NCBI GenBank assembly: GCA_963699755.1
Contig: CAVOVB010000001.1
Location: 320,001 to 384,000, forward strand
Length of the DNA stretch: 64,000 bases
DNA from: an uncultured delta proteobacterium
GTDB taxonomy: Bacteria; Myxococcota_A; Polyangia; Polyangiales; Houyiibacteriaceae
Reading direction: 5' to 3'
Positions 1 to 64,000 of this stretch are shown piece after piece. A program made the translations under genes and the position numbers. The stretch's first letter is position 1; each line of letters starts with the position of its first letter. The notes under the pieces are model-generated. The model saw nothing but the letters and a program-made list of their open reading frames with translations. It did not search any database and was not told the origin of the DNA.

Positions 1-589
1 TCTCAGGGTAGTCCTTCGCGACGTCGTAGAACGTTTCGAGGAACAGACCGTCAGTCATCTTCATGATGTTGGCCTTGTGCGCACATGTGACGCGCCGAGC
101 GCCTTTGCGCGCAGCCACCTCGAAGGTATAACGATGCACCTGATCGCTTCCTGGCCGTGTGATGAAGCGCCGGCATTGGGCTACGTCGTGGGTCTGCATG
201 TGCTCGATGGCGCCGTACGTGTCTTCGATGTTTTCTCTCACCATCGTGAGGTCGAGCCCGCTGACACCGGTCGGCGTCGGCACGCCATGGAATGTTCGAT
301 ACACACGCTTGTTGGCGAACGTGCCCCAGATCTTTCGGGCCGTGACATTGACGCTCTTGTAGCCACCGCCCTTCGGCGTCTCCATCGGGCCCTTGAAGAG
401 GATTCCGGTGGATTCGACGGAATGGCGAGCGGATTCGCTAATGCCTGTCCTGTCGCCGGCAAGGACGACTTCCTTACCCATCTGAACCTGCTCGTATTCG
501 AGTGGAACCTGTGCCTTGTCGAAGATGTTGAGCACCGCCCGCATGACCTCGGGCCCGATTCCATCGCCTTGCGCTACCGTGATTTTCAT
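1..589 (-). CDS. icd: Isocitrate dehydrogenase (isocitrate/isopropylmalate DH family), 5' part; runs off the window start
   Basis: Manual translation from ATG at 589 (GGAGG SD upstream): MKITVAQGDGIGPEVM...ILFKGPMETPKGGGYKSVNVTARK...VRENIEDTY...CAHKANIMKMTDGLF. Not in the ORF track because it is truncated. Confidence 0.9.
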   Translation of the reverse strand, partial: MKITVAQGDGIGPEVMRAVLNIFDKAQVPLEYEQVQMGKEVVLAGDRTGISESARHSVESTGILFKGPMETPKGGGYKSVNVTARKIWGTFANKRVYRTFHGVPTPTGVSGLDLTMVRENIEDTYGAIEHMQTHDVAQCRRFITRPGSDQVHRYTFEVAARKGARRVTCAHKANIMKMTDGLFLETFYDVAKDYPE

Positions 590-702
590 CGTTCCTCCAA
601 GAAGCTGTTGATTTGCTGCGCCGACGCGACTCGTTCATCGTCATCGGCGATGACGATTTGAGCGGCGGTATCGATCAGTTGGGGCATGAGGTCTCGATCT
701 CT

Positions 703-1854
703 TTACGCAACGAGGTATTTCGGGGGCGAGAGTGTTTCCAAAAGGGCTTCACCGTTTCGGAGGGCGCGCTGCGGGTCGTCGTCGAGCAGGAGCACATGAC
801 CCATCTTTCGACCGGGTCGCGGCTCGGTCTTTCCGTAGAGGTGAAGGCGCGCTTCGGGCAGTGATAGGATCGGCATCCAGTCGGGGTCACCGTCGCGCCA
901 GAGGTCGCCGAACAAGTTGAGCATGACGGCGGGGCGTGAGAGCGAAGGGTCGCCGAGCGGAAGGCCGAGCACGGCGCGGACGTGCTGCTCGAACTGCGAG
1001 GTGGCGCAGGCCCCGAAGGTGTAGTGGCCGCTATTGTGAGGACGCGGCGCGATCTCGTTCACCAGCAACTCGGAGCCGACTAGAAACATCTCGACCGCCA
1101 TCATTCCCACATGGTCGAGCTCGTTCGCGATCGACCGCGAAATCTCCATCGCATCCCGCTCGACGGACCTCGGAAGCGGCGCGGGCGCCATCGTGGCGTG
1201 GAGGACGTGGTGTCGGTGAACGTTGTGCGCGACGGGGTAGAACCGCATTTCGCCGTTCGAGGCCCGGGCCAGCAGCACCGAAATTTCCGCGTCGAATGGC
1301 ACCAGCTCTTCGAGCATGGACGAAGCACGACCCACCTTCTCCCAACTCGCTTCGAGCTGGTCGCTGCTGCGGATGACAACCTGCCCCTTCCCGTCGTAGC
1401 CGGCGTGACGGCTCTTCAACACGCAGGGGAAACCGACCGTCTCCACGGCTTCTTCGAGCTGTGCCGACGATTCCACGGCGACGCAAAGAGGCTGTGGCGC
1501 CCCGATCCGATCCAAAAAGCACCGCTGTGCAAGCCGATCCTGGATTGTGCGGAGCACGCCAGGCGATGGACGAACGGGACGAATGAGCTCGATGTAGGCG
1601 AGCAGGGATGCAGGAACGTGCTCGGAATCGACCGTCACGACGTCGACCGACTTCGCCAGCCGTTCGGCGGCATCGACGTCGTCGATGGCCCCGGGAATCC
1701 AGAGGTCGGCGAGTGGGACCGCAGGTTCGTCCGCTTGCGGTGCCAGAACGCCAACCCGATATCCCATTCTTCTGGCCTCGAGAGCCATCATACGTGCGAG
1801 CTGACCGCCTCCGATGATTCCGACCGTTGCTCCAGGTAGTTGACGCGTGCTCAT
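703..1854 (-). CDS. purK: N5-carboxyaminoimidazole ribonucleotide synthase
   Basis: [50 protein letters not shown] motifs; overlaps the purE stop. Confidence 0.97.
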
Positions 1855-2366
1855 AGCTCAGCCTCCAAAACTCTTGCCGTCTGAGCCGACCGAAACGCTT
1901 GGAGTCGGCTCCGAAGTGCGTCGTCGCTGCGTGCGAGCATCGCCGCTGCGAGCAGTGCGGCGTTCGCGGCGCCCGTATCGCCGATGGCGAGGGTCCCGAC
2001 GGGTACCCCCTTGGGCATTTGAACGATGGAAAGAAGCGAATCGATACCGTTGAGCGAGCTACTGCGAACAGGAACGCCGAGAACCGGAAGCAAGGTCTTG
2101 GACGCTGCCATGCCGGGCAGATGGGCCGCTCCGCCCGCCCCGGCTATGATCAGCTCGATCCCCCTCCCCTCGGCCTGTTCGCAGAAGCTGAACAGGAGAT
2201 CGGGGGTCCTGTGAGCCGAAACCACCTTGGCTTCGTATGGGATTCGCAGCTCCCCGAGGACCTCAGCCGCGTGCTTCATGGTCGGCCAATCGCTCGCGCT
2301 GCCCATGATCAGGGCGACCCGGGGTACATGCTGAGCTTGCTGAGCTTCTATTGCAGAGGGCTTCAT
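1851..2366 (-). CDS. purE: N5-CAIR mutase (class I PurE)
   Basis: [40 protein letters not shown]. Confidence 0.97.
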
Positions 2367-2382
2367 CGTGCGCTGATAGATT

Positions 2383-2428
2383 CGCGAAGTATATTTCGCG
2401 TTTTATATATCGCGAATACCTCCTGGCG
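2383..2428. promoter_or_regulatory. Putative operator: perfect inverted repeat CGCGAA-N6-TTCGCG (2383-2400) plus a degenerate copy (2411-2428)
   Basis: Read directly in the AT-rich divergent intergenic region between purE and the wHTH regulator. Confidence 0.5.
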
Positions 2429-2476
2429 CAAGCCCGCCGTTGCGTTTTTCTCGAAGCGGAGCCGTTAACACGCGAT

Positions 2477-2506
2477 TTGACTCATGAAATCTCGGTCGTA
2501 TATCTT
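2477..2506 (+). promoter_or_regulatory. Putative sigma70 promoter of the wHTH regulator
   Basis: TTGACT-N18-TATCTT, followed by GAGGAG SD and GTG start at 2525. Confidence 0.4.
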
Positions 2507-2524
2507 GCGCACGAGGAGCTCCGA

Positions 2525-2842
2525 GTGCCCAAAGCGAAAACCAAGGATCGGACGCCTGAGGCCTCCTGGACGTTCCTGACCAATCATTCACACGTCCTGC
2601 TGTGCCTGGTGCAGGACCCTGAGGCGCGGATGCGTGACGTCGCCGAGAAGGTGGGGATCACCGAACGCGCCGTGCAGCGCATCGTCTCCGAGCTCGAGGC
2701 AGCCGGCTACGTCTCCCGCAAACGCGAGGGACGCCGCAATACCTACGAGGTCGATGGCTCGCTACCCCTTCGCCACGCCGTCGAAGGGCACCAAACCCTC
2801 AACGCGCTCATCAAGCTGATCCTCCACGAGCGCGGGCGCTGA
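2525..2842 (+). CDS. Winged helix-turn-helix transcriptional regulator (MarR/ArsR-like, WTFLTNH family)
   Basis: WTFLTNHSHVLLCL..DPEARMRDVAEKVGITERAVQRIV.ELE..GY..R.REGRRN.Y; start moved to the GTG after the SD. Confidence 0.85.
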   Translation: MPKAKTKDRTPEASWTFLTNHSHVLLCLVQDPEARMRDVAEKVGITERAVQRIVSELEAAGYVSRKREGRRNTYEVDGSLPLRHAVEGHQTLNALIKLILHERGR

Positions 2843-2916
2843 CCGTTGGCAACCCGGAGCGGAGAGCCGCAAGAGACCCATTCCGGCCTGAAAACGAGAG
2901 ACGCTTTGCTCGAGCC

Positions 2917-3882
2917 TTACACTCTCACGACGACTTTTCCTCGGGCATGTCCGCCCTCGAGATAAGCGAGGGCGGCCGGCGTTTCGTCTAGAGAGTAGGT
3001 CCGATCGATAACCGGCATGAGCTTTCCAGCATCGACCAGCTGCTGCAAAAACACCAGGTCCTGGCGGTTCGGAACCGAAAGATAGCGGCGCAAGTCTTGG
3101 CTCACGAACGGTGAGAGCAAGAGCGGCTTGACCAGGCGAACCAGCATCGCGAGCCCCTGCGCCCCAGTGCCGCTATTGAGGATCAACATTCCTCGCGGTT
3201 GGAGCGCGCGGCGTAGGTCCGACAAGGACCGGTTCTCGACGTTGTCGAAAATGAGATCGTAGCGCTGCTCCCCCGCCGCAAAATCCTCTTGGGTGTAGTC
3301 GATCGTATGGTCTGCGCCGATCGAGCGAACCATCTCGAGGTTCGTCGTGCTACACACGCCAGTCACCTCAGCTCCGAAGGACTTTGCAATCTGCACGGCG
3401 AAAGTTCCGACCCCGCCCGAAGCTCCGTTGATCAGCACCTTCTGCCCTGCTCGTACCTTTCCCTCATCGCGGAGTGCATGGAGAGCCGCGAGCGCGGAAG
3501 TCGGCAGGGCCGCGGCCTCCTCGAAGCTGAGCTTGGCTGGCTTTCGCGCAAGCGTGTCTTGTTCGACACAGACGAACTCGGCGCAGGCGCCGTTGCATGC
3601 GCCGAACAGCTCATCGCCAGGCTGAAAGACTTTCACATTCTTGCCGACCGCCTCGACCTCCCCCGCGACGTCGAATCCGGGGACATGGTGCTTGGGTTTG
3701 AGAAGCCCAGTGGCGAAGCGGACCGCGAATGGCTTCCCTCTGACGCTGAAGCAGTCGCCAACGTGGAGGCCCGCGGCACGAACACGCACCAGCACCTCAT
3801 CGTCAGCGACAGCCGGCTCATCGATGTCCCTGAGCTCGAGGAGGTCCAGTGAGCCATAGTTGTCGTATACGATCGCTTTCAT
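2917..3882 (-). CDS. NAD(P)-dependent alcohol dehydrogenase / quinone oxidoreductase (MDR family)
   Basis: PGFDVAGEVEAVG, VLINGASGGVGTFAVQIAK, GHARGKVV. Confidence 0.9.
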   Translation of the reverse strand: MKAIVYDNYGSLDLLELRDIDEPAVADDEVLVRVRAAGLHVGDCFSVRGKPFAVRFATGLLKPKHHVPGFDVAGEVEAVGKNVKVFQPGDELFGACNGACAEFVCVEQDTLARKPAKLSFEEAAALPTSALAALHALRDEGKVRAGQKVLINGASGGVGTFAVQIAKSFGAEVTGVCSTTNLEMVRSIGADHTIDYTQEDFAAGEQRYDLIFDNVENRSLSDLRRALQPRGMLILNSGTGAQGLAMLVRLVKPLLLSPFVSQDLRRYLSVPNRQDLVFLQQLVDAGKLMPVIDRTYSLDETPAALAYLEGGHARGKVVVRV

Positions 3883-3960
3883 GCTGTCCTACGCCCCGTA
3901 CTGGATGCGATATCTACTAGGCGACTCGGTGACCTCCCAAAAGGAGAAGCGTAACTTCAA

Positions 3961-4245
3961 ATGCCCTCTTTGCCGCTGAGAATTCTCCTGTCAACCGGCC
4001 CTGATTCCTGGGCTCGAGGACATGGAGGGCGTCAGGTTCCACGACCTCTACGAAGCCCATCCGGACTTCGACATCGACGTGACGACAGAACAGCAACTCT
4101 TGCTGGACCACTACGTCGTCGTGCTCCACCACCTTTTCTATTGGTACAGCGCTCCGGCGCTGATCGAGCAGTGGGAGGATCTCGTGCTGACTCATGGATG
4201 GGCCTATCGCAGTGGGGGGTGCCGCGCTCAAAGACAAGTGGGTCT
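3961..4245 (+). pseudogene. KefF/KefG-like NAD(P)H oxidoreductase (flavodoxin-like fold) remnant
   Basis: Pieces in different frames: MPSLPLRILL / HDLYEAHPDFDIDVTTEQQLL...FYWYSAPALIEQWEDLVLTHGWAY / ALKDKW; C-terminal half missing. Confidence 0.7.
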
Positions 4246-4412
4246 CCTCACCGAACCCCGAGCTTCGACGGGCGAGCGAGGATGCGGTCTCCACCATCGT
4301 GAGGGTCAAGCCATCCTGGTCCGCATTTGGATCGCTCATCGTGCGTCGGTGCGAGCAGGCGATTCCTTCCTGCTTGCGAAAGTCCCCACCTCGATGCGAC
4401 GCTCAGCCCAGA

Positions 4413-5096
4413 ATGGAAGTCGCAAAGCGCCGGGGTGAAGCTGACCGAGTCCTCTCACGCGAGGAGGCAAGAGCCTTCTACGACCGCTTCGGGCGCAAGC
4501 AGGACCTCCAACGAATCTACGAAGACCCCGCGATCGAATTGCTTCTCCAATACGCGGGCTTCGAAACTGCCTGCGCGGTCGTCGAGCTCGGGTGCGGGAC
4601 GGGCCGGCTCGCGGCGCGTCTCCTCGAGGAGCTTCTTCCAGACGACTCCAAGTACCTTGGGCTGGACATCAGCAGAACCATGATCGACCTGGCCCAGAGC
4701 CGTGTCGCGCCGTGGGCAGAGCGCGCTCGGGTGGAGCGAACGGACGGTTCGCTGACTCTCCCGGTGAGCGACGGGGCCTATGACCGTTTCCTATCCACAT
4801 ATGTCCTCGACCTCCTCAGCGAAGAAGACATCCACGCGGCTGTTCGCGAGGCGAGGAGAGTGCTCGCCCCGGGCGGGCGCCTTTGCCTGGCGAGCTTGAC
4901 CTTTGGTGAGACGTTTTCGTCGAGGCTCGCCTGCCGCGCTTGGACGGCGATTCACTCGCTCAGCCCGCGGCTCGTCGGTGGATGCAGACCTCTTCGCCTC
5001 GAGGCCTTCATCGGCAGTGACTGGCAGAGCCTTCACCGCGAGATCGTCTGCGTGCTTGGAATCTGCACCGAGGTGCTGACCGCGCGACGAGTGTAA
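4413..5096 (+). CDS. Class I SAM-dependent methyltransferase
   Basis: VVELGCGTG, YLGLDIS, YDRFLSTYVLDLL, RRVLAPGGRL; start reassigned to ATG 4413. Confidence 0.85.
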   Translation: MEVAKRRGEADRVLSREEARAFYDRFGRKQDLQRIYEDPAIELLLQYAGFETACAVVELGCGTGRLAARLLEELLPDDSKYLGLDISRTMIDLAQSRVAPWAERARVERTDGSLTLPVSDGAYDRFLSTYVLDLLSEEDIHAAVREARRVLAPGGRLCLASLTFGETFSSRLACRAWTAIHSLSPRLVGGCRPLRLEAFIGSDWQSLHREIVCVLGICTEVLTARRV

Positions 5097-5147
5097 GCCC
5101 CAGGCCAGGGTCGTCGCGGCCCGCGGTACTGCACTGGCGACCTCAGT

Positions 5148-5580
5148 TTGCCCGCCGCCGCGGCGGATCTACCGAAGAAAGGGACATACTCTGGTCACTA
5201 TGATTGGACCTTCACCGGGCAAGTACAGCAGCTGGGAGAAGACCGGGTGGTCTATGCTGGCATGGTCCCTGAGGTGATGTTCAATCACCAGGGCAAGGGC
5301 TTCATGCACAAGTCCCGCGTCGGCTGCACCATTTTCAACGACGTCAACAAAGGACGTGCCAATGCGAACGGGACTTGTGTGGTCACGGACGCGGATGGAG
5401 ACGAGACCTTCGTCGAGTGGAAATGCGCGGGTGTGATGCCTGCGTGTCCGGGAACCGAACGCTTCGTGGGTGGGACTGGCAAATACAAGGGGAGAAGTGG
5501 AGACCAGAAGTCTCAGGGAAACTTCATAGGCGAAGTTGCTAGGCTGGTCCGACTGGAAAGGGGACTACAAGATCGGGTGA
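5148..5580 (+). pseudogene. Small secreted beta-barrel hypothetical protein, probably frameshifted and N-terminally eroded
   Basis: GTCVVTDADGD..F.EW.C...GGTGKYKG motif; a plausible C-terminus GWSDWKGDYKIG* sits in another frame ending at 5580; no clean start or signal peptide. Confidence 0.5.
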
Positions 5581-5743
5581 AGCTCGGTTTGAGTACCAGC
5601 CTGCAGGCTCGGCCCAGGGACTGGGTCACCGCCATAGGTGACCGTGGGTGCTCGGCACCTTTCAGGCGGACCGTCCCAAGAACGAAAAGAGCCAGAACGC
5701 GGATCGGCGCTCCCAGTCAACGGAAGTCGTGCGATCGCTGAGG

Positions 5744-6316
5744 TCACGGGAAGTAGTCGACCCGATAGTCTATGTGGCAGTGCTCGACCCACCCCGGATT
5801 TGAGAACCCCGTGAACGACGTGCCGAAGCCCAACTCCCCAATCACCGAATTGCTAGTGGCATCGAGCTCGACCTCACCGTCGCCAAGAACCTGTGCGAGG
5901 CACTTGGCATCTGCGCTCGATTCGCGAATCCCATACTTTCGGTAGAAGCGATGACTCGAGGTCACGATGTCTGGCGCAGTGTCCAGCTTGCTGATTTCCG
6001 TCCACGCGTACTTCGCTTCGAGCGCGGGTTCCTCGATCACCTCCCCTGCGCTGGTGCCGCTCTGATCGCGGCCAAGCGATATCGTCTCTACCAGTTGGGA
6101 GTCGATTCCTGCAAACTGGAGGAACACATGAGCCCACTGACTGTCGAGCTGGTGCGGCAAGATGTACCGGTACCGAGTGGGAAGGGTTCTACTGGTGCCA
6201 GCAAGAGGAGCAAGCTCTTCGCGGGGTCCCTCGATGTCAATCCACACGTGAGACATGCCCACCGGCCCGATGTCGATCCGTTCGTCCAGAACCATCTTCT
6301 CACACTGCTGCACCAT
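5744..6316 (-). CDS. Hypothetical protein (possibly N-truncated)
   Basis: 190-aa ORF with protein-like composition, downstream of the TBDR; family not recognised. Confidence 0.45.
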   Translation of the reverse strand: MVQQCEKMVLDERIDIGPVGMSHVWIDIEGPREELAPLAGTSRTLPTRYRYILPHQLDSQWAHVFLQFAGIDSQLVETISLGRDQSGTSAGEVIEEPALEAKYAWTEISKLDTAPDIVTSSHRFYRKYGIRESSADAKCLAQVLGDGEVELDATSNSVIGELGFGTSFTGFSNPGWVEHCHIDYRVDYFP

Positions 6317-6431
6317 GACCAGTGGGAAGCGTCACCGGCCCGTCGAGTGATTGCTGAGCGCGCGGCTCTTTCCGTGGGTCGAACGAACCACCGGGAATCA
6401 ATTCCTCCGCCCCCGAGAGTTTGAAGGGGAG

Positions 6432-8957
6432 CTAAAACTTCACGGTGGCCAAGACCTGGAAGTAGATCGGCCAGCCCGGAGTGAAATGGAGGTCCTCGCA
6501 ACCAGCAAAGGTGCCGTCCGGCTCGATGACGGCGCGGGTTCCAGTCGGGCAATCTGCGGGAATGTCTTCGCCCAGAAGACGTCCCGTGGTCGCAAACTGC
6601 GCTTGGCGCCACTTGGTGTTCAGAAGATTGAGCAGCTGCGCCTGCACGCCGAAGCGCCGGTTCTCCCAGCCAAAGGAGGCGTCGACCCGCAGAAACCCTT
6701 CGGCAGTCAGAAAGCGGTCTTCGGTGGCAGGCCGGTCGGCGATGTAAAAGAAGCCAAGGCGTCCCGAAAGCCCCGTGCGCGGATCGCGAGCCGTCAAGCC
6801 CCCGCTGAGCAGGACCTCTGGGGCGAGTGCAATGGCATTGGCGTTGCCTGGATTGTTTACGAACTCCGCCCGGACCCAGGTCGCATCGAGGTCCGCGAGC
6901 AACCAAGGCACGATCTCGAGACGGAACTGGGCTTCGAGCCCGAGTCGACGAGTTTGCCCGCTTGCTTCGGTGGTGCCCTCGTCGCCCACCCAGACTACCT
7001 CGCTGTCGAGGTCCAGCCAGAAGAAGGCCGTCGAAAGCTGCAGCCGATTCCATGCGATCACCCGTGCACCCAGCTCCCAACCGAGCGCTGCGGCGACTGG
7101 GGTCGCCGGATCGGCGCCCAGAACGACCCCGCGCGCATCGTTCGAGTGAAACCCGCGCCCGAAGTTGACGAAGAGCTCTAGCGGTTCGACTGGCTGCACG
7201 ATCAGGCTGGCTTTGGGTAAAAGGATCGCTTGGACCCGTTCGCCGCTGCTTTTGGTGCCTAGCGTGCTCCGGTCCTCGAGTTGGTCCGTCACGTTGAAGA
7301 CGAAGTAGTCGAAACGAAGCCCACCGACGAGCCGCAGCCATCTCCAATCGAGCTCTTCCTCTCCGAAGACCCCTATGTTTCCCTCGCCGATGTTGGCGTC
7401 CACGCGTGTTGAAGCGATCTCGCGTGCAGGCGCATCCTGCAGTGTGTTGTCGATGGCATCGAAGCGAAAGTTGGCGCCCATCCGCGACTTCAGCGTCACC
7501 CTGTCGAATCGATGGGTGAATCCGTACTTGGCCCGTAGGCCCAGGGCAGTGCGCTTGTCGCCTTGGCGGATCATGTCGCCGCTGACCGGATCGTTCGCAA
7601 AGTAGGTGAAGTTGGAATACAGTGCGAAGCGCGAGTGGATGAGCCACCCCACGAGGCTCAGCCCTTCGCCTCCGGTCGAGCGCTGCCCATGTGTTCCCGG
7701 CTTCGCAGGTGAGTCGAGGTTGAGGTATAGGCTGTATCGCTGGCTCTGCCCGCCCTCGTTCGGGTCGATGCTGCCAAAGCGGTCGAGACTACCGGCGCGT
7801 ACTGCTCGCAGCGGAATCTGTCCCGATGCGTTCCAGTCGTTGAGGTAGGCGGTGCCGGTGAGCGCTAGCTTTGTCTTGCCACGAAGGTCGAAGGTGGTTC
7901 GGGCGAAGATATTCGTGCGCAGCAAGCCCTCGGGATTCTCGAACGGTCCATCGGTGCCGAATACCTCGATGGCAAGGAGGGGCTTCACCGCATCGAGCTT
8001 GGGACTGATGATTCCGACGCCTCGAAAGCTCCGATACATGCCACCCCCGACGCTGAGGGAGCTGGTGGGCTCTTGGTTCTCGAGGACGAGATTGATCGCG
8101 CCAGCCGTCGCGAAGTCGCCGTATTCGCCATAGTATGGGCCTTTACGGACCTCCATCCGTTGGATCAACTCGGGGATGACGAAATGAAGGTCGGTGTATC
8201 CCTGGCCGTGTCCGTGACTGACCCAGTTGATCGGAACGCCGTCGACGTAGAATGCGACGTCCGTGCCGTGATCGCCGTCGAAGCCGCGAAGGAAGTACTG
8301 GTTGGCTTTGCCACCTCCGGCGTGCTGAATGGAGAAGAAGCCGGGGGCCGCGTTGAGAAGATCACCGCTCGAAATATATGGGCGGAGACGCAACTCCTGC
8401 CCCGTGAGATCGATCGAGGACGCGGAAATGTCGGACGGAGCCACGACTGCAGTCGCGCTGAAGCCCGTCTCGGGAGCGACATCTCCGGTGGCGGTCGTCT
8501 CGGGCTCCTCCTCGCTCTGGGTTGGCGCTGCATGAGGCTCTGCGGGCTCCCCCTCACCTAGTTGGTGTGGAGGATCGAACAAGACCTCGAACCGAACGAT
8601 GGCGGGTACGGGGATCCCATCACGTTTCGCTGGCTCGAAAGCCAAGTCGAGCACATACCGTTGTGCCAACTCGGAGAACTGCGCGGCTTGCTCCCCTTCT
8701 CGATCGACCGAAAGCACGTGCACCTCTTCGACCCGCCCCTCCGGGTCGATGCTGATCTGCAACAGCACATGGGCCGGCTTGCCGTCAGCGTCGGGCGGGT
8801 AGGACGGATGCAGCTGTGCGTCCGAACGGAGCGAGGGCGCTTCGAGCAGGGGTGAATCGGAGGGTGCCTGCGCGGCTTCTTCTTCCTGGGCGAATGCTGA
8901 ACCATGCACTGCCAGGCAAGCCGCAAGGGCGACCATGAGCTTTGAGAGTTCACGCAT
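6432..8957 (-). CDS. TonB-dependent receptor with an N-terminal TonB-C-like domain; probable metal uptake
   Basis: Signal peptide; YPP...VLLQISIDPEGRV...FEPAKRDG.PV TonB-C segment; plug with QHAGGGKANQYFLRGF..DHGTD and SHGHGQGY; C-terminal Phe (ATVKF). Confidence 0.9.
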   Translation of the reverse strand: MRELSKLMVALAACLAVHGSAFAQEEEAAQAPSDSPLLEAPSLRSDAQLHPSYPPDADGKPAHVLLQISIDPEGRVEEVHVLSVDREGEQAAQFSELAQRYVLDLAFEPAKRDGIPVPAIVRFEVLFDPPHQLGEGEPAEPHAAPTQSEEEPETTATGDVAPETGFSATAVVAPSDISASSIDLTGQELRLRPYISSGDLLNAAPGFFSIQHAGGGKANQYFLRGFDGDHGTDVAFYVDGVPINWVSHGHGQGYTDLHFVIPELIQRMEVRKGPYYGEYGDFATAGAINLVLENQEPTSSLSVGGGMYRSFRGVGIISPKLDAVKPLLAIEVFGTDGPFENPEGLLRTNIFARTTFDLRGKTKLALTGTAYLNDWNASGQIPLRAVRAGSLDRFGSIDPNEGGQSQRYSLYLNLDSPAKPGTHGQRSTGGEGLSLVGWLIHSRFALYSNFTYFANDPVSGDMIRQGDKRTALGLRAKYGFTHRFDRVTLKSRMGANFRFDAIDNTLQDAPAREIASTRVDANIGEGNIGVFGEEELDWRWLRLVGGLRFDYFVFNVTDQLEDRSTLGTKSSGERVQAILLPKASLIVQPVEPLELFVNFGRGFHSNDARGVVLGADPATPVAAALGWELGARVIAWNRLQLSTAFFWLDLDSEVVWVGDEGTTEASGQTRRLGLEAQFRLEIVPWLLADLDATWVRAEFVNNPGNANAIALAPEVLLSGGLTARDPRTGLSGRLGFFYIADRPATEDRFLTAEGFLRVDASFGWENRRFGVQAQLLNLLNTKWRQAQFATTGRLLGEDIPADCPTGTRAVIEPDGTFAGCEDLHFTPGWPIYFQVLATVKF

Positions 8958-9031
8958 GACGAATCGCCGAATCCACGGGACCCCAGAGGCCCCGCGACCC
9001 AAGTGAAAGGTTCGACTTCGAGGAGAACCCT

Positions 9032-9451
9032 TTAGGTGGGCGGTGCGCGCGCTCGCGTGTTCTCGGGTTGACAGTCGGCGGGCTGCTCGTCGTGTGTCAG
9101 AGGCGGCGGATCGGTCCAGCTTAGAAGCGCCTCTTGTACATCCGGAAGAGACGGAACCGGAACGTTCGCAGCAAGCTGCCCGTGCGCGATGCTCCCTTTG
9201 CCGTGATCGGACGGCGACTCGTGCTCGTCCTCGTCACCTTCGTGATGGTGAGCGTCCGCTCGCTCGTGGTCGTGGTCCCGAGGATGCTCGTGAGCGCTAC
9301 GATTTTCGTGTGCCCCATGATGGTGCGCACCGAACGCGCCATGAAATGCGACGTGTACCGTCGGCAGCAGCACGAAGCCAGCCAGCCACAGAAGGGACGC
9401 GAGCGCGGCGCCAAAGCTCTGATGACGGTTTCCGGAATGCCGAAAGGTCAC
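9032..9451 (-). CDS. His-rich exported leader protein ending in a RAPP motif (DUF2946/CruR/CutF-like uORF)
   Basis: N-terminal hydrophobic segment, about 16 His in about 60 aa, Pro-rich linker, C-terminus RARAPPT*; 74 nt upstream of the TBDR start. Confidence 0.75.
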   Translation of the reverse strand: MTFRHSGNRHQSFGAALASLLWLAGFVLLPTVHVAFHGAFGAHHHGAHENRSAHEHPRDHDHERADAHHHEGDEDEHESPSDHGKGSIAHGQLAANVPVPSLPDVQEALLSWTDPPPLTHDEQPADCQPENTRARAPPT

Positions 9452-9462
9452 GACCCCGAACG

Positions 9463-9818
9463 CTATCGATTTCCGACGGAGTAATCAATGGGCCATTCGG
9501 CAACTACCTCTTCGGGAAGCTCACCGAGTGATTGAAGAGCAGGCGGTGACTGCTCTTTCGCTGTGGCTCCGTAGTGATCACGAGTGCATCGTGGAGTACC
9601 GCCGGACGGCGAAATTTCAGGTGCATGTCGTACACGACGAAGCGGATGCCCTTCTCTTGCATCTGGCCCAGCGTGAAGCCCTGCGTGGCCAGGCTCTCCG
9701 TGCGGCCTCGTTCGCAATACTTCAGGTAGTTGGCGTGGTACACCACTCCCTGGGCATCGGTATCTTCAAGATATACCTTGGTGAACAGCACCAAGGGCGT
9801 GGGGCCTCCCGTCGTCAT
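9463..9818 (-). pseudogene. YbgC/FadM-family acyl-CoA thioesterase, apparently with a deletion and frameshift near the C-terminus
   Basis: VYLEDTDAQGVVYHANYLKYCERGR motif; frame stops early at 9504 while a likely tail LPEEVVAE lies in another frame. Confidence 0.65.
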
Positions 9819-9906
9819 GGAGGTGCTCCTAGCGACGAGCTGACGATGCGGAACCTCCATTTGTCCCAATGGGCCGAGAGGGTCCCGGCCGTCTCTCTCA
9901 TCGGTC

Positions 9907-10431
9907 TCAAGTCATCCATTGAAGCGATGATGCAATGATGTCGCGGGCGCTCTGTCGGAAAACAGGTCCGTGCGCGAGGATCAGTTGCTCGGGGTTCCAA
10001 TCGAGGATGGTTTGGAGCGCTGCGCGAGCGGTCTTCCGATCGATGAAAGTGGCTCGCCACTCGCGCGGAGTGCTTCCATCGGAACCGAGCAACCCGTCGA
10101 GCTTCATGAGCCGTCGCTTCCAGCGGGAGAACGCGTTGGGATCGTGATTCTGGATCAGGTCACATACGAGTGCAGTTTTCGATGGGCGATGAAAGAACAC
10201 GGCTTCGTCCATTGCGAAGCTTCCGCCCACCATCACGAATTCGATCGCGCCTTGCCAACGTGGCCGGGGCTCTCCACGGAGCTCGGCAAAGAACGGCAGG
10301 TCAGGGCGCTTCTCCTTCAACCCAGGCGCTCCGCGGAGTTGGGCCGATGGATAATGCGCGACCCAGTCGCCGAAAAACGAGACCGTCGGCCCGTCCAGGA
10401 TCCAAAGCCCTTCTCCAAGGGTTTGCAGCAT
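9907..10431 (-). pseudogene. DUF4336-family protein with an apparent in-frame internal deletion
   Basis: LWILDGPTVSFFG is joined directly to DWVAHYPSA; the usual TRM...SP...PN..H segment is absent; EAVFFHRPSKT..CDLIQN and HG retained. Confidence 0.6.
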
Positions 10432-10706
10432 CAGCGTCCCCTTCGGAGCGCAAAAAGATGCGCGCGGTTCTCTTCCTCATCGCATCTTGGTCGGCTCATA
10501 GGCAGCCAAATACGCCAAACACAACAAAGATCCAAGGGTAGGCCGCGAACGAGGCATCGAAGCATTCGAAGCGACGAATCCTGCCATCGACGAGGCCCGT
10601 TCGGTTTTCTTGTGCCTCGGAACCATGGGAACGACGGTCGGCTCTTCTCGTGGAACGCTGCCCGCGTTGACGGACCTAGCGAAAGGCGCAATCACTACGA
10701 TCTATC

Positions 10707-13700
10707 ATGAAGGCCGCGGGTGCGATGCCGGTGTCTCGGGTCGAGCCGCTGCATGCGGTTGTTTCGGGCCGTCTGCGCGTTCGCGTTCGCGGACTCTATC
10801 GCTCCAGGCATCTCGCGTCCCGGATCGAGCAATCGTTGCGTTCGCACCCATCGATTCGGCGCGTGCGAGCGAGCGCACGCACCGGCAACGTTCTGGTGCT
10901 CTTCGACGATAGTCTGAGCTCCATCGACGTTCATCGGATGCTCGACTCCGCGCTCGACACAGCGGCGACCGAGGTGGTCTCACTGCGCAGGCGGCCTAGC
11001 CGTCTAGCCTCCGATTCCGGTTTCGCCCTCCTGTTCGCCGAGGCATGGCGGCGAGCCAGAGGTTTCCGGGACCGCGCAAACAACGACGACAACCGAGTGA
11101 TTCATGTCGCGTTCCCCCAAAACGATCTCCGTTGGTACTTGCGCACGGTCGATGAAGTCATCGAGTCATTCGAGAGCTCGAGCACGAACGGGCTTGCGGC
11201 AGAGAAATTGCCTGAGTTGCTCTCCCGCTACGGTCCCAATGCGTTGCCTCGGGCCGAGCCGCGAAGCGCGCTTTCGCTCATCGGTGCTCAGCTCAAGAGC
11301 CTCCCGGTCGCGCTGCTCGGAGTGTCCGCGGTCGTCTCGGTCCTCACGGGGGGCGTGCTCGAGGCAGGGGTCATTGGTGCCGTGGTCGTGACCAACGCCC
11401 TCATCGGATTCGCGACCGAATCTCAGATCGAGAGAAGCATTCGATCGCTATCGACGGTCACGGCGACGAAGGCTCGCGTGATTCGGGATGGGCAGGCGCT
11501 CGAAGTTGCCGCTGAAGAGATCGTTCCCGGCGACATGCTCGTGCTCGGCCGAGGTACTCGGATCGTGGCGGATGCTCGAATCGTGGAGACCTCGAGACTG
11601 GACGTGGACGAATCTGCGTTGACGGGAGAGAGCATCCCCGTGACGAAACAGTCGGCACCGCTGGAAAAAGAAACGGTGCCACTCGCCGACAGAACGAACA
11701 TCGTCTACAGAGGAACCTCAGTCACGGGCGGCAGCGGTCTCGCGGTCGTCGTTGCAACTGGTTCCGGTACGGAGCTCGGCCGCATTCAAGAGTTGGTCAG
11801 CCACGCAGGGCCACCGGAAACTCCGTCGCAACGCGAGCTCAGAGTGCTCGGCAATCAACTCGTTTGGGCGGGCGCCTCGGTCTGCGGCGCGATGTTCGGA
11901 ATCGGCATGCTTCGCGGCTACGGGTGGATGCAAATGGCACGCTCGTCGATCTCTTTGGCGGTCGCGGCTCTGCCCGAAGGTCTTCCAACGGTGGCGATGA
12001 CGGTTCTGTCTCTCGGAGTGCGCGATCTCCGCAAGCGCGACGCTCTGGTCCGTCATCTAGACGCCGTCGAGACGCTAGGGGCGCCCCAGATCATCTGCTT
12101 GGACAAGACCGGAACGATTACGCAGAACCGGATGTCCGTCGTATCGGCGCTCGCCGATGGCTGCCGGCAAGACTTCAGTGCCGATGACCTCGGCCGCGCC
12201 GAGGCTGCGCCGGCGTCGCTCGACAGCCCCGCTTTTCGCCGCATGCTCGAAGTCGCCGCGCTTTGCAACGAGGTCGCGCTCGAGAAGTCGGACAGAGGCT
12301 GGCGCCTCCATGGCTCGCCGACCGAGCGCGCGCTTATGGAGCTGACGCTCGCTCACGGCATCGACGTCGAGGTGCTGCGGGCGACGTATCCGATGGTGGA
12401 TCTGCAACTGCGTGCGGACGACCGAAACTACATGGTCTCGACCCACTCGCTCGGCGAAGGCAAGTCATTCTTCGCTGTGAAGGGCAGCCCGGATCAGGTC
12501 CTGTCACTCTGCGACCGGATCTATGATCAGGCTGTGGTGCGACCCCTCGACGAATCGGATCATGCCAAGGTCGAAGCCGAGAACGGCCAGATGGCGGGGC
12601 GGGCCTTGCGCGTTCTAGGGGTAGCGTACGGGGAGCACCCTGATTCCCTCGGAAACCCAGATCGCTACGTCTGGCTCGGCCTCCTAGGCATGACCGATCC
12701 GCCGCGCATAGGGGTGAAAGCGCTCATCGAAGAGTTTCACCACGCAGGGATCGACACTGTCATGATCACTGGAGATCAGAGCGCCACCGCCTATGCGATC
12801 GCAAAGGAGCTCAATCTCGGTCGCGACGGATTGCTCGAGATCCTCGACTCCACCCACATGGAGGAGGTCCCCCCAGAGGTGCTCAGCTCCTTGGCTCAAC
12901 GCGTCCAGGTGTTCTCGCGGGTGAGCCCAGCACACAAGTTGGAGATCGTCCAAGCGCTTCAACGGGCGGGGAAAGTCGTCGCAATGACTGGGGACGGCAT
13001 CAACGACGGCCCGGCGCTGCGAGCGGCGGATGTAGGCATTGCAATGGGCGCCACCGGGTCGGAAGTTGCGCGTGAGGTTGCCGACGTCGTGCTCGAGAGG
13101 GACGACCTAGAATCCCTGATCGAGGCGATCAGGCAGGGTCGAACGATCCACGACAACATCCGCAAGTCTGTGCACTTCTTGCTCTCGAGCAACACGAGCG
13201 AAATCCTCACGATGATGGGCTCGATCAGCGCCGGCCTTGGCGAGCCACTGACGCCGATCCAACTCCTCTGGCTCAACCTGATCACCGACATCTTCCCCGG
13301 CCTTGGGCTCGCCGTCGAACCGTCCGAACCCGATGTCATGGAGCGCCCTCCCCGGGGCTCTGACGACCCGCTCTTGCGTAGTGCCGACTTCGTCCGCATC
13401 CTCACCGAGGGCGCGCTGCTCGCGGGCGGCACTCTCGGCGGCTACGCTTGGGCGCTTCGCCGGTACGGCGCCGGACCGAAGCCAGCTTCCATCGCCTTCA
13501 TGACCCTCACGATCGCCCAGCTCCTACACGCCCTATCGTGTCGGTCCGAACACCGAAGCATTTTCGACCGGGAGCTGGGCCCGATGAACCTTCCACTCAA
13601 ATTGGGGGTCGGTGGCTCGCTCGCGCTCCAGCTGCTCGCTGGGGCGGTCCCCGGCTTGGGCCCGATCCTCGGACTCGGTCGCCTGCGCGCCCCTGACTGG

Positions 13701-13841
13701 CTGGCAATCGCCCTCGGAGCGGGCTTACCTCTGCTGACCAATGAGGCGCTCAAGAAGGGCGGATTGTGGAAACGCGAGTTTCACCCGGCATCGTTCGGAA
13801 CCGGAACCGTTGGCTCATCGCAGAGGAGCGTGCATCCATGA
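10707..13841 (+). CDS. P-type ATPase, Ca2+-transporting (P2A-like), with an N-terminal HMA2-like domain
   Basis: LTGES, VAALPEGLP, DKTGT, TGDGINDGPAL; M5 SSNTSE and M6 NLITD match Ca-ATPase ligands; N-terminal HAVVSGRLRVRV...TGNVLVLFD. Confidence 0.93.
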   Translation: MKAAGAMPVSRVEPLHAVVSGRLRVRVRGLYRSRHLASRIEQSLRSHPSIRRVRASARTGNVLVLFDDSLSSIDVHRMLDSALDTAATEVVSLRRRPSRLASDSGFALLFAEAWRRARGFRDRANNDDNRVIHVAFPQNDLRWYLRTVDEVIESFESSSTNGLAAEKLPELLSRYGPNALPRAEPRSALSLIGAQLKSLPVALLGVSAVVSVLTGGVLEAGVIGAVVVTNALIGFATESQIERSIRSLSTVTATKARVIRDGQALEVAAEEIVPGDMLVLGRGTRIVADARIVETSRLDVDESALTGESIPVTKQSAPLEKETVPLADRTNIVYRGTSVTGGSGLAVVVATGSGTELGRIQELVSHAGPPETPSQRELRVLGNQLVWAGASVCGAMFGIGMLRGYGWMQMARSSISLAVAALPEGLPTVAMTVLSLGVRDLRKRDALVRHLDAVETLGAPQIICLDKTGTITQNRMSVVSALADGCRQDFSADDLGRAEAAPASLDSPAFRRMLEVAALCNEVALEKSDRGWRLHGSPTERALMELTLAHGIDVEVLRATYPMVDLQLRADDRNYMVSTHSLGEGKSFFAVKGSPDQVLSLCDRIYDQAVVRPLDESDHAKVEAENGQMAGRALRVLGVAYGEHPDSLGNPDRYVWLGLLGMTDPPRIGVKALIEEFHHAGIDTVMITGDQSATAYAIAKELNLGRDGLLEILDSTHMEEVPPEVLSSLAQRVQVFSRVSPAHKLEIVQALQRAGKVVAMTGDGINDGPALRAADVGIAMGATGSEVAREVADVVLERDDLESLIEAIRQGRTIHDNIRKSVHFLLSSNTSEILTMMGSISAGLGEPLTPIQLLWLNLITDIFPGLGLAVEPSEPDVMERPPRGSDDPLLRSADFVRILTEGALLAGGTLGGYAWALRRYGAGPKPASIAFMTLTIAQLLHALSCRSEHRSIFDRELGPMNLPLKLGVGGSLALQLLAGAVPGLGPILGLGRLRAPDWLAIALGAGLPLLTNEALKKGGLWKREFHPASFGTGTVGSSQRSVHP

Positions 13842-15022
13842 CTCGAGACTTCCTGTTTACTTCCGAATCAGTGACCGAAGGTCACCCCGACAAGCTCTGT
13901 GATCAGATCAGCGATGCGATCGTGGACCGCTACCTTCAGCAAGATCCCTTCTCCACTCTGGTCGCCGAAACCGCGCTATCGAAAGGGATCGTGTTCATCG
14001 CATCGCACTTCTGCTCGAAAGGCACGGTCGACATCCCGGGGCTGGCGCGCGAGGTGATTCGGGACATCGGCTACGACGACGAAAGCTTCAACGCACGAAG
14101 CTGTAGCGTCATGACCAGCCTCAACGAGATGCCATCGCGCGCGGAGCCAACACCAGATGAGCGTGAGCTCGACGACGAAGCCATCGAGCGCATTGCCGTG
14201 ACCGAGCACGCAACGGTATTCGGATTCGCGTGCAAGCAGACCCCGGAGCTCATGCCGCTGCCGATCGTGGTCGCGCACGACTTGGCGAAGCGGCTTGCCG
14301 AAGCGAGACGCAAGGGTTCGACTTCGTACCTCAACCCGGATGGAAAGACCCAGGTCGGAATCGAGTACCTCGACAACCGACCACATCGAATTCACTCGAT
14401 CACGCTGGTGGCGAGTCAGAAGAAGGATGCCCCGAGCCTTTCCCGGTTGCGTGACGACCTGATGGAGCAAGTGATTAGGCCCGCATTCACGGGAAAAGAG
14501 CTTCGTCCGGATGCGGATACCACCATTTCCATCAACCCAGAGGGCGCGGTCATCTTGGGCGGTCCGACGCTTCACTCGGGCTCGACTGGTAGAAAAGTGG
14601 GGGTCGACACCTGGGGCGAGTATGCACGAAATAGCGGCTCGGCGATGTCTGGCAAAGATCCAACTCGAATCGACCGCATTGGAGTGTATGCGGCGCGACA
14701 CGCTGCGAAGAATGTCGTCGCGGCCGGTCTCGCAGATGAATGCGAGGTCCAGCTGAGCTACTCCATCGGATTGTCGCGCCCGGTCACTGTCCGGGCACGA
14801 ACGTTTGGCACTGGACGGATTTCGAATGCCGAGATCAGCAAGCGGATCGATGCCAATTTCGATCTTCGCCCAGGAGGGATTATTCGTGATTTCGAGCTGC
14901 GCTGGCTTCCGATTCAGCGCAAGCAGGACTTCTATCGGCGCTTGGCTAGTTACGGACAGGTGGGACGGCCGGAGCTCGACCTGCCCTGGGAGCGGACCAA
15001 CGCGGTGGCGCGGCTTTCCTAG
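13838..15022 (+). CDS. metK: Methionine adenosyltransferase-like protein (divergent MetK paralogue)
   Basis: FTSESVTEGHPDKLCDQISD, PDGKTQV, SGKDP.RIDR, CEVQLSY.IG; ATGA overlap with the ATPase stop; GAGDQG signature absent. Confidence 0.85.
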   Translation: MTRDFLFTSESVTEGHPDKLCDQISDAIVDRYLQQDPFSTLVAETALSKGIVFIASHFCSKGTVDIPGLAREVIRDIGYDDESFNARSCSVMTSLNEMPSRAEPTPDERELDDEAIERIAVTEHATVFGFACKQTPELMPLPIVVAHDLAKRLAEARRKGSTSYLNPDGKTQVGIEYLDNRPHRIHSITLVASQKKDAPSLSRLRDDLMEQVIRPAFTGKELRPDADTTISINPEGAVILGGPTLHSGSTGRKVGVDTWGEYARNSGSAMSGKDPTRIDRIGVYAARHAAKNVVAAGLADECEVQLSYSIGLSRPVTVRARTFGTGRISNAEISKRIDANFDLRPGGIIRDFELRWLPIQRKQDFYRRLASYGQVGRPELDLPWERTNAVARLS

Positions 15023-15549
15023 GACTTGCCATCGCCGTCTTGTTCGTCGCCGTCTCGGTGCTGCCGGAGCAGACGCATCGCCTCTCCGAGCAAGGTGGGC
15101 CCCGACGGAAGGATCGAGCCTCGAAGGGCCTGGAGGACCGCCAACATGAACAAACCGGTGGCGGCCCGCTGAGGATTCTGGTCCATCCGGGCCCAGAGAA
15201 CTTCGGCGTCGAATCTGTCTAGCCGGTCGAGCCAATGGACGATGGTCTGCCTGGTGTCTTTCGGGGTTTCGCATCGAAACAGGCCAGCGGCTTCGGCGTG
15301 CTTCAAGAGCTCGGAGCAATCGCCGCGATGGAGGACCAGGATGCTGCCGGTGTTCGGATTCGTGGCAACCTCGAGCACCGAAACATGCTGCTCCAAAACC
15401 TGCTTCACCCCTTCGAAATAGGCCTCATCGCCGCGGCGCTCAGAACAGCGGACCCGAAAGCGACCAGTGCTTTGATGGCACAGGGCGGCCGTCGCCCTTG
15501 GTGGCGCCTCAGCTCGCTTGGCTTCGGTCTCTGGCGTCTTGCGTGGCAT
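15019..15549 (-). CDS. HMA2-domain membrane protein (FezC-like)
   Basis: HQSTGRFRVR...VLEVATNPNTGSILVLH followed by a hydrophobic C-terminal segment GLFMLAVLQALRGSILPSGPTLL. Confidence 0.7.
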   Translation of the reverse strand: MPRKTPETEAKRAEAPPRATAALCHQSTGRFRVRCSERRGDEAYFEGVKQVLEQHVSVLEVATNPNTGSILVLHRGDCSELLKHAEAAGLFRCETPKDTRQTIVHWLDRLDRFDAEVLWARMDQNPQRAATGLFMLAVLQALRGSILPSGPTLLGEAMRLLRQHRDGDEQDGDGKS

Positions 15550-15796
15550 CGCTCATCCCGGCTTCTTCAGCCATCTCGGCACTCACTTCCGCCATCAAGT
15601 CCTCCATGTCCTCGCGGAGCTCGGCGAGCTTTTCGACGCCGCCTTCGACGGCCCGCATCGTTCGCTTCAGGCTGGCTTTGACGAGGTCTCGCCGACGGCT
15701 GTCCGTCTGAGGGAGGAACATGGGAAGCAGTGAAGCCGCGGCAGCGCCAAGTGCAAATCCGATCGCCACGTCCCGAATCGAGATTGATTTTGCCAT
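15509..15796 (-). CDS. Small GxxxG membrane protein with an acidic helical tail (DUF5132/FezA-like)
   Basis: IGFALGAAAASLLP; LVKASLK; AELREDMEDLMAEVSAE; AGGAGG SD upstream. Confidence 0.7.
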   Translation of the reverse strand: MAKSISIRDVAIGFALGAAAASLLPMFLPQTDSRRRDLVKASLKRTMRAVEGGVEKLAELREDMEDLMAEVSAEMAEEAGMSDATQDARDRSQAS

Positions 15797-15985
15797 CGAT
15801 TCCTCCTTGTAGCGGACAGTTTCAGCATGCGCCGAACTGCCTCTGTTGTCGACGCGAAATTCACTTTCCGTATCTGCAATACCGGCGGTCGGGATCGCTC
15901 GATGCGCGAAGCGCTCGAGCTCTGCCCGGAGGCGTTCCTGCGTGGTGGGCGGGTAACCAACGGGCCTTGCGGCGAAACGAACGAT

Positions 15986-18900
15986 TCAGTCCGAGCGGTC
16001 CAAGCTCGCTTCGCTTGCTGTCTGGTACCCAGGATCTCCTGGACTCTGGCGGGAAACGGCAGAGCGGGGATTTGCGGCACGATGTAGCAGGTACGGTGTG
16101 ATGGCCGCCGCCAGGAGAGACGCACCGGAAGGCGCGAGGACCTCATGGTGGCGCCCGGCAAGCCACTCGATACGGACCCCGTCTCGAACCAAGCGACCCC
16201 AGCCCAAGTCGGGTTCGTGTGGGCCTTCAAACGGATCGAGCTCCGTCCGGAAAAGCACGAGCTTCGCGGGGATCGTCTTCGGGCGATACTGCATGATCAA
16301 ATCGAGCTGGGCCTGCATGGAACTGAGATCGTCTTTCGAAAAATCCACCTGGGCGTGTCGAAAAAGCCCGCCGATGTCGTGGCGGTAGTGTCGTCCGAAC
16401 CAGCGAGCCGGAGCGCGGAGCGCGGCCTCGAGAACGCGCCCGGCCGACGCTTCGATCGAGCCTCTGTTTTCGCCAATCTCCCTCAGTCGCGCGGCCGTCG
16501 TCCGAGCCAAACGCCAAAGCCGCTTCGGACTCGTAAAGGGCGATGGAACGGGAATCGATGCAGGGGGCGTACCGTCCAATACCGCGAAGAAATCAACTTC
16601 GTGGCCGATCTCGAGGAGCTGCTCGGCGATGGCGAGAGCAACGATACCACCGGTCGAATACCCGGCAAGAGCATGAGGGCCTTCGGGCTGCGCCTTGAGA
16701 ATCAACTTGGCGTAGGTTTGCGCCATCGTATTAAGGCTGTCGCCCGCAACTTCGACATCGGTCAGACCCGGGGTCCGAAACCCATAGACTGGAATCATCG
16801 AGTCGAGGGCTTCGGCGAGATGGACGTAGTCCAGCGCAAGGCCGGTCACTCCAGGGGCGAGGAAAAGCGGCCGGACTGCTGGGTCTCCGGGCGCGAGCTG
16901 GACGATCGGCTCCTGACGCTCGACTTCGATGCCTTGACGGACCAACCGCGCAAGACCTTCCAAGGTGGGGTCGCGGAAGAACGCCTGCGCGTCGCATGAA
17001 CGGTTCAAGCGGCTCTCCACTTCGTTGAACAGCTGGACCACCAGTAGCGAATGTCCCCCAGCCTGGAAAAAGTTGATCGATGCGTCTGAGATCGGCTTCC
17101 CTAGCAGTCCAGTCCAGATCTCGGCGAGCTCCGTTTGGATCGGCTCATTCGGTGGGGCTGAGAGCTGGTCACCGAGCTGCGCGTCCTCGCTGAGGCGCGC
17201 GGCGGATAGGGCTTCGCGGTCAATCTTGCCAGCAGGAGTCTGCGGCAGCTCGTCAAGCGTCAGGATCCTCTTGGGGACCATGTGGCTTGGCAGCGCCCTC
17301 GAAAGACATTCGCGAATTCGGGGCAGGTCGACGAGATTGCGATCGCCGACGACGAAGCCGATGAGTGCTGCGTCTCCACCTCGATCTCTTCGTACCACGA
17401 CTGCGGCTTCGCTTACACCCGGGCATGACAACAGGTGTGCTTCCACTTCGCCGAGCTCTATACGAAAACCTCGCACCTTGACCTGCTGATCGACACGATC
17501 GACGTAAACATAGTTCCCGGCACTGGTCTGTCTCACGAGATCTCCGGTCGCGTACAAACGAGCGCCCTCGCGCCATGGGTGAGGGACGAAACGCTCGGCG
17601 GTCTTCTCCTTCTGCCCGAGATAACCGAGCGCGAGGGTGCAGCCCCCGATGTAGAGTTGTCCCACGACCCCTTGCGGAACCGGACGCATGTGATGGTCCA
17701 AGACGAAGTGGGAGACACCGCGGTGTGGACGTCCGATCGGCATCGCTGGATCCGGATCGCTTTGTCGATCATCATAGAAGGTGGACGTGATGGTGGTCTC
17801 AGTTGGACCATACGCGTTGATCCAGCGAATCCAATCGGTCCGAGCTTCACGAAAACGTTCATGGGCCTCGACAGAGGCCTGCTCTCCACCGACCACCAGC
17901 AAGCGAACGCACCGCGGCCAAGTCGCCTGCGCGCGGCTGTCCGTCAGCTTGTGCCAAAACGCGGTGGGCAGATTCAGGACCGTGAGCCGGTGTTGCTCCG
18001 CCGCGGCGAAGAAGCTCCGGCTCGTCTGCGCAAGCTCCCGATTTCGTAATACCAGCGTTGCGCCAGCGCAAAGCGTCGGAAAGATCTCTTCCAAGGAGAC
18101 ATCGAAGCTCAGCGCAGCAAACTGCAGAACGCGGTCCTTCGGAGTGAGTCGAAACACATCGACCGTCGTCATCGCATGATGGCTCAGAGCGCCATGGGTC
18201 AAACAGACCCCTTTTGGTATTCCCGTCGAACCTGATGTGTAGACGACGTAGGCGAGCGAGTCCGGGGCAACGGCCGGCGGGGCCGAGCTCGGGGGAGGCA
18301 CCTCCGGACTGAGCTGCTCGAGATCGACCACCGTCGCGCTGGTCCTCGGCATGCTCGAGCTCGCTCCGTTGACGAGAATGAACCTCGCTTTCGAATCATC
18401 GAGCATGAATGCGATCCGCTCGGGCGGATAGTCAGGATCGGCCAGCATGAAGGCCGCGTGCAGGTAGTGAGCTGCCAGCATGGCGACGACGGCCTCGATC
18501 GAGCGCGGGAGCAGCAAGGCCAGAAGGTCACCCTCCCTCACACCGCGCGCCTGGAGCGCGTGGGCCGTCGAGCGTATTCGCGATGCGAGCTCCGCATACG
18601 TCATCGAGCGACCATCCATCGCTTCGATCGCCGTGTGCGCTCCTCGAGCGTGCGCCTGATCGAGAATCCGCTGAAGCGCACTGATCTCCGGTGGTTCTTG
18701 CTCACGCTCGGCTTCTGCGGCGGTCAGTCTTTCATAGACCCCGCGGTCCAGCACTCGGAGGTCATGAAGCTGTGCGTCGGGATTGCATGCTACTTCAGAC
18801 AGCAAGCTCACGTAGTGCCGCAGGATTTGCTCGGCCTCGGCGGCAGAATACAGACCTGAATCGCGCTCGAGTTGCACGATGAGTGCCCCGGCCTCCATGA

Positions 18901-20074
18901 ACGTATAGAGGCAGAGCGGGTAGTTGGTGTGCGACCGTGACCAAACCTTGCGCGTCTTCCAGCGCTCGCTCAAGTCGCTGAGCCTGCCAGACAGACGCCC
19001 CGGTTCGAAGACGGTAAGGGTGCGGAACAATTCCTTCTTGCTGGATGCGCCAGTGGCAGCCTTGATCTGGTGAAGCGGGGTTTGCTGAAACGGGCGTCCC
19101 TCCAGGTGCTGTTGCCGGAGCGATCTCAGGGCTTCTTTGATCGATGGATCCCCGCTGAGATCCAATCGGATGGGAACGGTCGCGATGAAGAGTCCGACGG
19201 TTTGCTTCGCGCCTTCGATCGTCCCCGTTCGTCCCGACCAGGTGGTACCAAAGACGACGTCGTCTCGGCCCGCGTAGCGGGAAAGCAAGACGCCCCAAAC
19301 GAGCTGAGTCACCGTATTCAGACTGGCGCCGCATTCGTCTGCAAGTTTTTTCAAGCCCCGGCTCGTGGGGACATCGAGGCGTCGACGGTGTTCGACAACG
19401 TGCGAATCTCGAGATGCAATACGACTGTCGTTGCGAAGAGGGAGCTCGGTCGGCTCGGAGAATCCCTCCAAAAGGCGACGGAAGTGCTCCACGCCGGCCT
19501 GGGTATCCCGTTCGGCCGCCCATCGGATGAAATCAAAGTACGACGGCGCCGGACCGACAGGCTGAAGGTCGCCCTGATACGTCGAAAGCACGTACTCTAG
19601 CACCGAGGCGTAGGATCCACCGTCGATGAGGCAGTGGCGGACGGTCCATACGAAGCACCAGCGCGTATCGGACAACCTGAACACCGAAACTCGCATCAGC
19701 GGAGCGCGAAATAGATCGATACCTTCGCTCCGATCGCGATCAAAGAAGCTCGCAAGCATTTCGCGCTGCTCGGCTTCGGAGTGCTTTGTCCAGTCTTCGA
19801 GTCTGAATGGCAGGTCGACGCGCGGGCAAACCCTAACCAGCGGCTCATCGGGCTTGGGCCACTCGAACTCCAGGCGCAGCGCATCGAAGCGGTCGAGGGC
19901 GCTCTGCCATGCCGCTCGAAATCGCTCCGGATCGAGAGGATCCTCCAACTCGCAGACGACCTGCTCGATGTTGACCATACGCCCGCGAGCCAGGAGGCTT
20001 TCCGCCAGCATCCCCCTCTGCATCGGGGTGACCCTCAGGGCGACGGGCCGGTCGTGCTTCAATGCTCGCCCCAT
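15986..20074 (-). CDS. Single-module non-ribosomal peptide synthetase (C-A-PCP-TE)
   Basis: C: TPMQRGML, RHCLIDG; A: YTSGSTGIPKG, NAYGPTE, LYATGD, QVKVRGFRIELGEVE, AGKIDR; PCP: FFQAGGHSL; TE: GYSTGG and GRHH. Confidence 0.95.
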   Translation of the reverse strand: MGRALKHDRPVALRVTPMQRGMLAESLLARGRMVNIEQVVCELEDPLDPERFRAAWQSALDRFDALRLEFEWPKPDEPLVRVCPRVDLPFRLEDWTKHSEAEQREMLASFFDRDRSEGIDLFRAPLMRVSVFRLSDTRWCFVWTVRHCLIDGGSYASVLEYVLSTYQGDLQPVGPAPSYFDFIRWAAERDTQAGVEHFRRLLEGFSEPTELPLRNDSRIASRDSHVVEHRRRLDVPTSRGLKKLADECGASLNTVTQLVWGVLLSRYAGRDDVVFGTTWSGRTGTIEGAKQTVGLFIATVPIRLDLSGDPSIKEALRSLRQQHLEGRPFQQTPLHQIKAATGASSKKELFRTLTVFEPGRLSGRLSDLSERWKTRKVWSRSHTNYPLCLYTFMEAGALIVQLERDSGLYSAAEAEQILRHYVSLLSEVACNPDAQLHDLRVLDRGVYERLTAAEAEREQEPPEISALQRILDQAHARGAHTAIEAMDGRSMTYAELASRIRSTAHALQARGVREGDLLALLLPRSIEAVVAMLAAHYLHAAFMLADPDYPPERIAFMLDDSKARFILVNGASSSMPRTSATVVDLEQLSPEVPPPSSAPPAVAPDSLAYVVYTSGSTGIPKGVCLTHGALSHHAMTTVDVFRLTPKDRVLQFAALSFDVSLEEIFPTLCAGATLVLRNRELAQTSRSFFAAAEQHRLTVLNLPTAFWHKLTDSRAQATWPRCVRLLVVGGEQASVEAHERFREARTDWIRWINAYGPTETTITSTFYDDRQSDPDPAMPIGRPHRGVSHFVLDHHMRPVPQGVVGQLYIGGCTLALGYLGQKEKTAERFVPHPWREGARLYATGDLVRQTSAGNYVYVDRVDQQVKVRGFRIELGEVEAHLLSCPGVSEAAVVVRRDRGGDAALIGFVVGDRNLVDLPRIRECLSRALPSHMVPKRILTLDELPQTPAGKIDREALSAARLSEDAQLGDQLSAPPNEPIQTELAEIWTGLLGKPISDASINFFQAGGHSLLVVQLFNEVESRLNRSCDAQAFFRDPTLEGLARLVRQGIEVERQEPIVQLAPGDPAVRPLFLAPGVTGLALDYVHLAEALDSMIPVYGFRTPGLTDVEVAGDSLNTMAQTYAKLILKAQPEGPHALAGYSTGGIVALAIAEQLLEIGHEVDFFAVLDGTPPASIPVPSPFTSPKRLWRLARTTAARLREIGENRGSIEASAGRVLEAALRAPARWFGRHYRHDIGGLFRHAQVDFSKDDLSSMQAQLDLIMQYRPKTIPAKLVLFRTELDPFEGPHEPDLGWGRLVRDGVRIEWLAGRHHEVLAPSGASLLAAAITPYLLHRAANPRSAVSRQSPGDPGYQTASEASLDRSD

Positions 20075-20235
20075 CGCGGTCGAGTGTAGCCTCCAACGCT
20101 CAAAGGACCAGCTGAAACGGCGCCCACCGCCCTTAGTGTCATCGGGGCAAGATTGCCCGGGCACGCTCAGACGCAGGGCTAGTGTCCCTACAGTCGACGC
20201 GGGCACGGCATCTCAGATGGGTCGGGTTGTTGTGC

Positions 20236-22290
20236 TCAGATGCCATTGCCCGCGATCCCATCGCTCGCTTTGTAGTTCGTGACGGCCGCGTGCCGGAAGA
20301 AGTACTGGGTGGGAGATGGCGACCAGTTTGAGCTCCCAACCATGCCGAGGTGCGCATTGAATCTCGGAAACCCGTCGCGCCAGGTTTCAATGCCGGTTTG
20401 TTCCAGTGCCAGCACGCCATTGATGTAAACCCTCGAGAGGCCATCGGTTGCGCCTTGGCCCGATGACCGAACGTACTCGAGCTCCACTTCGACCCATTCA
20501 CCAAGAGGAACGGCGACAGTGCTGAGAACGCTGTCAGGCGTGGTGGAACCGAGCAACCGAAGCGCGGACCAATCTAAAAAGAGCTTCATCGTGCCCGCGC
20601 GATCGACCTCGAGGCTTGGCCAAAAATCCGCGAAGAGCGGGGCGCCCTCGTCCGTGGAAGGGGAAACGTCTAGGATCGACAGCCATGCCGAGCCGTCCCC
20701 GGTGAGCCTGTCCTCGAACAGGAACTCGGCGAACATGAAGATCGAGCCCTGATCCTCGAATTGCTTCTGTAGGTACGCATTGCGGTCGCGCCCGCCTCGA
20801 ATCAGTCGTCGCATGTCCGCGCTAGGTGCAACCGTTGCCTTCGAGTACCAGACCGGCTCTGTTCCCAACGGGTCGATTACCCTGTCGGTGGCCGGACCGG
20901 TCCAAATGTTGCAAGGGACGGGGGTTCCGATCGGCTGTTGGCAATAAGGGGATCCAGGGTACTGAGGCCGGCCCGACGGGGAGAAGTTGAAGCTTGGCGC
21001 GAAGAAGGCCCCGCTCTCGCTGCTCGCCCAAAAAACGAAGTCAGGCGGCGCTGCTCCAACGCCGGGGGCTAGGTCTTCCTCGTTCGCAGCGGTCCATCTC
21101 GTGTTGTCCCGAATCCAGTCTTCGAACGCCTCAACGCGCACCCAGGTTCCTTCAACACCCGGCGCACATTCACCGGAGCCCCGAGACGCAACGCCCGCAA
21201 TCCGGGGTTTGCCGTCAACGAACGCATAGAGCGGCCCGCCGGAGTCACCGCAACAAATGGATCCGCCTTCGATGAGGAAGCCACGAAATATTCTGTCTCC
21301 GAGCAGTGAGACGTATTGATTGCCTTCATACAACTCTTTGATCGGGCCAGCCCCGGCATTGTCGCCGTAACCGTGCGCGAGAAGCTCCGTGCACATCGGC
21401 GCCATCGAATCCGTATGCGGATAGGCGGCATAGGGCTCCGGCAGATCTACGCTCGTGTAAATCAGCATCAGGTCTGCGCCCGACTCTGATGTGCTTGCGG
21501 TTGGCGGATCGGCGGGTACCGGCCCCACGTCCGGGTGCAACCTGAAGCGATCGGACACGGCGATCACGGGCGCCGTGTCAAGTGGTTCCGTGTGGACATC
21601 GTGCCAATCGCTAGCCGGGTTCAGACAGTGCGCAGCGGTCAAGAGCGTGCGCGGGCTGATGATCGTTGCCGTGCACGAGCCGGAGGCGAGATTCATCCAC
21701 TCAACGCGGGCAGAGCTGATTCTATCCGATGCGATGGTGCATCCGCACATCCTGGGAACTGGACCACCTGCGGCGGGGTCCATCGCCCCCGCGCAGAAGA
21801 GGCCGGTGCCGGTCTGACCGCCGTCGCCTCCGATGCCACCTTCTCCGCCCTGGCCGCCTGTGCCGATCTGACCGCCGATTCCTCCAGTGCCACCTTCTCC
21901 GCCGTAGCCACCGGTGCCGGTCTGACCGCCGTCGCCTCCGATGCCACCTTCTCCGCCCTGGCCGCCTGTGCCGATCTGACCGCCGATTCCTCCAATGCCA
22001 CCTTCGCCGCCGTAGCCGCCGGTGCCGGTCTGACCGCCGTCGCCTCCAGTGCCACCTTCTCCGCCGTAGCCACCGGTGCCGGTCTGACCGCCGTCGCCTC
22101 CAGTGCCACCTTCTCCGCCCTGGCCGCTTATGCCACCCTCACCTCCGATGCCACCTCCGCCGCCGGTGCCGCCCTGACCGGCGATACCTCCGCTGCCGGC
22201 CGTTCCCCCGCTTCCACCGCTACCAGTGGTATCACCACACGCGACCAGGCCTAGCGCCAGCACGCACATCAATCCGCGCAAGTAACCCAT
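20236..22290 (-). CDS. Lipoprotein: Gly-rich repeat linker, trypsin-like (S1) serine protease, C-terminal beta-sandwich (lectin/lyase-like) domain
   Basis: Lipobox LVAC; LLTAAHC, ADLML, GDSGGPL triad motifs; VPLGEWVEVELEY...DG..RVYING. Confidence 0.85.
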   Translation of the reverse strand: MGYLRGLMCVLALGLVACGDTTGSGGSGGTAGSGGIAGQGGTGGGGGIGGEGGISGQGGEGGTGGDGGQTGTGGYGGEGGTGGDGGQTGTGGYGGEGGIGGIGGQIGTGGQGGEGGIGGDGGQTGTGGYGGEGGTGGIGGQIGTGGQGGEGGIGGDGGQTGTGLFCAGAMDPAAGGPVPRMCGCTIASDRISSARVEWMNLASGSCTATIISPRTLLTAAHCLNPASDWHDVHTEPLDTAPVIAVSDRFRLHPDVGPVPADPPTASTSESGADLMLIYTSVDLPEPYAAYPHTDSMAPMCTELLAHGYGDNAGAGPIKELYEGNQYVSLLGDRIFRGFLIEGGSICCGDSGGPLYAFVDGKPRIAGVASRGSGECAPGVEGTWVRVEAFEDWIRDNTRWTAANEEDLAPGVGAAPPDFVFWASSESGAFFAPSFNFSPSGRPQYPGSPYCQQPIGTPVPCNIWTGPATDRVIDPLGTEPVWYSKATVAPSADMRRLIRGGRDRNAYLQKQFEDQGSIFMFAEFLFEDRLTGDGSAWLSILDVSPSTDEGAPLFADFWPSLEVDRAGTMKLFLDWSALRLLGSTTPDSVLSTVAVPLGEWVEVELEYVRSSGQGATDGLSRVYINGVLALEQTGIETWRDGFPRFNAHLGMVGSSNWSPSPTQYFFRHAAVTNYKASDGIAGNGI
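21803..22126. repeat. Coding tandem repeat, 6 x 54 nt (18-aa GGEGG[T/I]GG[D/I]GGQ[T/I]GTGG[Y/Q]), with a nested 108-nt duplication
   Basis: 21803-21910 and 21911-22018 are near-identical. Confidence 0.9.
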
Positions 22291-22580
22291 GAAGACCTTC
22301 CCGGGCGAAATCGCTCGCTCCAACCCTCGTCACATCAGTCAATTGGGGGTGCCAACGAGCGTGGGCAATACGTAATTGTTAACCAATGACTCATACGAGC
22401 TCTTTGCACCACGTGACCGCTCGAGAAAAGATCGCGCCAATCCTGCCCGCACGCGGCAGACCGCCGCCTCGAGCGCGGCTGATTCTCTATCAAAGCGTCG
22501 AGGCGATCGGCCCGAGCTCGGCGGCTAGCTGATCGAGCGGGCAGTCGGCTTGGGTGCAGGCATTCAATTTCACGGCGAGC

Positions 22581-23310
22581 TCACCCAGATGAGCGGCTGC
22601 GGCGCTCGGCAGCTCGCTTGCTTTGGAACCCTTGTTCGACGGTGTCACCGCCTCGTCCTTGGAGCAGCCGTTGCGCCCAATCGATCCCGGCCGGGCATTG
22701 TTGCTTCAAGTCCACCTGCTCGAAAGCGACGAGGCCGCCCACGGGCTCCCGGATCTGCGCTTCACTCGGCAAGATCCACTGGTACCGGCCGTAGTGCGAG
22801 ATGCTCGCGATCGCGGCGAGCATGTCGAGGTAGAGCCCGCCCATAGGCCCCACCGTGATGCCGCCTTCGCTCGTGTCGGATAGCGGGTAGCTGGCGATTA
22901 TGCTGCCATCCTGAGGTTTGATCGCGATGAGCCAGGTCTTCGGCGCGCGCGTGACCTTCCTTCCGAAAAAATTCATCGCGTAGCCGCCGAGGACCGTGGT
23001 CCAGATGAGATCCGGCGTGACGGACGCCACGCTATCGATGAAGCCAACCGGCTCGCCTTGCTCCAGCAAGCCAAGGCGCGTCCAGAGCGTGGGCAGGTGC
23101 TGCCCGACGAAGTCGTTGTAGTCGCGCTCCCGGCGTTTCTCGCCGCTCTCACCCGCTACGGCGACGAGGCGCTGGCCGCCGAGCAGATAGACCGTGTCGT
23201 CCGGACCTACAGAAGGCGAGCTTGAGGCGATTGTCGACCACGTCGATGCCGTGGAAGTGGCCTTCGCTTTCATCTTCGGCCGCGCCAATCACGTAGATTC
23301 GACCGGTGTC
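22581..23310 (-). pseudogene. Fragment of a beta-propeller/PQQ-like hypothetical protein
   Basis: SSPSVGPDDTVYL and ITVGPMGGLYL blade-like motifs; no convincing start, ends look frameshifted. Confidence 0.4.
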
Positions 23311-23417
23311 GGGGTGCATGGCAGGCGTGTTGGTGGTTTCGTGGAGGGAGCGAGGAGATCTGAACGGTCAGAAATCGACCGTGCAATTGAGTGGGAGCAT
23401 GCGGAGTCGGGGAACGC

Positions 23418-24227
23418 TCAGAAGCGTCCGCTCAACGAAAGGCCGCCGGCTTGGTGCGTGAAGATTGGGGTCACCTGAAGGGAGGCCTTTGTGACTTGCC
23501 CGCCCGCAGGCGGCAGCCCCGCCTCATAGCGTTCCCAAAGATCTCTTGGCGGAATGAACGATAGCCCGAAGCCGATGGCACCAATCGCCGTCAGCGTGCC
23601 CCCCACGCCGAATCCGAGCCGTCGTGCGAGGGTCGAAAGGTCGGCGGCCGATGTCAGGCCAATCAGTAAGCCCCCGCCGACGACGAGCCCGAGGCTGCCC
23701 CAACGACGCTGTCTCGTCTTCGTGTTCGCGCGAACCTTGAGAGAGTATCGAAGCTCACCTTCGAAGCGCGCTAGCTCGTCCTCGGTCATGCCTCGACCGG
23801 TCGTCTCGGTCCAACGCGCGTAGCGCTTCTCCGAAGGCGAGGGGATCGCGAGCAAGGTCACGCCCATCACGAGCGTCGCGCCACCGGCCACGGCAGCCAC
23901 GAAGCCGAACCCTTTGCTGAACTCGGTCCGCGGTGAATCGTCCAACAGGGCAACCGTTCCGAACGCAACGAGCAGACCCGAGCCGACGACCGCCAGGCTC
24001 CCGTTGAAGAAACGATTGCGCCGCCCCTCATCGTTGGTGTACAGGAGCCAACGATCGAGGTGGCCGATCTGGGCGTCGGACGCCTCAGGCGCAGCGCTCT
24101 GCGGGGCGACTCCCTGGGTCGCAAACTCCTGCGCGGAGGCCGACCCAGCAAGCAGTAGAAAGAAGCCCGCGCTGAGCGCCTTGACATGCAAGTTCCGCGT
24201 CGAGCTCCGACTATGAGCGGACACCAT
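23418..24227 (-). CDS. Hypothetical exported/membrane protein
   Basis: Signal peptide (GSASAQE), two hydrophobic hairpins, C-terminal GGLSLSGRF strand. Confidence 0.7.
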   Translation of the reverse strand: MVSAHSRSSTRNLHVKALSAGFFLLLAGSASAQEFATQGVAPQSAAPEASDAQIGHLDRWLLYTNDEGRRNRFFNGSLAVVGSGLLVAFGTVALLDDSPRTEFSKGFGFVAAVAGGATLVMGVTLLAIPSPSEKRYARWTETTGRGMTEDELARFEGELRYSLKVRANTKTRQRRWGSLGLVVGGGLLIGLTSAADLSTLARRLGFGVGGTLTAIGAIGFGLSFIPPRDLWERYEAGLPPAGGQVTKASLQVTPIFTHQAGGLSLSGRF

Positions 24228-24444
24228 GAATCAACCAATGCCGAAATCTACGCATCGAGCCAAATGCTCGCAATCCATCGGTACGCACGCTCGAGGTTGA
24301 GCCGCCGAGGCCTGCGGTGTCAAGGACCCATGCGGACCGGCCAATCCTCGCAGATCGCCCACCACTGCATCCAACCTGATTCGTTATTGCGGATACCGCG
24401 AGCCTCGTCTACGGCCCAAGCGATTCATGCGCTAGGGAGCGGGG

Positions 24445-25680
24445 ATGCCAGAGGAACTCCAGAACGAGCCGGTCTTCCTGCTCATCATCAGCGGGCTCAT
24501 CGTCATCTCGATGTTGATCAAGTCGGGAGCACATAGTTTCCTACGCATCCCTCCCGTCGTTGGTTATATCGTCGTCGGAGCATTCCTTCATGTCGCGGAG
24601 GACTACTGGGGCTTCCTTCCGCCTGGAGCGGTCACGACGCTCGACTTCTTGGCCGCGCTCGGAGTGGCGGCATTGTTGTTTCACGTCGGTCTCAAGAGCA
24701 ACATCGAGACCCTGACCGAGCAGCTTCCGCGCGCCTCTCGCGTCTGGGCTTCGGATGTCGTCGTCTCCGTCGGGCTGGCCTTCGTCGTCGCCAGGCTGGT
24801 GGGGCTCGAGCTTTTGCCAGCCATGTTCGTAGCGGCTGCCTTGTCGGCGACTAGCGTGGGTATTTCCATCGTCGTCTGGGAGGACACCAAGCGCCTCAAG
24901 TCGCGCTTGGGGCAATTGCTGATCGACGTCGCGGAGTTGGACGATCTATCCGCGATCATGCTGATGCTCATCGTGGTGGCCATCGCTCCAATCCTCCAAC
25001 AGGGCGGAGAGCCCCGAGCTGTTCTGAGCGCGGCCTCCGGTGCATCCCTTCAGATGCTGCTCAAGTTGGCTGCCTTCGCCGGGTTGTGCTGGGTCCTCGC
25101 CAGATATGCGGAGGAACGATTCACGAGGTGGATGGACAGGGCCCTGCGTCCTCCAGATCGAATCCTGTCGATCGTGGGGGTGGGGTTTGGAATCGCAGCC
25201 CTGGCGGGCATCCTCGGCTTCTCGGTTGCAGTCGGCGCCTTGTTTGCCGGCGTGCTCTTCAGTCGTGACCCGAGGAGCGTTCGAGAGGAGGCGAGCTTCG
25301 AGCCCATTTACGCGCTCCTCACTCCGTTTTTCTTCATCGACGTGGGCTATGCCCTCGAAACGAGCTCGATGACACAGTCCTTGGTCTTGGGTCTATTCCT
25401 GTTCGTGCCAGCGGTCGTCGGAAAAGTCCTTGGAGTGGGGGTGCCGGTCGCTCGAGCATTCGGCGCTCGAGCTGGCGTGTTGCTGGGCGCCAGCATGATA
25501 CCTCGCGCAGAGATTGCTCTACTGGTCGCACGAACGGGCAATCGACTTGGCCCATGGGCTGTTCCCGATGCCCTGTATGGCGGCCTCGTCTGCGCGGTTG
25601 GGCTCGCTTCGATCGTTTCTCCGCTCATCGTGCAGCGCCTGCTGGAACGATGGGACGACGCATCCCTCGGTGAACCATGA
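24445..25680 (+). CDS. Cation:proton antiporter (CPA2 family)
   Basis: IPPVVGYIVVG, LSATSVGI, AELDDL, MIPRAEIAL; about 12 hydrophobic segments. Confidence 0.9.
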   Translation: MPEELQNEPVFLLIISGLIVISMLIKSGAHSFLRIPPVVGYIVVGAFLHVAEDYWGFLPPGAVTTLDFLAALGVAALLFHVGLKSNIETLTEQLPRASRVWASDVVVSVGLAFVVARLVGLELLPAMFVAAALSATSVGISIVVWEDTKRLKSRLGQLLIDVAELDDLSAIMLMLIVVAIAPILQQGGEPRAVLSAASGASLQMLLKLAAFAGLCWVLARYAEERFTRWMDRALRPPDRILSIVGVGFGIAALAGILGFSVAVGALFAGVLFSRDPRSVREEASFEPIYALLTPFFFIDVGYALETSSMTQSLVLGLFLFVPAVVGKVLGVGVPVARAFGARAGVLLGASMIPRAEIALLVARTGNRLGPWAVPDALYGGLVCAVGLASIVSPLIVQRLLERWDDASLGEP

Positions 25681-27377
25681 GCGACGAGTCGCAGTTGGAG
25701 CTTGGCGCCGGCGCCAAAGAAGCGATTCGCCAAGAGGTTGCGGAGAAGATCACAGGGCTACCGTCTCGCAGACTCTATGGGACGTTCGCGGGAGTCTTTA
25801 CACCTACGCTGCTGACCATCCTGGGCGTCATCATGTACCTGCGGGAAGGCTGGGTTGTCGGGAACGCGGGACTGCTCGGCGCCTGTGCGATCATCCTCTT
25901 CTCCTATCTCATCACCATATCGACCGGCCTGCCCCTCGCGTCGATCACCACGAACATTCGAATTGGCGCGGGTGAAGCTTTCTCGGTGATTTCCCAATCA
26001 TCCGGCGCTTGTCGTCGATCTAACCATCTTCGCGGTGCTCGTAAGCATTGCCCTCGTCAGTGCCGGTCTCGCGCTCAAGGTGCAGTACGTAATCCTGGTC
26101 ATCGTCATTGGTTCGCTGGTTTCCGTAGCCGCCGATGGCGGCGTGGCTCCACCCGACCATCCAATCGAGTGGTGGGGCGACCTTCCCCTCCGCCCTCGCC
26201 TCCTTGGTGGGCGCCCCGCGAATCCTCCAGGCCTTGGCCGACCACGAGATCCTACCCGCGAGCAAATGGCTCTCGCGCCGTTCCCTCTCGGGTGAGCCAC
26301 GGAACGCGATGCTCATGACCGTCGGCATTGTCTTCGTTGCCCTCATGCTGCGCCGGCTCAACATCATAGCGCAACTCATCACGATGTTCTTCCTGATCAC
26401 CTATGCGATGATCAACGTCGTTTTGCTGATCGAGCAGAGCCTCGGCCTCGTGAGCTTTCGACCACTCCTACGGATCCCGCGCGTCGTATCGCTGATCGGT
26501 GCTGCTGGATGCATTCTCGCGATGTTCGTCGTGAACCCGACGTTCGCGCTGGTCGCGGTGGTTGCCGTCTTTGCGGTACACGCATATCTCGTTCGCAAAC
26601 GTCTTCGGACAGCGCACGGCGATGTGCGAAGCGCCCTCTTCGTCGCTTCCGCAGAGTGGGCAGCGAGAAAGGTCGCAGCGATGACCGGTTCCGAGCGAGC
26701 CTGGAAGGCCAACCTTCTCGTCCCAATCGAAGAGCCTCAGGAAATCGAACGCGTCTACGATTTGCTTCGCGACTTGGACGGCTCTGCAGCTTTCGAGCTA
26801 CGCAGATAACCTGGTTACGGGCATGGAAGCCTTGCGTGGGGCGTTCTTACACTCCAGCCTCGTTTTTCTGCGCATGGCTCTCATCGACACCGGTCGCGAG
26901 GCACAGCTCGCGCGGATCATTTCCGATGCGGAGCGGCAGGGGCTCGGCATTTGGCTCTACACTCCTGGGCCGGTTGGCGTCCCGCAACTCGGGCCGATCC
27001 ATCTGCTGCTCGATCGGCCCGAGGACGGCTGGGAAATCGGCCTCGATCTGGGCGACGCGGACCTCGCGCTACTGGTCGCTTACAAGCTGACACAGAACAG
27101 AAACCAGGAGCTGGTGCTGATTGCAAGACTCGACGAGGATACGGAGCGCGCCCAGGCTCTCGCGTAACTCAAGTCCGTCGCAGAATTGGCGCGGATCCCC
27201 GAGGCCAAGCTTCGTACGGAGACGCCGAACGATGAGCCGCCGGAGCTCGCACCATCGATCACGGTCTTCGTCCTCCGTCTACCGCCGAACCTGTCGGATC
27301 TCAGAGAGCGGGCAACACGAGCAGCGTCGCCGTGTCTTTTCGCGCTCGATTCGGGCCGGGAGAACGCCCTCGCGTGA
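25677..27377 (+). pseudogene. Amino acid permease / cation-chloride cotransporter (SLC12-like), fragmented
   Basis: YGTFAGVFTPTLLTILGVIMYLREGWVVGNAG; VQYVIL; SALASLVGAPRILQAL; ITMFFLITY..IN; C-terminal DSGRENALA. Spread over at least five ORF pieces with frameshifts, stops (26807-9, 27165-7) and missing segments. Confidence 0.85.
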
Positions 27378-27521
27378 CGCGAATCTCACTCTCGGCCCGC
27401 GAGCAATTCGACATGCCTCTTCGAAGCGCGCGATTGGCCCATAGGACCCAGGCTAGAATGCCCTGCTTCGCCGAGGCCTAGTTGTCCGGTCGGGAGTTGA
27501 ATCCAACGCTTGGTATCGATC

Positions 27522-28904
27522 TCAACCTGCGATGAGCGGAAGCAAGGCAGTTGCGAAGCTGAGCACCAAGAAGAAACCGCACATGTCGGTCACCGTCGTC
27601 AGGATCGGACCCGATGCGAGCGCGGGGTCGAACTGCATGCTGCGTAGGAACAGGGGAACCAGGCCTCCGAGCGAGACGGAGACGATGGTATTGACCGCCA
27701 ACGCGAGGCCGATGACGAGGCTCAAGTAGATATTGCCTTTCCAGAAGTATGCAGCCAGACCGAGGAGCGTACCCAATACGAGCGAGTTGATGAGACCGAC
27801 CGTAAGCTCTTTGCGCCAAACGCGGAACGCATCGGACGGACGAATGAGCCCCAGCGTGATCTCGCGCATACTGACGGCGATCGCCTGATTCCCCGAGCAG
27901 CCGCTCATGTCGGAGATGATCGGAAGGAACACGGCGAGCACGATCACCGCCGCGAGCGTCTCTTGATAGAGTGCAATGACGCTTGCGGCCACGATGTTGA
28001 GCACGATGTTGATGCTGAGCCAGGACAAGCGGTGCCAGGCGCGGGTGAGAGTCGGCATCGTGCGAAGCTCTTCCCCGCCAACGATGCCCTGCGCCTTGAG
28101 GTGATCGCTCGCCTCGCGCTCGCCCACCGCTTCCGCGACGTCCGCGTGACGCACGACGCCGACGAGCCGACCCGCGCGATCGGTCACGGGAACGCCACGG
28201 TAGGCGCGCGTGGCGAAGAAATCGCGAAGAGTGGCGAGCGGGGCTTGCACCGGGACGACTTCCATGGCCGTGATCATGATCTGCTCGACCGGGGTCCGCT
28301 CCGAGGTCAGCACCAGGTCTCGCAACCTCAGCACGCCTTTCAGGATGCCGGTCGTGTCGGTGACGTAAATGTACTGCACGTCGTGGCGCTGATAACGCTC
28401 CGTGTTCCGGCGAAGATCTTCGAGCACCTCTCCCACCGTGACCTCGTGAGGGAAACTGAGATACTCCGTAATCATGATCGCGCCGGCGGTACCCTCCGGG
28501 TACTGCGCAAGACGCTCCGCGTCCGCTGCCTCGGCGGGAGGCATCTGCTCCAAGATCGCTTGGGCTTCATCGTCCGGAAGGTTCGATATGAGGTCGGCCT
28601 GCTCGTTGCTCGGTAGCTGCGCGACAATTTCCGCCGCCTTGTCCGAATCGAGCTCACCCAACACGTCCGTGGCCTGAGCCTCCGGGATGCTCTCCATCAG
28701 GGCGCCGCTGGTCGCGGGCTCCAGCATCTCGAGGAGGCGCGCGCTCTCTTCGTTGCCGAGCAAGCTCATGACACGTGGCAGATCTTCCGAAGGGACCGTG
28801 TCCACGAAGGCTTGTGCGGCAGGGCGATCTTGCGCGTTGATGAGGCTTCGCAACATCTCCCATGGTGGCGGCGGATCCTCGGTTGAATCGTCGGTCTGGG
28901 TCAT
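27522..28904 (-). CDS. mgtE: Magnesium transporter MgtE
   Basis: YPEGTAGAIM, CBS pair, FLPIISDMSGCSGNQ, DPALASGPILTTVTD. Confidence 0.95.
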   Translation of the reverse strand: MTQTDDSTEDPPPPWEMLRSLINAQDRPAAQAFVDTVPSEDLPRVMSLLGNEESARLLEMLEPATSGALMESIPEAQATDVLGELDSDKAAEIVAQLPSNEQADLISNLPDDEAQAILEQMPPAEAADAERLAQYPEGTAGAIMITEYLSFPHEVTVGEVLEDLRRNTERYQRHDVQYIYVTDTTGILKGVLRLRDLVLTSERTPVEQIMITAMEVVPVQAPLATLRDFFATRAYRGVPVTDRAGRLVGVVRHADVAEAVGEREASDHLKAQGIVGGEELRTMPTLTRAWHRLSWLSINIVLNIVAASVIALYQETLAAVIVLAVFLPIISDMSGCSGNQAIAVSMREITLGLIRPSDAFRVWRKELTVGLINSLVLGTLLGLAAYFWKGNIYLSLVIGLALAVNTIVSVSLGGLVPLFLRSMQFDPALASGPILTTVTDMCGFFLVLSFATALLPLIAG

Positions 28905-28935
28905 CGCCGGCAGCTATCACCAAGCGGTGGGGAAG

Positions 28936-29805
28936 TCACGGCTCCGAACGAGTCGCTACCCGCGCAAGCTTCTCGGTGGCCCTCCAGGCCTCGGGGGATT
29001 CGATCAGGATGGAGCCCGGCCGCTGTTGCTTGGCCCGATACATGAGGGCGTCTGCTTCTCTCAGCAGGTCATCCGAGCTCGCGGTTCCTCCGGAAAAGAC
29101 GACGGCGCCAATGCTGGCCGTGACTCCGACTTCCGCAGCGCTGCGAAGGCTACCTAGCGTAGCCGAGAGTGCCGTCTGAATACGCTCCAGAGCCAGTGTC
29201 GCTTGCGCTTCATCGGTCTCGCTGAGAACGATCGCGAACTCATCTCCGCCGAGCCTTCCGGTGGCGTCGTTGGACCTCAACGTAGTGGCGAGCTTCAGGC
29301 CGACCTCTCGCAAGACTAGGTCGCCGGTGGCATGGCCAAAGCGATCGTTGATCGTCTTGAAGCGGTCGAGGTCCAAGTACGCCAGCGTGAACGCGCGACC
29401 CGTACGCTGAGACCTCGAACGCTCGCGCTCGAGTAGCTCCGCGAATGCCCGTAGATTGTAGAGACCCGTCTGAGCGTCGGTCCTAGCAAGCGCGCGCTCT
29501 CGGTCGAGCAGAGCTCGAACGCGTTGGAGCACAAGCGCCGCAAAGATGAAGATGATCAGTCGGGCGATAGCATTCCAAACGCCAATAGCCGGATGGCTGT
29601 ACACATGGCTCGATACGTCGGCGGAATACCAGAGGACGGCCGAAAGCAGGGCAGCGACCAACGAAGCGCTCAGGCTCGCCCGCCAAGCCAGAAGCCCCAC
29701 GGGCAAGAGATAGAAGACGGAGAAGGAGATCTCGTGACCGGTCCAGTAGTCGAGCGCCGCGATCACCGCGATGCCGGCGAACGCGAGTGTCAAGATTGTC
29801 TTCAT
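28936..29805 (-). CDS. Membrane-anchored diguanylate cyclase
   Basis: N-terminal TM helices; TDAQTGLYN, DLDRFKTINDRFGHATGD, GRLGGDEF. Confidence 0.93.
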   Translation of the reverse strand: MKTILTLAFAGIAVIAALDYWTGHEISFSVFYLLPVGLLAWRASLSASLVAALLSAVLWYSADVSSHVYSHPAIGVWNAIARLIIFIFAALVLQRVRALLDRERALARTDAQTGLYNLRAFAELLERERSRSQRTGRAFTLAYLDLDRFKTINDRFGHATGDLVLREVGLKLATTLRSNDATGRLGGDEFAIVLSETDEAQATLALERIQTALSATLGSLRSAAEVGVTASIGAVVFSGGTASSDDLLREADALMYRAKQQRPGSILIESPEAWRATEKLARVATRSEP

Positions 29806-30004
29806 GCCCCTCCCCGGGCCTGGATTCTACGTTGGTTGCGCGAGGGGTTGCGACCTTTTGACCCAGGGGGGGTCAGACGCGACAGGCCTGCTGCCACAGC
29901 GAAGTCACTGGCGTCGTGGCGCAGTCATTTCGCCACCCTTTCACCAAGATGCAATGCCTGCGCCCCCCCGCCCGAGAAACCCCAGAAAAAATGACGCCCG
30001 CACT

Positions 30005-30020
30005 CGGCATGGTCCTTGCT
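30005..30020 (+). promoter_or_regulatory. Putative sigma54 (-24/-12) promoter
   Basis: CGGCATGGTCCTTGCT matches GG-N10-GC; followed by AAGGAG and ATG 30048. Confidence 0.55.
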
Positions 30021-30047
30021 TTCTCTTCAAAAAGGAGCTGTGCTGTC

Positions 30048-32096
30048 ATGCGTTACGTGAGTGGGTGTGTTTATGTGCTTGCACTAGGCGTCGTGACCAT
30101 CATCGGCTGCACGACTGATAGCCCGCTGGCCCCTCCACCAGAGTGTACGGGCTTCGAGGCCCGGCGTGAGGCTTTCTTCGATGCAACCATCGAGGCCGAC
30201 ACGCAGAACACGTACTCCGAGATCATGCGCCTTGCGAAGGGAGTCGCACCGGACGAGTCCAAGATCCAGTTCGACCTCGATCGATTGGTCAGCCGCGAAG
30301 ACACCTCGGATTTCAAGCTCCCGGCCCTGCTCTGGATGATGTACGAGTACTCCGACTCGGAGCTGTTGAGCGCCGAGATTCTGGCGAACGCAAGGAGCAC
30401 GCTCCTTCAGCACAAGTTCTGGCCGGATGAGCGGCTCAACGAGCCGGACCCGGAAAAGACCGACAGCATGGTCTACGTCACGGAGAACCATTTCATCTTG
30501 TACGCCAGTAGCGGATACTTGGCGGGGCAGCTCTATCCGGACGAGGTGTTTGCCGCGAGCGGCGAAACGGGCGCCAAGAAGATGGAAACGTTCCGGCCTC
30601 GAGTCATGCGCTGGCTCGAGCTCCGCTACAAGTCCGGCTTTAGCGAATGGCTTTCGAACGTTTACTACGACGAGGACATCCCGGGCCTCGTCGCCTTGGT
30701 CGAGCTTGCTGAGGACGAGGAGATCAGCACGCTGGCGAAGATGGTGCTGGACTTGATCGCTGCGGACATGGCCCTGAACCAGTACGCGGGGGCGTTCGGG
30801 AGCACCCACGGACGAACCTACGAGCAGAAGATGGGTGGCTCTCGCGACAGCACCCGCTCGACGTTCAAGCTGCTGTTCGATCTCAACGAGTTCAGCCCGG
30901 GGAACATGAGCTCGTCGGCGCTCGCGCTGAGCACGAAGTACCAGCCGCCGTGCGTGGTCTACGATATCGCGCGTGATGTGGATAGAGAAGAGATGGAAAA
31001 CCGCCAGCGGATGGGCATCAAACTCGGAGAAGCCGAAAGCTGGGGCCTCGATACCGGACGATTCGAGGATGGCATGACGTTCATGACGCTCGAGGCTTAC
31101 ACGCACCCGCTCACGATTGGCCTCTGGGTCGACATGCTCAATGCCTACGGGTGGTGGGCGCACGATGACTATAGGCTGTTCGAGCCCTTCCGCACCGTGC
31201 TCGAGGACGAGGAGACACGGCTGGCGCTCGCCGAGGCCACCGAGAAGGACATCACCCGGAACATGCGTCCTGAGGTGAACATCTACACCTACCGGACCCC
31301 GAGCTACATGCTCAGCACCGCACAGGACTGGCGCAAAGGCTACGGCGGAGATCAGCAATCGATCTGGCAAGCCACCTTGGGGATGGATGCGGTGGCCTTC
31401 ACGACACATCCGGCGAAGGAGGACTGGGGTGGTGATACGCCGCGCTATTGGACTGGGTACGGAACGATGCCGCGCGCGATTCAGGTGAAGAACGTCGTCC
31501 TCTCGCTCTACGACGTCGACATCACAGCCGTGATTTACGTCCCCGATCAGCCGCTCTATAGCCATGCGTTTCTCGACAAGAGCCAGTTCGACGAAGCCTA
31601 CAAAGAGGGAGGCTGGTTCTTCGCGCGCCACGGGGATGGATACCTCGCGCTCTGGACCTCTGATCCGGACGCGGATTGGGAAACAAACGACGACCCGGAA
31701 CACCAGGATCTCGGAGACCACGAGATCATCGCGCAGGGCGGGAAGACGGTTTGGATTTGCGAGCTCGGGAGCGCCTCCGAATACGCTGACTTCGCAGCCT
31801 TCAAGGGTGCGATCCTAGCTGCTAAGCTGAACGTCGACGCCGAAGCCCTGACCGTCGACTACGAGTCCCCGTCGCAGCGGCGCCTCGTCATGGCCTGGGA
31901 TGGGCCGCTGACGCAGGACGGCATACCGGTCGAAGTGAGCGACTATCCCCGCTACGCAAACCCATACAGCGCGTCTCCTTTCCGCGATGACGTCATCTCG
32001 TTCGAGTACAAGCACCCGTCGGGCGAGTACCAGAGCACGACCTTGGTCCTCGACTTTGCGAATCGGACGCGTGAAGTCAGCCACTTCCTAGACTAG
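30048..32096 (+). CDS. Uncharacterised lipoprotein, possibly heparinase II/III-like
   Basis: Lipobox IIGC; TENH and GFSEWLSNVYY motifs; helical N-half and beta-rich C-half; co-oriented with the GH88/105 gene. Confidence 0.65.
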   Translation: MRYVSGCVYVLALGVVTIIGCTTDSPLAPPPECTGFEARREAFFDATIEADTQNTYSEIMRLAKGVAPDESKIQFDLDRLVSREDTSDFKLPALLWMMYEYSDSELLSAEILANARSTLLQHKFWPDERLNEPDPEKTDSMVYVTENHFILYASSGYLAGQLYPDEVFAASGETGAKKMETFRPRVMRWLELRYKSGFSEWLSNVYYDEDIPGLVALVELAEDEEISTLAKMVLDLIAADMALNQYAGAFGSTHGRTYEQKMGGSRDSTRSTFKLLFDLNEFSPGNMSSSALALSTKYQPPCVVYDIARDVDREEMENRQRMGIKLGEAESWGLDTGRFEDGMTFMTLEAYTHPLTIGLWVDMLNAYGWWAHDDYRLFEPFRTVLEDEETRLALAEATEKDITRNMRPEVNIYTYRTPSYMLSTAQDWRKGYGGDQQSIWQATLGMDAVAFTTHPAKEDWGGDTPRYWTGYGTMPRAIQVKNVVLSLYDVDITAVIYVPDQPLYSHAFLDKSQFDEAYKEGGWFFARHGDGYLALWTSDPDADWETNDDPEHQDLGDHEIIAQGGKTVWICELGSASEYADFAAFKGAILAAKLNVDAEALTVDYESPSQRRLVMAWDGPLTQDGIPVEVSDYPRYANPYSASPFRDDVISFEYKHPSGEYQSTTLVLDFANRTREVSHFLD

Positions 32097-32104
32097 GAGG
32101 AACC

Positions 32105-33286
32105 GTGAAGCGACTTCTCATCTTGAATTATTGCGCAGTCGCAATTGGACTGCTCATGGCCGCCTCGAGCTGCACGAACACCGCGACCTGCAGCGGCTAC
32201 TACGACTGCTGCGACGCAACGGTTCCCGCGGCTGAGTGCTATGCCAGGCGGCGCGATCCGGAATCCGAGCAAGTGGACCTTGCCAAGAAGATCGCGCTTC
32301 GGTACATCGACGGTCACCCCATCGAGCAAGAGTTCTGGGGCTGGAAATCGGGCGTCTTGATGTACGCGCTGACCGAGCTCTATCGGGTGACCGGCGACCC
32401 GGGTCTTCACGCCTATTACCAATCGTGGTTGGACTATGGGATCGAGCAGGGCTACCAGATCTACTGGAGCGATAGCTGCCCGCCGGCCATCACCGCGATC
32501 GCGTTGCTCGCTGAGAACTCGACGGCCGCCTATCAGCAGGTCGTCGACGACACACTCGAGTATCTCGATACTGTCGCGCCGCGGACCGCAGAGGGAGGGA
32601 TCAGCCACAACGGCATCGTCGGGGGGACGTCTGTCTGGATCGACAGCCTCTTCATGTTTGGGATGGTATTGAATCGTTGGGGCGAGCTCGACGATCCCGC
32701 TCGCCTCGACCTGATGTCTGATCAGATTCAGATCTTCTCGGACATATTGCAGGACGACGGCGGTTTCATGCGGCACGCGCAGGACTGGCCCCCCTATGAT
32801 GAGAGTGTCTACTGGGCGCGCGGCAATGGTTGGGTCGCGGCATCCCTTGCGGACTACCTGCGCATCCGGGTCGAGCGAAACCAAACCGACCCCGACGTGG
32901 AGCAGGTGTTCCGCGATCAGATCGAAGCGATCATTGGAGCGCAACAGCAACCGAGCGGCCTGTGGCTGACCGTGATGAGCCACCCCGAGGAGCCCGACAA
33001 TTATCTCGAAACCAGTGCGAGCGCGTTGTTCGCATACGGCATTGCGCGCGCCTACCGCTATGGGATCCTCGGGGATCAGGAACGGAAGGTTGCGCAAAAG
33101 GCCGTCGAAGGCCTCAAGCAGAGGATCAGCGACGATGGCGATGGACCCGTCGTCACCGGGGTTTCGCTCGCCACCGACCCCTGGTCGCTCCAGGAGTACC
33201 TTGACGTGGCCACCAAGGAGGACGTGAATTACGGGGTCGGGGCGGTGATCCTCGCCCTGCTGGAGACTTCGGGCCTACCCGAGTGA
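32105..33286 (+). CDS. Glycoside hydrolase family 88/105 (unsaturated glycuronyl hydrolase-like) lipoprotein
   Basis: WGWKSG, PRTAEGGISH, VWIDSLFM, YWARGNGW, YLETSASALFAYG, YGVGA. Confidence 0.88.
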   Translation: MKRLLILNYCAVAIGLLMAASSCTNTATCSGYYDCCDATVPAAECYARRRDPESEQVDLAKKIALRYIDGHPIEQEFWGWKSGVLMYALTELYRVTGDPGLHAYYQSWLDYGIEQGYQIYWSDSCPPAITAIALLAENSTAAYQQVVDDTLEYLDTVAPRTAEGGISHNGIVGGTSVWIDSLFMFGMVLNRWGELDDPARLDLMSDQIQIFSDILQDDGGFMRHAQDWPPYDESVYWARGNGWVAASLADYLRIRVERNQTDPDVEQVFRDQIEAIIGAQQQPSGLWLTVMSHPEEPDNYLETSASALFAYGIARAYRYGILGDQERKVAQKAVEGLKQRISDDGDGPVVTGVSLATDPWSLQEYLDVATKEDVNYGVGAVILALLETSGLPE

Positions 33287-33664
33287 GCACCTAGTCTCCC
33301 AAGGGCCGAGGCCCCATTCCCAAGCCCTCCCGCCTCTTGCGCGACAGCAGTCAGGCCCCGGCCGATTCACCTGGCGCACCAAAGCGCTAAGCGCCCTACC
33401 TTTCGCGATCCGCGTTCGACAGCGGTCATTCTCGCGAATCGTTTCCCCAAGTCGCGGGTGAGGAGGATTAGTGCAAAGTCGATGCTTCGGCGCAGGGCCA
33501 ACTGAGAGGCGGAATCGATTCCGCATCGACTGGTGGGATTCACCAACCATCAGGAGACAGCCTCTTAGGAAGGGGACGGGTCCTGGAAACCGCCCCCCGA
33601 TTCGAACCACCGAAAACCAAATCAAATCATGCGCTTCGGATCTAGGAATGCAGCCTATTGACAG

Positions 33665-33688
33665 AGTCTAATTTTAGACTAAGTCTAA
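33665..33688. promoter_or_regulatory. Fur-family operator (Irr/PerR-like): perfect 7-1-7 TTAGACT-A-AGTCTAA plus a third half-site
   Basis: AGTCTAA(33665-71)-TT-TTAGACT(33674-80)-A-AGTCTAA(33682-88), between TTGACA (33658-63) and ATG 33692. Confidence 0.8.
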
Positions 33689-33691
33689 TAC

Positions 33692-34093
33692 ATGGAGTCA
33701 GACGACGCGCAGCGGCTCGAGAGGAGCGGCATCAGGCCCTCGGCGCAACGGTTGGCGATTGCGCGCTACGTGCTTCACGCAGATACGCACCCCTGCGCGG
33801 ACGAGGTCTGGAGCCGGGTGCGGCAGTCGTTCCCCATGGTCTCCCGGGCAACCGTCTACAACACCCTGAACCTGTTTGTGGCAAAGGGACTTTTGCGTGA
33901 GCTCGTTCTGACCGAAGGGCGCCTCGTATTCGATCCAAACACCGACAAGCACCACCACTTCATCGATGAAAGCAGTGGGAGGATTTACGACCTTCCCTGG
34001 GAGCTCGTGAAGGTGTCGCGGGTCGAGCAAATCGAGGGCTTCGACATCAAAGATTACCAGGTGCTGCTTCGCGGCACCAAGGAGGACAGATGA
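33692..34093 (+). CDS. Fur-family transcriptional regulator (Irr-like)
   Basis: HPCADEV, VSRATVYNTL, FDPNTDKHHHF; no CXXC. Confidence 0.9.
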   Translation: MESDDAQRLERSGIRPSAQRLAIARYVLHADTHPCADEVWSRVRQSFPMVSRATVYNTLNLFVAKGLLRELVLTEGRLVFDPNTDKHHHFIDESSGRIYDLPWELVKVSRVEQIEGFDIKDYQVLLRGTKEDR

Positions 34094-34629
34094 AAACCGT
34101 AGGTGACTTATTTCCCGACTTCGAGCTTCAGGCTTCCGTCAGCACCGCGCCCGGAAAGGAGTTCGAGGAGGTCACAAACCAATCTCATGCCGGCCGGTGG
34201 CGCGTCATCTTCTTTTGGCCGATGGACTTCACGTTCGTCTGCCCCACGGAGATTGCCGAGTTCGGGCGCAAGAATGCTGCGTTCGCGGAGCGCAACGCCC
34301 AGGTTCTAGGCGCCAGTACCGACACGCACTACGTCCACTTGGCGTGGCGCAACGATCATCCCGACCTGAAAGACCTGCCCTTCCCGATGCTCGCCGACAC
34401 GAAGCGGGAGCTGTCGACCGAGCTCGGCATCCTGCACAAAGAGGCTGGTGTCTGCCTTAGGGCGACTTATATCGTCGACCCCGAGGGCGTCATCCGATTC
34501 GTCAGCGTCAATGACCTTTCGGTAGGCCGCAACGTCGACGAGGTGCTCCGGGTGCTCGACGCGCTCCAGACCGGGGAGCTGACCGCTTGCGGTTGGAACC
34601 GCGGTGAGCCTACCCTCGATGCAGCCTGA
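34090..34629 (+). CDS. ahpC: Peroxiredoxin AhpC
   Basis: WPMDFTFVCPTEI, VGRNVDEVLRVLDALQ, ELTACGW. Confidence 0.95.
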   Translation: MKTVGDLFPDFELQASVSTAPGKEFEEVTNQSHAGRWRVIFFWPMDFTFVCPTEIAEFGRKNAAFAERNAQVLGASTDTHYVHLAWRNDHPDLKDLPFPMLADTKRELSTELGILHKEAGVCLRATYIVDPEGVIRFVSVNDLSVGRNVDEVLRVLDALQTGELTACGWNRGEPTLDAA

Positions 34630-34658
34630 CCATCCGACAACCCACAAAGGAATACACG

Positions 34659-35129
34659 ATGGACCTCAACACCGGAATCGCACCCGCAGAGCGTGAAGAG
34701 CTGGCCGGCGAGCTTTCGAAGCTTCTCGCCGACAGCTATACGCTCTACCTCAAGACCCACAACTTCCATTGGAACGTCACCGGACCGATGTTCCAGACGC
34801 TCCACCTCATGTTCGAGCAGCAGTACACCGAGCTCGCGATGGCGGTCGACCTGCTTGCCGAGCGGATTCGCGCGCTCGGCGTGCATGCTCCGGGAAGTTA
34901 TGCCGCGTTTGGTCGTCTATCGAGCGTCGCGGACACGGACGGCGTGCCCAAGGCGCTCGATATGGTGAAGCTGCTCGTCGAGGCGCACGAGACCGTGATT
35001 CGAACCGCCCGCGGGGCGGTGCGCGCGGCCGAGAAGGCGGGTGACCAAGCGACCGCGGACCTCGGTACCCAACGCCTTCAGCTCCACGAGAAGACGGCCT
35101 GGATGCTCCGAAGCCTGCTCGAGGACTAA
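34659..35129 (+). CDS. dps: Dps DNA-protecting mini-ferritin
   Basis: LYLKTHNFHWNVTGPMFQTLHLMFE, DLLAERIRALG, HEKTAWML. Confidence 0.95.
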   Translation: MDLNTGIAPAEREELAGELSKLLADSYTLYLKTHNFHWNVTGPMFQTLHLMFEQQYTELAMAVDLLAERIRALGVHAPGSYAAFGRLSSVADTDGVPKALDMVKLLVEAHETVIRTARGAVRAAEKAGDQATADLGTQRLQLHEKTAWMLRSLLED

Positions 35130-35318
35130 GGCGCGAATCTTCGGTCTTCGCCCCGCGCCAGCGACGAACATTGAGGTGAAGTGGGCGTACGGCCCGATCG
35201 ATGCGGTGTTGAACATTCCTCGCATGCGGGCGTGCGAACCCGCATCGGGAGCATCCCTCCCGGCCGTTGCAACGCTGGAGCTGAAAAACGGAAATCCTAC
35301 CGCTTAGGTGGCGTGCAA

Positions 35319-35903
35319 CTATTCGATGCTAAATGTGTACTCTGCGCCCATGCGGGGCGCGGAGAACTTCGGAAAGTTGATCGCGATCAGTTTTCTATTG
35401 ACGCAGACTTGAAAGGGTTTGCTGCCAGGTTTGGTGGTGGCGCCCGTGATCTCTCCCTTGCCTGAGATCACCATTTGAATCGAGATTCGGCTCATGTGCG
35501 TCGTTTTGATCTCCCTGAGTACGCATCCCTGAAAGATGTCGTTCACGTGTCTGTTCATGACATCGGAGACTTTGGTCGAGCTCAATAGCTGTTGACCTTC
35601 GTCGTTGGTGAGATCGCCCAATTCCGCGGGCTCGAGCATGGCCTCGACGTACGAGGGCAGCTCGCCCTTTGCCCGCTTCGCTTTGGATGCCGTGAAGCCG
35701 AGAGCCGTGTCGCCGCTGCTTGCCGTGCCCGGGGGTGGTAACGCTAGAGCGTAAACCGTGGCGGTGCCTGGAACGGCTCCGTTTGGCATGCTCGCTAGCG
35801 GTTCAGGGTTGCCCGAATTCGGTGAGCTCGTCGCGCAGCCGGAAACCGCGAGCGCAATCGCTGTACAAGACATGAAGAGACGCCTAGCGAGATCGCTCAT
35901 CAT
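35319..35903 (-). CDS. Lipoprotein with an AgmX/PglI-like C-terminal domain
   Basis: Lipobox VSGC; two Cys and FPKF...Y.F tail; paralogue of 38137-38727. Confidence 0.6.
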   Translation of the reverse strand: MMSDLARRLFMSCTAIALAVSGCATSSPNSGNPEPLASMPNGAVPGTATVYALALPPPGTASSGDTALGFTASKAKRAKGELPSYVEAMLEPAELGDLTNDEGQQLLSSTKVSDVMNRHVNDIFQGCVLREIKTTHMSRISIQMVISGKGEITGATTKPGSKPFQVCVNRKLIAINFPKFSAPRMGAEYTFSIE

Positions 35904-36688
35904 CGTCGCGCCTGCTTCATTTTCTTGTCTTGCGCCCGGGCACGCTCCTTTGCGATTTTCGCACGCTCGTCCGCGTCCGGATGGGAAGCCTTGAGCGACT
36001 TCTTGCCGCTGTCGCCGCTGAGCTCTGCGAGCTTGCTGAACGCGCCTTCCATGGCGTGGTAGTCATAGCCGTGCTTGACCATGAAGTTGAACCCATACTC
36101 GTCTGAAGCTGATTCATCGCCCCGCGAAAACTTCGCGTTCAGAACGTCTTCGATGAACGCGCCAAGCTGGCTCTCCGCCAATAGCTCGCCGCCCGAGCCC
36201 GTGTTGGCCGCCACGGCATTCTTGCCTGCCGCGACCGAGTAGGCCTTCTGGTATTGCTTCTTCGCGTGCTGGAGCTTCACGTGCCCGATTTCGTGACCGA
36301 TGACACTGCGGACTTCGTCGTCCGTCATGATGATCATCAAACCAGCCATGACGCGAATGCTTCCATCGGGTGTCGCAAACGCATTGACATCCGATACGTT
36401 GTAAAGCTTGAAGTTGAGCTCGAGCCCGTCTTCTGACTCGAGTCCCTTCACGATCTTGTCGAAGCGCTGCGCCAACGGGTCGCCATGCTCGACGACCGGA
36501 TTTTGCTCATCCATCGCCGCTACGGCTTGGAGTGACAGCTTCGCCATGTCTTCGTCGGAAAGCGTGGCAGCTCTTACAGCATGTTGTGCCGCGGTAACGT
36601 TGTGCTGTTTGAGCAACTTTCGTCCAAAATCCGCCTGTGCCCCTGCGGCGAACGAAAGTATGCAAACTGCGATCAGTAGCTTCTTCAT
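35900..36688 (-). CDS. M48 family metalloprotease (LoiP/YggG-like)
   Basis: VNAFATPDGSIRV, GHEIGH, FSRGDESASDEYG, SHP. Confidence 0.92.
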   Translation of the reverse strand: MKKLLIAVCILSFAAGAQADFGRKLLKQHNVTAAQHAVRAATLSDEDMAKLSLQAVAAMDEQNPVVEHGDPLAQRFDKIVKGLESEDGLELNFKLYNVSDVNAFATPDGSIRVMAGLMIIMTDDEVRSVIGHEIGHVKLQHAKKQYQKAYSVAAGKNAVAANTGSGGELLAESQLGAFIEDVLNAKFSRGDESASDEYGFNFMVKHGYDYHAMEGAFSKLAELSGDSGKKSLKASHPDADERAKIAKERARAQDKKMKQARR

Positions 36689-36810
36689 GGACGCGAACCC
36701 CCGGCGCTCAAGTTAGCAAGACGCGCGACCTCTTGGCATGGCTGCGCAGCTCTTCAGTATTGGTCCACGAAATGCCCGGTTTCAGACCCTTCGCTGGGGG
36801 CTTGTGAGGG

Positions 36811-37299
36811 TCATCCACCGGCTGTGCGGCCGCGGACAGCGAGCACCTTGGCACTAAGCACAAAGGTTTTTCGGGGCCTGCCCAGCAAGTCGAAGCAGGC
36901 CTCGCGGATCGCGGCTCGGCGCGGCGGGTCCTGCGCCTGCAGACACTCCGAGGCAGGGCCTATCCCAAGCGAAAAGGGCAACCACAGTTCATCAAACTCC
37001 GAGTAGGAGGCTTCGATCAGAAGCTCATCCGTTTCCACGTCGCGCAGGTTTGCTCGCTCGCAAAGCTCGACGAGCTCGTTCGATCTTCGGAAAGGCATGC
37101 GGGCGTCGTCGGGAGCGCATGGATCGAAGCGAAGCACTGCATCCCAGAATGTGCGGGTCATTGCGAACCCGTTTGCCTCGAACGTGCAAAATGACACCGA
37201 GCTGACGATGCCAGCGAAATCTGCGAAACGAGGCGCGAGCGCACGGGAGTACCTTCCGATGAACTGATCGTAGCCGTCCGCCGCCACCTCGAAACCCAT
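36811..37299 (-). pseudogene. Class I SAM methyltransferase with the SAM-binding core deleted
   Basis: MGFEVAADGYDQFIGRYSRALAPRFADFAGI joins directly to the C-terminal part (FWDA, FDELWLPF.LGIGP, AVRG); no LDxGCG motif. Confidence 0.65.
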
Positions 37300-37491
37300 T
37301 GCCTCTCTTGAGCACCGGCCGTCGCGGACGCCAAGGCGCGCCGGTTCGAGAGGAGGCGGTGGACCCGGGACCGTCCCGCATGACTTCGAACGCGCCTGGC
37401 AAGGGCTGCCCACGGTTTGACCGAGGATTGTTCGAGACCGAAGGCCGCCGTGCGGCTGGCGCTCTCGTCCGATCGGCTCTAAGCGAATCCC

Positions 37492-38085
37492 ATGAGCTTG
37501 CGCCGAACAGCCATCCTTGGCACCGTTGCGACCTGCCTTCATCTGGCCTTGTCGCCGAGCGCGACCTCCCAGGAGCTCGACACGAGCTCCTGGGCCGATT
37601 CCTCAGCGCTTGCGCGCTTGGAGGGCGCCTATCGATACGCGGGCACCCCCGCCGAAGACCATGCCAAGATCGATGCGTCCGTTCAGGCGGCCGTGAGCAG
37701 CCTCGGGTGGCTCGGCCGAAAGGTCGCCTCCAGCAGGCTCGCGAATCACAAAGAGCTCCCAGAGCGAATCCTCATTGCGCGCAGGGGAGATGACGTTTCG
37801 ATCACCATGGGCAAGTACGACGCCGTTGCGGCTCTCGACGGTTCGCCGAAAGAGCTGGTCGCTCCCAACGGGCGCGATGCGAAGCTCTCGTATCGGGTGA
37901 CTAGGGACGAGATTCTTCAATTTTTCGTGTTCGAGCATGCGAAGCGACAATCGACCTATCGCCTCGATGGCGAGGGCAGGTTGGTGATGTCGGTCTTCAT
38001 GACGAGTGAGAAGCTCGCATCCCCGATCGCCTACGAGCTCGTCTATGAGACGGACGATCAGGCCGAACGCGGCACTCGCTCGTAG
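37492..38085 (+). CDS. Hypothetical secreted protein
   Basis: Signal peptide, 197 aa, beta-rich C-terminus. Confidence 0.65.
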   Translation: MSLRRTAILGTVATCLHLALSPSATSQELDTSSWADSSALARLEGAYRYAGTPAEDHAKIDASVQAAVSSLGWLGRKVASSRLANHKELPERILIARRGDDVSITMGKYDAVAALDGSPKELVAPNGRDAKLSYRVTRDEILQFFVFEHAKRQSTYRLDGEGRLVMSVFMTSEKLASPIAYELVYETDDQAERGTRS

Positions 38086-38136
38086 GCGCATGTGACACGC
38101 GTGAATCGGGGTGAGCGTCTTTGAAGCGCGACGGAC

Positions 38137-38727
38137 TCAGTCGGTGTGAAACCGATAGCGGGCACCCATTCGTGTGGACGCAAAGGGCGGAAAGCGCAGG
38201 TCTTCGAGATAGCCCTCCAGGCAGTTTTTGAAGCGGCGACGGCCAGGCTCGATCGTCGTGCCTACGACCATTCCGTCTTTTCCGCGGATGGCGAGATCGA
38301 TCGTGACAGTCCCGAGCGCGTTCCCGCGCTGGAGCTCTCTTGCGATGCACTCGTCGTACATTTCGTCGAGATGCTCGTCCATGAACCGGGCGATCTCCTC
38401 CCCAGTCAGCTGCCCTTCGCCACCTCCGGCGGTGGCATCGCCGAGCTCGACCGGGAGTGCCATGGCTTCCTCGTAGGACATCATCTTGATGTCGCGACGC
38501 GGGGGCTTCTTGTCTGCCGACTCCTCTTCGTCGACCTCTACCTCGGGAGCCCAGATCTCCAGGTCGACCTCCTCGTCGGAGGCCACCTCTATGACAGGCG
38601 GCTCGCCACTGAGGTCTGCCCCGCCGCTTCTGACCGCGGTGGTTCCCTGAGACTGCTTCGCGCCGCAAGCGGCGCCAATCAAAGTCAGCCCGACCAAGCC
38701 GATCGCCCGCATCGAAACCCATCCCAT
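38137..38727 (-). CDS. Lipoprotein with an AgmX/PglI-like C-terminal domain
   Basis: Lipobox GAAC; C...C, FPPF..RMGARYRF; paralogue of 35319-35903. Confidence 0.65.
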   Translation of the reverse strand: MGWVSMRAIGLVGLTLIGAACGAKQSQGTTAVRSGGADLSGEPPVIEVASDEEVDLEIWAPEVEVDEEESADKKPPRRDIKMMSYEEAMALPVELGDATAGGGEGQLTGEEIARFMDEHLDEMYDECIARELQRGNALGTVTIDLAIRGKDGMVVGTTIEPGRRRFKNCLEGYLEDLRFPPFASTRMGARYRFHTD

Positions 38728-38811
38728 CGACCAAACAGTCTAGCCTCTAGCCAAGGCTTGCTGCACGCGCGATTGCTTGTCTCGTCGAGCCTTGGAAAAT
38801 TCAAAAGATCG

Positions 38812-39330
38812 TCAACTCAGCGTGGGCCGGAGCAGGACCACTCGGTACATCCCTCCGAAAATGCTCGGCTCGTCGTGCACGATTTCGCACGGCAATCCGG
38901 AGATGATATCCCCAAGCCGTCGGTTGATGTCGGTGCCGAGCAAGGTCGAGAATGCGTTCGCGATCCTACGGCCCCGGGCGGCTCTGCTATCGTCGGCCGA
39001 GAACTTGTCGAACACGACGATTCGGCCCCTGGGGCGCAGCACCCGAATCGCCTCCTCCATGCACCGGGAAGGGTCGGGAACGACGCTCAAAACGAGATTG
39101 AGAATGACCGCATCGAACGCGTCATCCTGGAGCGGGAGCGCTTGCGCATCGCCGATCAGGAGGTCGCTGCCAGTACCGATGCCGACCAGGCACAGTCGTT
39201 CGCCTGCTCTGAGACCAAGCAACTCCATGGCTCGCTTTCGGCCCTGGACAAAGAACCGTTCGAGCACCAGGTCATAGATCGGCGCCCAAAGCGTGTACGC
39301 GAGCCGATTCCACTGATAGTTCATTTCCAT
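38812..39330 (-). pseudogene. PmtA-like class I SAM methyltransferase with an apparent in-frame internal deletion
   Basis: WAPIYD, LVGIGTGSDLL joined directly to IGDAQALP; the second strand (GIDLS..ML..A) is missing; LSVVPDP and RVLRPRG retained. Confidence 0.6.
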
Positions 39331-39445
39331 AGGCGAGACACGGCGCAAAGCACCCAGCCGAAAAGCGATAGCAGAAAAAGGCGTCGCCTTCGCGCTGCGC
39401 AGCGGTCAGCAGAATCCGGCCGCTCTCTCGGCTCTAGGCTCTGCG

Positions 39446-40408
39446 CTAGGCCTGGCCCTCGAGTCGGGCGAGCACCTCATCGGTGAGCCGTGGAATGACG
39501 TCGAGCGCACCCATGTTTTCCCGCACCTGCTCGACCCGGCTTGCACCGGTGATGACCGTCGAGACTCGGGGGTTCGTTGCGCACCAGGCGATCGCGAGCT
39601 GCGCCGCTGTGCACCCGAGATCTTCGGCGACCTCGAGCACACGGCGGATCTTGCCTTCGTTCGCTGGAGTCAGGATGTACTCTCGTAGCCACTCGTAACC
39701 CGGCAAGGCGGCGCGGCTCTCATCGGGAACCCCGTTGAGGTATTTTCCGGTGAGGGCGCCAGATGCGAGTGGGCTCCAGATCGTCGTTCCCATCCCGTGC
39801 TTCTCGTAGAGCGGCGCGTATTCCTTTTCGACCCGATCACGCCAGAGAAGGTTGTACTGAGGTTGCTCCATCACCGGCTTTCGCAGGCCGTAGCGCTCCG
39901 CAATCTCGTAGGCTTCCTCGATCGCTTCGGCGGGCCACTCCGACGTCCCCCAGTAGTGCGCCTTTCCCGACGCGATGATGTCGCTCATCGCCCAAACGGT
40001 TTCCTCGACCGGCGTTTCCGGGTCGGGCCGGTGACAAAACAGCAGATCGACGAAATCCAAGCCCAGGCGTCTGAGTGAGCCATCCATCGCGTACATCAAA
40101 TACTTGCGATTGAGCGTGTTCTTGGTGTTCGGACCTTCGCGTAAGCCCCAGTAGAGCTTGGTCGAAATCACAAATGACTCCCGCGGCCAGCCGAGCTCCT
40201 GCACGGCCTGTCCCATGATCGTTTCCGATTTGCCACCCGCGTAGACCTCCGCGTTGTCGAAGAAGTTAACACCGGCTTCCCAAGCAGCTTGCATGCAGGC
40301 TACCGCGGTGTCGTTGCCGAGCTGATGGTGGAAGGTCACCCAGGAGCCAAACGAGAGCACGCTGAGCTTGAGGCCGGTGTTTCCGAGGCGTCGGTATTCC
40401 ATTTCCAC
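39446..40408 (-). CDS. Aldo/keto reductase (Kv channel beta-subunit-like)
   Basis: [42 protein letters not shown]. Confidence 0.93.
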
Positions 40409-40543
40409 GATGTGGCTCCTGTGAAATGCATATAGTTTTCGACGCGCGGGGCGTAAAGACCTCAGCCTCTCGCAGCGTTGGTACTTTGGGTAGCGGCTTT
40501 TCGGCGAGGTGTTGCGATAGCCTGAGCTCCACGATCGACGAAG

Positions 40544-42337
40544 TCAGTCGATGATGTAGTACGCACCGAGGACGCCAAACATCTCTTCCTCGGTGGTGAC
40601 GCCGCCCCAGACCGGACAAGCGTCGCAGACGCCGACCTCGCCGCAGACAGAGTCGTCTCCGTTGCAGGTCATGCCTTGATTCGGCCCGCCAAGGCATGCG
40701 CGATCTTCCGGCTGACAGCCGCACGGCCCGATCAGAGGCGTGCGATCCCCGAGCGCGCAGGTGTTCGCGTCGGGCCTGTTCGAGTTCCTTCGCACCTCCT
40801 CGGGATTGGTCGCGCCGTTGTCCCAAATGGCACAGTACCGGAACGTTCGATCGCGTTCATCGGGGCTATCGAGATCGAGAGCGTTCTGCTCGCCGAAGCG
40901 TTGATAGAGGGGATCCTGATAGTAGAAGCTTCGGTAGTCGGGGTCGCGTTCAGGCGCCGGGCAATTCGGGCCCCCACTGCACGCATCGTTGGGTGGATAC
41001 CAAATGCGAAAGTCGTGGCCGAATTTGTGCGTGTGAGACGAGAGCGTGATCAAGCGCGAACCGATGGGCAAGGTGAACGTCGCGCACGCCTGCTGGCTCG
41101 TAAACGGAGCGATCGTGCCCATCGAAAAGATGTGATCCAACACCGTCAGGTCCTGTCGGAGAAACGCGCGGTCCTCGGGCGCACTATAGGTGAAGTTCAT
41201 GTACTGGGCGACGGTCGTGTCCTCTTTGGTCAGGTTGAACGAGTGGCTGTTCCAGATCGTGAAACCGCGCACCGGCATCACCCCGTACACCCCGGGCGCG
41301 AAGTCTTCGACGAATGTCGCTTCTTGCGCGACAGCGATGTTCAGCCGCGAGGCCGCTGCGCCAAAGAAGCCGAGAAAGCTTCCGAGATCCTCGGGCCCAT
41401 TCGGGTATCGAATGCACCCTACGGCGGTCAACGGCGCCGTCGCGCAGGCGCTTTTGTCACCGCACATGCCTTCGACGGTCGGGTCGCAGGGCATCCCATC
41501 GTTGGCGCCATCGAGGCACTGCCAATCCTTCCAGACAGGGTTCTTCGGGTCCCACTCGTGTTGGTTTTCGGGAGCCGGAATGTAGGACTCGACGATGCTG
41601 TGATGGGACTGCGGGTCCTGGGCAAGGAGGAAGTTCGAGTATCCAAAACACTCACGGCTCGGACCGCCGTAGCTTTCAGGGCAGGGCAGTCGAACGGTTT
41701 CCGGCACCCGGTCGCTGTAGTCGTAGTACGTGACGAAGCAGACCTCGTTTTCGGACTCAGCCGGTAGCGTCCAGCCACCAGAGAAGAACTGGATGCCTTT
41801 GTCCGCAGCGGGTGGAGGCAGGGGCGGGATCTTGTTGGGAGCGGCCTCCTCGCTCGGCGCACATCCAAGCACTTGAGGCGCCCCGCGGACCACACCGACT
41901 CGCGGTGCACCAGCACGGATCCACGCGCGCACCAGAGCGAGCTCTTCCTCGGTCAGGATCTCAGCGCTCGCGGGCATCGCACCGCCCGAGATCCCGTAGT
42001 CTGCGAGGTCGGTGTCGAGTGTCTTTGCGGCGAGCTTCAGATAGAGCACGCTTCGCTCTTCATCGGCTGGGAACACGAGCGGAAGATCGCCCGTCCCGGC
42101 CGCCACGTTCACCACGTTCTGGTAGAGGTTCTCCGGGCGGAGATCGAGACTGCCGGCTGCCTGGGACGCGTCGGCGCCGTGGCAGGTGCTCGCCGTGCAC
42201 CCACGCGCGTCGAAGACCGACTGAACCAGCGCGAAGGTGCTGTCGGCGTTGCATTTCTCGGCGAAGTCGCTGTCACTCCCGCAGGCGGCGAGGGTCATAG
42301 CCGGCAATAGATAGGCCAACAGGGCTAGGCGGCGCAT
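40544..42337 (-). CDS. Lipoprotein with an N-terminal cytochrome c-like domain (CX4CH) and a copper type II monooxygenase-like domain
   Basis: Lipobox LAAC; CTASTCH..MP..WIRAGA; SHHS, NSH, SHTH and EEM motifs. Confidence 0.65.
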   Translation of the reverse strand: MRRLALLAYLLPAMTLAACGSDSDFAEKCNADSTFALVQSVFDARGCTASTCHGADASQAAGSLDLRPENLYQNVVNVAAGTGDLPLVFPADEERSVLYLKLAAKTLDTDLADYGISGGAMPASAEILTEEELALVRAWIRAGAPRVGVVRGAPQVLGCAPSEEAAPNKIPPLPPPAADKGIQFFSGGWTLPAESENEVCFVTYYDYSDRVPETVRLPCPESYGGPSRECFGYSNFLLAQDPQSHHSIVESYIPAPENQHEWDPKNPVWKDWQCLDGANDGMPCDPTVEGMCGDKSACATAPLTAVGCIRYPNGPEDLGSFLGFFGAAASRLNIAVAQEATFVEDFAPGVYGVMPVRGFTIWNSHSFNLTKEDTTVAQYMNFTYSAPEDRAFLRQDLTVLDHIFSMGTIAPFTSQQACATFTLPIGSRLITLSSHTHKFGHDFRIWYPPNDACSGGPNCPAPERDPDYRSFYYQDPLYQRFGEQNALDLDSPDERDRTFRYCAIWDNGATNPEEVRRNSNRPDANTCALGDRTPLIGPCGCQPEDRACLGGPNQGMTCNGDDSVCGEVGVCDACPVWGGVTTEEEMFGVLGAYYIID

Positions 42338-42503
42338 GAGTCGTCTCCTTGGGACCACGAACGGGAACCGTGGCCGGTCAGAGATAGACGTATTGGCGCA
42401 TCTGGTCAACGTCCCTTGGGCTTGCTCGTATCCCAGTGGCGGAACGCGCCTCAGTGCAGACTTGTGGACGGTCCCACGCTCTGTTCTCGGTTACAGTCCG
42501 ACG

Positions 42504-43802
42504 ATGGGTCGCCTAGTCGCGCTGGTTTGGGTGCTCCCCGGCGCGGCCAACGCAATGGCGCAGGCGACCGAGCTGACGCCAGCTCCAGCCGAGCCCGGCC
42601 CCGCGTGGCCGCTGCTCAAGTCGGTCATCGGTCTTTCCATTCTCCTCATCCTCGCTTGGTTGGCCTCGCATCCCAAGGTCCGGCAGCGGCTCGAGGACGC
42701 ACTCGGCATTGGCCACGCAATTACCTCCGGCGTTGCATTCGTCCTGCTCGGGTTGCTGGCGCGTCATCCTGCCGTCGGAATTCTCGACGACGAGGTCCTG
42801 TACGATCTGACACCGCTGGTGCACTTCGCACTCGGCTGGCTCGGTCTGATCATTGGATTTCAATTCGATGTCCGAGTCCTCGATCGGCTGCCAAGAGGCA
42901 CCGCTACGCTGGTCGGCCTGGAAACGCTGACGCCGTTTCTCCTCGTAGGCACGACGGGCGCAGCGCTGATGCTCTTCTTTGGCAGGCCTTGGAACGACGC
43001 GACCTTCGTCCGCGACGCGATCGTTCTGGCGACGGCAGGCGCTATCTCCGCAACCGGTTCGGGCGATCGTGCGGCGCCGCAGGATGCGCACGGTGAGGAG
43101 CCGGATCCACAGCTTGCCGTCGAGTCGCTAGACGAGATCATCGCGGTCGCTGGCCTTGCAGCGCTCGGCGCCTTCTTTCGTCCCCTCTGGATCGAGTTCG
43201 AGTGGGACTTACCCGGAACGGTTTGGTTGATTTTGAGCCTTGGCGTTGGACTGTGCCTCGGTCTCATCATGTATGCGCTCTTGGCGGGGCGCAGGGGTTC
43301 GGAGTTTTTGGCGCTCTTGCTCGGCTCGGTCGCGCTCGCTTCTGGGATCGCCGGGTACTTGTTCCTCTCCCCATTGGTCGTGTGCTTCATCGCAGGTGCC
43401 CTCCTGGTGAATCTCCCAGGCGAGCACAAGCAGCAGTGCTGGACGATTCTCATGCAGCTCGAGCGCCCCATTTACTATCTCTTCTTTGCGATTGCGGGGG
43501 CGCTTTGGGATGTCGCAGATTGGCGCGGCTGGGTGCTGCTGGTCGCGTTCCTCTCGAGTCGCGGAATCGGATACGCGATCGCAATGCGCATGCTCGGGCG
43601 TCAATCCCCCCGTTTGGCGGCCCGCGTCGAGGCTTCGGGGTGGCGCTCGGTCCTCGTTCCACCCATCAGCATGGTTTCCATCGCGATCGTGATGAGCGCC
43701 CAAGTGCTCTATCGAGATCCGGCCATTCCTTGGATCGTGACTGCCGTGATCGGAGGCGCGATCACTTCTGAAGTGCTTTCTCGCCGGAGACGTCCGAGAT
43801 GA
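42504..43802 (+). CDS. Cation:proton antiporter-like membrane protein
   Basis: About 12 hydrophobic segments; ALGWLGLIIG, SPLVVCFIAG; ATGA overlap with the next gene. Confidence 0.7.
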   Translation: MGRLVALVWVLPGAANAMAQATELTPAPAEPGPAWPLLKSVIGLSILLILAWLASHPKVRQRLEDALGIGHAITSGVAFVLLGLLARHPAVGILDDEVLYDLTPLVHFALGWLGLIIGFQFDVRVLDRLPRGTATLVGLETLTPFLLVGTTGAALMLFFGRPWNDATFVRDAIVLATAGAISATGSGDRAAPQDAHGEEPDPQLAVESLDEIIAVAGLAALGAFFRPLWIEFEWDLPGTVWLILSLGVGLCLGLIMYALLAGRRGSEFLALLLGSVALASGIAGYLFLSPLVVCFIAGALLVNLPGEHKQQCWTILMQLERPIYYLFFAIAGALWDVADWRGWVLLVAFLSSRGIGYAIAMRMLGRQSPRLAARVEASGWRSVLVPPISMVSIAIVMSAQVLYRDPAIPWIVTAVIGGAITSEVLSRRRRPR

Positions 43803-45145
43803 AGAACCTGCTCATCCTCTTGGCGCTCGGATCGCTCGTGCATACGGCGCAGACTCTGCTGCCCATCGGCGGGGACGCTCGGGGAACGGCTGGCACCGCG
43901 CTTGCATTTGGTCTCCTTCTGCTGGTCGCATTCGTCTCGGGCGACGTCCTGGCGCGACTTCGACTTCCCAAGCTCGTCGGGTACATTCTCGCCGGCATCG
44001 CAATCGGACCGCACGCGCTCGGTCTCGTCTCCGAGAACATGATCGTGCAGTTGGACTTGATCGAAGGGGTCGCCATCTGCTTGATCGCGCTGACCGCCGG
44101 GGGCGAGCTCAATCTCAATCGCTTGCGCCCCGTGCTTCCGACGATCGTCGCCCTGACGGGCTGGGCGGTCATCGGCACGAGCATTCTCTTGGGGCTGGCT
44201 TTGTTCTTTGCAGCGCCGAGGCTCGCCTTTCTACATGACCTGGAGGGGCCCACTCTGCTGGCGTTTTGCGGAATGCTCGGCGTCTTGCTCAGCGCTCAAT
44301 CCCCCGCCGTGGTGATGGCCATGCTGAGCGAAACCCGCTCGGAGGGGCCAGTCAGCAGGACCATGCTCGGAACGGTCGTCATCGCTGATCTCGTCGTGAT
44401 CGTGCTCTTCAGTGGTGCGTCCGCACTCGTCCGCTCCATGATGACGGGCGAAGGCGATGCGGCCGGGACAGCGCGAGCGATCGCCTGGGAGCTCTTCGGC
44501 TCGATGGGATCCGGACTTGTCGTTGGCATCGGTCTCGCCTACTACCTGCGTAAGATCAGGCGAGATGCCTCACTCTTCGTAGTCCTGCTTTGCATCATCG
44601 TCGCTGAGATCACGACGAGGGTCAGCCTAGACCCCTTGATCGTGATGCTCTCTGCCGGACTCGTGATTGCCAACTTCAACGAGCCGGACGCTTCCCAGCT
44701 TGTCCATGATCTTCAGGCCGCCTCCCTCCCGCTGTATCTGGTGTTTTTCGCCGTTGCTGGGACAACGCTTCAGCTCGATCTCCTGTTTGGAGTCGGGGCG
44801 ATCGCCGCAATCCTGGTCGCACTCCGCGCCTTCGGATTCGGTGTCGGCGGAGCGATCGCCACTCGACAAACGCGCTCTTCGACGGAGATCCGCCGCTGGG
44901 CTTGGACGGGCCTACTGCCGCAAGCGGGGCTCGCTCTAGCCCTGGCGCTGGTCGTGCAGCGCTCGTTTGGAAACACTGGCAAGGGCGCGAGCGCGCTTCT
45001 TCTGGCCGTTATCGCCATGAACGAGCTGCTGATGCCCATCGTTCTGCGCAACGCTCTCGTGCGGTCCGGCGAAGCCATGGTTCGAAGCTCCGTCGCCCCA
45101 GACGTCCGACTTCCCGCCCCGGGGCCTTCGGGCAAGCTGCCCTAG
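43799..45145 (+). CDS. Cation:proton antiporter (Na+/H+ exchanger family)
   Basis: LPKLVGYILAGIAIGP, SPAVVMA, EGPVS, FFAVAG, LLPQAGLALAL. Confidence 0.85.
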   Translation: MKNLLILLALGSLVHTAQTLLPIGGDARGTAGTALAFGLLLLVAFVSGDVLARLRLPKLVGYILAGIAIGPHALGLVSENMIVQLDLIEGVAICLIALTAGGELNLNRLRPVLPTIVALTGWAVIGTSILLGLALFFAAPRLAFLHDLEGPTLLAFCGMLGVLLSAQSPAVVMAMLSETRSEGPVSRTMLGTVVIADLVVIVLFSGASALVRSMMTGEGDAAGTARAIAWELFGSMGSGLVVGIGLAYYLRKIRRDASLFVVLLCIIVAEITTRVSLDPLIVMLSAGLVIANFNEPDASQLVHDLQAASLPLYLVFFAVAGTTLQLDLLFGVGAIAAILVALRAFGFGVGGAIATRQTRSSTEIRRWAWTGLLPQAGLALALALVVQRSFGNTGKGASALLLAVIAMNELLMPIVLRNALVRSGEAMVRSSVAPDVRLPAPGPSGKLP

Positions 45146-45219
45146 AGCGCTCGATTGGCTGGCCGTCCGGAATTTGGCGATGGGCGGCACTGACCATCTG
45201 CCTCGTTCTCATCGCCTTG

Positions 45220-46392
45220 TCATCGGCCGATTCGCAGCAGGCACACCTTCAGATACTGACCTTCGCGGAACACGGGGAGGACCGGGTGGTCGGGCGCAGC
45301 GCCCCAGGTTTCGAGGATTGTTGCGGAGCGACCAGTCGCCCGTGCGGCGTCGCGAAGTGATGTCTCGAACAGGTCAGGGCTGATGTGGCTCGAACAGGAT
45401 GCGGCAAGATAGAGGCCGCCCTCGTCGACGTGCTGCATGCAGCTCTGATGAAGCTTTCGATAGGCGCGGATCGCCCTGGGAACCGTACGCTGGCTCGGGG
45501 CGAAGCTCGGTGGATCCGAGATGACGATGTCGAAGCGCTCATCGTCCCGCAAGGCCTGCATGTACCGGGAGACATCGGAAGCCACGACCCGGTGTCGCTC
45601 TCGATCGAGAGAATTCGAGCTCCAGCTTTGCGTGGCGAGCTCGAGCGCCGGCCGCGCCGAATCGACCGTCACCACTTTGCGGGCTCCACCAAGACCAGCC
45701 GCCACGGAGAACCCCCCCGTGTAGCCGTAGAGGTTCAGCACGCGGCAGCCCTCGCTCAATTCACGGATGCGCTGACGCGACTCGCGATGGTCGAGGAAGA
45801 GCCCCGTCTTCTGCCCGTGCCAGAGGCTCGCCACGAGCTTCATGCCACACTCCACGACCGTGACCGCCTCGGGCGGAGGCTCCCCCCAGACCTGCTGCAC
45901 GCCAAAGTCCTTGTCCTTTGGGACCCGAGCCACCGCACCTCGGACCCCGAGTCGCTCGAAGAGCGGCATCAAGGCCTCGAGCCAGGTCGGCAGCCAGGAA
46001 TGGAGCGCGGGGCTGTCGAAGCGGAGCACCGCATAGTCCCCGTACAAGTCGACGACGAACCCAGGCAGGCGATCGCCCTCCCCGTGCACCAGCCGATAGG
46101 TGTTCGTATCGGGAGGTAGGATGCGTTGACGGAGTGCGAACGCCTCGGCAAGTCGTCCTGCCAAGAGGTCCCGGTCCACCGGTTCGTCACGGGTTGTGAA
46201 CATGCGCACCGCGATCGCACCCTCGTCGGAAATCCCGCGGCCGATGAAGCGACCATCTCGCCCCTTCACCGCTACGACGCGGCCGGCGCTACGAGGCGCG
46301 TTGCGCAAGGCTCTGCGGAACACCCAGGGATGACCCGAGCGAAGAACGCGCTCCAGGGGAACTCTAAGCCTTAGCGTTTCCTCTCGCGTCAC
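45220..46392 (-). CDS. rlmI: RlmI-like SAM-dependent rRNA methyltransferase
   Basis: GHPWVF, YRLVHGEGDRLPG, GQKTGLFLDHRESR, VLNLYGYTGGFS, SDPPSF, SCS, YLK. Confidence 0.88.
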   Translation of the reverse strand: MTREETLRLRVPLERVLRSGHPWVFRRALRNAPRSAGRVVAVKGRDGRFIGRGISDEGAIAVRMFTTRDEPVDRDLLAGRLAEAFALRQRILPPDTNTYRLVHGEGDRLPGFVVDLYGDYAVLRFDSPALHSWLPTWLEALMPLFERLGVRGAVARVPKDKDFGVQQVWGEPPPEAVTVVECGMKLVASLWHGQKTGLFLDHRESRQRIRELSEGCRVLNLYGYTGGFSVAAGLGGARKVVTVDSARPALELATQSWSSNSLDRERHRVVASDVSRYMQALRDDERFDIVISDPPSFAPSQRTVPRAIRAYRKLHQSCMQHVDEGGLYLAASCSSHISPDLFETSLRDAARATGRSATILETWGAAPDHPVLPVFREGQYLKVCLLRIGR

Positions 46393-46504
46393 GAATCTAC
46401 CGGCTGTTCTCGACCCATGCGCACTGTCTCGTCGAGCAGCATGTAGCACATGGATCTTCACGAAGTGGGCCGGCGCTTCAACGATGCCGAAGCGTGAGAA
46501 GACA

Positions 46505-47761
46505 CTAGCGAAAGAAGAACGAATGAAGGAGCGAGTCCGTCTCGAATGGGATCTTACTCCAGAGACGCACGCCAAAGGCGAAGACTACGCTGACCAACGC
46601 AACGACGAGCAACCGCGCTTTTGAGCTCGATAGGGTCGACGTCAGGCCGCCGAAGAGAATGAGACCGAAGGCATACGACGGCAGGTAGTGATAGATGTAG
46701 CTGTCGCGATTCGTCAGTATCCACGGACAAAGCGGCAGGAACCACAGCATGAGCAGATAGCTCTGACCCGGGGTCGACTGGAAAACTTGTCGCACCATCC
46801 CCGGATCGCCGTGACGCAATCGACGTAGCACGTCGAACGCCGACCAAAGCACGGCGGCGTTCACGCCCCACCACAAAATGGGGTTGCCCGAGGTCGTCAT
46901 CATTCGAACGACGTCGCCTTCGCGGGCGTAGTGAAGCCTCAGGGTCTTGAGCGGGATGAACCAGGTGTACCAGCGCGAAGTCGCCGAATGTTTCCAGTCG
47001 TCCAAGGCGATGTGATGGTGGAAGAGCTCGGCGGTCTTCTTCACGACATCGAGGAGCCCGAACTCGTCGCCGCACAGAGCAAGCCCCAAAGAGAACTGGG
47101 CAACGTACACGGCCGCCATGGAGCCCATGCTGAAAACGAGCAAACCGAAAGTCTTCGGATGGGCGCCGAAGCGACCTAGCGTCACCAGCACCAACGGGAC
47201 CACTAGAACCACGCCGGTGAACTTGAACGACATCGACACGCCGATGAGGATCGCACCAAGCGTGATCCCTCGCCACGAGCGCGCGCGCCAGAGCGCGAGC
47301 GCCGCGGCGACCATCGAGGTTGCCAGCATTCCATCGAGGAGCGCGGTCTTCGAAAAGGCCAGAGCGAAACCGCTGGCCGCGATGAACGCACCCGCGTACA
47401 AGCCTGCGGTCTTCGATCGAAACGCCGAGGCACCAAACGCGTAGGCGAGCGCGATCAACGCCAAACCGAAGAGGAGTGGGGCAAGGCGCCAGCCCGCACC
47501 GTCGTCGCCCACGGTGAGGATGCCGAGCGCGATGAGAAGCTTTCCGAGGGGTGGATGGTCGTTCCAGTCGGAGCGCCCATTGATGATGTTTCGGGCGTTC
47601 TCAACGAAGTGATGCTCGTCCCAGGTGAGCTCGTTCGGATAACCGAGCTCGTGCACCCGCGCTACGACGCCACCGATGATGAGCGCCACCAACAGAAGCT
47701 GAGTGAATCGATCGAGCCGGGCATCGCGCGACACACTCTCGTCGGGGCGGAGCTTGGGCAT
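46505..47761 (-). CDS. Protein O-mannosyltransferase-like (GT39/PMT family)
   Basis: WDEHHF, HPPLGKLLIALG, GWRL, LLDG, H...S.W..W, GNPILWW, YIYHYLP. Confidence 0.85.
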   Translation of the reverse strand: MPKLRPDESVSRDARLDRFTQLLLVALIIGGVVARVHELGYPNELTWDEHHFVENARNIINGRSDWNDHPPLGKLLIALGILTVGDDGAGWRLAPLLFGLALIALAYAFGASAFRSKTAGLYAGAFIAASGFALAFSKTALLDGMLATSMVAAALALWRARSWRGITLGAILIGVSMSFKFTGVVLVVPLVLVTLGRFGAHPKTFGLLVFSMGSMAAVYVAQFSLGLALCGDEFGLLDVVKKTAELFHHHIALDDWKHSATSRWYTWFIPLKTLRLHYAREGDVVRMMTTSGNPILWWGVNAAVLWSAFDVLRRLRHGDPGMVRQVFQSTPGQSYLLMLWFLPLCPWILTNRDSYIYHYLPSYAFGLILFGGLTSTLSSSKARLLVVALVSVVFAFGVRLWSKIPFETDSLLHSFFFR

Positions 47762-47964
47762 CCCGCAGAGGCTATATCGCACTACCCACATGACCAACGA
47801 GCAATTTTTACGAAGCGATCATCCAATTCGAATGTGAGCGCCAGGTTGCAAAAGCGGTCGGAAAGGTGACGTTCCATCGTGATTTTCTGTGAGCGCGAGG
47901 GCGCTCCGCTTGGTTTCGGAGCACAAGCGAGGGAGGACTCGACCGGCACGCTCTTTCGAGCCGT

Positions 47965-49023
47965 TCAATCGGCTGACTCGAACGCCTCTCTGAGCGCTTT
48001 CGCGAAGTCGCCAATCGCCTCGCGAGCGCGAGGAAGAATGCTCATCGTAGCGAAACCGTGAGGTAGGTCGGGAACGTGTTGATGGTCGACTGGAACGCCC
48101 GCCCTGCGCAGCTTGTCCACGTACTCGACCCCCTCGCCGCAGAGCAGGTCGAACTGCGCCGTCACGACGATGGCCGGTGGGAGCCCGGCGTGAGAGTCCA
48201 GGTAGAGCGGCGCAGCGAGCGGGTCTTCGTAGCTCCCATCGCCTATGTAGTTCTCGAAAAACCACCGAGTTGTCTTGGCGTCGAGGCCGTAGCCGGTCTG
48301 CAGCTCCGCCTTGCTGCGGCCAACATGATCGATACTCCCAGTGCCTGGATAGATAAGGAGCTGCGCGAACGGAAGCGGTCCGCCACGATCACGAGCGAGG
48401 AACGACACCACCGCGGCGAGGTTTCCGCCCGCACTGTCACCTCCGATGGCGATTCGATCGGCGCGAATCCCGAGCTCTTCTGCATGGCTGGCCACCCATC
48501 GGTATGCGTCGTCGCAATCTTCGACCGCGGCAGGAAACGGCTCTTCTGGCGCCAGGCGGTAGTCGACCGAAAACACAGCGCATCGGGCAGCCGCGCAAAT
48601 CCTTCGGCAGAGGGTGTCGTGGGTCTCTACGCTCCCGATCGTGAAGCCGCCCCCGTGAATGTAGACCAAGCCTGAAAGCGCTTCGGCCTGGCGCCCGCGC
48701 TCCAGTGGATAGTACGCCCGCGCAGCACGCTGCCCGGATCGCATGTCGATGCTGAGCTCCGAAACCCGTCCGATCTCGGGCGGCGACGCTTCGAGCACCC
48801 TGTTGAGCCGCGCGTAGTAGCGTCGGGCGGCCGCTGGGCTGAGGCTCGGCATCGAGCGTTCGGCGACGCGGCCCACCCGAAACATGTATTGCGCGCGCCG
48901 ATCGAGCGGCTGACCGTCCACTTCCCAGCGCATCTCGGTCATTCGCCTCACGGTGGAGTCGGATGCACGAAGAATGCGCCCGATCACCTTGGACTCGATC
49001 CGCTGGAAAAACGTCATCTCCAT
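47965..49023 (-). CDS. Alpha/beta hydrolase (HSL-family esterase)
   Basis: YIHGGG, DYRLAPE, GDSAGG, FDLL, HGF. Confidence 0.93.
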   Translation of the reverse strand: MEMTFFQRIESKVIGRILRASDSTVRRMTEMRWEVDGQPLDRRAQYMFRVGRVAERSMPSLSPAAARRYYARLNRVLEASPPEIGRVSELSIDMRSGQRAARAYYPLERGRQAEALSGLVYIHGGGFTIGSVETHDTLCRRICAAARCAVFSVDYRLAPEEPFPAAVEDCDDAYRWVASHAEELGIRADRIAIGGDSAGGNLAAVVSFLARDRGGPLPFAQLLIYPGTGSIDHVGRSKAELQTGYGLDAKTTRWFFENYIGDGSYEDPLAAPLYLDSHAGLPPAIVVTAQFDLLCGEGVEYVDKLRRAGVPVDHQHVPDLPHGFATMSILPRAREAIGDFAKALREAFESAD

Positions 49024-49095
49024 CTGGTCGTCACTTGGTTAGACACGCCTCGCATCTGCGCTTAGCCTTACCGGACCATCGGTTCAAGGAGCGCC

Positions 49096-50616
49096 ATGAA
49101 GCAGCATTTCGACGTTCTCGTCGCCGGCGCCGGTATCTCCGGTATCGCGGCGGCCCACTATCTCCAGCAGAACTGTCCCGAGAAGACCTTCACGATCGTC
49201 GAGGGTCGCGACGCGATCGGCGGCACATGGGATCTCTTCCGTTTCCCTGGGATCCGTTCGGACTCCGACATGTACACCTTGGGGTTCTCGTTTCGACCTT
49301 GGCCCGAAGAAGACTCGATCGGCGAGGGCGGATCGATTCGGAGCTACTTGCAGGACACCGCCGAAGAGATCGGCATCGCCGAAAAGATTCGCTTCAGCAC
49401 TCGGATCGAGCGCGCGAGCTTTTCGAAGGCCGAAGGTCGCTGGACGGTGTACACGCGCAACGCCCACAGCGGAAAGGAAGAGACGCTCACCTGCGACTTC
49501 TTCTGGTCGTGCATGGGCTATTACCGGTACGACCGAGGCTATACACCGGACTTCGAGGGAACCGAGCGCTTCGAGGGTCAGATCGTCCATCCGCAAGAGT
49601 GGGATGAAGCCATCGACTACGCAGGAAAGCGCGTTGTCATCATCGGCAGTGGGGCTACTGCCATGACGATGCTTCCCGTGGTCGCGAAGAAGGCAGAGAA
49701 GGTCACCATGGTGCAGCGCTCTCCGACCTACGTGATCGCGTGGCCGCGCCGCGATCGCATGGCGCAGATGCTCCGATGGCTACTCGGACCAAAACGCGCC
49801 CACCCGATCATTCGGTGGAAGAACATTCGCTTGATGGCCCTCCTTTATTCGTTCTTGCGGCGCTTCCCAGCGCTGTCGAGCCGCCTGCTCATTCGGCAGG
49901 CGTACAAGCGGCTCGGCAGTGATTACGACGTCGAGAAGCACTTCACACCTCGCTACAACCCATGGGACCAACGCCTGTGCCTCGTGCCCGACGGTGATCT
50001 CTTCGATGCGATCGCCTCGGGTCACGCCGACGTGGTCACCGATCAGATTGATACGTTTACGGAACGAGGACTCGCCCTTCGCTCGGGAACCGAGCTCGAC
50101 GCAGACCTGATCGTCACCGCTACGGGATTCTCGCTCCAGTGGCTGGGGGGCGTCGACCTCGATGTCGACGGCGTGCCCTTCGAACCCGCGGACGCGTTGA
50201 TCTACAAGGGCTGCATGCTCGGGGGGCTGCCGAATTGCGCGTTCGTCTTCGGCTACATCAACTCGTCATGGACACTGCGTGCAGAGCTCGTCTGCGAGTA
50301 CATCTGCGAGCTGCTCCGTTTCATGGATGAGCACGGGTACGGCCAATGCTGCCCAGACCCCGATCCAACCGTCGAGGCCCTCCCCGCACTCGACTTGATG
50401 GCTGGCTATGTGACGCGCGCAAAGGGGCTCATCCCATCGCAAGGGTCACGCGATCCGTGGCGCCTCAACCAGAGCGTCGCGCTCGACAAAGCCTTGCTGA
50501 AGGGCCAGCCCATCGACGACGGAACTCTGCGTTTCACCGAGCGAAGACCTGCTCGAGCGGACATGCCCATCGTGACGCATGGCGCGAGGGCCGAAGTCGC
50601 GCCGCCGAGCTCGTAA
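49096..50616 (+). CDS. Flavin-containing monooxygenase (EthA-like Baeyer-Villiger monooxygenase)
   Basis: GAGISG, GGTWDLFRFPGIRSDSD, FEGQIVHPQEW, IGSGATA, TATG. Confidence 0.93.
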   Translation: MKQHFDVLVAGAGISGIAAAHYLQQNCPEKTFTIVEGRDAIGGTWDLFRFPGIRSDSDMYTLGFSFRPWPEEDSIGEGGSIRSYLQDTAEEIGIAEKIRFSTRIERASFSKAEGRWTVYTRNAHSGKEETLTCDFFWSCMGYYRYDRGYTPDFEGTERFEGQIVHPQEWDEAIDYAGKRVVIIGSGATAMTMLPVVAKKAEKVTMVQRSPTYVIAWPRRDRMAQMLRWLLGPKRAHPIIRWKNIRLMALLYSFLRRFPALSSRLLIRQAYKRLGSDYDVEKHFTPRYNPWDQRLCLVPDGDLFDAIASGHADVVTDQIDTFTERGLALRSGTELDADLIVTATGFSLQWLGGVDLDVDGVPFEPADALIYKGCMLGGLPNCAFVFGYINSSWTLRAELVCEYICELLRFMDEHGYGQCCPDPDPTVEALPALDLMAGYVTRAKGLIPSQGSRDPWRLNQSVALDKALLKGQPIDDGTLRFTERRPARADMPIVTHGARAEVAPPSS

Positions 50617-50766
50617 GGCAGCTCGACCGGTGCGCCGGCCGTTGCGCACTCTGTTGTTGGCTTGCTTCACGAAAACTCTTTTCATTTTCAATTGAATCTC
50701 CCTATCTGAGCTCTGAGCGTTGGCTTGCTCGATGGGGCGTCGCGAGTAAGCCTCGGGGCGCTCGGG

Positions 50767-52950
50767 ATGCCATCGCTGTCGAGAAGACGCTTCTTGGAGA
50801 TTTCATCCGCGGCGGTCGGGATGACTGCAGTCGGTGGGCTTCCCGCGTTCGCGCACGATGCGTTGGGCAAATCGGAGACGCCCGGCACGGTGGCGACGAT
50901 CTGCGATGTATGTTTTTGGAAGTGCGGCGCCGTCGCGCATCTTCGCGACGGGAAACTTTGGAAAATCGAGGGCAACGAGCTCGATCCTTTGTGTGAGGGT
51001 CGACTTTGCCCCCGCGGTACCGGCGGCGTTGGAGCACACTACGACGCCAATCGCCTGAAGTGGCCGCTCATTCGCAAGGGCGAGCGCGGCCAAGAGCAAT
51101 GGGTCCGCGCCACATGGGAGGAAGCGCTGCAAACCATCGCGGACCGCATGTCGAAGCTCAAAGCCGAGTACGGCCCCGAATCGATGGCGCTCTTCACGCA
51201 CGGGCTCGGGGGCAGCTTTTTCAAGCACACGATGCACGCCTACGGCACGCCCAACATCGCCGCGCCGTCGTACTCGCAGTGCCGGGGCCCGCGAGACGTC
51301 GGCTTCACGCTCACGTTTGGCGAGGGCGTCAGCACCCCGGAGCGCACGGACATCGCCAATGCTCGGTGCCTGGTCTTGATCGGCTCACACCTCGGCGAGA
51401 ACATGCACAACACGCAGGTGCAGGAGTTCTCGCACGCGATTGAACGCGGGGCGTCGATCATCGTCGTCGACCCGCGCTTCTCCGTAGCGGCGGGCAAAGC
51501 CAAGCACTACCTGCCCATCAAGCCCGGCACCGACATGGCACTGCTGCTCGCGTGGATGAACGTGCTCGTCAAAGAGGAGCTCTTCGACAATGAGTATGTC
51601 GAAGCGTACGGATATGGGTTCGACGCATTTGCGGCGCACATCGCCCAGTACACGCCCGACTGGGCCTATCCGAAGACCGGTATCGAGCCCAGCGTCATCC
51701 GGGAAACGGCGCGTGAAATGGCGAGGCATCGCCCGGCCTCTCTGGTCCACCCCGGCCGGCACGTGACCTGGTATGGCGACGACGCGCAGCGCAGCCGTGC
51801 GATCGCGCTTCTCAACGCATTGCTCGGGAGCTGGGGGCGCAAGGGCGGGTTTTACTATCCCGCAAGCGTGGACATTCCGGCCTATCGGTACCCGGACTAC
51901 CCGACCCCCCGCCGGCCGAAAGCCGACAACCCCGGCAACAAGTATCCATTTGCCGACGGCGCGCTGACCAACGGAATTCGCGAGGCAACCATCACGGGCA
52001 AGCCGTACCCCATCAAGGGCTGGATGGTCTACGCAACCAACCTGCTCGAGGCCATGCCGAATCGAGAGGAAACGATCCGGGCCATTCAAGAGCTCGACCT
52101 CATGGTGGTGGTCGACGTCATCCCCAGCGAGATCGCGGGCTGGGCTGACGTGGTGCTTCCCGAGGCGGTTTACCTCGAGCGATACGATGACCTTCACCTG
52201 AGCTGGTTTCGCCAGCCGTTCGTCGGGCTGCGTCAACCGGTGGTGGAGCCACCCGACGATCAGAAACCGGGGTGGTGGATCGCCCGCGAGCTCGCGACGA
52301 AGCTTGGTCTCGAACGCTTTTATCCCTGGACACACATCGAAGACTACCTGCGCGCGCGGGTCGAATCCGCCGGGCTCAGCTTCGATGATCTCAAAAAACA
52401 TGGAGTGATCCTGGGGCCGAAGGAGCCGCTCTACTTCGACGAAGGAGTCCCCGCGGAGTTTTATACGCCGTCCGGCAAGATCGAATTCTACTCCCCGCAG
52501 CTCGAAGCAGCCGGCTTCGACCCCGTCCCCACGTTTACAGCTCACGAGCAGCCGCCGCCCGGCGCGTTTCGCCTGCTCTACGGGCGGTCCCCCGTGCATT
52601 CCTTCAGCCGCACGCAGACCAACCCGGTCCTATCCGAGATGGAGGACGAAAACGAAGTCTGGTTGAACGAAGACATCGCCCGACGCTACGGGCTCGCAAG
52701 TGGCGATTACGTCCGGCTCAAGAACAGCGACGGCATCACCAGCAATCCGGTCCGCGTCAAGGCGACACAGCGCATCCGAGGCGACTGCGTCTACATGACG
52801 CATGGTTTTGGACACTCGGCGCGCGGGATCTTCCCGAAGTACAAAAAGGGTGCAAGCGACGGTCAGCTCATCACGAAGTATCGAGTCGACCCGCTGATGG
52901 GAGGCACCGGTATGAACATGACTTTCGTCACACTCGAGCTGGAGGCCTGA
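50767..52950 (+). CDS. psrA: Polysulfide/thiosulfate reductase molybdopterin subunit (PsrA/PhsA)
   Basis: Tat motif SRRRFL; CDVCFWKC...C 4Fe-4S; YSQCRG probable Mo-Cys; ADVVLPE..YLER; TPSGKIEFYS. Confidence 0.9.
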   Translation: MPSLSRRRFLEISSAAVGMTAVGGLPAFAHDALGKSETPGTVATICDVCFWKCGAVAHLRDGKLWKIEGNELDPLCEGRLCPRGTGGVGAHYDANRLKWPLIRKGERGQEQWVRATWEEALQTIADRMSKLKAEYGPESMALFTHGLGGSFFKHTMHAYGTPNIAAPSYSQCRGPRDVGFTLTFGEGVSTPERTDIANARCLVLIGSHLGENMHNTQVQEFSHAIERGASIIVVDPRFSVAAGKAKHYLPIKPGTDMALLLAWMNVLVKEELFDNEYVEAYGYGFDAFAAHIAQYTPDWAYPKTGIEPSVIRETAREMARHRPASLVHPGRHVTWYGDDAQRSRAIALLNALLGSWGRKGGFYYPASVDIPAYRYPDYPTPRRPKADNPGNKYPFADGALTNGIREATITGKPYPIKGWMVYATNLLEAMPNREETIRAIQELDLMVVVDVIPSEIAGWADVVLPEAVYLERYDDLHLSWFRQPFVGLRQPVVEPPDDQKPGWWIARELATKLGLERFYPWTHIEDYLRARVESAGLSFDDLKKHGVILGPKEPLYFDEGVPAEFYTPSGKIEFYSPQLEAAGFDPVPTFTAHEQPPPGAFRLLYGRSPVHSFSRTQTNPVLSEMEDENEVWLNEDIARRYGLASGDYVRLKNSDGITSNPVRVKATQRIRGDCVYMTHGFGHSARGIFPKYKKGASDGQLITKYRVDPLMGGTGMNMTFVTLELEA

Positions 52951-52955
52951 CGAGC

Positions 52956-53507
52956 ATGGCCCGTTTCGGAATGGTCATCGACACAGCCAAGTGCGTTGGA
53001 TGCATGGACTGCGTCGTGGCGTGCAAGACCGAAAACGACGTGCCGGACGGCTTCTGTCGCGACTGGATTGCGACCGAAGTGACAGGCTCCTTTCCCGAGC
53101 TCTCGATGGAGATCCGCAGCGAGCGCTGCAACATGTGTGACAACCCACCCTGCGTCTACTGCTGTCCCACAGGAGCGAGCCACGTCTCCGAGTACGGCAA
53201 GCTCGTGCAGATCACCAACGAGAAGTGCATCGGATGCAAGGCTTGCCTGGCCGCTTGCCCTTACGGCGCGCGCTTCACCCATCCGGACGGCTACGCCGAC
53301 AAGTGCAGCTTCTGCGAGCATCGTCTGAGGGAAGGTAAAGACCCCGCGTGCGTCTCCGTCTGCCCAACCTATTGCATGTATTTTGGCGACCTGGACGACC
53401 CCAACAGCGAGGTCAGCAGGCTCCTCAAGTCGCGCAAATCAAAGACTCTGCTGCCCGAGGCGGGCACGCAGCCGCGGATTCACTTCCTCACCGACGAACC
53501 CAAGTGA
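52956..53507 (+). CDS. psrB: 4Fe-4S subunit (PsrB/NrfC)
   Basis: CVGCMDCVVAC, CNMCDNPPCVYCCP, CIGCKACLAACP, CSFC..PACVSVCP. Confidence 0.92.
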   Translation: MARFGMVIDTAKCVGCMDCVVACKTENDVPDGFCRDWIATEVTGSFPELSMEIRSERCNMCDNPPCVYCCPTGASHVSEYGKLVQITNEKCIGCKACLAACPYGARFTHPDGYADKCSFCEHRLREGKDPACVSVCPTYCMYFGDLDDPNSEVSRLLKSRKSKTLLPEAGTQPRIHFLTDEPK

Positions 53508-53512
53508 CGCCC

Positions 53513-54451
53513 ATGTCGGAATACACGACCACCAACAGCAATCCCTTCGTCGACATGTCGCATCAGGTCTGGGCGTGGGAGATTCCGGTCTATCTGTTCT
53601 TGGGCGGCCTGGTGGCCGGCATGATGGTCATCTCCGGGTACTTCTTGCTCAGCGGCCGATGGCGTAACCCGCGGTCCTTTTGTTATGCGCTGCCAAGCTG
53701 GAGCCTGGTCCTGCTCTCGCTCGGTATGCTCGCTCTGTTCTTGGACCTCGAGCACAAGCTCTACGTCTGGCGGCTGTACCTGACCTTCGAGGTGACCTCG
53801 CCCATGTCCTGGGGCTCGTGGATTTTGCTGCTCGTCTATCCGGCACTGCTGGCCAATTTGTTTCTCACCCCGCCAGAGCGCCTCCGGGACCGCTTCCCAC
53901 GAGTCGCAGACATTTCAAACCGCCTGCAGGCGCAGCCGTCGGCAGTCACCGCGATTGCGGTCGTCAACATCGGGCTTGGGATCATGGTCGGCATCTACAC
54001 CGGGATTTTGCTGAGCTCGCTCGGCGCCAGGCCGCTTTGGAGCAGTGGTCTGCTCGGCCCGCTCTTCTTGGTTTCGGGCTTGTCGACGGCCGCGGCGCTG
54101 GTCCATTTGTTGACCAAGGAGCCCGAGGAGTCGGCCTTCGCGATGCGCGCGGACATCGGGCTGTTGATCACGGAGCTCGTGTTCATCGGCTTGTTCCTCA
54201 TCGGTTTGATGAACGCGTCGAAGGTGCACCAGGAGGCCGCCAGCATGCTTCTAGGCGGCCCGTTCACTGCCGTTTTCTGGGTCTTGGTCGTTGGGCTGGG
54301 CCTGCTCGTTCCCATCGTGATTCAGAGCCTGACTGTGGCCCGCCGCATCGGTCACACCCCCGTGGCGCCGCTTCTCGTCATTGCCGGCGGCCTCGTCTTT
54401 CGTTTCGTCATGGTCAACGCTGGGCAGTTGAGCCATTGGACGCCAACATGA
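53513..54451 (+). CDS. psrC: NrfD-family membrane anchor (PsrC)
   Basis: WEIPVYLFLGG, DLEH, SPMSWGSW, YTGILL, RPLW. Confidence 0.9.
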   Translation: MSEYTTTNSNPFVDMSHQVWAWEIPVYLFLGGLVAGMMVISGYFLLSGRWRNPRSFCYALPSWSLVLLSLGMLALFLDLEHKLYVWRLYLTFEVTSPMSWGSWILLLVYPALLANLFLTPPERLRDRFPRVADISNRLQAQPSAVTAIAVVNIGLGIMVGIYTGILLSSLGARPLWSSGLLGPLFLVSGLSTAAALVHLLTKEPEESAFAMRADIGLLITELVFIGLFLIGLMNASKVHQEAASMLLGGPFTAVFWVLVVGLGLLVPIVIQSLTVARRIGHTPVAPLLVIAGGLVFRFVMVNAGQLSHWTPT

Positions 54452-54489
54452 TGCTGGCTTCGCCGCGCAGCTCGGGAAGGAAGGAATCG

Positions 54490-55017
54490 ATGACAAGTGC
54501 ACGTGAGCCTGCCCCCTACATGAACCCGTATCTCGCGGGACTCGGCTTGGGCTTGGTTCTTCTAACCACCTTCGTGGTGATGGGCCGCGGCCTCGGCGCG
54601 TCGGGCGCGTTCTCGACGATCGTCGCAGTCGGCGTGGACGCGGTGGCGCCGGCGCACGCGGCCGGCAACGAATTCTATCGCGGCTACCTCGAAAACGGCT
54701 TTGGAAGCCCATTCAAGAGCTTCCTGATGTTCGAGGTCATCGGCGTCTTGATCGGAGGCTTCCTCTCCGGCTCGCTGGCGGGCCGGGTGAAGAAAACGGT
54801 CGAGAAAGGTCCCAGAATTTCCGCCAAGGGCCGAATGGCATTCGCCGTGGCCGGCGGCGCCCTGATGGGCTTCGGCGCCAAGCTCGCCGGAGGTTGCACG
54901 AGCGGGCAGGGGCTTTCGGGTGGTGCGGTCCTCGGCCTCGGCAGCTGGACCTTCATGATCATGGTTTTCGTCGGAGGCTATGCCGGGGCCTACTTCATGA
55001 GGAGGGAGTGGCGATGA
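54490..55017 (+). CDS. YeeE/YedE sulfur-compound transporter, half 1
   Basis: NPYLAG, GLGASG, GFGAKLAGGCTSG. Confidence 0.88.
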   Translation: MTSAREPAPYMNPYLAGLGLGLVLLTTFVVMGRGLGASGAFSTIVAVGVDAVAPAHAAGNEFYRGYLENGFGSPFKSFLMFEVIGVLIGGFLSGSLAGRVKKTVEKGPRISAKGRMAFAVAGGALMGFGAKLAGGCTSGQGLSGGAVLGLGSWTFMIMVFVGGYAGAYFMRREWR

Positions 55018-55628
55018 GCGCGCCCTTTTACAAGTACGCGCTGTTCGGCGACGAGATGTCGCTGATCTTGGCGGTCATCATCGGCATCGGCTTCGGTTTC
55101 TTCCTCGAACGAGCGGGCTTCGGCAGCGCCAGGAAGCTCGTTGCGCAGTTCTACTTCACAGACATGGCCGTCTTCAAAGTGATGTTCTCGGCGATCGTCA
55201 CCGCCATGCTCGGCCTGTTCTATATCTCCTGGGCGGGTTTGCTCGATCTTTCGATGGTTTTCGTCGCGCCGACCTACTGGCTGCCGCAGTTGGTTGGCGG
55301 GCTCGTCCTCGGTTTCGGCTTCATCATCGGCGGTTACTGTCCGGGCACGTCGCTGGTTGCGGTGTCGACGGGCCGCCTCGATGCCCTGGCGTTTTGCGGC
55401 GGCGTCCTCGGCGGAATCTTCGCCTATGGCGAGGTCTATCCGTCGATCGCCGGCTTCGTGACCTCGACCTCGATGGGTCGGGTCACCCTCGATAGCTGGC
55501 TTGAGGTCCGCCTCAGCCTCGTCGTCTTCGCGGTCGTGTTCGTGGCGGTGCTCGGCTTCTGGGGCGCGACGACGGTCGAACGGAAGCTCGCTCGGCGCGA
55601 AGACGCGGATGCGGGAGCGCTGACATGA
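55014..55628 (+). CDS. YeeE/YedE sulfur-compound transporter, half 2
   Basis: GFGFFLERAGF, FYFTDMAVFKVMFSAI, GGYCPGT. Confidence 0.88.
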   Translation: MSAPFYKYALFGDEMSLILAVIIGIGFGFFLERAGFGSARKLVAQFYFTDMAVFKVMFSAIVTAMLGLFYISWAGLLDLSMVFVAPTYWLPQLVGGLVLGFGFIIGGYCPGTSLVAVSTGRLDALAFCGGVLGGIFAYGEVYPSIAGFVTSTSMGRVTLDSWLEVRLSLVVFAVVFVAVLGFWGATTVERKLARREDADAGALT

Positions 55629-56275
55629 GCCGCATCGACCCCCGGGGCTGGGGGCTCAATCAGCGGCTTGCGGCCGTGGCGCTGACGCTCGCGGCCATCG
55701 GCTTGCTGGGCTCGCCATCCCCGGGTGCTGCGGTCACGTTGAATACCCGCGAGCTTGCCGAAATCGTCGAATCGGAGGTCGATCACATCACCGCCGATGA
55801 GCTTGCTGAATGGATCGTTCAAGGCCGCGCCGACTATCGACTGATCGATGTGCGAAGCCCCGAAGCGTACGCCGAGTATCACATCCCAAGCGCCGAGTCG
55901 GCGACCCTGCGAGAGCTGCACGACTACCCGCTCTATCGCAACGAAAAGATCGTGCTGTACTCCGAGGGAGGGATTCACTCCGCGCAGGCCTGGTTCTTGT
56001 TGCGGGCCCGGGGCTTTGCAGGGTCGTACATTCTTCTCGGGGGCCTCGATGCCTGGACCGACGAAATCCTGTTCCCCGAGCTTCCCGCCGACGCGACTCC
56101 CGATGAGGTCGCCGAGCTCGAGCAGCGCCGCAAGGTGAGCGAGCTCTTCGGCGGCAAGCCTCGGGCAGGCGGGGGCACCGTCGAGCCTGCCGGGGTCGAG
56201 CTACCCAAAGTAGCGCCCCCTGCGCCTGTTGCGGCGCCAATGAAACGAAAGAAGCCCCATAAGCAAGGCTGCTGA
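55625..56275 (+). CDS. Membrane-anchored rhodanese-like domain protein, catalytic Cys replaced by Ser, with a C-terminal GC
   Basis: LIDVRS...YHIPSA, IVLYSEGGIHS, LLGGLDAW; tail PKVAPPAPVAAPMKRKKPHKQGC*. Confidence 0.85.
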   Translation: MSRIDPRGWGLNQRLAAVALTLAAIGLLGSPSPGAAVTLNTRELAEIVESEVDHITADELAEWIVQGRADYRLIDVRSPEAYAEYHIPSAESATLRELHDYPLYRNEKIVLYSEGGIHSAQAWFLLRARGFAGSYILLGGLDAWTDEILFPELPADATPDEVAELEQRRKVSELFGGKPRAGGGTVEPAGVELPKVAPPAPVAAPMKRKKPHKQGC

Positions 56276-56393
56276 TGGCGACGGCTCGAAGGGCGACCGC
56301 GATTGGAAGAGATGCGCTCAGCATTGTCCTAGACCGGCAGCCGCCAAAGGCCCTATCTGCGCCGCGAGCTACTCGATGTGACGTCTAGTCCCG

Positions 56394-56747
56394 TCAAGAC
56401 CCGCAGTCTTCGTTCGGGGTCTGCGCCGCCTTCGCGCATTCGACCTGGAAATCGTAGGGGACTTCATCGGCGCAATCAGGCCAATTGCCGCTTGTCATCC
56501 AGAGCTCGACGAGCCGAAGACGCGCACATAGGCGTGCGAAGCGCGAGCCGTTCCGCAACTCCGGCATTCGGGCCTGAAACAACAGCGAGGTCCGGTAGCC
56601 GGCTGGGCCCATGTCGTCAGCGCTTCCGCTCGGCCCGAGTCGCGCGGTTTCGGCCACCCGGTATGCATCGTCGACGAGGCCGAGATGCGCTGCGTACACC
56701 AGAGCTGAGACGTCGATGCCGCCCGTCTTCGCGACGCGCTCGTCCAA
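56394..56747 (-). pseudogene. Isolated C-terminal fragment of a larger TPR-type regulatory/signalling protein
   Basis: RFARLCARLRLVELW..SGNWPDCADEVPYDF resembles the C-termini of such proteins; no N-terminal part present. Confidence 0.4.
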
Positions 56748-56797
56748 GGCGCATCGCCAGGCGCCGACGTTCTCCGGGGTCGGGTCCCGCTTGGTTT

Positions 56798-57937
56798 CTA
56801 GGGAGTGACCTGTAGGATGGTCACGGTACTGGGATCTCTGGGTCCGTTTTCCACCAGTAGGTAGAGAACGTCATCCGCGGCGGCGATTCCTCGATAGCGT
56901 TGGAAGAGCTGTCCGTAGCCTGGGATCTCGTACGTGCCGAGCACCTGGCGCGTGTCCGGATCGATGCGCACCACTGGCGAGGGGCTGCCGAACACGATGC
57001 CCCAAAAGTAGGTTCCGTCCCAGGTCAGAGCGGCGAGATCGAGCGCAAAGGGGTAGCTGTTGATGAGGGTCTTGGTGGTCGCGTCGACCTGAAGCAGCTC
57101 ACGCTCACCGGCGGTGCTCGATTCGCCCGACAACCAAAGATGGGTGCCGTCCCAGGCCATCGCACCGATCGAGAGTCGATGACCCAGATCCAGATCGGTG
57201 TCGATGCTGTCTATCTGGACATCCGCGAAATCACGCCGAGACACGATGTACCCCGCGCCCGTGTGAAACCAGAGAAAAGAGCCGTCATAGGCCTGCACCC
57301 CGGCGACGTTGCTGGGCAGATCGATGGGGGCGCCGAGTGTGCCGAGCACGGGATCGTACTGCAAGAGTTGATCGTTTGGCTGGGCATCGGCGCCAAACCA
57401 TAGGGACGAACCGTCCCAAACCAGTCCCGTCTCGGTGTGCGGGTCGGCCTCGAGCTCATTGGAGGACAGGACTTCGGAGAAGGCCTGGCATTCCGCTCCC
57501 GCTGGGAGCACGTCGAGTTTGATGAAGGTCTGACTGCGGCCGACGTTGTCCATCAAGGTCATGGCTTCGCCGTCGACCGCGAAAGCGAAGCTCTTGGGCG
57601 AGAAAGCCGAGGCTTCGTCGAAGATCTCCATGTCGATGAACACGGCTCCATCGCCGAACGGTGCATAGATGAAATCCAGACAGCCCAACGCACCGCTTTC
57701 CGGCTCCCTGAAGACGAACTCCCCGGTGCCGTCTTCCCGGAGCTGCATGACGAGAAACTCAGCACCTGGAAAGAACCGGAACAACTCGCCCTCACCGGGT
57801 TGCCAGCTCCCCACGAGCTCCTGAGTGGCCGCTCCTTGGTTTCCGTCGTCCGAACAACCCACGAACACTGTGGCAAGAAGGCCAAGCAACAAAAACACGC
57901 CACCCGTCGTTCTCACCCGCCCACCAGTCTGCTTCAT
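56798..57937 (-). CDS. Lipoprotein with a beta-propeller (glutaminyl cyclase-like repeats)
   Basis: Lipobox FVGC; repeated [W/Y]DG..[L/F]W blades (GLVWDGSSLW, AYDGSFLW, MAWDGTHLW, LTWDGTYFW). Confidence 0.75.
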   Translation of the reverse strand: MKQTGGRVRTTGGVFLLLGLLATVFVGCSDDGNQGAATQELVGSWQPGEGELFRFFPGAEFLVMQLREDGTGEFVFREPESGALGCLDFIYAPFGDGAVFIDMEIFDEASAFSPKSFAFAVDGEAMTLMDNVGRSQTFIKLDVLPAGAECQAFSEVLSSNELEADPHTETGLVWDGSSLWFGADAQPNDQLLQYDPVLGTLGAPIDLPSNVAGVQAYDGSFLWFHTGAGYIVSRRDFADVQIDSIDTDLDLGHRLSIGAMAWDGTHLWLSGESSTAGERELLQVDATTKTLINSYPFALDLAALTWDGTYFWGIVFGSPSPVVRIDPDTRQVLGTYEIPGYGQLFQRYRGIAAADDVLYLLVENGPRDPSTVTILQVTP

Positions 57938-58097
57938 GATTACCTCCAAACGATGGTCCCAGGTTTGGACTCGCGCGCAAGATGCGGGCCAAACGAGAAC
58001 ATGTGAAATTCCTTCTTTTTCAGCGGATGCGCGATCTCGGGTCCTGGGAGGTTTCCGCAGACCAGCAGGGCACGAGGGCGGGGCCGGTTTTCCGCCC

Positions 58098-58841
58098 TCA
58101 CAAGACCACGGCCTTACCGTCTTCGGCCGTCTCGAGGTCGATCTCCGATAGCCGTGAAAGCATGTCGTCACTCATGTGCGTCAGGATGATGCGTTGGCAA
58201 GTCATGCGCGGCCGATTCTCGACAATCCTCGCGTAGCTATTGTGGAGCGGGACGTCTTTGTCGAAGACGTAGCACTCGCAGGCGAAAAGATCGGCGCCGG
58301 CCGACGCTTCGAGGAGCGCATCGGTCCACTGGGAGTCCCCCGAGTACGCAAGGACCTTGCCGGCGACCTCGATGCGCAGGCTATACGATGGCGCACCGCT
58401 GAAATGCGCAGCGGGAAACGCGATCACGGATACGCCGTCGATCGGGGTCGCTTGCCGCGGCTTCAGCTCGACGATCCGCAGATCGAAGCTTGGCTCGACT
58501 TTGGATGACCCTGCGAATAGGACCTCCATTGCCTGCATGAGTCGGTCTTCTAGACCAGGAGGCCCGGCGATCGTGAGCGGCGCGCTCCGTTTGGAGACGA
58601 GCTGGGCGTCGAGAAGGAAGAACGGAAGACCGCCGAAATGGTCGCCATGCAAGTGCGTGATGAGGACCTTGCTCACATCGCGCGGCTCGACCCGCTGCTG
58701 CCGCATCGCGATGAGGGAAGATGCGCCGCAGTCGATCAGGAAGAAATCGTCCGGGCTGCGGACGCCGATGCAGGTCTGGAAACGGCCTCCGCTGCCGAAG
58801 GCGTCGCCGCTGCCGATGAACTGGATTTCGACTCGGGCCAT
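58098..58841 (-). CDS. MBL-fold metallo-hydrolase (RNase BN/Z-like)
   Basis: GSGDAFGSGGR, LIDCG, THLHGDHFGG, YSGD, LTH. Confidence 0.9.
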   Translation of the reverse strand: MARVEIQFIGSGDAFGSGGRFQTCIGVRSPDDFFLIDCGASSLIAMRQQRVEPRDVSKVLITHLHGDHFGGLPFFLLDAQLVSKRSAPLTIAGPPGLEDRLMQAMEVLFAGSSKVEPSFDLRIVELKPRQATPIDGVSVIAFPAAHFSGAPSYSLRIEVAGKVLAYSGDSQWTDALLEASAGADLFACECYVFDKDVPLHNSYARIVENRPRMTCQRIILTHMSDDMLSRLSEIDLETAEDGKAVVL

Positions 58842-59021
58842 GGCGACACCTCTTTGCCAGGAGCCTAACGCGTTCTCTGTTTCTCCCGAAACCGCGAAAT
58901 GAAACTTCAGCGAATATGCTGAGAAAGCTCGGACTTCGGAACGTCGGCGAGAGAGGATTCGCGGATCCGGACGGGACGCTTCGAGCTGCGATGCAGAGCC
59001 GTAAGCGCAGGGACTGAGCCG

Positions 59022-60677
59022 CTACGGAGCAATCCTCTTCTTGATCGCCTTGGCGAGAGGTGAAGGGACGCGGCCGAGCGCGTTGAGCATGTGCGGTAGC
59101 ACTTTGAGTCTCAATCCTTCGTACTCGCTAGGGACGATCGCATCGATTAGATACGGGCCGCGGGTCTTCAGTGCGTTCCGCAGCGCTGCGTTGAAGTCCT
59201 CGGCCGTTTCGACGCGTTGCGAAGGCACGCCCATTCCTTTGGCGATCGCCACGAAGTCAATCGCGGGTTCTGACAAATCTAGTTGCGCCTTGGCTTTGGA
59301 TCCGATTTTGTCTGCTCCGACGCGCTCGAGCTCGATATTGAGAATCCCATAGGAGCGGTTGTTGAAAATGATCGTAGTGACGTCTAGACCCTCGCGTGCG
59401 ATCGTCCATAGGGCCTGAATCGTGTACATGGCGGAGCCATCGCCGATGAGTGCGAGTACGGGACGGCCCGGCGAGGCCGTTGCCGCGCCGACCGCGACCG
59501 GCAAGCCTTGTCCGATTGCTCCACCAGTCAAAGTCAGCACGTCATGACGAGGCGCACCCGCGGTGAGGCTCGCCAGCCTCACCCCGGAGGTTTGCGCCTC
59601 GTCTGAGATGATGGCGTCTCTCGGCAACAAGGCACCAATGGCCTGGCACACCTTGGCAGCGTTGAGCTTGCCGTTGGGCAACTCTGGACGTACCGCGCTC
59701 TGCAACTCGGGCTCTGTGTCGGACGCACCAACCGCTTCGACGAGTGCCTGCAGCGACGCGAGCGCACCTTCGTGCGCCTGCACCAAGGTGTGGGCTGTGC
59801 AGCTATCTGGCACGAGATAGCTCTTCTTGCCTGGATAGGCGAAGAACGACACGGGGGCCTTTGCATCGACCAGAACCAAATGGTCGTAGCCGTCGAGCTG
59901 CACCGAAGCCATTTCGGCGAGATACGCAATGCGCTCAACGGAGGGCAGCCCTTCACCTCGCTCGAGGCGCGTCGGGAAGACCTCGCAGAAGAGCTTGGCG
60001 CCTGTCTTCTCTGCAATCTGCGACGCCGCGCGCAGCCCCGCCTCACGTAGCACCCGATTGCCCAACAAGAAGGCGACCTTCTTGCCCGACTTCTTGATGA
60101 CGCGCGCGATCGCCTGCACCGTCTCATCGGACGCCGGCGGCGCTTGCTGAGGCTTGTGCGCCTGCACGGGTTCGGCACCCTCTCCCCAGGACACATCCGC
60201 GGGCAAGATCAGGGTTGCAATCTGTGCGGGCGGGCCCATGGCCACCGCTACCGCTTCCGCCGCATCGGCAGCCAATTGGCTGGTTTCACGCGTCGTCTTG
60301 ATCCACGTAGAAATGTTCTTGGCGACGGTCTCGATGTCCGACTGCAACTGCGCGTCGTATTGAGCGTGATAGGTCGCATGATCTCCGATGATGTTGATCA
60401 TAGGCACACGGGCCTTGCGCGCATTGTGCAGGTTCGCGAGCGCATTGCCTAGACCGCATCCGAGATGCAATAGCGTTGCTGCGGGCCTATCTGCCATGCG
60501 CGCGTATCCGTCGGCAGCTCCGGACGCCACGCCCTCGAACAAACACAATACCGCGCGCATATCAGCGCGGTCCAACGCGGCAACGAAGTGCATCTCCGAC
60601 GTTCCGGGATTGGTGAAGCAGGTGTCCACACCACAGTGGATGAGAGTCTCAATCAGAGCTCGTGCGCCGTTTCCCAT
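59022..60677 (-). CDS. Acetolactate synthase large subunit-like thiamine pyrophosphate enzyme
   Basis: NPGTSEMH, FEGVASGAADGYARM, GDGSAMYT...NN TPP motif. Confidence 0.9.
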   Translation of the reverse strand: MGNGARALIETLIHCGVDTCFTNPGTSEMHFVAALDRADMRAVLCLFEGVASGAADGYARMADRPAATLLHLGCGLGNALANLHNARKARVPMINIIGDHATYHAQYDAQLQSDIETVAKNISTWIKTTRETSQLAADAAEAVAVAMGPPAQIATLILPADVSWGEGAEPVQAHKPQQAPPASDETVQAIARVIKKSGKKVAFLLGNRVLREAGLRAASQIAEKTGAKLFCEVFPTRLERGEGLPSVERIAYLAEMASVQLDGYDHLVLVDAKAPVSFFAYPGKKSYLVPDSCTAHTLVQAHEGALASLQALVEAVGASDTEPELQSAVRPELPNGKLNAAKVCQAIGALLPRDAIISDEAQTSGVRLASLTAGAPRHDVLTLTGGAIGQGLPVAVGAATASPGRPVLALIGDGSAMYTIQALWTIAREGLDVTTIIFNNRSYGILNIELERVGADKIGSKAKAQLDLSEPAIDFVAIAKGMGVPSQRVETAEDFNAALRNALKTRGPYLIDAIVPSEYEGLRLKVLPHMLNALGRVPSPLAKAIKKRIAP

Positions 60678-60768
60678 GGTCGTTCAGTCGCGGCAGCGTA
60701 CTCTGCGACCGACATGTTGGCTAGCGATGCAGCCTGACAGCCACAGCTTAAGGCCGCGAAGCCGTGGT

Positions 60769-61503
60769 TCAACGCCCACGCCTTGCCGCTGCGACGCGCT
60801 TGGCGCCAAGCACCACCGCGTCCTTGAGATCCAAAGGTAGCGCCCTGCGAATGTTTTTCAGCGTGTCGGCGCGCAGGCGCCGCTTGGACAGCGCGTGGGC
60901 CTCCGAGTCGAGCGCCAAGAGCGCCGCAGCTTTCTCGTGTGCTTTCTCGAGTAGTTGATCCGCGCCTACTAGGTCGTCGACAAAACCAGCTTGCAGTGCC
61001 TGCTCGGGAGAGAACTCTTCGGACAAGGTCACGGCACGCTCACGCGCTGCAGGGTTCAGGCGCAATCGAAGCACCTCGCAGGCAACGCGCGGCATTGGAA
61101 GGCCAATCGCCACTTCGTTGGCAACGTAGGTGTACGGACCGGGAACGCCAAAGCGGTAGTCGCCCGACAACAACATGAACACGCCCATCGCGTACGCGTG
61201 ACCAGGTGATGCGATGACCACGGGCGTTGGAAACGACAAGAGGCGCGCGGTGAGCGCGTAACCTGCGCGCAACATCTTGACCGCCTGCACGCCGCCGGAC
61301 TTCATCACCTTGAGGTCGAACCCCGCCGAAAATACCCCTTCGCGCCCGGTGATCACCAGGGCTGCGCGCTCCTGCTCCGCGCGCTCGAGCGCCGCGTAGA
61401 TCTCGTCGAACATTGCCGGTGAGAGCGCGTTGCGTTTTCCGTCGTCCATCGTGAGCGTCGCGACCGAGTCATCGATGTCGAGTGTTGCCAATGAGCTTTT
61501 CAT
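60769..61503 (-). CDS. Enoyl-CoA hydratase/isomerase family protein
   Basis: DDGKRNALS, FSAGFDL, GHAYAMG, NEVAIG. Confidence 0.9.
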   Translation of the reverse strand: MKSSLATLDIDDSVATLTMDDGKRNALSPAMFDEIYAALERAEQERAALVITGREGVFSAGFDLKVMKSGGVQAVKMLRAGYALTARLLSFPTPVVIASPGHAYAMGVFMLLSGDYRFGVPGPYTYVANEVAIGLPMPRVACEVLRLRLNPAARERAVTLSEEFSPEQALQAGFVDDLVGADQLLEKAHEKAAALLALDSEAHALSKRRLRADTLKNIRRALPLDLKDAVVLGAKRVAAARRGR

Positions 61504-61674
61504 GCGTTGACAGATAGCACTTGGCCGAGGGCCGCCAATTCGACGGCCGTACCGGCGCCCAAGGGGCGGCGCCGCGTGTTCACTTCTTTCTCGGGCACAC
61601 CCCTCAGGGAGTGTGTCACCGGTGGTGAGCTCGAAGAGCGTCGTCGACCACGGAGCGACTTCGGCCCGGCCGAG

Positions 61675-62048
61675 CTAGACAGCCGTGGCGACATGGAGTT
61701 GGACGACATCACCACGACGAATCACGCGGGTTTGAACGACGCTTGCGGTCCAGCCGCCATGGCCGAGCATGGCTGCAAAGCCGCCGCGGCCCAAGGTGTC
61801 TTCCATGCGGGCGCACGGGTCACAGCGGCCCGTCAGCAGGAGCCGGGTATCGCCGATTTCCGAATCTGCGCCTCGGGCGAGCTCGAGATTGAATCGACGG
61901 ACAGCCAAGCTTCTTTGCGTTTGTTCAATCGCCGATGATCGGCGTCTGGGCCGAGATCCCAGGCTTCCGCCTCCACGGTGGGCGCGAGATGCCGGGGCCG
62001 CACTTCGATGATCTCCACGTGCCCACGCTGCTTGCCGGCTTCGATCAC
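61675..62048 (-). pseudogene. MOSC-domain protein, frameshifted/deleted
   Basis: N-terminal part (62048-61915; ATGA overlap with the LysR stop) is in one frame and CDPCARMEDTLGRGGFAAMLGHGG...IRRGD is in another. Confidence 0.7.
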
Positions 62049-62923
62049 CGGATTGGATGAATCACTTCCCTGACGAGCAGGTTTGGAAAGCGCCGACTTT
62101 GTGTGATCGCGTAGAAGCTTTCCGTAATCTCAGGGATTCGGCACCGCTCGACGAGTATCCCGTCGCGAAGCTCATCGTGCACCACGACCGGTGGCACGAG
62201 CGCGAGGCAATCGCTGTCTCGGGCGAAGAGCCGGAGCATGGCCATGTCGTCGACCTCGGCGACGATCGTCGGTCGAATTCCCGCGAGCTCCAATAGCCGA
62301 TCGAACGCCACACGTACGTCGCTTTCGAGGCTCGGCACCAGGATCGGCATCGTTGCCAGGTCTTGTGGAAAGCGAAGCTTGGGCTGGTTCGGAGCGGGTG
62401 GACCGACGATGCTCACGGGTTGCGCTTGAAGCAAATGGCTATGCCAAGAGGATTTGGCGTCGCTTGCGACGGGTTGGTTGGACAGCACCAAGTCGATGGC
62501 GTGAGCCTCGAGCTGCGACAGGAGCTCTCGCATCGTGCCCGAGCGCACGACCAGCTCGACGTCGCCTCGATCGAGGAGCGGACGAAGTAGCGCGATCTGG
62601 AAGTTCCTCGACAACGTCGTGATGGCGCCGACACGCAGCGCCTTTCGCTCCGTTCCCGGCCTCTGCTGGAGGGTGCTCACCAACTCCTCGCCCGCGCGAA
62701 ACACCGTGTCCGCGTAGTCGAGGGCAATGCGTCCAGCCTCGGTCAGCTTGAGACCCCGCCCTTCACGCTCGAAGAGCGCGTGGCCGAGTTGGTCCTCGAG
62801 CTTCTTGACCTGAGTCGAGAGCGCGGACTGCGAGACATTGAAGCGCTCGGCCGCCTGCGTGAGCTTTCCCTCGTGAGCGACACCCCAGAAGTATCGGAGA
62901 TGGTGGTAGTTGAGCTGCGTCAT
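62045..62923 (-). CDS. LysR-family regulator (NhaR-like)
   Basis: LNYHHLRYFWGVAHEG.LT.AA...NVSQSALS.Q, LFER.GR.L.LTEAG, EVDDMAMLRL. Confidence 0.93.
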   Translation of the reverse strand: MTQLNYHHLRYFWGVAHEGKLTQAAERFNVSQSALSTQVKKLEDQLGHALFEREGRGLKLTEAGRIALDYADTVFRAGEELVSTLQQRPGTERKALRVGAITTLSRNFQIALLRPLLDRGDVELVVRSGTMRELLSQLEAHAIDLVLSNQPVASDAKSSWHSHLLQAQPVSIVGPPAPNQPKLRFPQDLATMPILVPSLESDVRVAFDRLLELAGIRPTIVAEVDDMAMLRLFARDSDCLALVPPVVVHDELRDGILVERCRIPEITESFYAITQSRRFPNLLVREVIHPIR

Positions 62924-62930
62924 GAGACTA

Positions 62931-62976
62931 TTCTAAAATAAAGAACGGTTTGTTTCAATCTTTGTATTTTACAGAA
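62931..62976. promoter_or_regulatory. Two LysR-type boxes: TTCT-N7-AGAA (62931-45) and TTGT-N7-AGAA (62962-76)
   Basis: T-N11-A dyads in the AT-rich divergent promoter between LysR and dabB. Confidence 0.6.
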
Positions 62977-63022
62977 CAAATGTCGGTCGCTAGATCCTCC
63001 CCTGTCTCTTATCGGAGGATTC

Positions 63023-64000
63023 ATGCCGACCTCAACCATCTCGATAATCACCCTTGCCCCGTTGGCCTTAGCCCTGGTCGGGGCAATCCCTTCACCCGCC
63101 GCCGACCGCCGGCCCCAGCTGATGGTGCAAATCGCGCGAGGCGCCACGGCTCTTGCCTTTGGGGCTGCCCTGATCGCGGCCACGGGCTTCTTCTTCGCCG
63201 AGACGGCGGTTTCGGCTCGGAGGCTCGTCTTCGACGTCGCAGGAGTCGGGCTCACCGTGTACTACGACGCACTCTCGGCAGTCATGTCGTTGCTCGTCTC
63301 GTTCGTCGGGATGATCGTGATCGGGTACAGCCGGAACTACCTCGCAGGGGACCAGGGGCAAGGTCGGTTCATCAGGTGGCTGTGCCTGACGCTTGCCGCG
63401 GTGTTGACGCTGATCGTCTCGGGCAATCTTCTGCAGTTCACCTTGGCCTGGGTGGCGAGTAGCCTGTGTCTGCATCAGCTCTTGATCTTCTACAGGCAGC
63501 GTCGAGCCGCTCGCCTCGCTGCACGCAAGAAGTTCGTTGCAAGCCGGCTTGGGGACCTCTGTCTGATTTCAGCGATGATCCTCGTCTACTCGCTCTTCGG
63601 GAGCCTCGATTTTGAAACGGTCTTCGAGGCGGCCGACGGGCTTCGGAGCTCGGCTTCGCTTCCCGTTTCGGTGCATGTGCTTGCCATGTTCCTCGTCATC
63701 GGTGCGATGCTCAAGTCGGCGCAATTTCCGTTTCACGGATGGCTGACCGAGGTCATGGAGACACCCACCCCGGTTTCCGCGCTTCTCCATGCGGGAATCA
63801 TCAACGCGGGCGGCTTTCTCATTCTACGGCTGAGCGACGTGATTTCACTTTCGGTGCCCGCCCTCGAGATGCTCGCGGTGGTTGGCGGATTCACGGCGCT
63901 CTTCGGCTCAGTCGTGATGCTGACGCAGACGAGCATCAAGGTTTCGCTCGCCTGGTCCACGATCGCACAGATGGGCTTCATGATGTTGCAATGCGGTCTG
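63023..64000 (+). CDS. dabB: DabB-like (NuoL/ND5-type) membrane subunit of the DAB inorganic carbon transporter; truncated by the window end
   Basis: Manual translation from ATG 63023 (GGAGG SD): YSRNYLAGD, SLCLHQLLIFY, AARKKFVASRLGD, KSAQFPFHGWLTEVMETPTPVSALLHAGIINAGG, STIAQMGFMMLQCGL. Confidence 0.85.
   Translation, partial: MPTSTISIITLAPLALALVGAIPSPAADRRPQLMVQIARGATALAFGAALIAATGFFFAETAVSARRLVFDVAGVGLTVYYDALSAVMSLLVSFVGMIVIGYSRNYLAGDQGQGRFIRWLCLTLAAVLTLIVSGNLLQFTLAWVASSLCLHQLLIFYRQRRAARLAARKKFVASRLGDLCLISAMILVYSLFGSLDFETVFEAADGLRSSASLPVSVHVLAMFLVIGAMLKSAQFPFHGWLTEVMETPTPVSALLHAGIINAGGFLILRLSDVISLSVPALEMLAVVGGFTALFGSVVMLTQTSIKVSLAWSTIAQMGFMMLQCGL

Follow-up and report, generated by a model that had tools for sequence, protein, structure and literature searches.

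The four adjoining genes at positions 10707-15796 of the window, by which we mean the whole stretch of 64,000 nucleotides analysed, on balance probably encode a scaffolded Ca2+ (Mn2+) efflux platform that would be tuned to phosphate status by a MetK-fold partner.

Organization and conservation of the locus

The pump gene (10707-13841, forward strand; 1044 aa) encodes a P2A-type P-type ATPase resembling SERCA, SPCA and LMCA1 and is followed on the same strand by the gene of a MetK/MAT-fold paralogue (13838-15022; 394 aa), whose start is the ATG of an ATGA overlap at 13838-13841 indicative of translational coupling. This second gene converges, through a CTAG overlap at 15019-15022, on the reverse-strand gene of a stand-alone CoBaHMA (HMA_2) protein (15019-15549; 176 aa), and the fourth gene (15509-15796, reverse strand; 95 aa), encoding a DUF5132 protein, is preceded by a strong ribosome-binding site. 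The ATGA-coupled pair and the 4-nt convergent overlap had been read correctly in the original prediction, and both junctions are conserved in two relatives (L094 and L097). Values of dN/dS ranged from 0.085 to 0.21 across all four genes, indicating purifying selection, which ruled out chance overlaps or shadow ORFs; the MetK-fold gene was the most constrained of the four (0.085-0.092), which ruled out a decaying metK pseudogene. The convergent layout is a minority form that is also present in L010, L020, L052, L060, L065 and L074; in about 26 of 60 loci the small gene, HMA_2 gene, pump gene and MetK-like gene all lie on the same strand. The promoter scan returned no sigma-70 site, and the one terminator-like site outside genes was no more than expected by chance. 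The four genes are confirmed as genuine, and they travel as a unit.

The MetK-like gene was located behind the pump gene in 60/60 loci compared with 0/20 for canonical metK, and conversely, of 34 independently found pumps (four of these 34 overlap with the first locus set), 31 had a MetK-like gene within 1.5 kb. The genomes of the other three pumps lacked a MetK-like copy, so this gene appears to be dispensable in some hosts. In one sample of a single phylum (n=201), the pump, DUF5132 and MetK-like genes mark nearly identical sets of 18 genomes, and the four genes co-occur across many bacterial phyla, which supports this part of the original prediction. No subfamily member was found among the best 20 of 172 plasmid records (top identity 47%). 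The module is also present in the cultured hosts Chlorogloeopsis fritschii PCC 6912 (L022) and Nitrosospira sp. Nsp14. A description of the module was not found in the titles, abstract beginnings and passages of the literature searched; a CoBaHMA survey (Gaschignard et al. 2024) may list CoBaHMA-capped P2 pumps.

Pump and partner distances showed a rank correlation of 0.80, with the same nearest neighbour in 18/52 cases, but this co-divergence is no evidence of contact because common host ancestry explains it. A single pump-MetK-like fusion protein, P0122, appeared among 120 listed of 233 long matches; in it, residues 267-824 of the pump are fused with the MetK-like protein, while M1-M2 and M5-M10 are missing. 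This protein occurs on one contig, probably reflects a deletion or assembly error, and was not counted as a sign of contact.

The P-type ATPase

The pump carries PEGL at 423, DKTGT at 466, SSNTSE at 827 and NLITD at 857, in addition to the Cation_ATPase_N/C domains of Pfam, and its Ca-type ligand set is complete (E424, N829, E832, N857, T860 and D861). The transport ligands reported for SERCA include E309, E771 and D800 (PMC7313052). The residue table of 82 pumps, with E424 in 81 and N829, E832, N857 and D861 in 82/82, agrees with the transport-ligand pattern of P2A Ca2+-ATPases. We take N768, N796 and T799 to be further SERCA transport ligands. SPCA1 and LMCA1 were the nearest solved structures (E ~1e-133), and the best NCBIfam models were IIA2 and IIA1, both under their cut-offs. 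Domain order, catalytic motifs and M4-M6 ligands are shared with SERCA, SPCA1 and Listeria LMCA1, and this similarity supports a P2A-type pump rather than a P1B pump, as first proposed. Glutamate at the place of SERCA site-I E908 is not retained in the window pump, where Gln938 occupies it (Gln in 79/82, Glu in 3/82), a placement that is alignment-dependent; several single-site Ca pumps also differ at this place.

In contrast to these P2A relatives, the pump has an N-terminal CoBaHMA cap, an 'R-rich', cysteine-free HMA-like domain (10749-10976, forward strand; end approximate) with H16, G21, R22 and R24. Among 53 full-length linked pumps, 52 carry H16 and all carry R22 and R24. The HMA2-like N-terminus of the original prediction was recovered as a weak Pfam HMA_2 match in the window (E 1e-3, under cut-off) and passed the cut-off in the L001 orthologue. 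Further subfamily marks are Ser/Thr at the E439 place, Gln-x-x-His in M8 and invariant P-domain changes.

Another difference concerns the nucleotide cleft. Residues E442, F487, R489, K515, R560 and L562 line the ATP cleft (PMC7313052), and four of these six (E442, K515, R560 and L562) were invariant in 82/82 pumps, with the F487 and R489 places altered. In the adenine pocket, the Phe that SERCA has as F487 and LMCA1 within IPFDSDRK gives way in the window pump to Arg569 (codon 12411-12413, forward strand, from an ungapped alignment to LMCA1). Arg occupies this place in 82/82 pumps and in 148/150 cluster representatives, which are distant relatives, compared with F or Y in 29/30 and Arg in none of the ordinary P2 pumps covering the site. 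The R489 place holds Glu or Asp in 78/82 pumps, where LMCA1 has Ser. The three partnerless pumps still carry Arg569, and their comparison with partnered pumps for interface residues gave no clear signal. The original prediction had mentioned neither the Phe487-to-Arg change nor the phosphate-starvation context of relatives.

The MetK-fold partner

The MetK-fold protein is 39-45% identical to MetK (EC 2.5.1.6), scores over the TIGR01034 metK cut-off (375 vs 309), and its AlphaFold2 model (pLDDT 89) matched MAT structures with a Z of 48 and an rmsd of 2.1 over 378 residues. In a quick, unrooted tree with two partial rows left out it branches apart from MetK as a clade of its own (SH-aLRT 100), and it differs further in the exchange of the gating loop for a longer acidic segment, in a C-terminal insert and in its constant position behind the pump. 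The clearest mark of the MetK-like subfamily is His246 (codon 14573-14575, forward strand), at the place of E. coli MetK Asp238, with His in 60/60 locus copies and 120/120 database proteins and Asp in 22/22 canonical sequences.

The SAM contacts of MetK are E55, Q98, I102, H14, D163, R229, F230 and D238 (PMC8727953). The window protein retained two of the eight (H14 and D163) and subfamily members one to three, in comparison to seven or eight in canonical sequences. On the methionine side E55 (0/61), D238 (0/61), K269 (0/60) and Q98 (2/61) have all been exchanged, the acidic residues for basic ones, and the adenine side drifts, with I102 in 1, R229 in 0 and F230 in 31 of about 61 copies and Ala, Ala and Val at these places in the window protein. 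E8, D16, E42, R244, K245, K265 and D271 were present in every copy covered and K165 in 48/61; the window protein keeps all eight, which we take to be the triphosphate and metal ligands of MetK. A true metK was also found in the window's own genome and in 48/50 hosts. This pattern supports the view that we are dealing with something other than an ordinary SAM synthetase. The earlier 'pseudo-MetK' label fits a re-purposed enzyme and not a decayed gene, since this is the most constrained gene of the four.

Whether the protein could still act as a nucleotidyl-group transferase, either as a second SAM synthetase or by moving adenosine or another nucleoside onto an anionic acceptor to give a small-molecule pump regulator, has to be weighed here, and we consider it distinctly unlikely. 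The complete MAT fold, the TIGR01034 score, the mostly retained H14 and D163 and the persistence of F230 in 31/61 copies are consistent with such activity, as is the precedent of archaeal MATs, which still make SAM with a rebuilt pocket and His at the E55 place. The archaeal enzymes, however, keep the Asp238 equivalent, unlike the MetK-like subfamily, and the exchanged methionine side, the drifting I102, R229 and F230 places and the true metK of the hosts also argue against it. A second proposal, that the pump is phosphorylated not from ATP but from inorganic triphosphate or polyphosphate delivered or trimmed by the MetK-fold protein, draws on the relaxed nucleoside recognition of both proteins, namely Arg at Phe487, the acidic R489 place and a partner retaining only the phosphate-chain half of its site. 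It appears very improbable given the four invariant cleft residues of the pump and the retention of Arg569 in pumps that have no partner, and Arg is able to stack on adenine.

For the favoured efflux platform, the active site suggests that the MetK-fold protein makes no SAM any more and that its intact triphosphate site opens to an Arg/His-lined pocket. It would bind, and probably hydrolyse, a phosphate-chain ligand, with inorganic triphosphate, an NTP or the end of a polyphosphate as candidates, and would work with the pump, whose own nucleotide cleft has changed, as its dedicated regulator or enzymatic partner. The replacement of H14 by Asn in 4/61 copies and the alteration of K165 in 13/61 weaken a universal catalytic role, and the TIGR01034 score and the SAM-producing archaeal MATs may likewise be held against this explanation.

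The scaffold proteins and related systems

The 95-aa protein has a single predicted membrane helix with GxxxG followed by an acidic helix, a PacL/FezA-like layout; GFALG at 13-17 lies within a hydrophobic 19-mer (Kyte-Doolittle 2.05) and the net charge past residue 55 is -8, much as initially described. DUF5132 matched weakly in the window (E 6e-4) and over the cut-off in 8/9 scanned orthologues. Pfam assigns DUF5132 and not DUF1490 or DUF6110, of which DUF1490 had been among the families suggested at the outset. A profile match to DUF6110 proteins adjoining FezB (probability 89, E 2e-6) was accompanied by a language-model feature score of 0.90 against clusters of DUF1490 and of DUF6110, taken as a lead only. 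The 176-aa protein, with a FezC-like layout and a C-terminal hydrophobic segment, matched FezC-like proteins over the CoBaHMA domain only (probability 83, E 1e-5). Its best hydrophobic 19-mer scored 1.54, and 10/22 family members reach 1.6, so the membrane location claimed for it is no more than plausible. The CoBaHMA hallmarks, as given in PMC8890360, are a His ahead of strand 1 and basic residues in strands 1-2 without CxxC, and these are found in the pump cap (H16/R22/R24) and in the stand-alone proteins, where H25/R30/R32 are invariant across 22 sequences. The two small proteins seem to have distant relatives among the FezA/FezC-type and PacL proteins, in line with the proposed kinship to Fez-associated families.

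According to bioRxiv 10.1101/2020.01.10.902569, fez clusters combine the P1B-6 ATPase FezB with FezA/E/G GxxxG proteins and the R-rich protein FezC. The present cluster shares the R-rich/CoBaHMA pump cap, the stand-alone R-rich protein and the small GxxxG protein, with distant profile similarity to proteins of four FezB loci. It is not a fez cluster because the pump is P2A-type, with PEGL, SSNTSE and NLITD in place of the D[YF]SCA and HNxxT of FezB, both of which are seen in the true FezB loci L172-L175. The small protein also belongs to DUF5132 rather than DUF6110, two families occurring in different genomes of one sample, and the module has a MetK-fold partner and phosphate, not iron, genes nearby. 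PacL/Ctp 'effluxosomes' of mycobacteria are metal-efflux platforms described for P1B heavy-metal pumps (10.1101/2021.10.01.462712, PMC13043812 and PMC13460109). There too a P-type ATPase is encoded together with a small scaffold protein that spans the membrane once and has a glycine groove and a helix rich in Glu and Ala, but the present module has a Ca-type pump, no C-terminal His metal motif and an enzyme-fold partner. In the ccyA (calcyanin) neighbourhood, DUF5132 and CoBaHMA proteins adjoin a calcium transporter, which there is a Ca/H exchanger with calcyanin as the marker (10.1101/2024.07.07.602159 and PMC8890360). The words metK, adenosyl and P-type are all absent from the former, a Microcystis preprint, and the long Gly zippers of the calcyanin (GlyZip)3 domain, as described in PMC8890360, occur in none of the four window proteins.

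These relationships raise the question of a lipid-bounded, ferrosome-like compartment formed by the scaffold proteins, into which the pump would load Ca2+/Mn2+ and for which the MetK-fold protein would supply or process phosphate to give a calcium-(poly)phosphate store. In its favour, both small proteins have homologues among the accessory proteins that true fez loci encode, 25/60 loci encode an additional helical-repeat protein rich in Gly and Ala, and DUF5132 and CoBaHMA genes flank ccyA and are co-expressed with it in Microcystis (10.1101/2024.07.07.602159). Inclusions rich in Ca and P but free of carbonate are seen in one module host, C. fritschii (PMC8890360). This last link concerns a single strain, and many bacteria contain Ca-bearing polyphosphate. 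The helical-repeat gene is missing both from the window and from the three relatives nearest to it. PacL proteins of the same type give plasma-membrane patches and not organelles, and Pho-type control would point to phosphate shortage, under which storage is less expected. An organelle is not implied, as this scaffold type also builds mycobacterial efflux patches and adjoins ccyA/cax and cyanobacterial P1B pumps, and we regard a compartment as unlikely. On the efflux-platform reading, the ligand set suggests that the pump exports Ca2+/Mn2+ from the cytoplasm by an aspartyl-phosphate cycle. If the small proteins behave like their PacL and Fez counterparts, the GxxxG helix would let the DUF5132 protein form membrane clusters, and together with the stand-alone CoBaHMA protein it would gather and stabilise the pump via the pump's CoBaHMA cap, giving a conserved membrane platform assembled round it.

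Phosphate and cation gene context

Genes of the pst, phoH, phoX, phoA or phn type were found at 13/60 loci in comparison to 0/20 and 0/17 control loci, where three of the 13 rest only on their own reference sequence and the controls cover 416 kb vs 791 kb of DNA; 47/60 loci had no phosphate-starvation gene. Pho-box-like repeats occurred in 9/97 upstream regions (shuffle mean 1.8), and corA, mgtE or cax genes near 7 loci. In the window no phosphate gene was present among the scanned neighbours, and neither gene pair is preceded by a Pho-box-like repeat (the nearest candidate had 4 mismatches of 10), which, together with the absence of the MetK-like gene with 3/34 pumps, counts against tuning by phosphate status.

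The phoX genes adjoining L033 and L074, and the alkaline phosphatase and phytase-like/GDPD genes adjoining L011, could be read as a pump feeding Ca2+ to exported calcium-dependent phosphatases of the PhoX type under phosphate starvation. PhoX was nevertheless found in only 5/201 genomes of one phylum, with a single weak case among the 18 module genomes, and was not found in the window's genome (completeness 100), leaving PhoX metallation unsupported as a general role and this purpose highly improbable. The most likely purpose of the efflux platform would instead be to clear or sort divalent cations freed or imported during phosphate mobilisation or scavenging.

Implications

On the most far-reaching view, the module would add a third bacterial mineral compartment built on a P-type ATPase to the ferrosomes and carbonate inclusions. 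It would be a store of calcium-(poly)phosphate, and its re-purposed MAT fold, the first enzyme to be devoted to a P-type pump, would act on inorganic phosphate chains and regulate, or in the boldest version fuel, a pump with a rebuilt adenine pocket; we hold this as a doubtful if conceivable proposal. The CoBaHMA and GxxxG-helix scaffold seems to be a general kit, employed with iron pumps (P1B-6), with zinc and cadmium pumps (P1B) and in this module with a calcium-type P2A pump, a point of interest for the assembly of ferrosomes and calcium inclusions. The analysis also defines a large P2 pump subfamily, which at 50% identity comprises at least 150 clusters, without the aromatic residue held central to ATP binding. 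It further marks out a widespread, misannotated MAT-fold clade where new chemistry may be sought within an enzyme family that ranks among the most conserved, and cultured hosts such as the two named above make both groups accessible.

Gene block and conservation

The coordinates, overlaps and motifs of the original prediction were all found in the window sequence, where a P2A-type pump with an N-terminal CoBaHMA (HMA_2) cap (10707-13841, + strand) is followed by a MetK-like gene (13838-15022, +), an HMA_2 gene (15019-15549, -) and a DUF5132 gene (15509-15796, -). The G+C content of this stretch equals that of the remaining window, and the MetK-like protein has its closest named homologues in Polyangiales/Myxococcales assemblies. 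Comparison with loci from two relatives (L094 and L097) showed similarity confined to window positions 10683-15822, with differing flanks and both gene junctions conserved. The dN/dS values against these two loci, with dS near saturation, were 0.125-0.128 for the pump, 0.085-0.092 for the MetK-like gene, 0.21 for the HMA_2 gene and 0.15-0.19 for the DUF5132 gene, and within the genus a MetK-like copy was confined to 2 of 25 genomes. These similarity limits, kept junctions, dN/dS values and sparse occurrence identify the four genes as a real block that is patchily spread.

Among the surrounding genes, the interval 6432-9451 (-) encodes an 856-aa TonB-dependent receptor, with a TonB_C domain fused at its N-terminus, preceded by a His-rich 139-aa ORF; the two look like a metal-uptake pair, and neither L094 nor L097 has kept them next to the module. 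On the other side lie a single-module NRPS-like gene with condensation, adenylation, carrier and thioesterase domains (15986-20206, -) and an ORF whose translation has a signal-like start, long Gly-rich repeats and the trypsin-like motifs TAAHC and GDSGGP (20236-22323, -).

Linkage across genomes

Species genomes were scanned with the MetK-like protein as query and the best 80 of 598 loci were retained, which fell into a group of 60 (49-62% identity) and a group of 20 (39-45%). Within these best 80, a pump homologue lay directly ahead of the MetK-like gene in 60/60 higher-identity loci and in 0/20 lower-identity loci. A DUF5132-type gene was present in 41 and a further CoBaHMA gene in 40 of the 60, many of whose contigs end early. 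Hosts included Cyanobacteriota, Nitrospirota, Thermodesulfobacteriota, Pseudomonadota, Myxococcota and others. In the reverse test three phyla (201, 201 and 301 genomes) were queried with the pump, only two to three candidates being scored per genome, so that pump counts are lower bounds; 31 of 34 pumps (four already in the first set) had a MetK-like gene within 1.5 kb, and the genomes hosting the three exceptions held no MetK-like copy at all. The predicted co-occurrence of these genes in other genomes was thus borne out, with counts that include kin and hence are not independent.

In one phylum (201 genomes), 18 had DUF5132: all 17 in which the pump was detected, and G076, a genome whose pump was missed by the pump search; the MetK-like gene also occurred in 18, 17 of them shared. 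Among 201 cyanobacteria, DUF5132 was found in 29. These included 14 of the 15 pump-bearing genomes, and the one pump genome without it (G389) also lacked the CoBaHMA cap and the MetK-like partner. Ordinary P2 pump loci, many of them short, held any of the three partners in 0/39 cases. Individual irregularities were a pump gene split by a frameshift (L045:1449-4579) and another with one internal TAG (L141), each reflecting sequencing error or decay, and a lone in-frame fusion of the pump cytosolic half to a MetK-like protein (P0122), probably an artefact.

The MetK-fold protein

The window protein scores above the curated metK cut-off and has a MAT fold (predicted structure and structure match), and a quick tree placed its clade apart from 22 canonical sequences across a long branch. 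Canonical metK was located on contig C2 of the window's own genome and in 48 of 50 hosts searched out of the 60. The residues that we take to be triphosphate and metal ligands of MetK are all retained. In alignment with E. coli MetK, two of the eight SAM contacts listed in the available text of PMC8727953 are kept. The window protein carries His at E55 (Arg in most relatives), Met at Q98, Ala at I102 and R229, Val at F230, His at D238 (180/180 sequences) and Arg at K269 (176/180). Since SAM contacts are replaced and the triphosphate/metal residues retained, the pocket appears to have turned from an amino-acid holder into a basic extension of the phosphate-chain site. By analogy with MAT, which has its own tripolyphosphatase step, the protein may bind or split triphosphate.

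Two points speak against this phosphate-chain reading: archaeal MATs with His at the E55 place are functional, although they retain the Asp238 equivalent (PMC8727953, available text), and H14 is changed in 4/61 and K165 in 13/61 MetK-like copies. One clade (L014, L015, L017 and L049) has Asn for the catalytic His14. With the MAT fold on one side and a failed MetK active-site test on the other, a nucleoside-transferring enzyme seems improbable.

The pump

SPCA1, LMCA1 and SERCA are the best solved relatives of the pump. Across 82 pumps the M4-M6 transport ligands are almost invariant and M8 carries Gln-x-x-His; of 97 full-length cluster representatives, 95 have the CoBaHMA cap, and 16 differ or misalign at transport-ligand sites. 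Arg569 aligns, without gaps, with the Phe of LMCA1 IPFDSDRK, i.e. SERCA F487, one of six ATP-cleft residues in the available portions of PMC7313052 (see also PMC5259720). Arg occupies this place in 82/82 pumps. Among the 150 best cluster representatives, chosen by likeness to the pump's N domain, 148 have Arg and none has an aromatic residue there. In ordinary P2 pumps the residue is Phe or Tyr in 29 of the 30 covered, the remaining one being a shifted alignment, and it is Phe in the genome's three other P2 pumps. A triphosphate-fuelled pump, to which this substitution might point, is nonetheless very unlikely: E442, K515, R560, L562 and M494 are invariant, so that, judged from these residues, the pump more probably binds ATP in an altered mode than not at all.

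A branch of the family (L061:7034-10009; P0286, P0290, P0324, P0332, P0355, P0388 and others) keeps the cap, DKTGT and mostly Arg569 but departs from the others in its transport ligands (PAGL/PSGL, no M5 Glu). Separately, genome G000 holds two nearly identical copper-type P1B ATPases (C1:1862747-1864285 and C7:135370-136908), a duplication or contamination (9% reported).

Small proteins and the fez link

Orthologues of the two small proteins pass the DUF5132 and HMA_2 cut-offs. DUF6110 gave four matches in 201 genomes, all true fez (ferrosome) loci with a FezB carrying DYSCA and HN[LV]TT, and a profile built from pump-linked DUF5132 only selected the gene beside FezB in 4/4 of them (E 6e-5 to 2e-3). 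Profile comparison gave a probability of 89 for DUF5132 against FezB-adjacent DUF6110 proteins and of 83 for the HMA_2 protein against FezC-like proteins, the latter for the CoBaHMA domain alone. The Fez link originally proposed therefore stands as homology. It does not by itself imply an organelle, as the same scaffold kit occurs in mycobacterial efflux patches (10.1101/2021.10.01.462712, PMC13043812, PMC13460109) and the ccyA/cax region (10.1101/2024.07.07.602159), according to the accessible parts of these sources, and beside cyanobacterial P1B pumps, some near feoB. Scaffolding probably works alike in the module and in fez and PacL clusters, yet the module belongs to neither. No description of it was found in the literature searched, in which subscription papers were little covered.

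Among the matches listed, cyanobacterial clusters L176, L177, L182-L184, L186 and L188-L190 combine DUF5132, CoBaHMA proteins and a CoBaHMA-capped P1B-sized ATPase, with feoB adjoining L176, L177 and L189; they are possibly unrecognised fez-like systems. In addition, 25/60 MetK-like loci encode a Gly/Ala-rich protein of roughly 230 aa that belongs to no Pfam family and is missing from the window. This Gly/Ala/Val-rich helical-repeat protein (L048:4214-4927 and 24 other loci), usually encoded just upstream of the pump, is a candidate shell or membrane-shaping part.

Phosphate context and proposed function

Neighbour genes of MetK-like loci included pstS and pstB clusters. Pfam scans of 252 of 276 neighbour representatives, from which the BLAST references were drawn, together with BLAST placed phosphate-starvation-type genes in 13/60 loci (10 without self-only matches), and the same BLAST found them in 0/20 and 0/17 control loci. 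Phosphatase metallation, which such neighbours might suggest, is scarcely credible. With one mismatch allowed at most, the pattern that we take to be a Pho box turned up in 9/97 upstream regions, at 7 distinct sites spread over 5 genomes; 12 crude shuffles averaged 1.8 and never exceeded 5. Upstream regions in the window had none at this threshold. Phosphatidylserine decarboxylase-like genes, possibly for lipid remodelling, lie near the module in L044, L051 and L056, and also in L046 and L050; three such loci also encode an Lgt-like protein and an unknown protein of 787 aa.

The module is present in Chlorogloeopsis fritschii PCC 6912 (L022), which is reported in the available text of PMC8890360 to contain Ca- and P-rich inclusions free of carbonate; this link concerns a single strain. 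A Ca-phosphate organelle, which these inclusions would suit and the scaffold kit alone does not imply, is a minority reading; it and a nucleoside-transferring enzyme can each be combined with the interpretation that we favour, at somewhat better than even chances, of a scaffolded Ca2+/Mn2+ efflux platform. Here the pump and scaffold proteins would form the platform, and the MetK-fold partner would bind or split phosphate chains and couple the pump to phosphate status.
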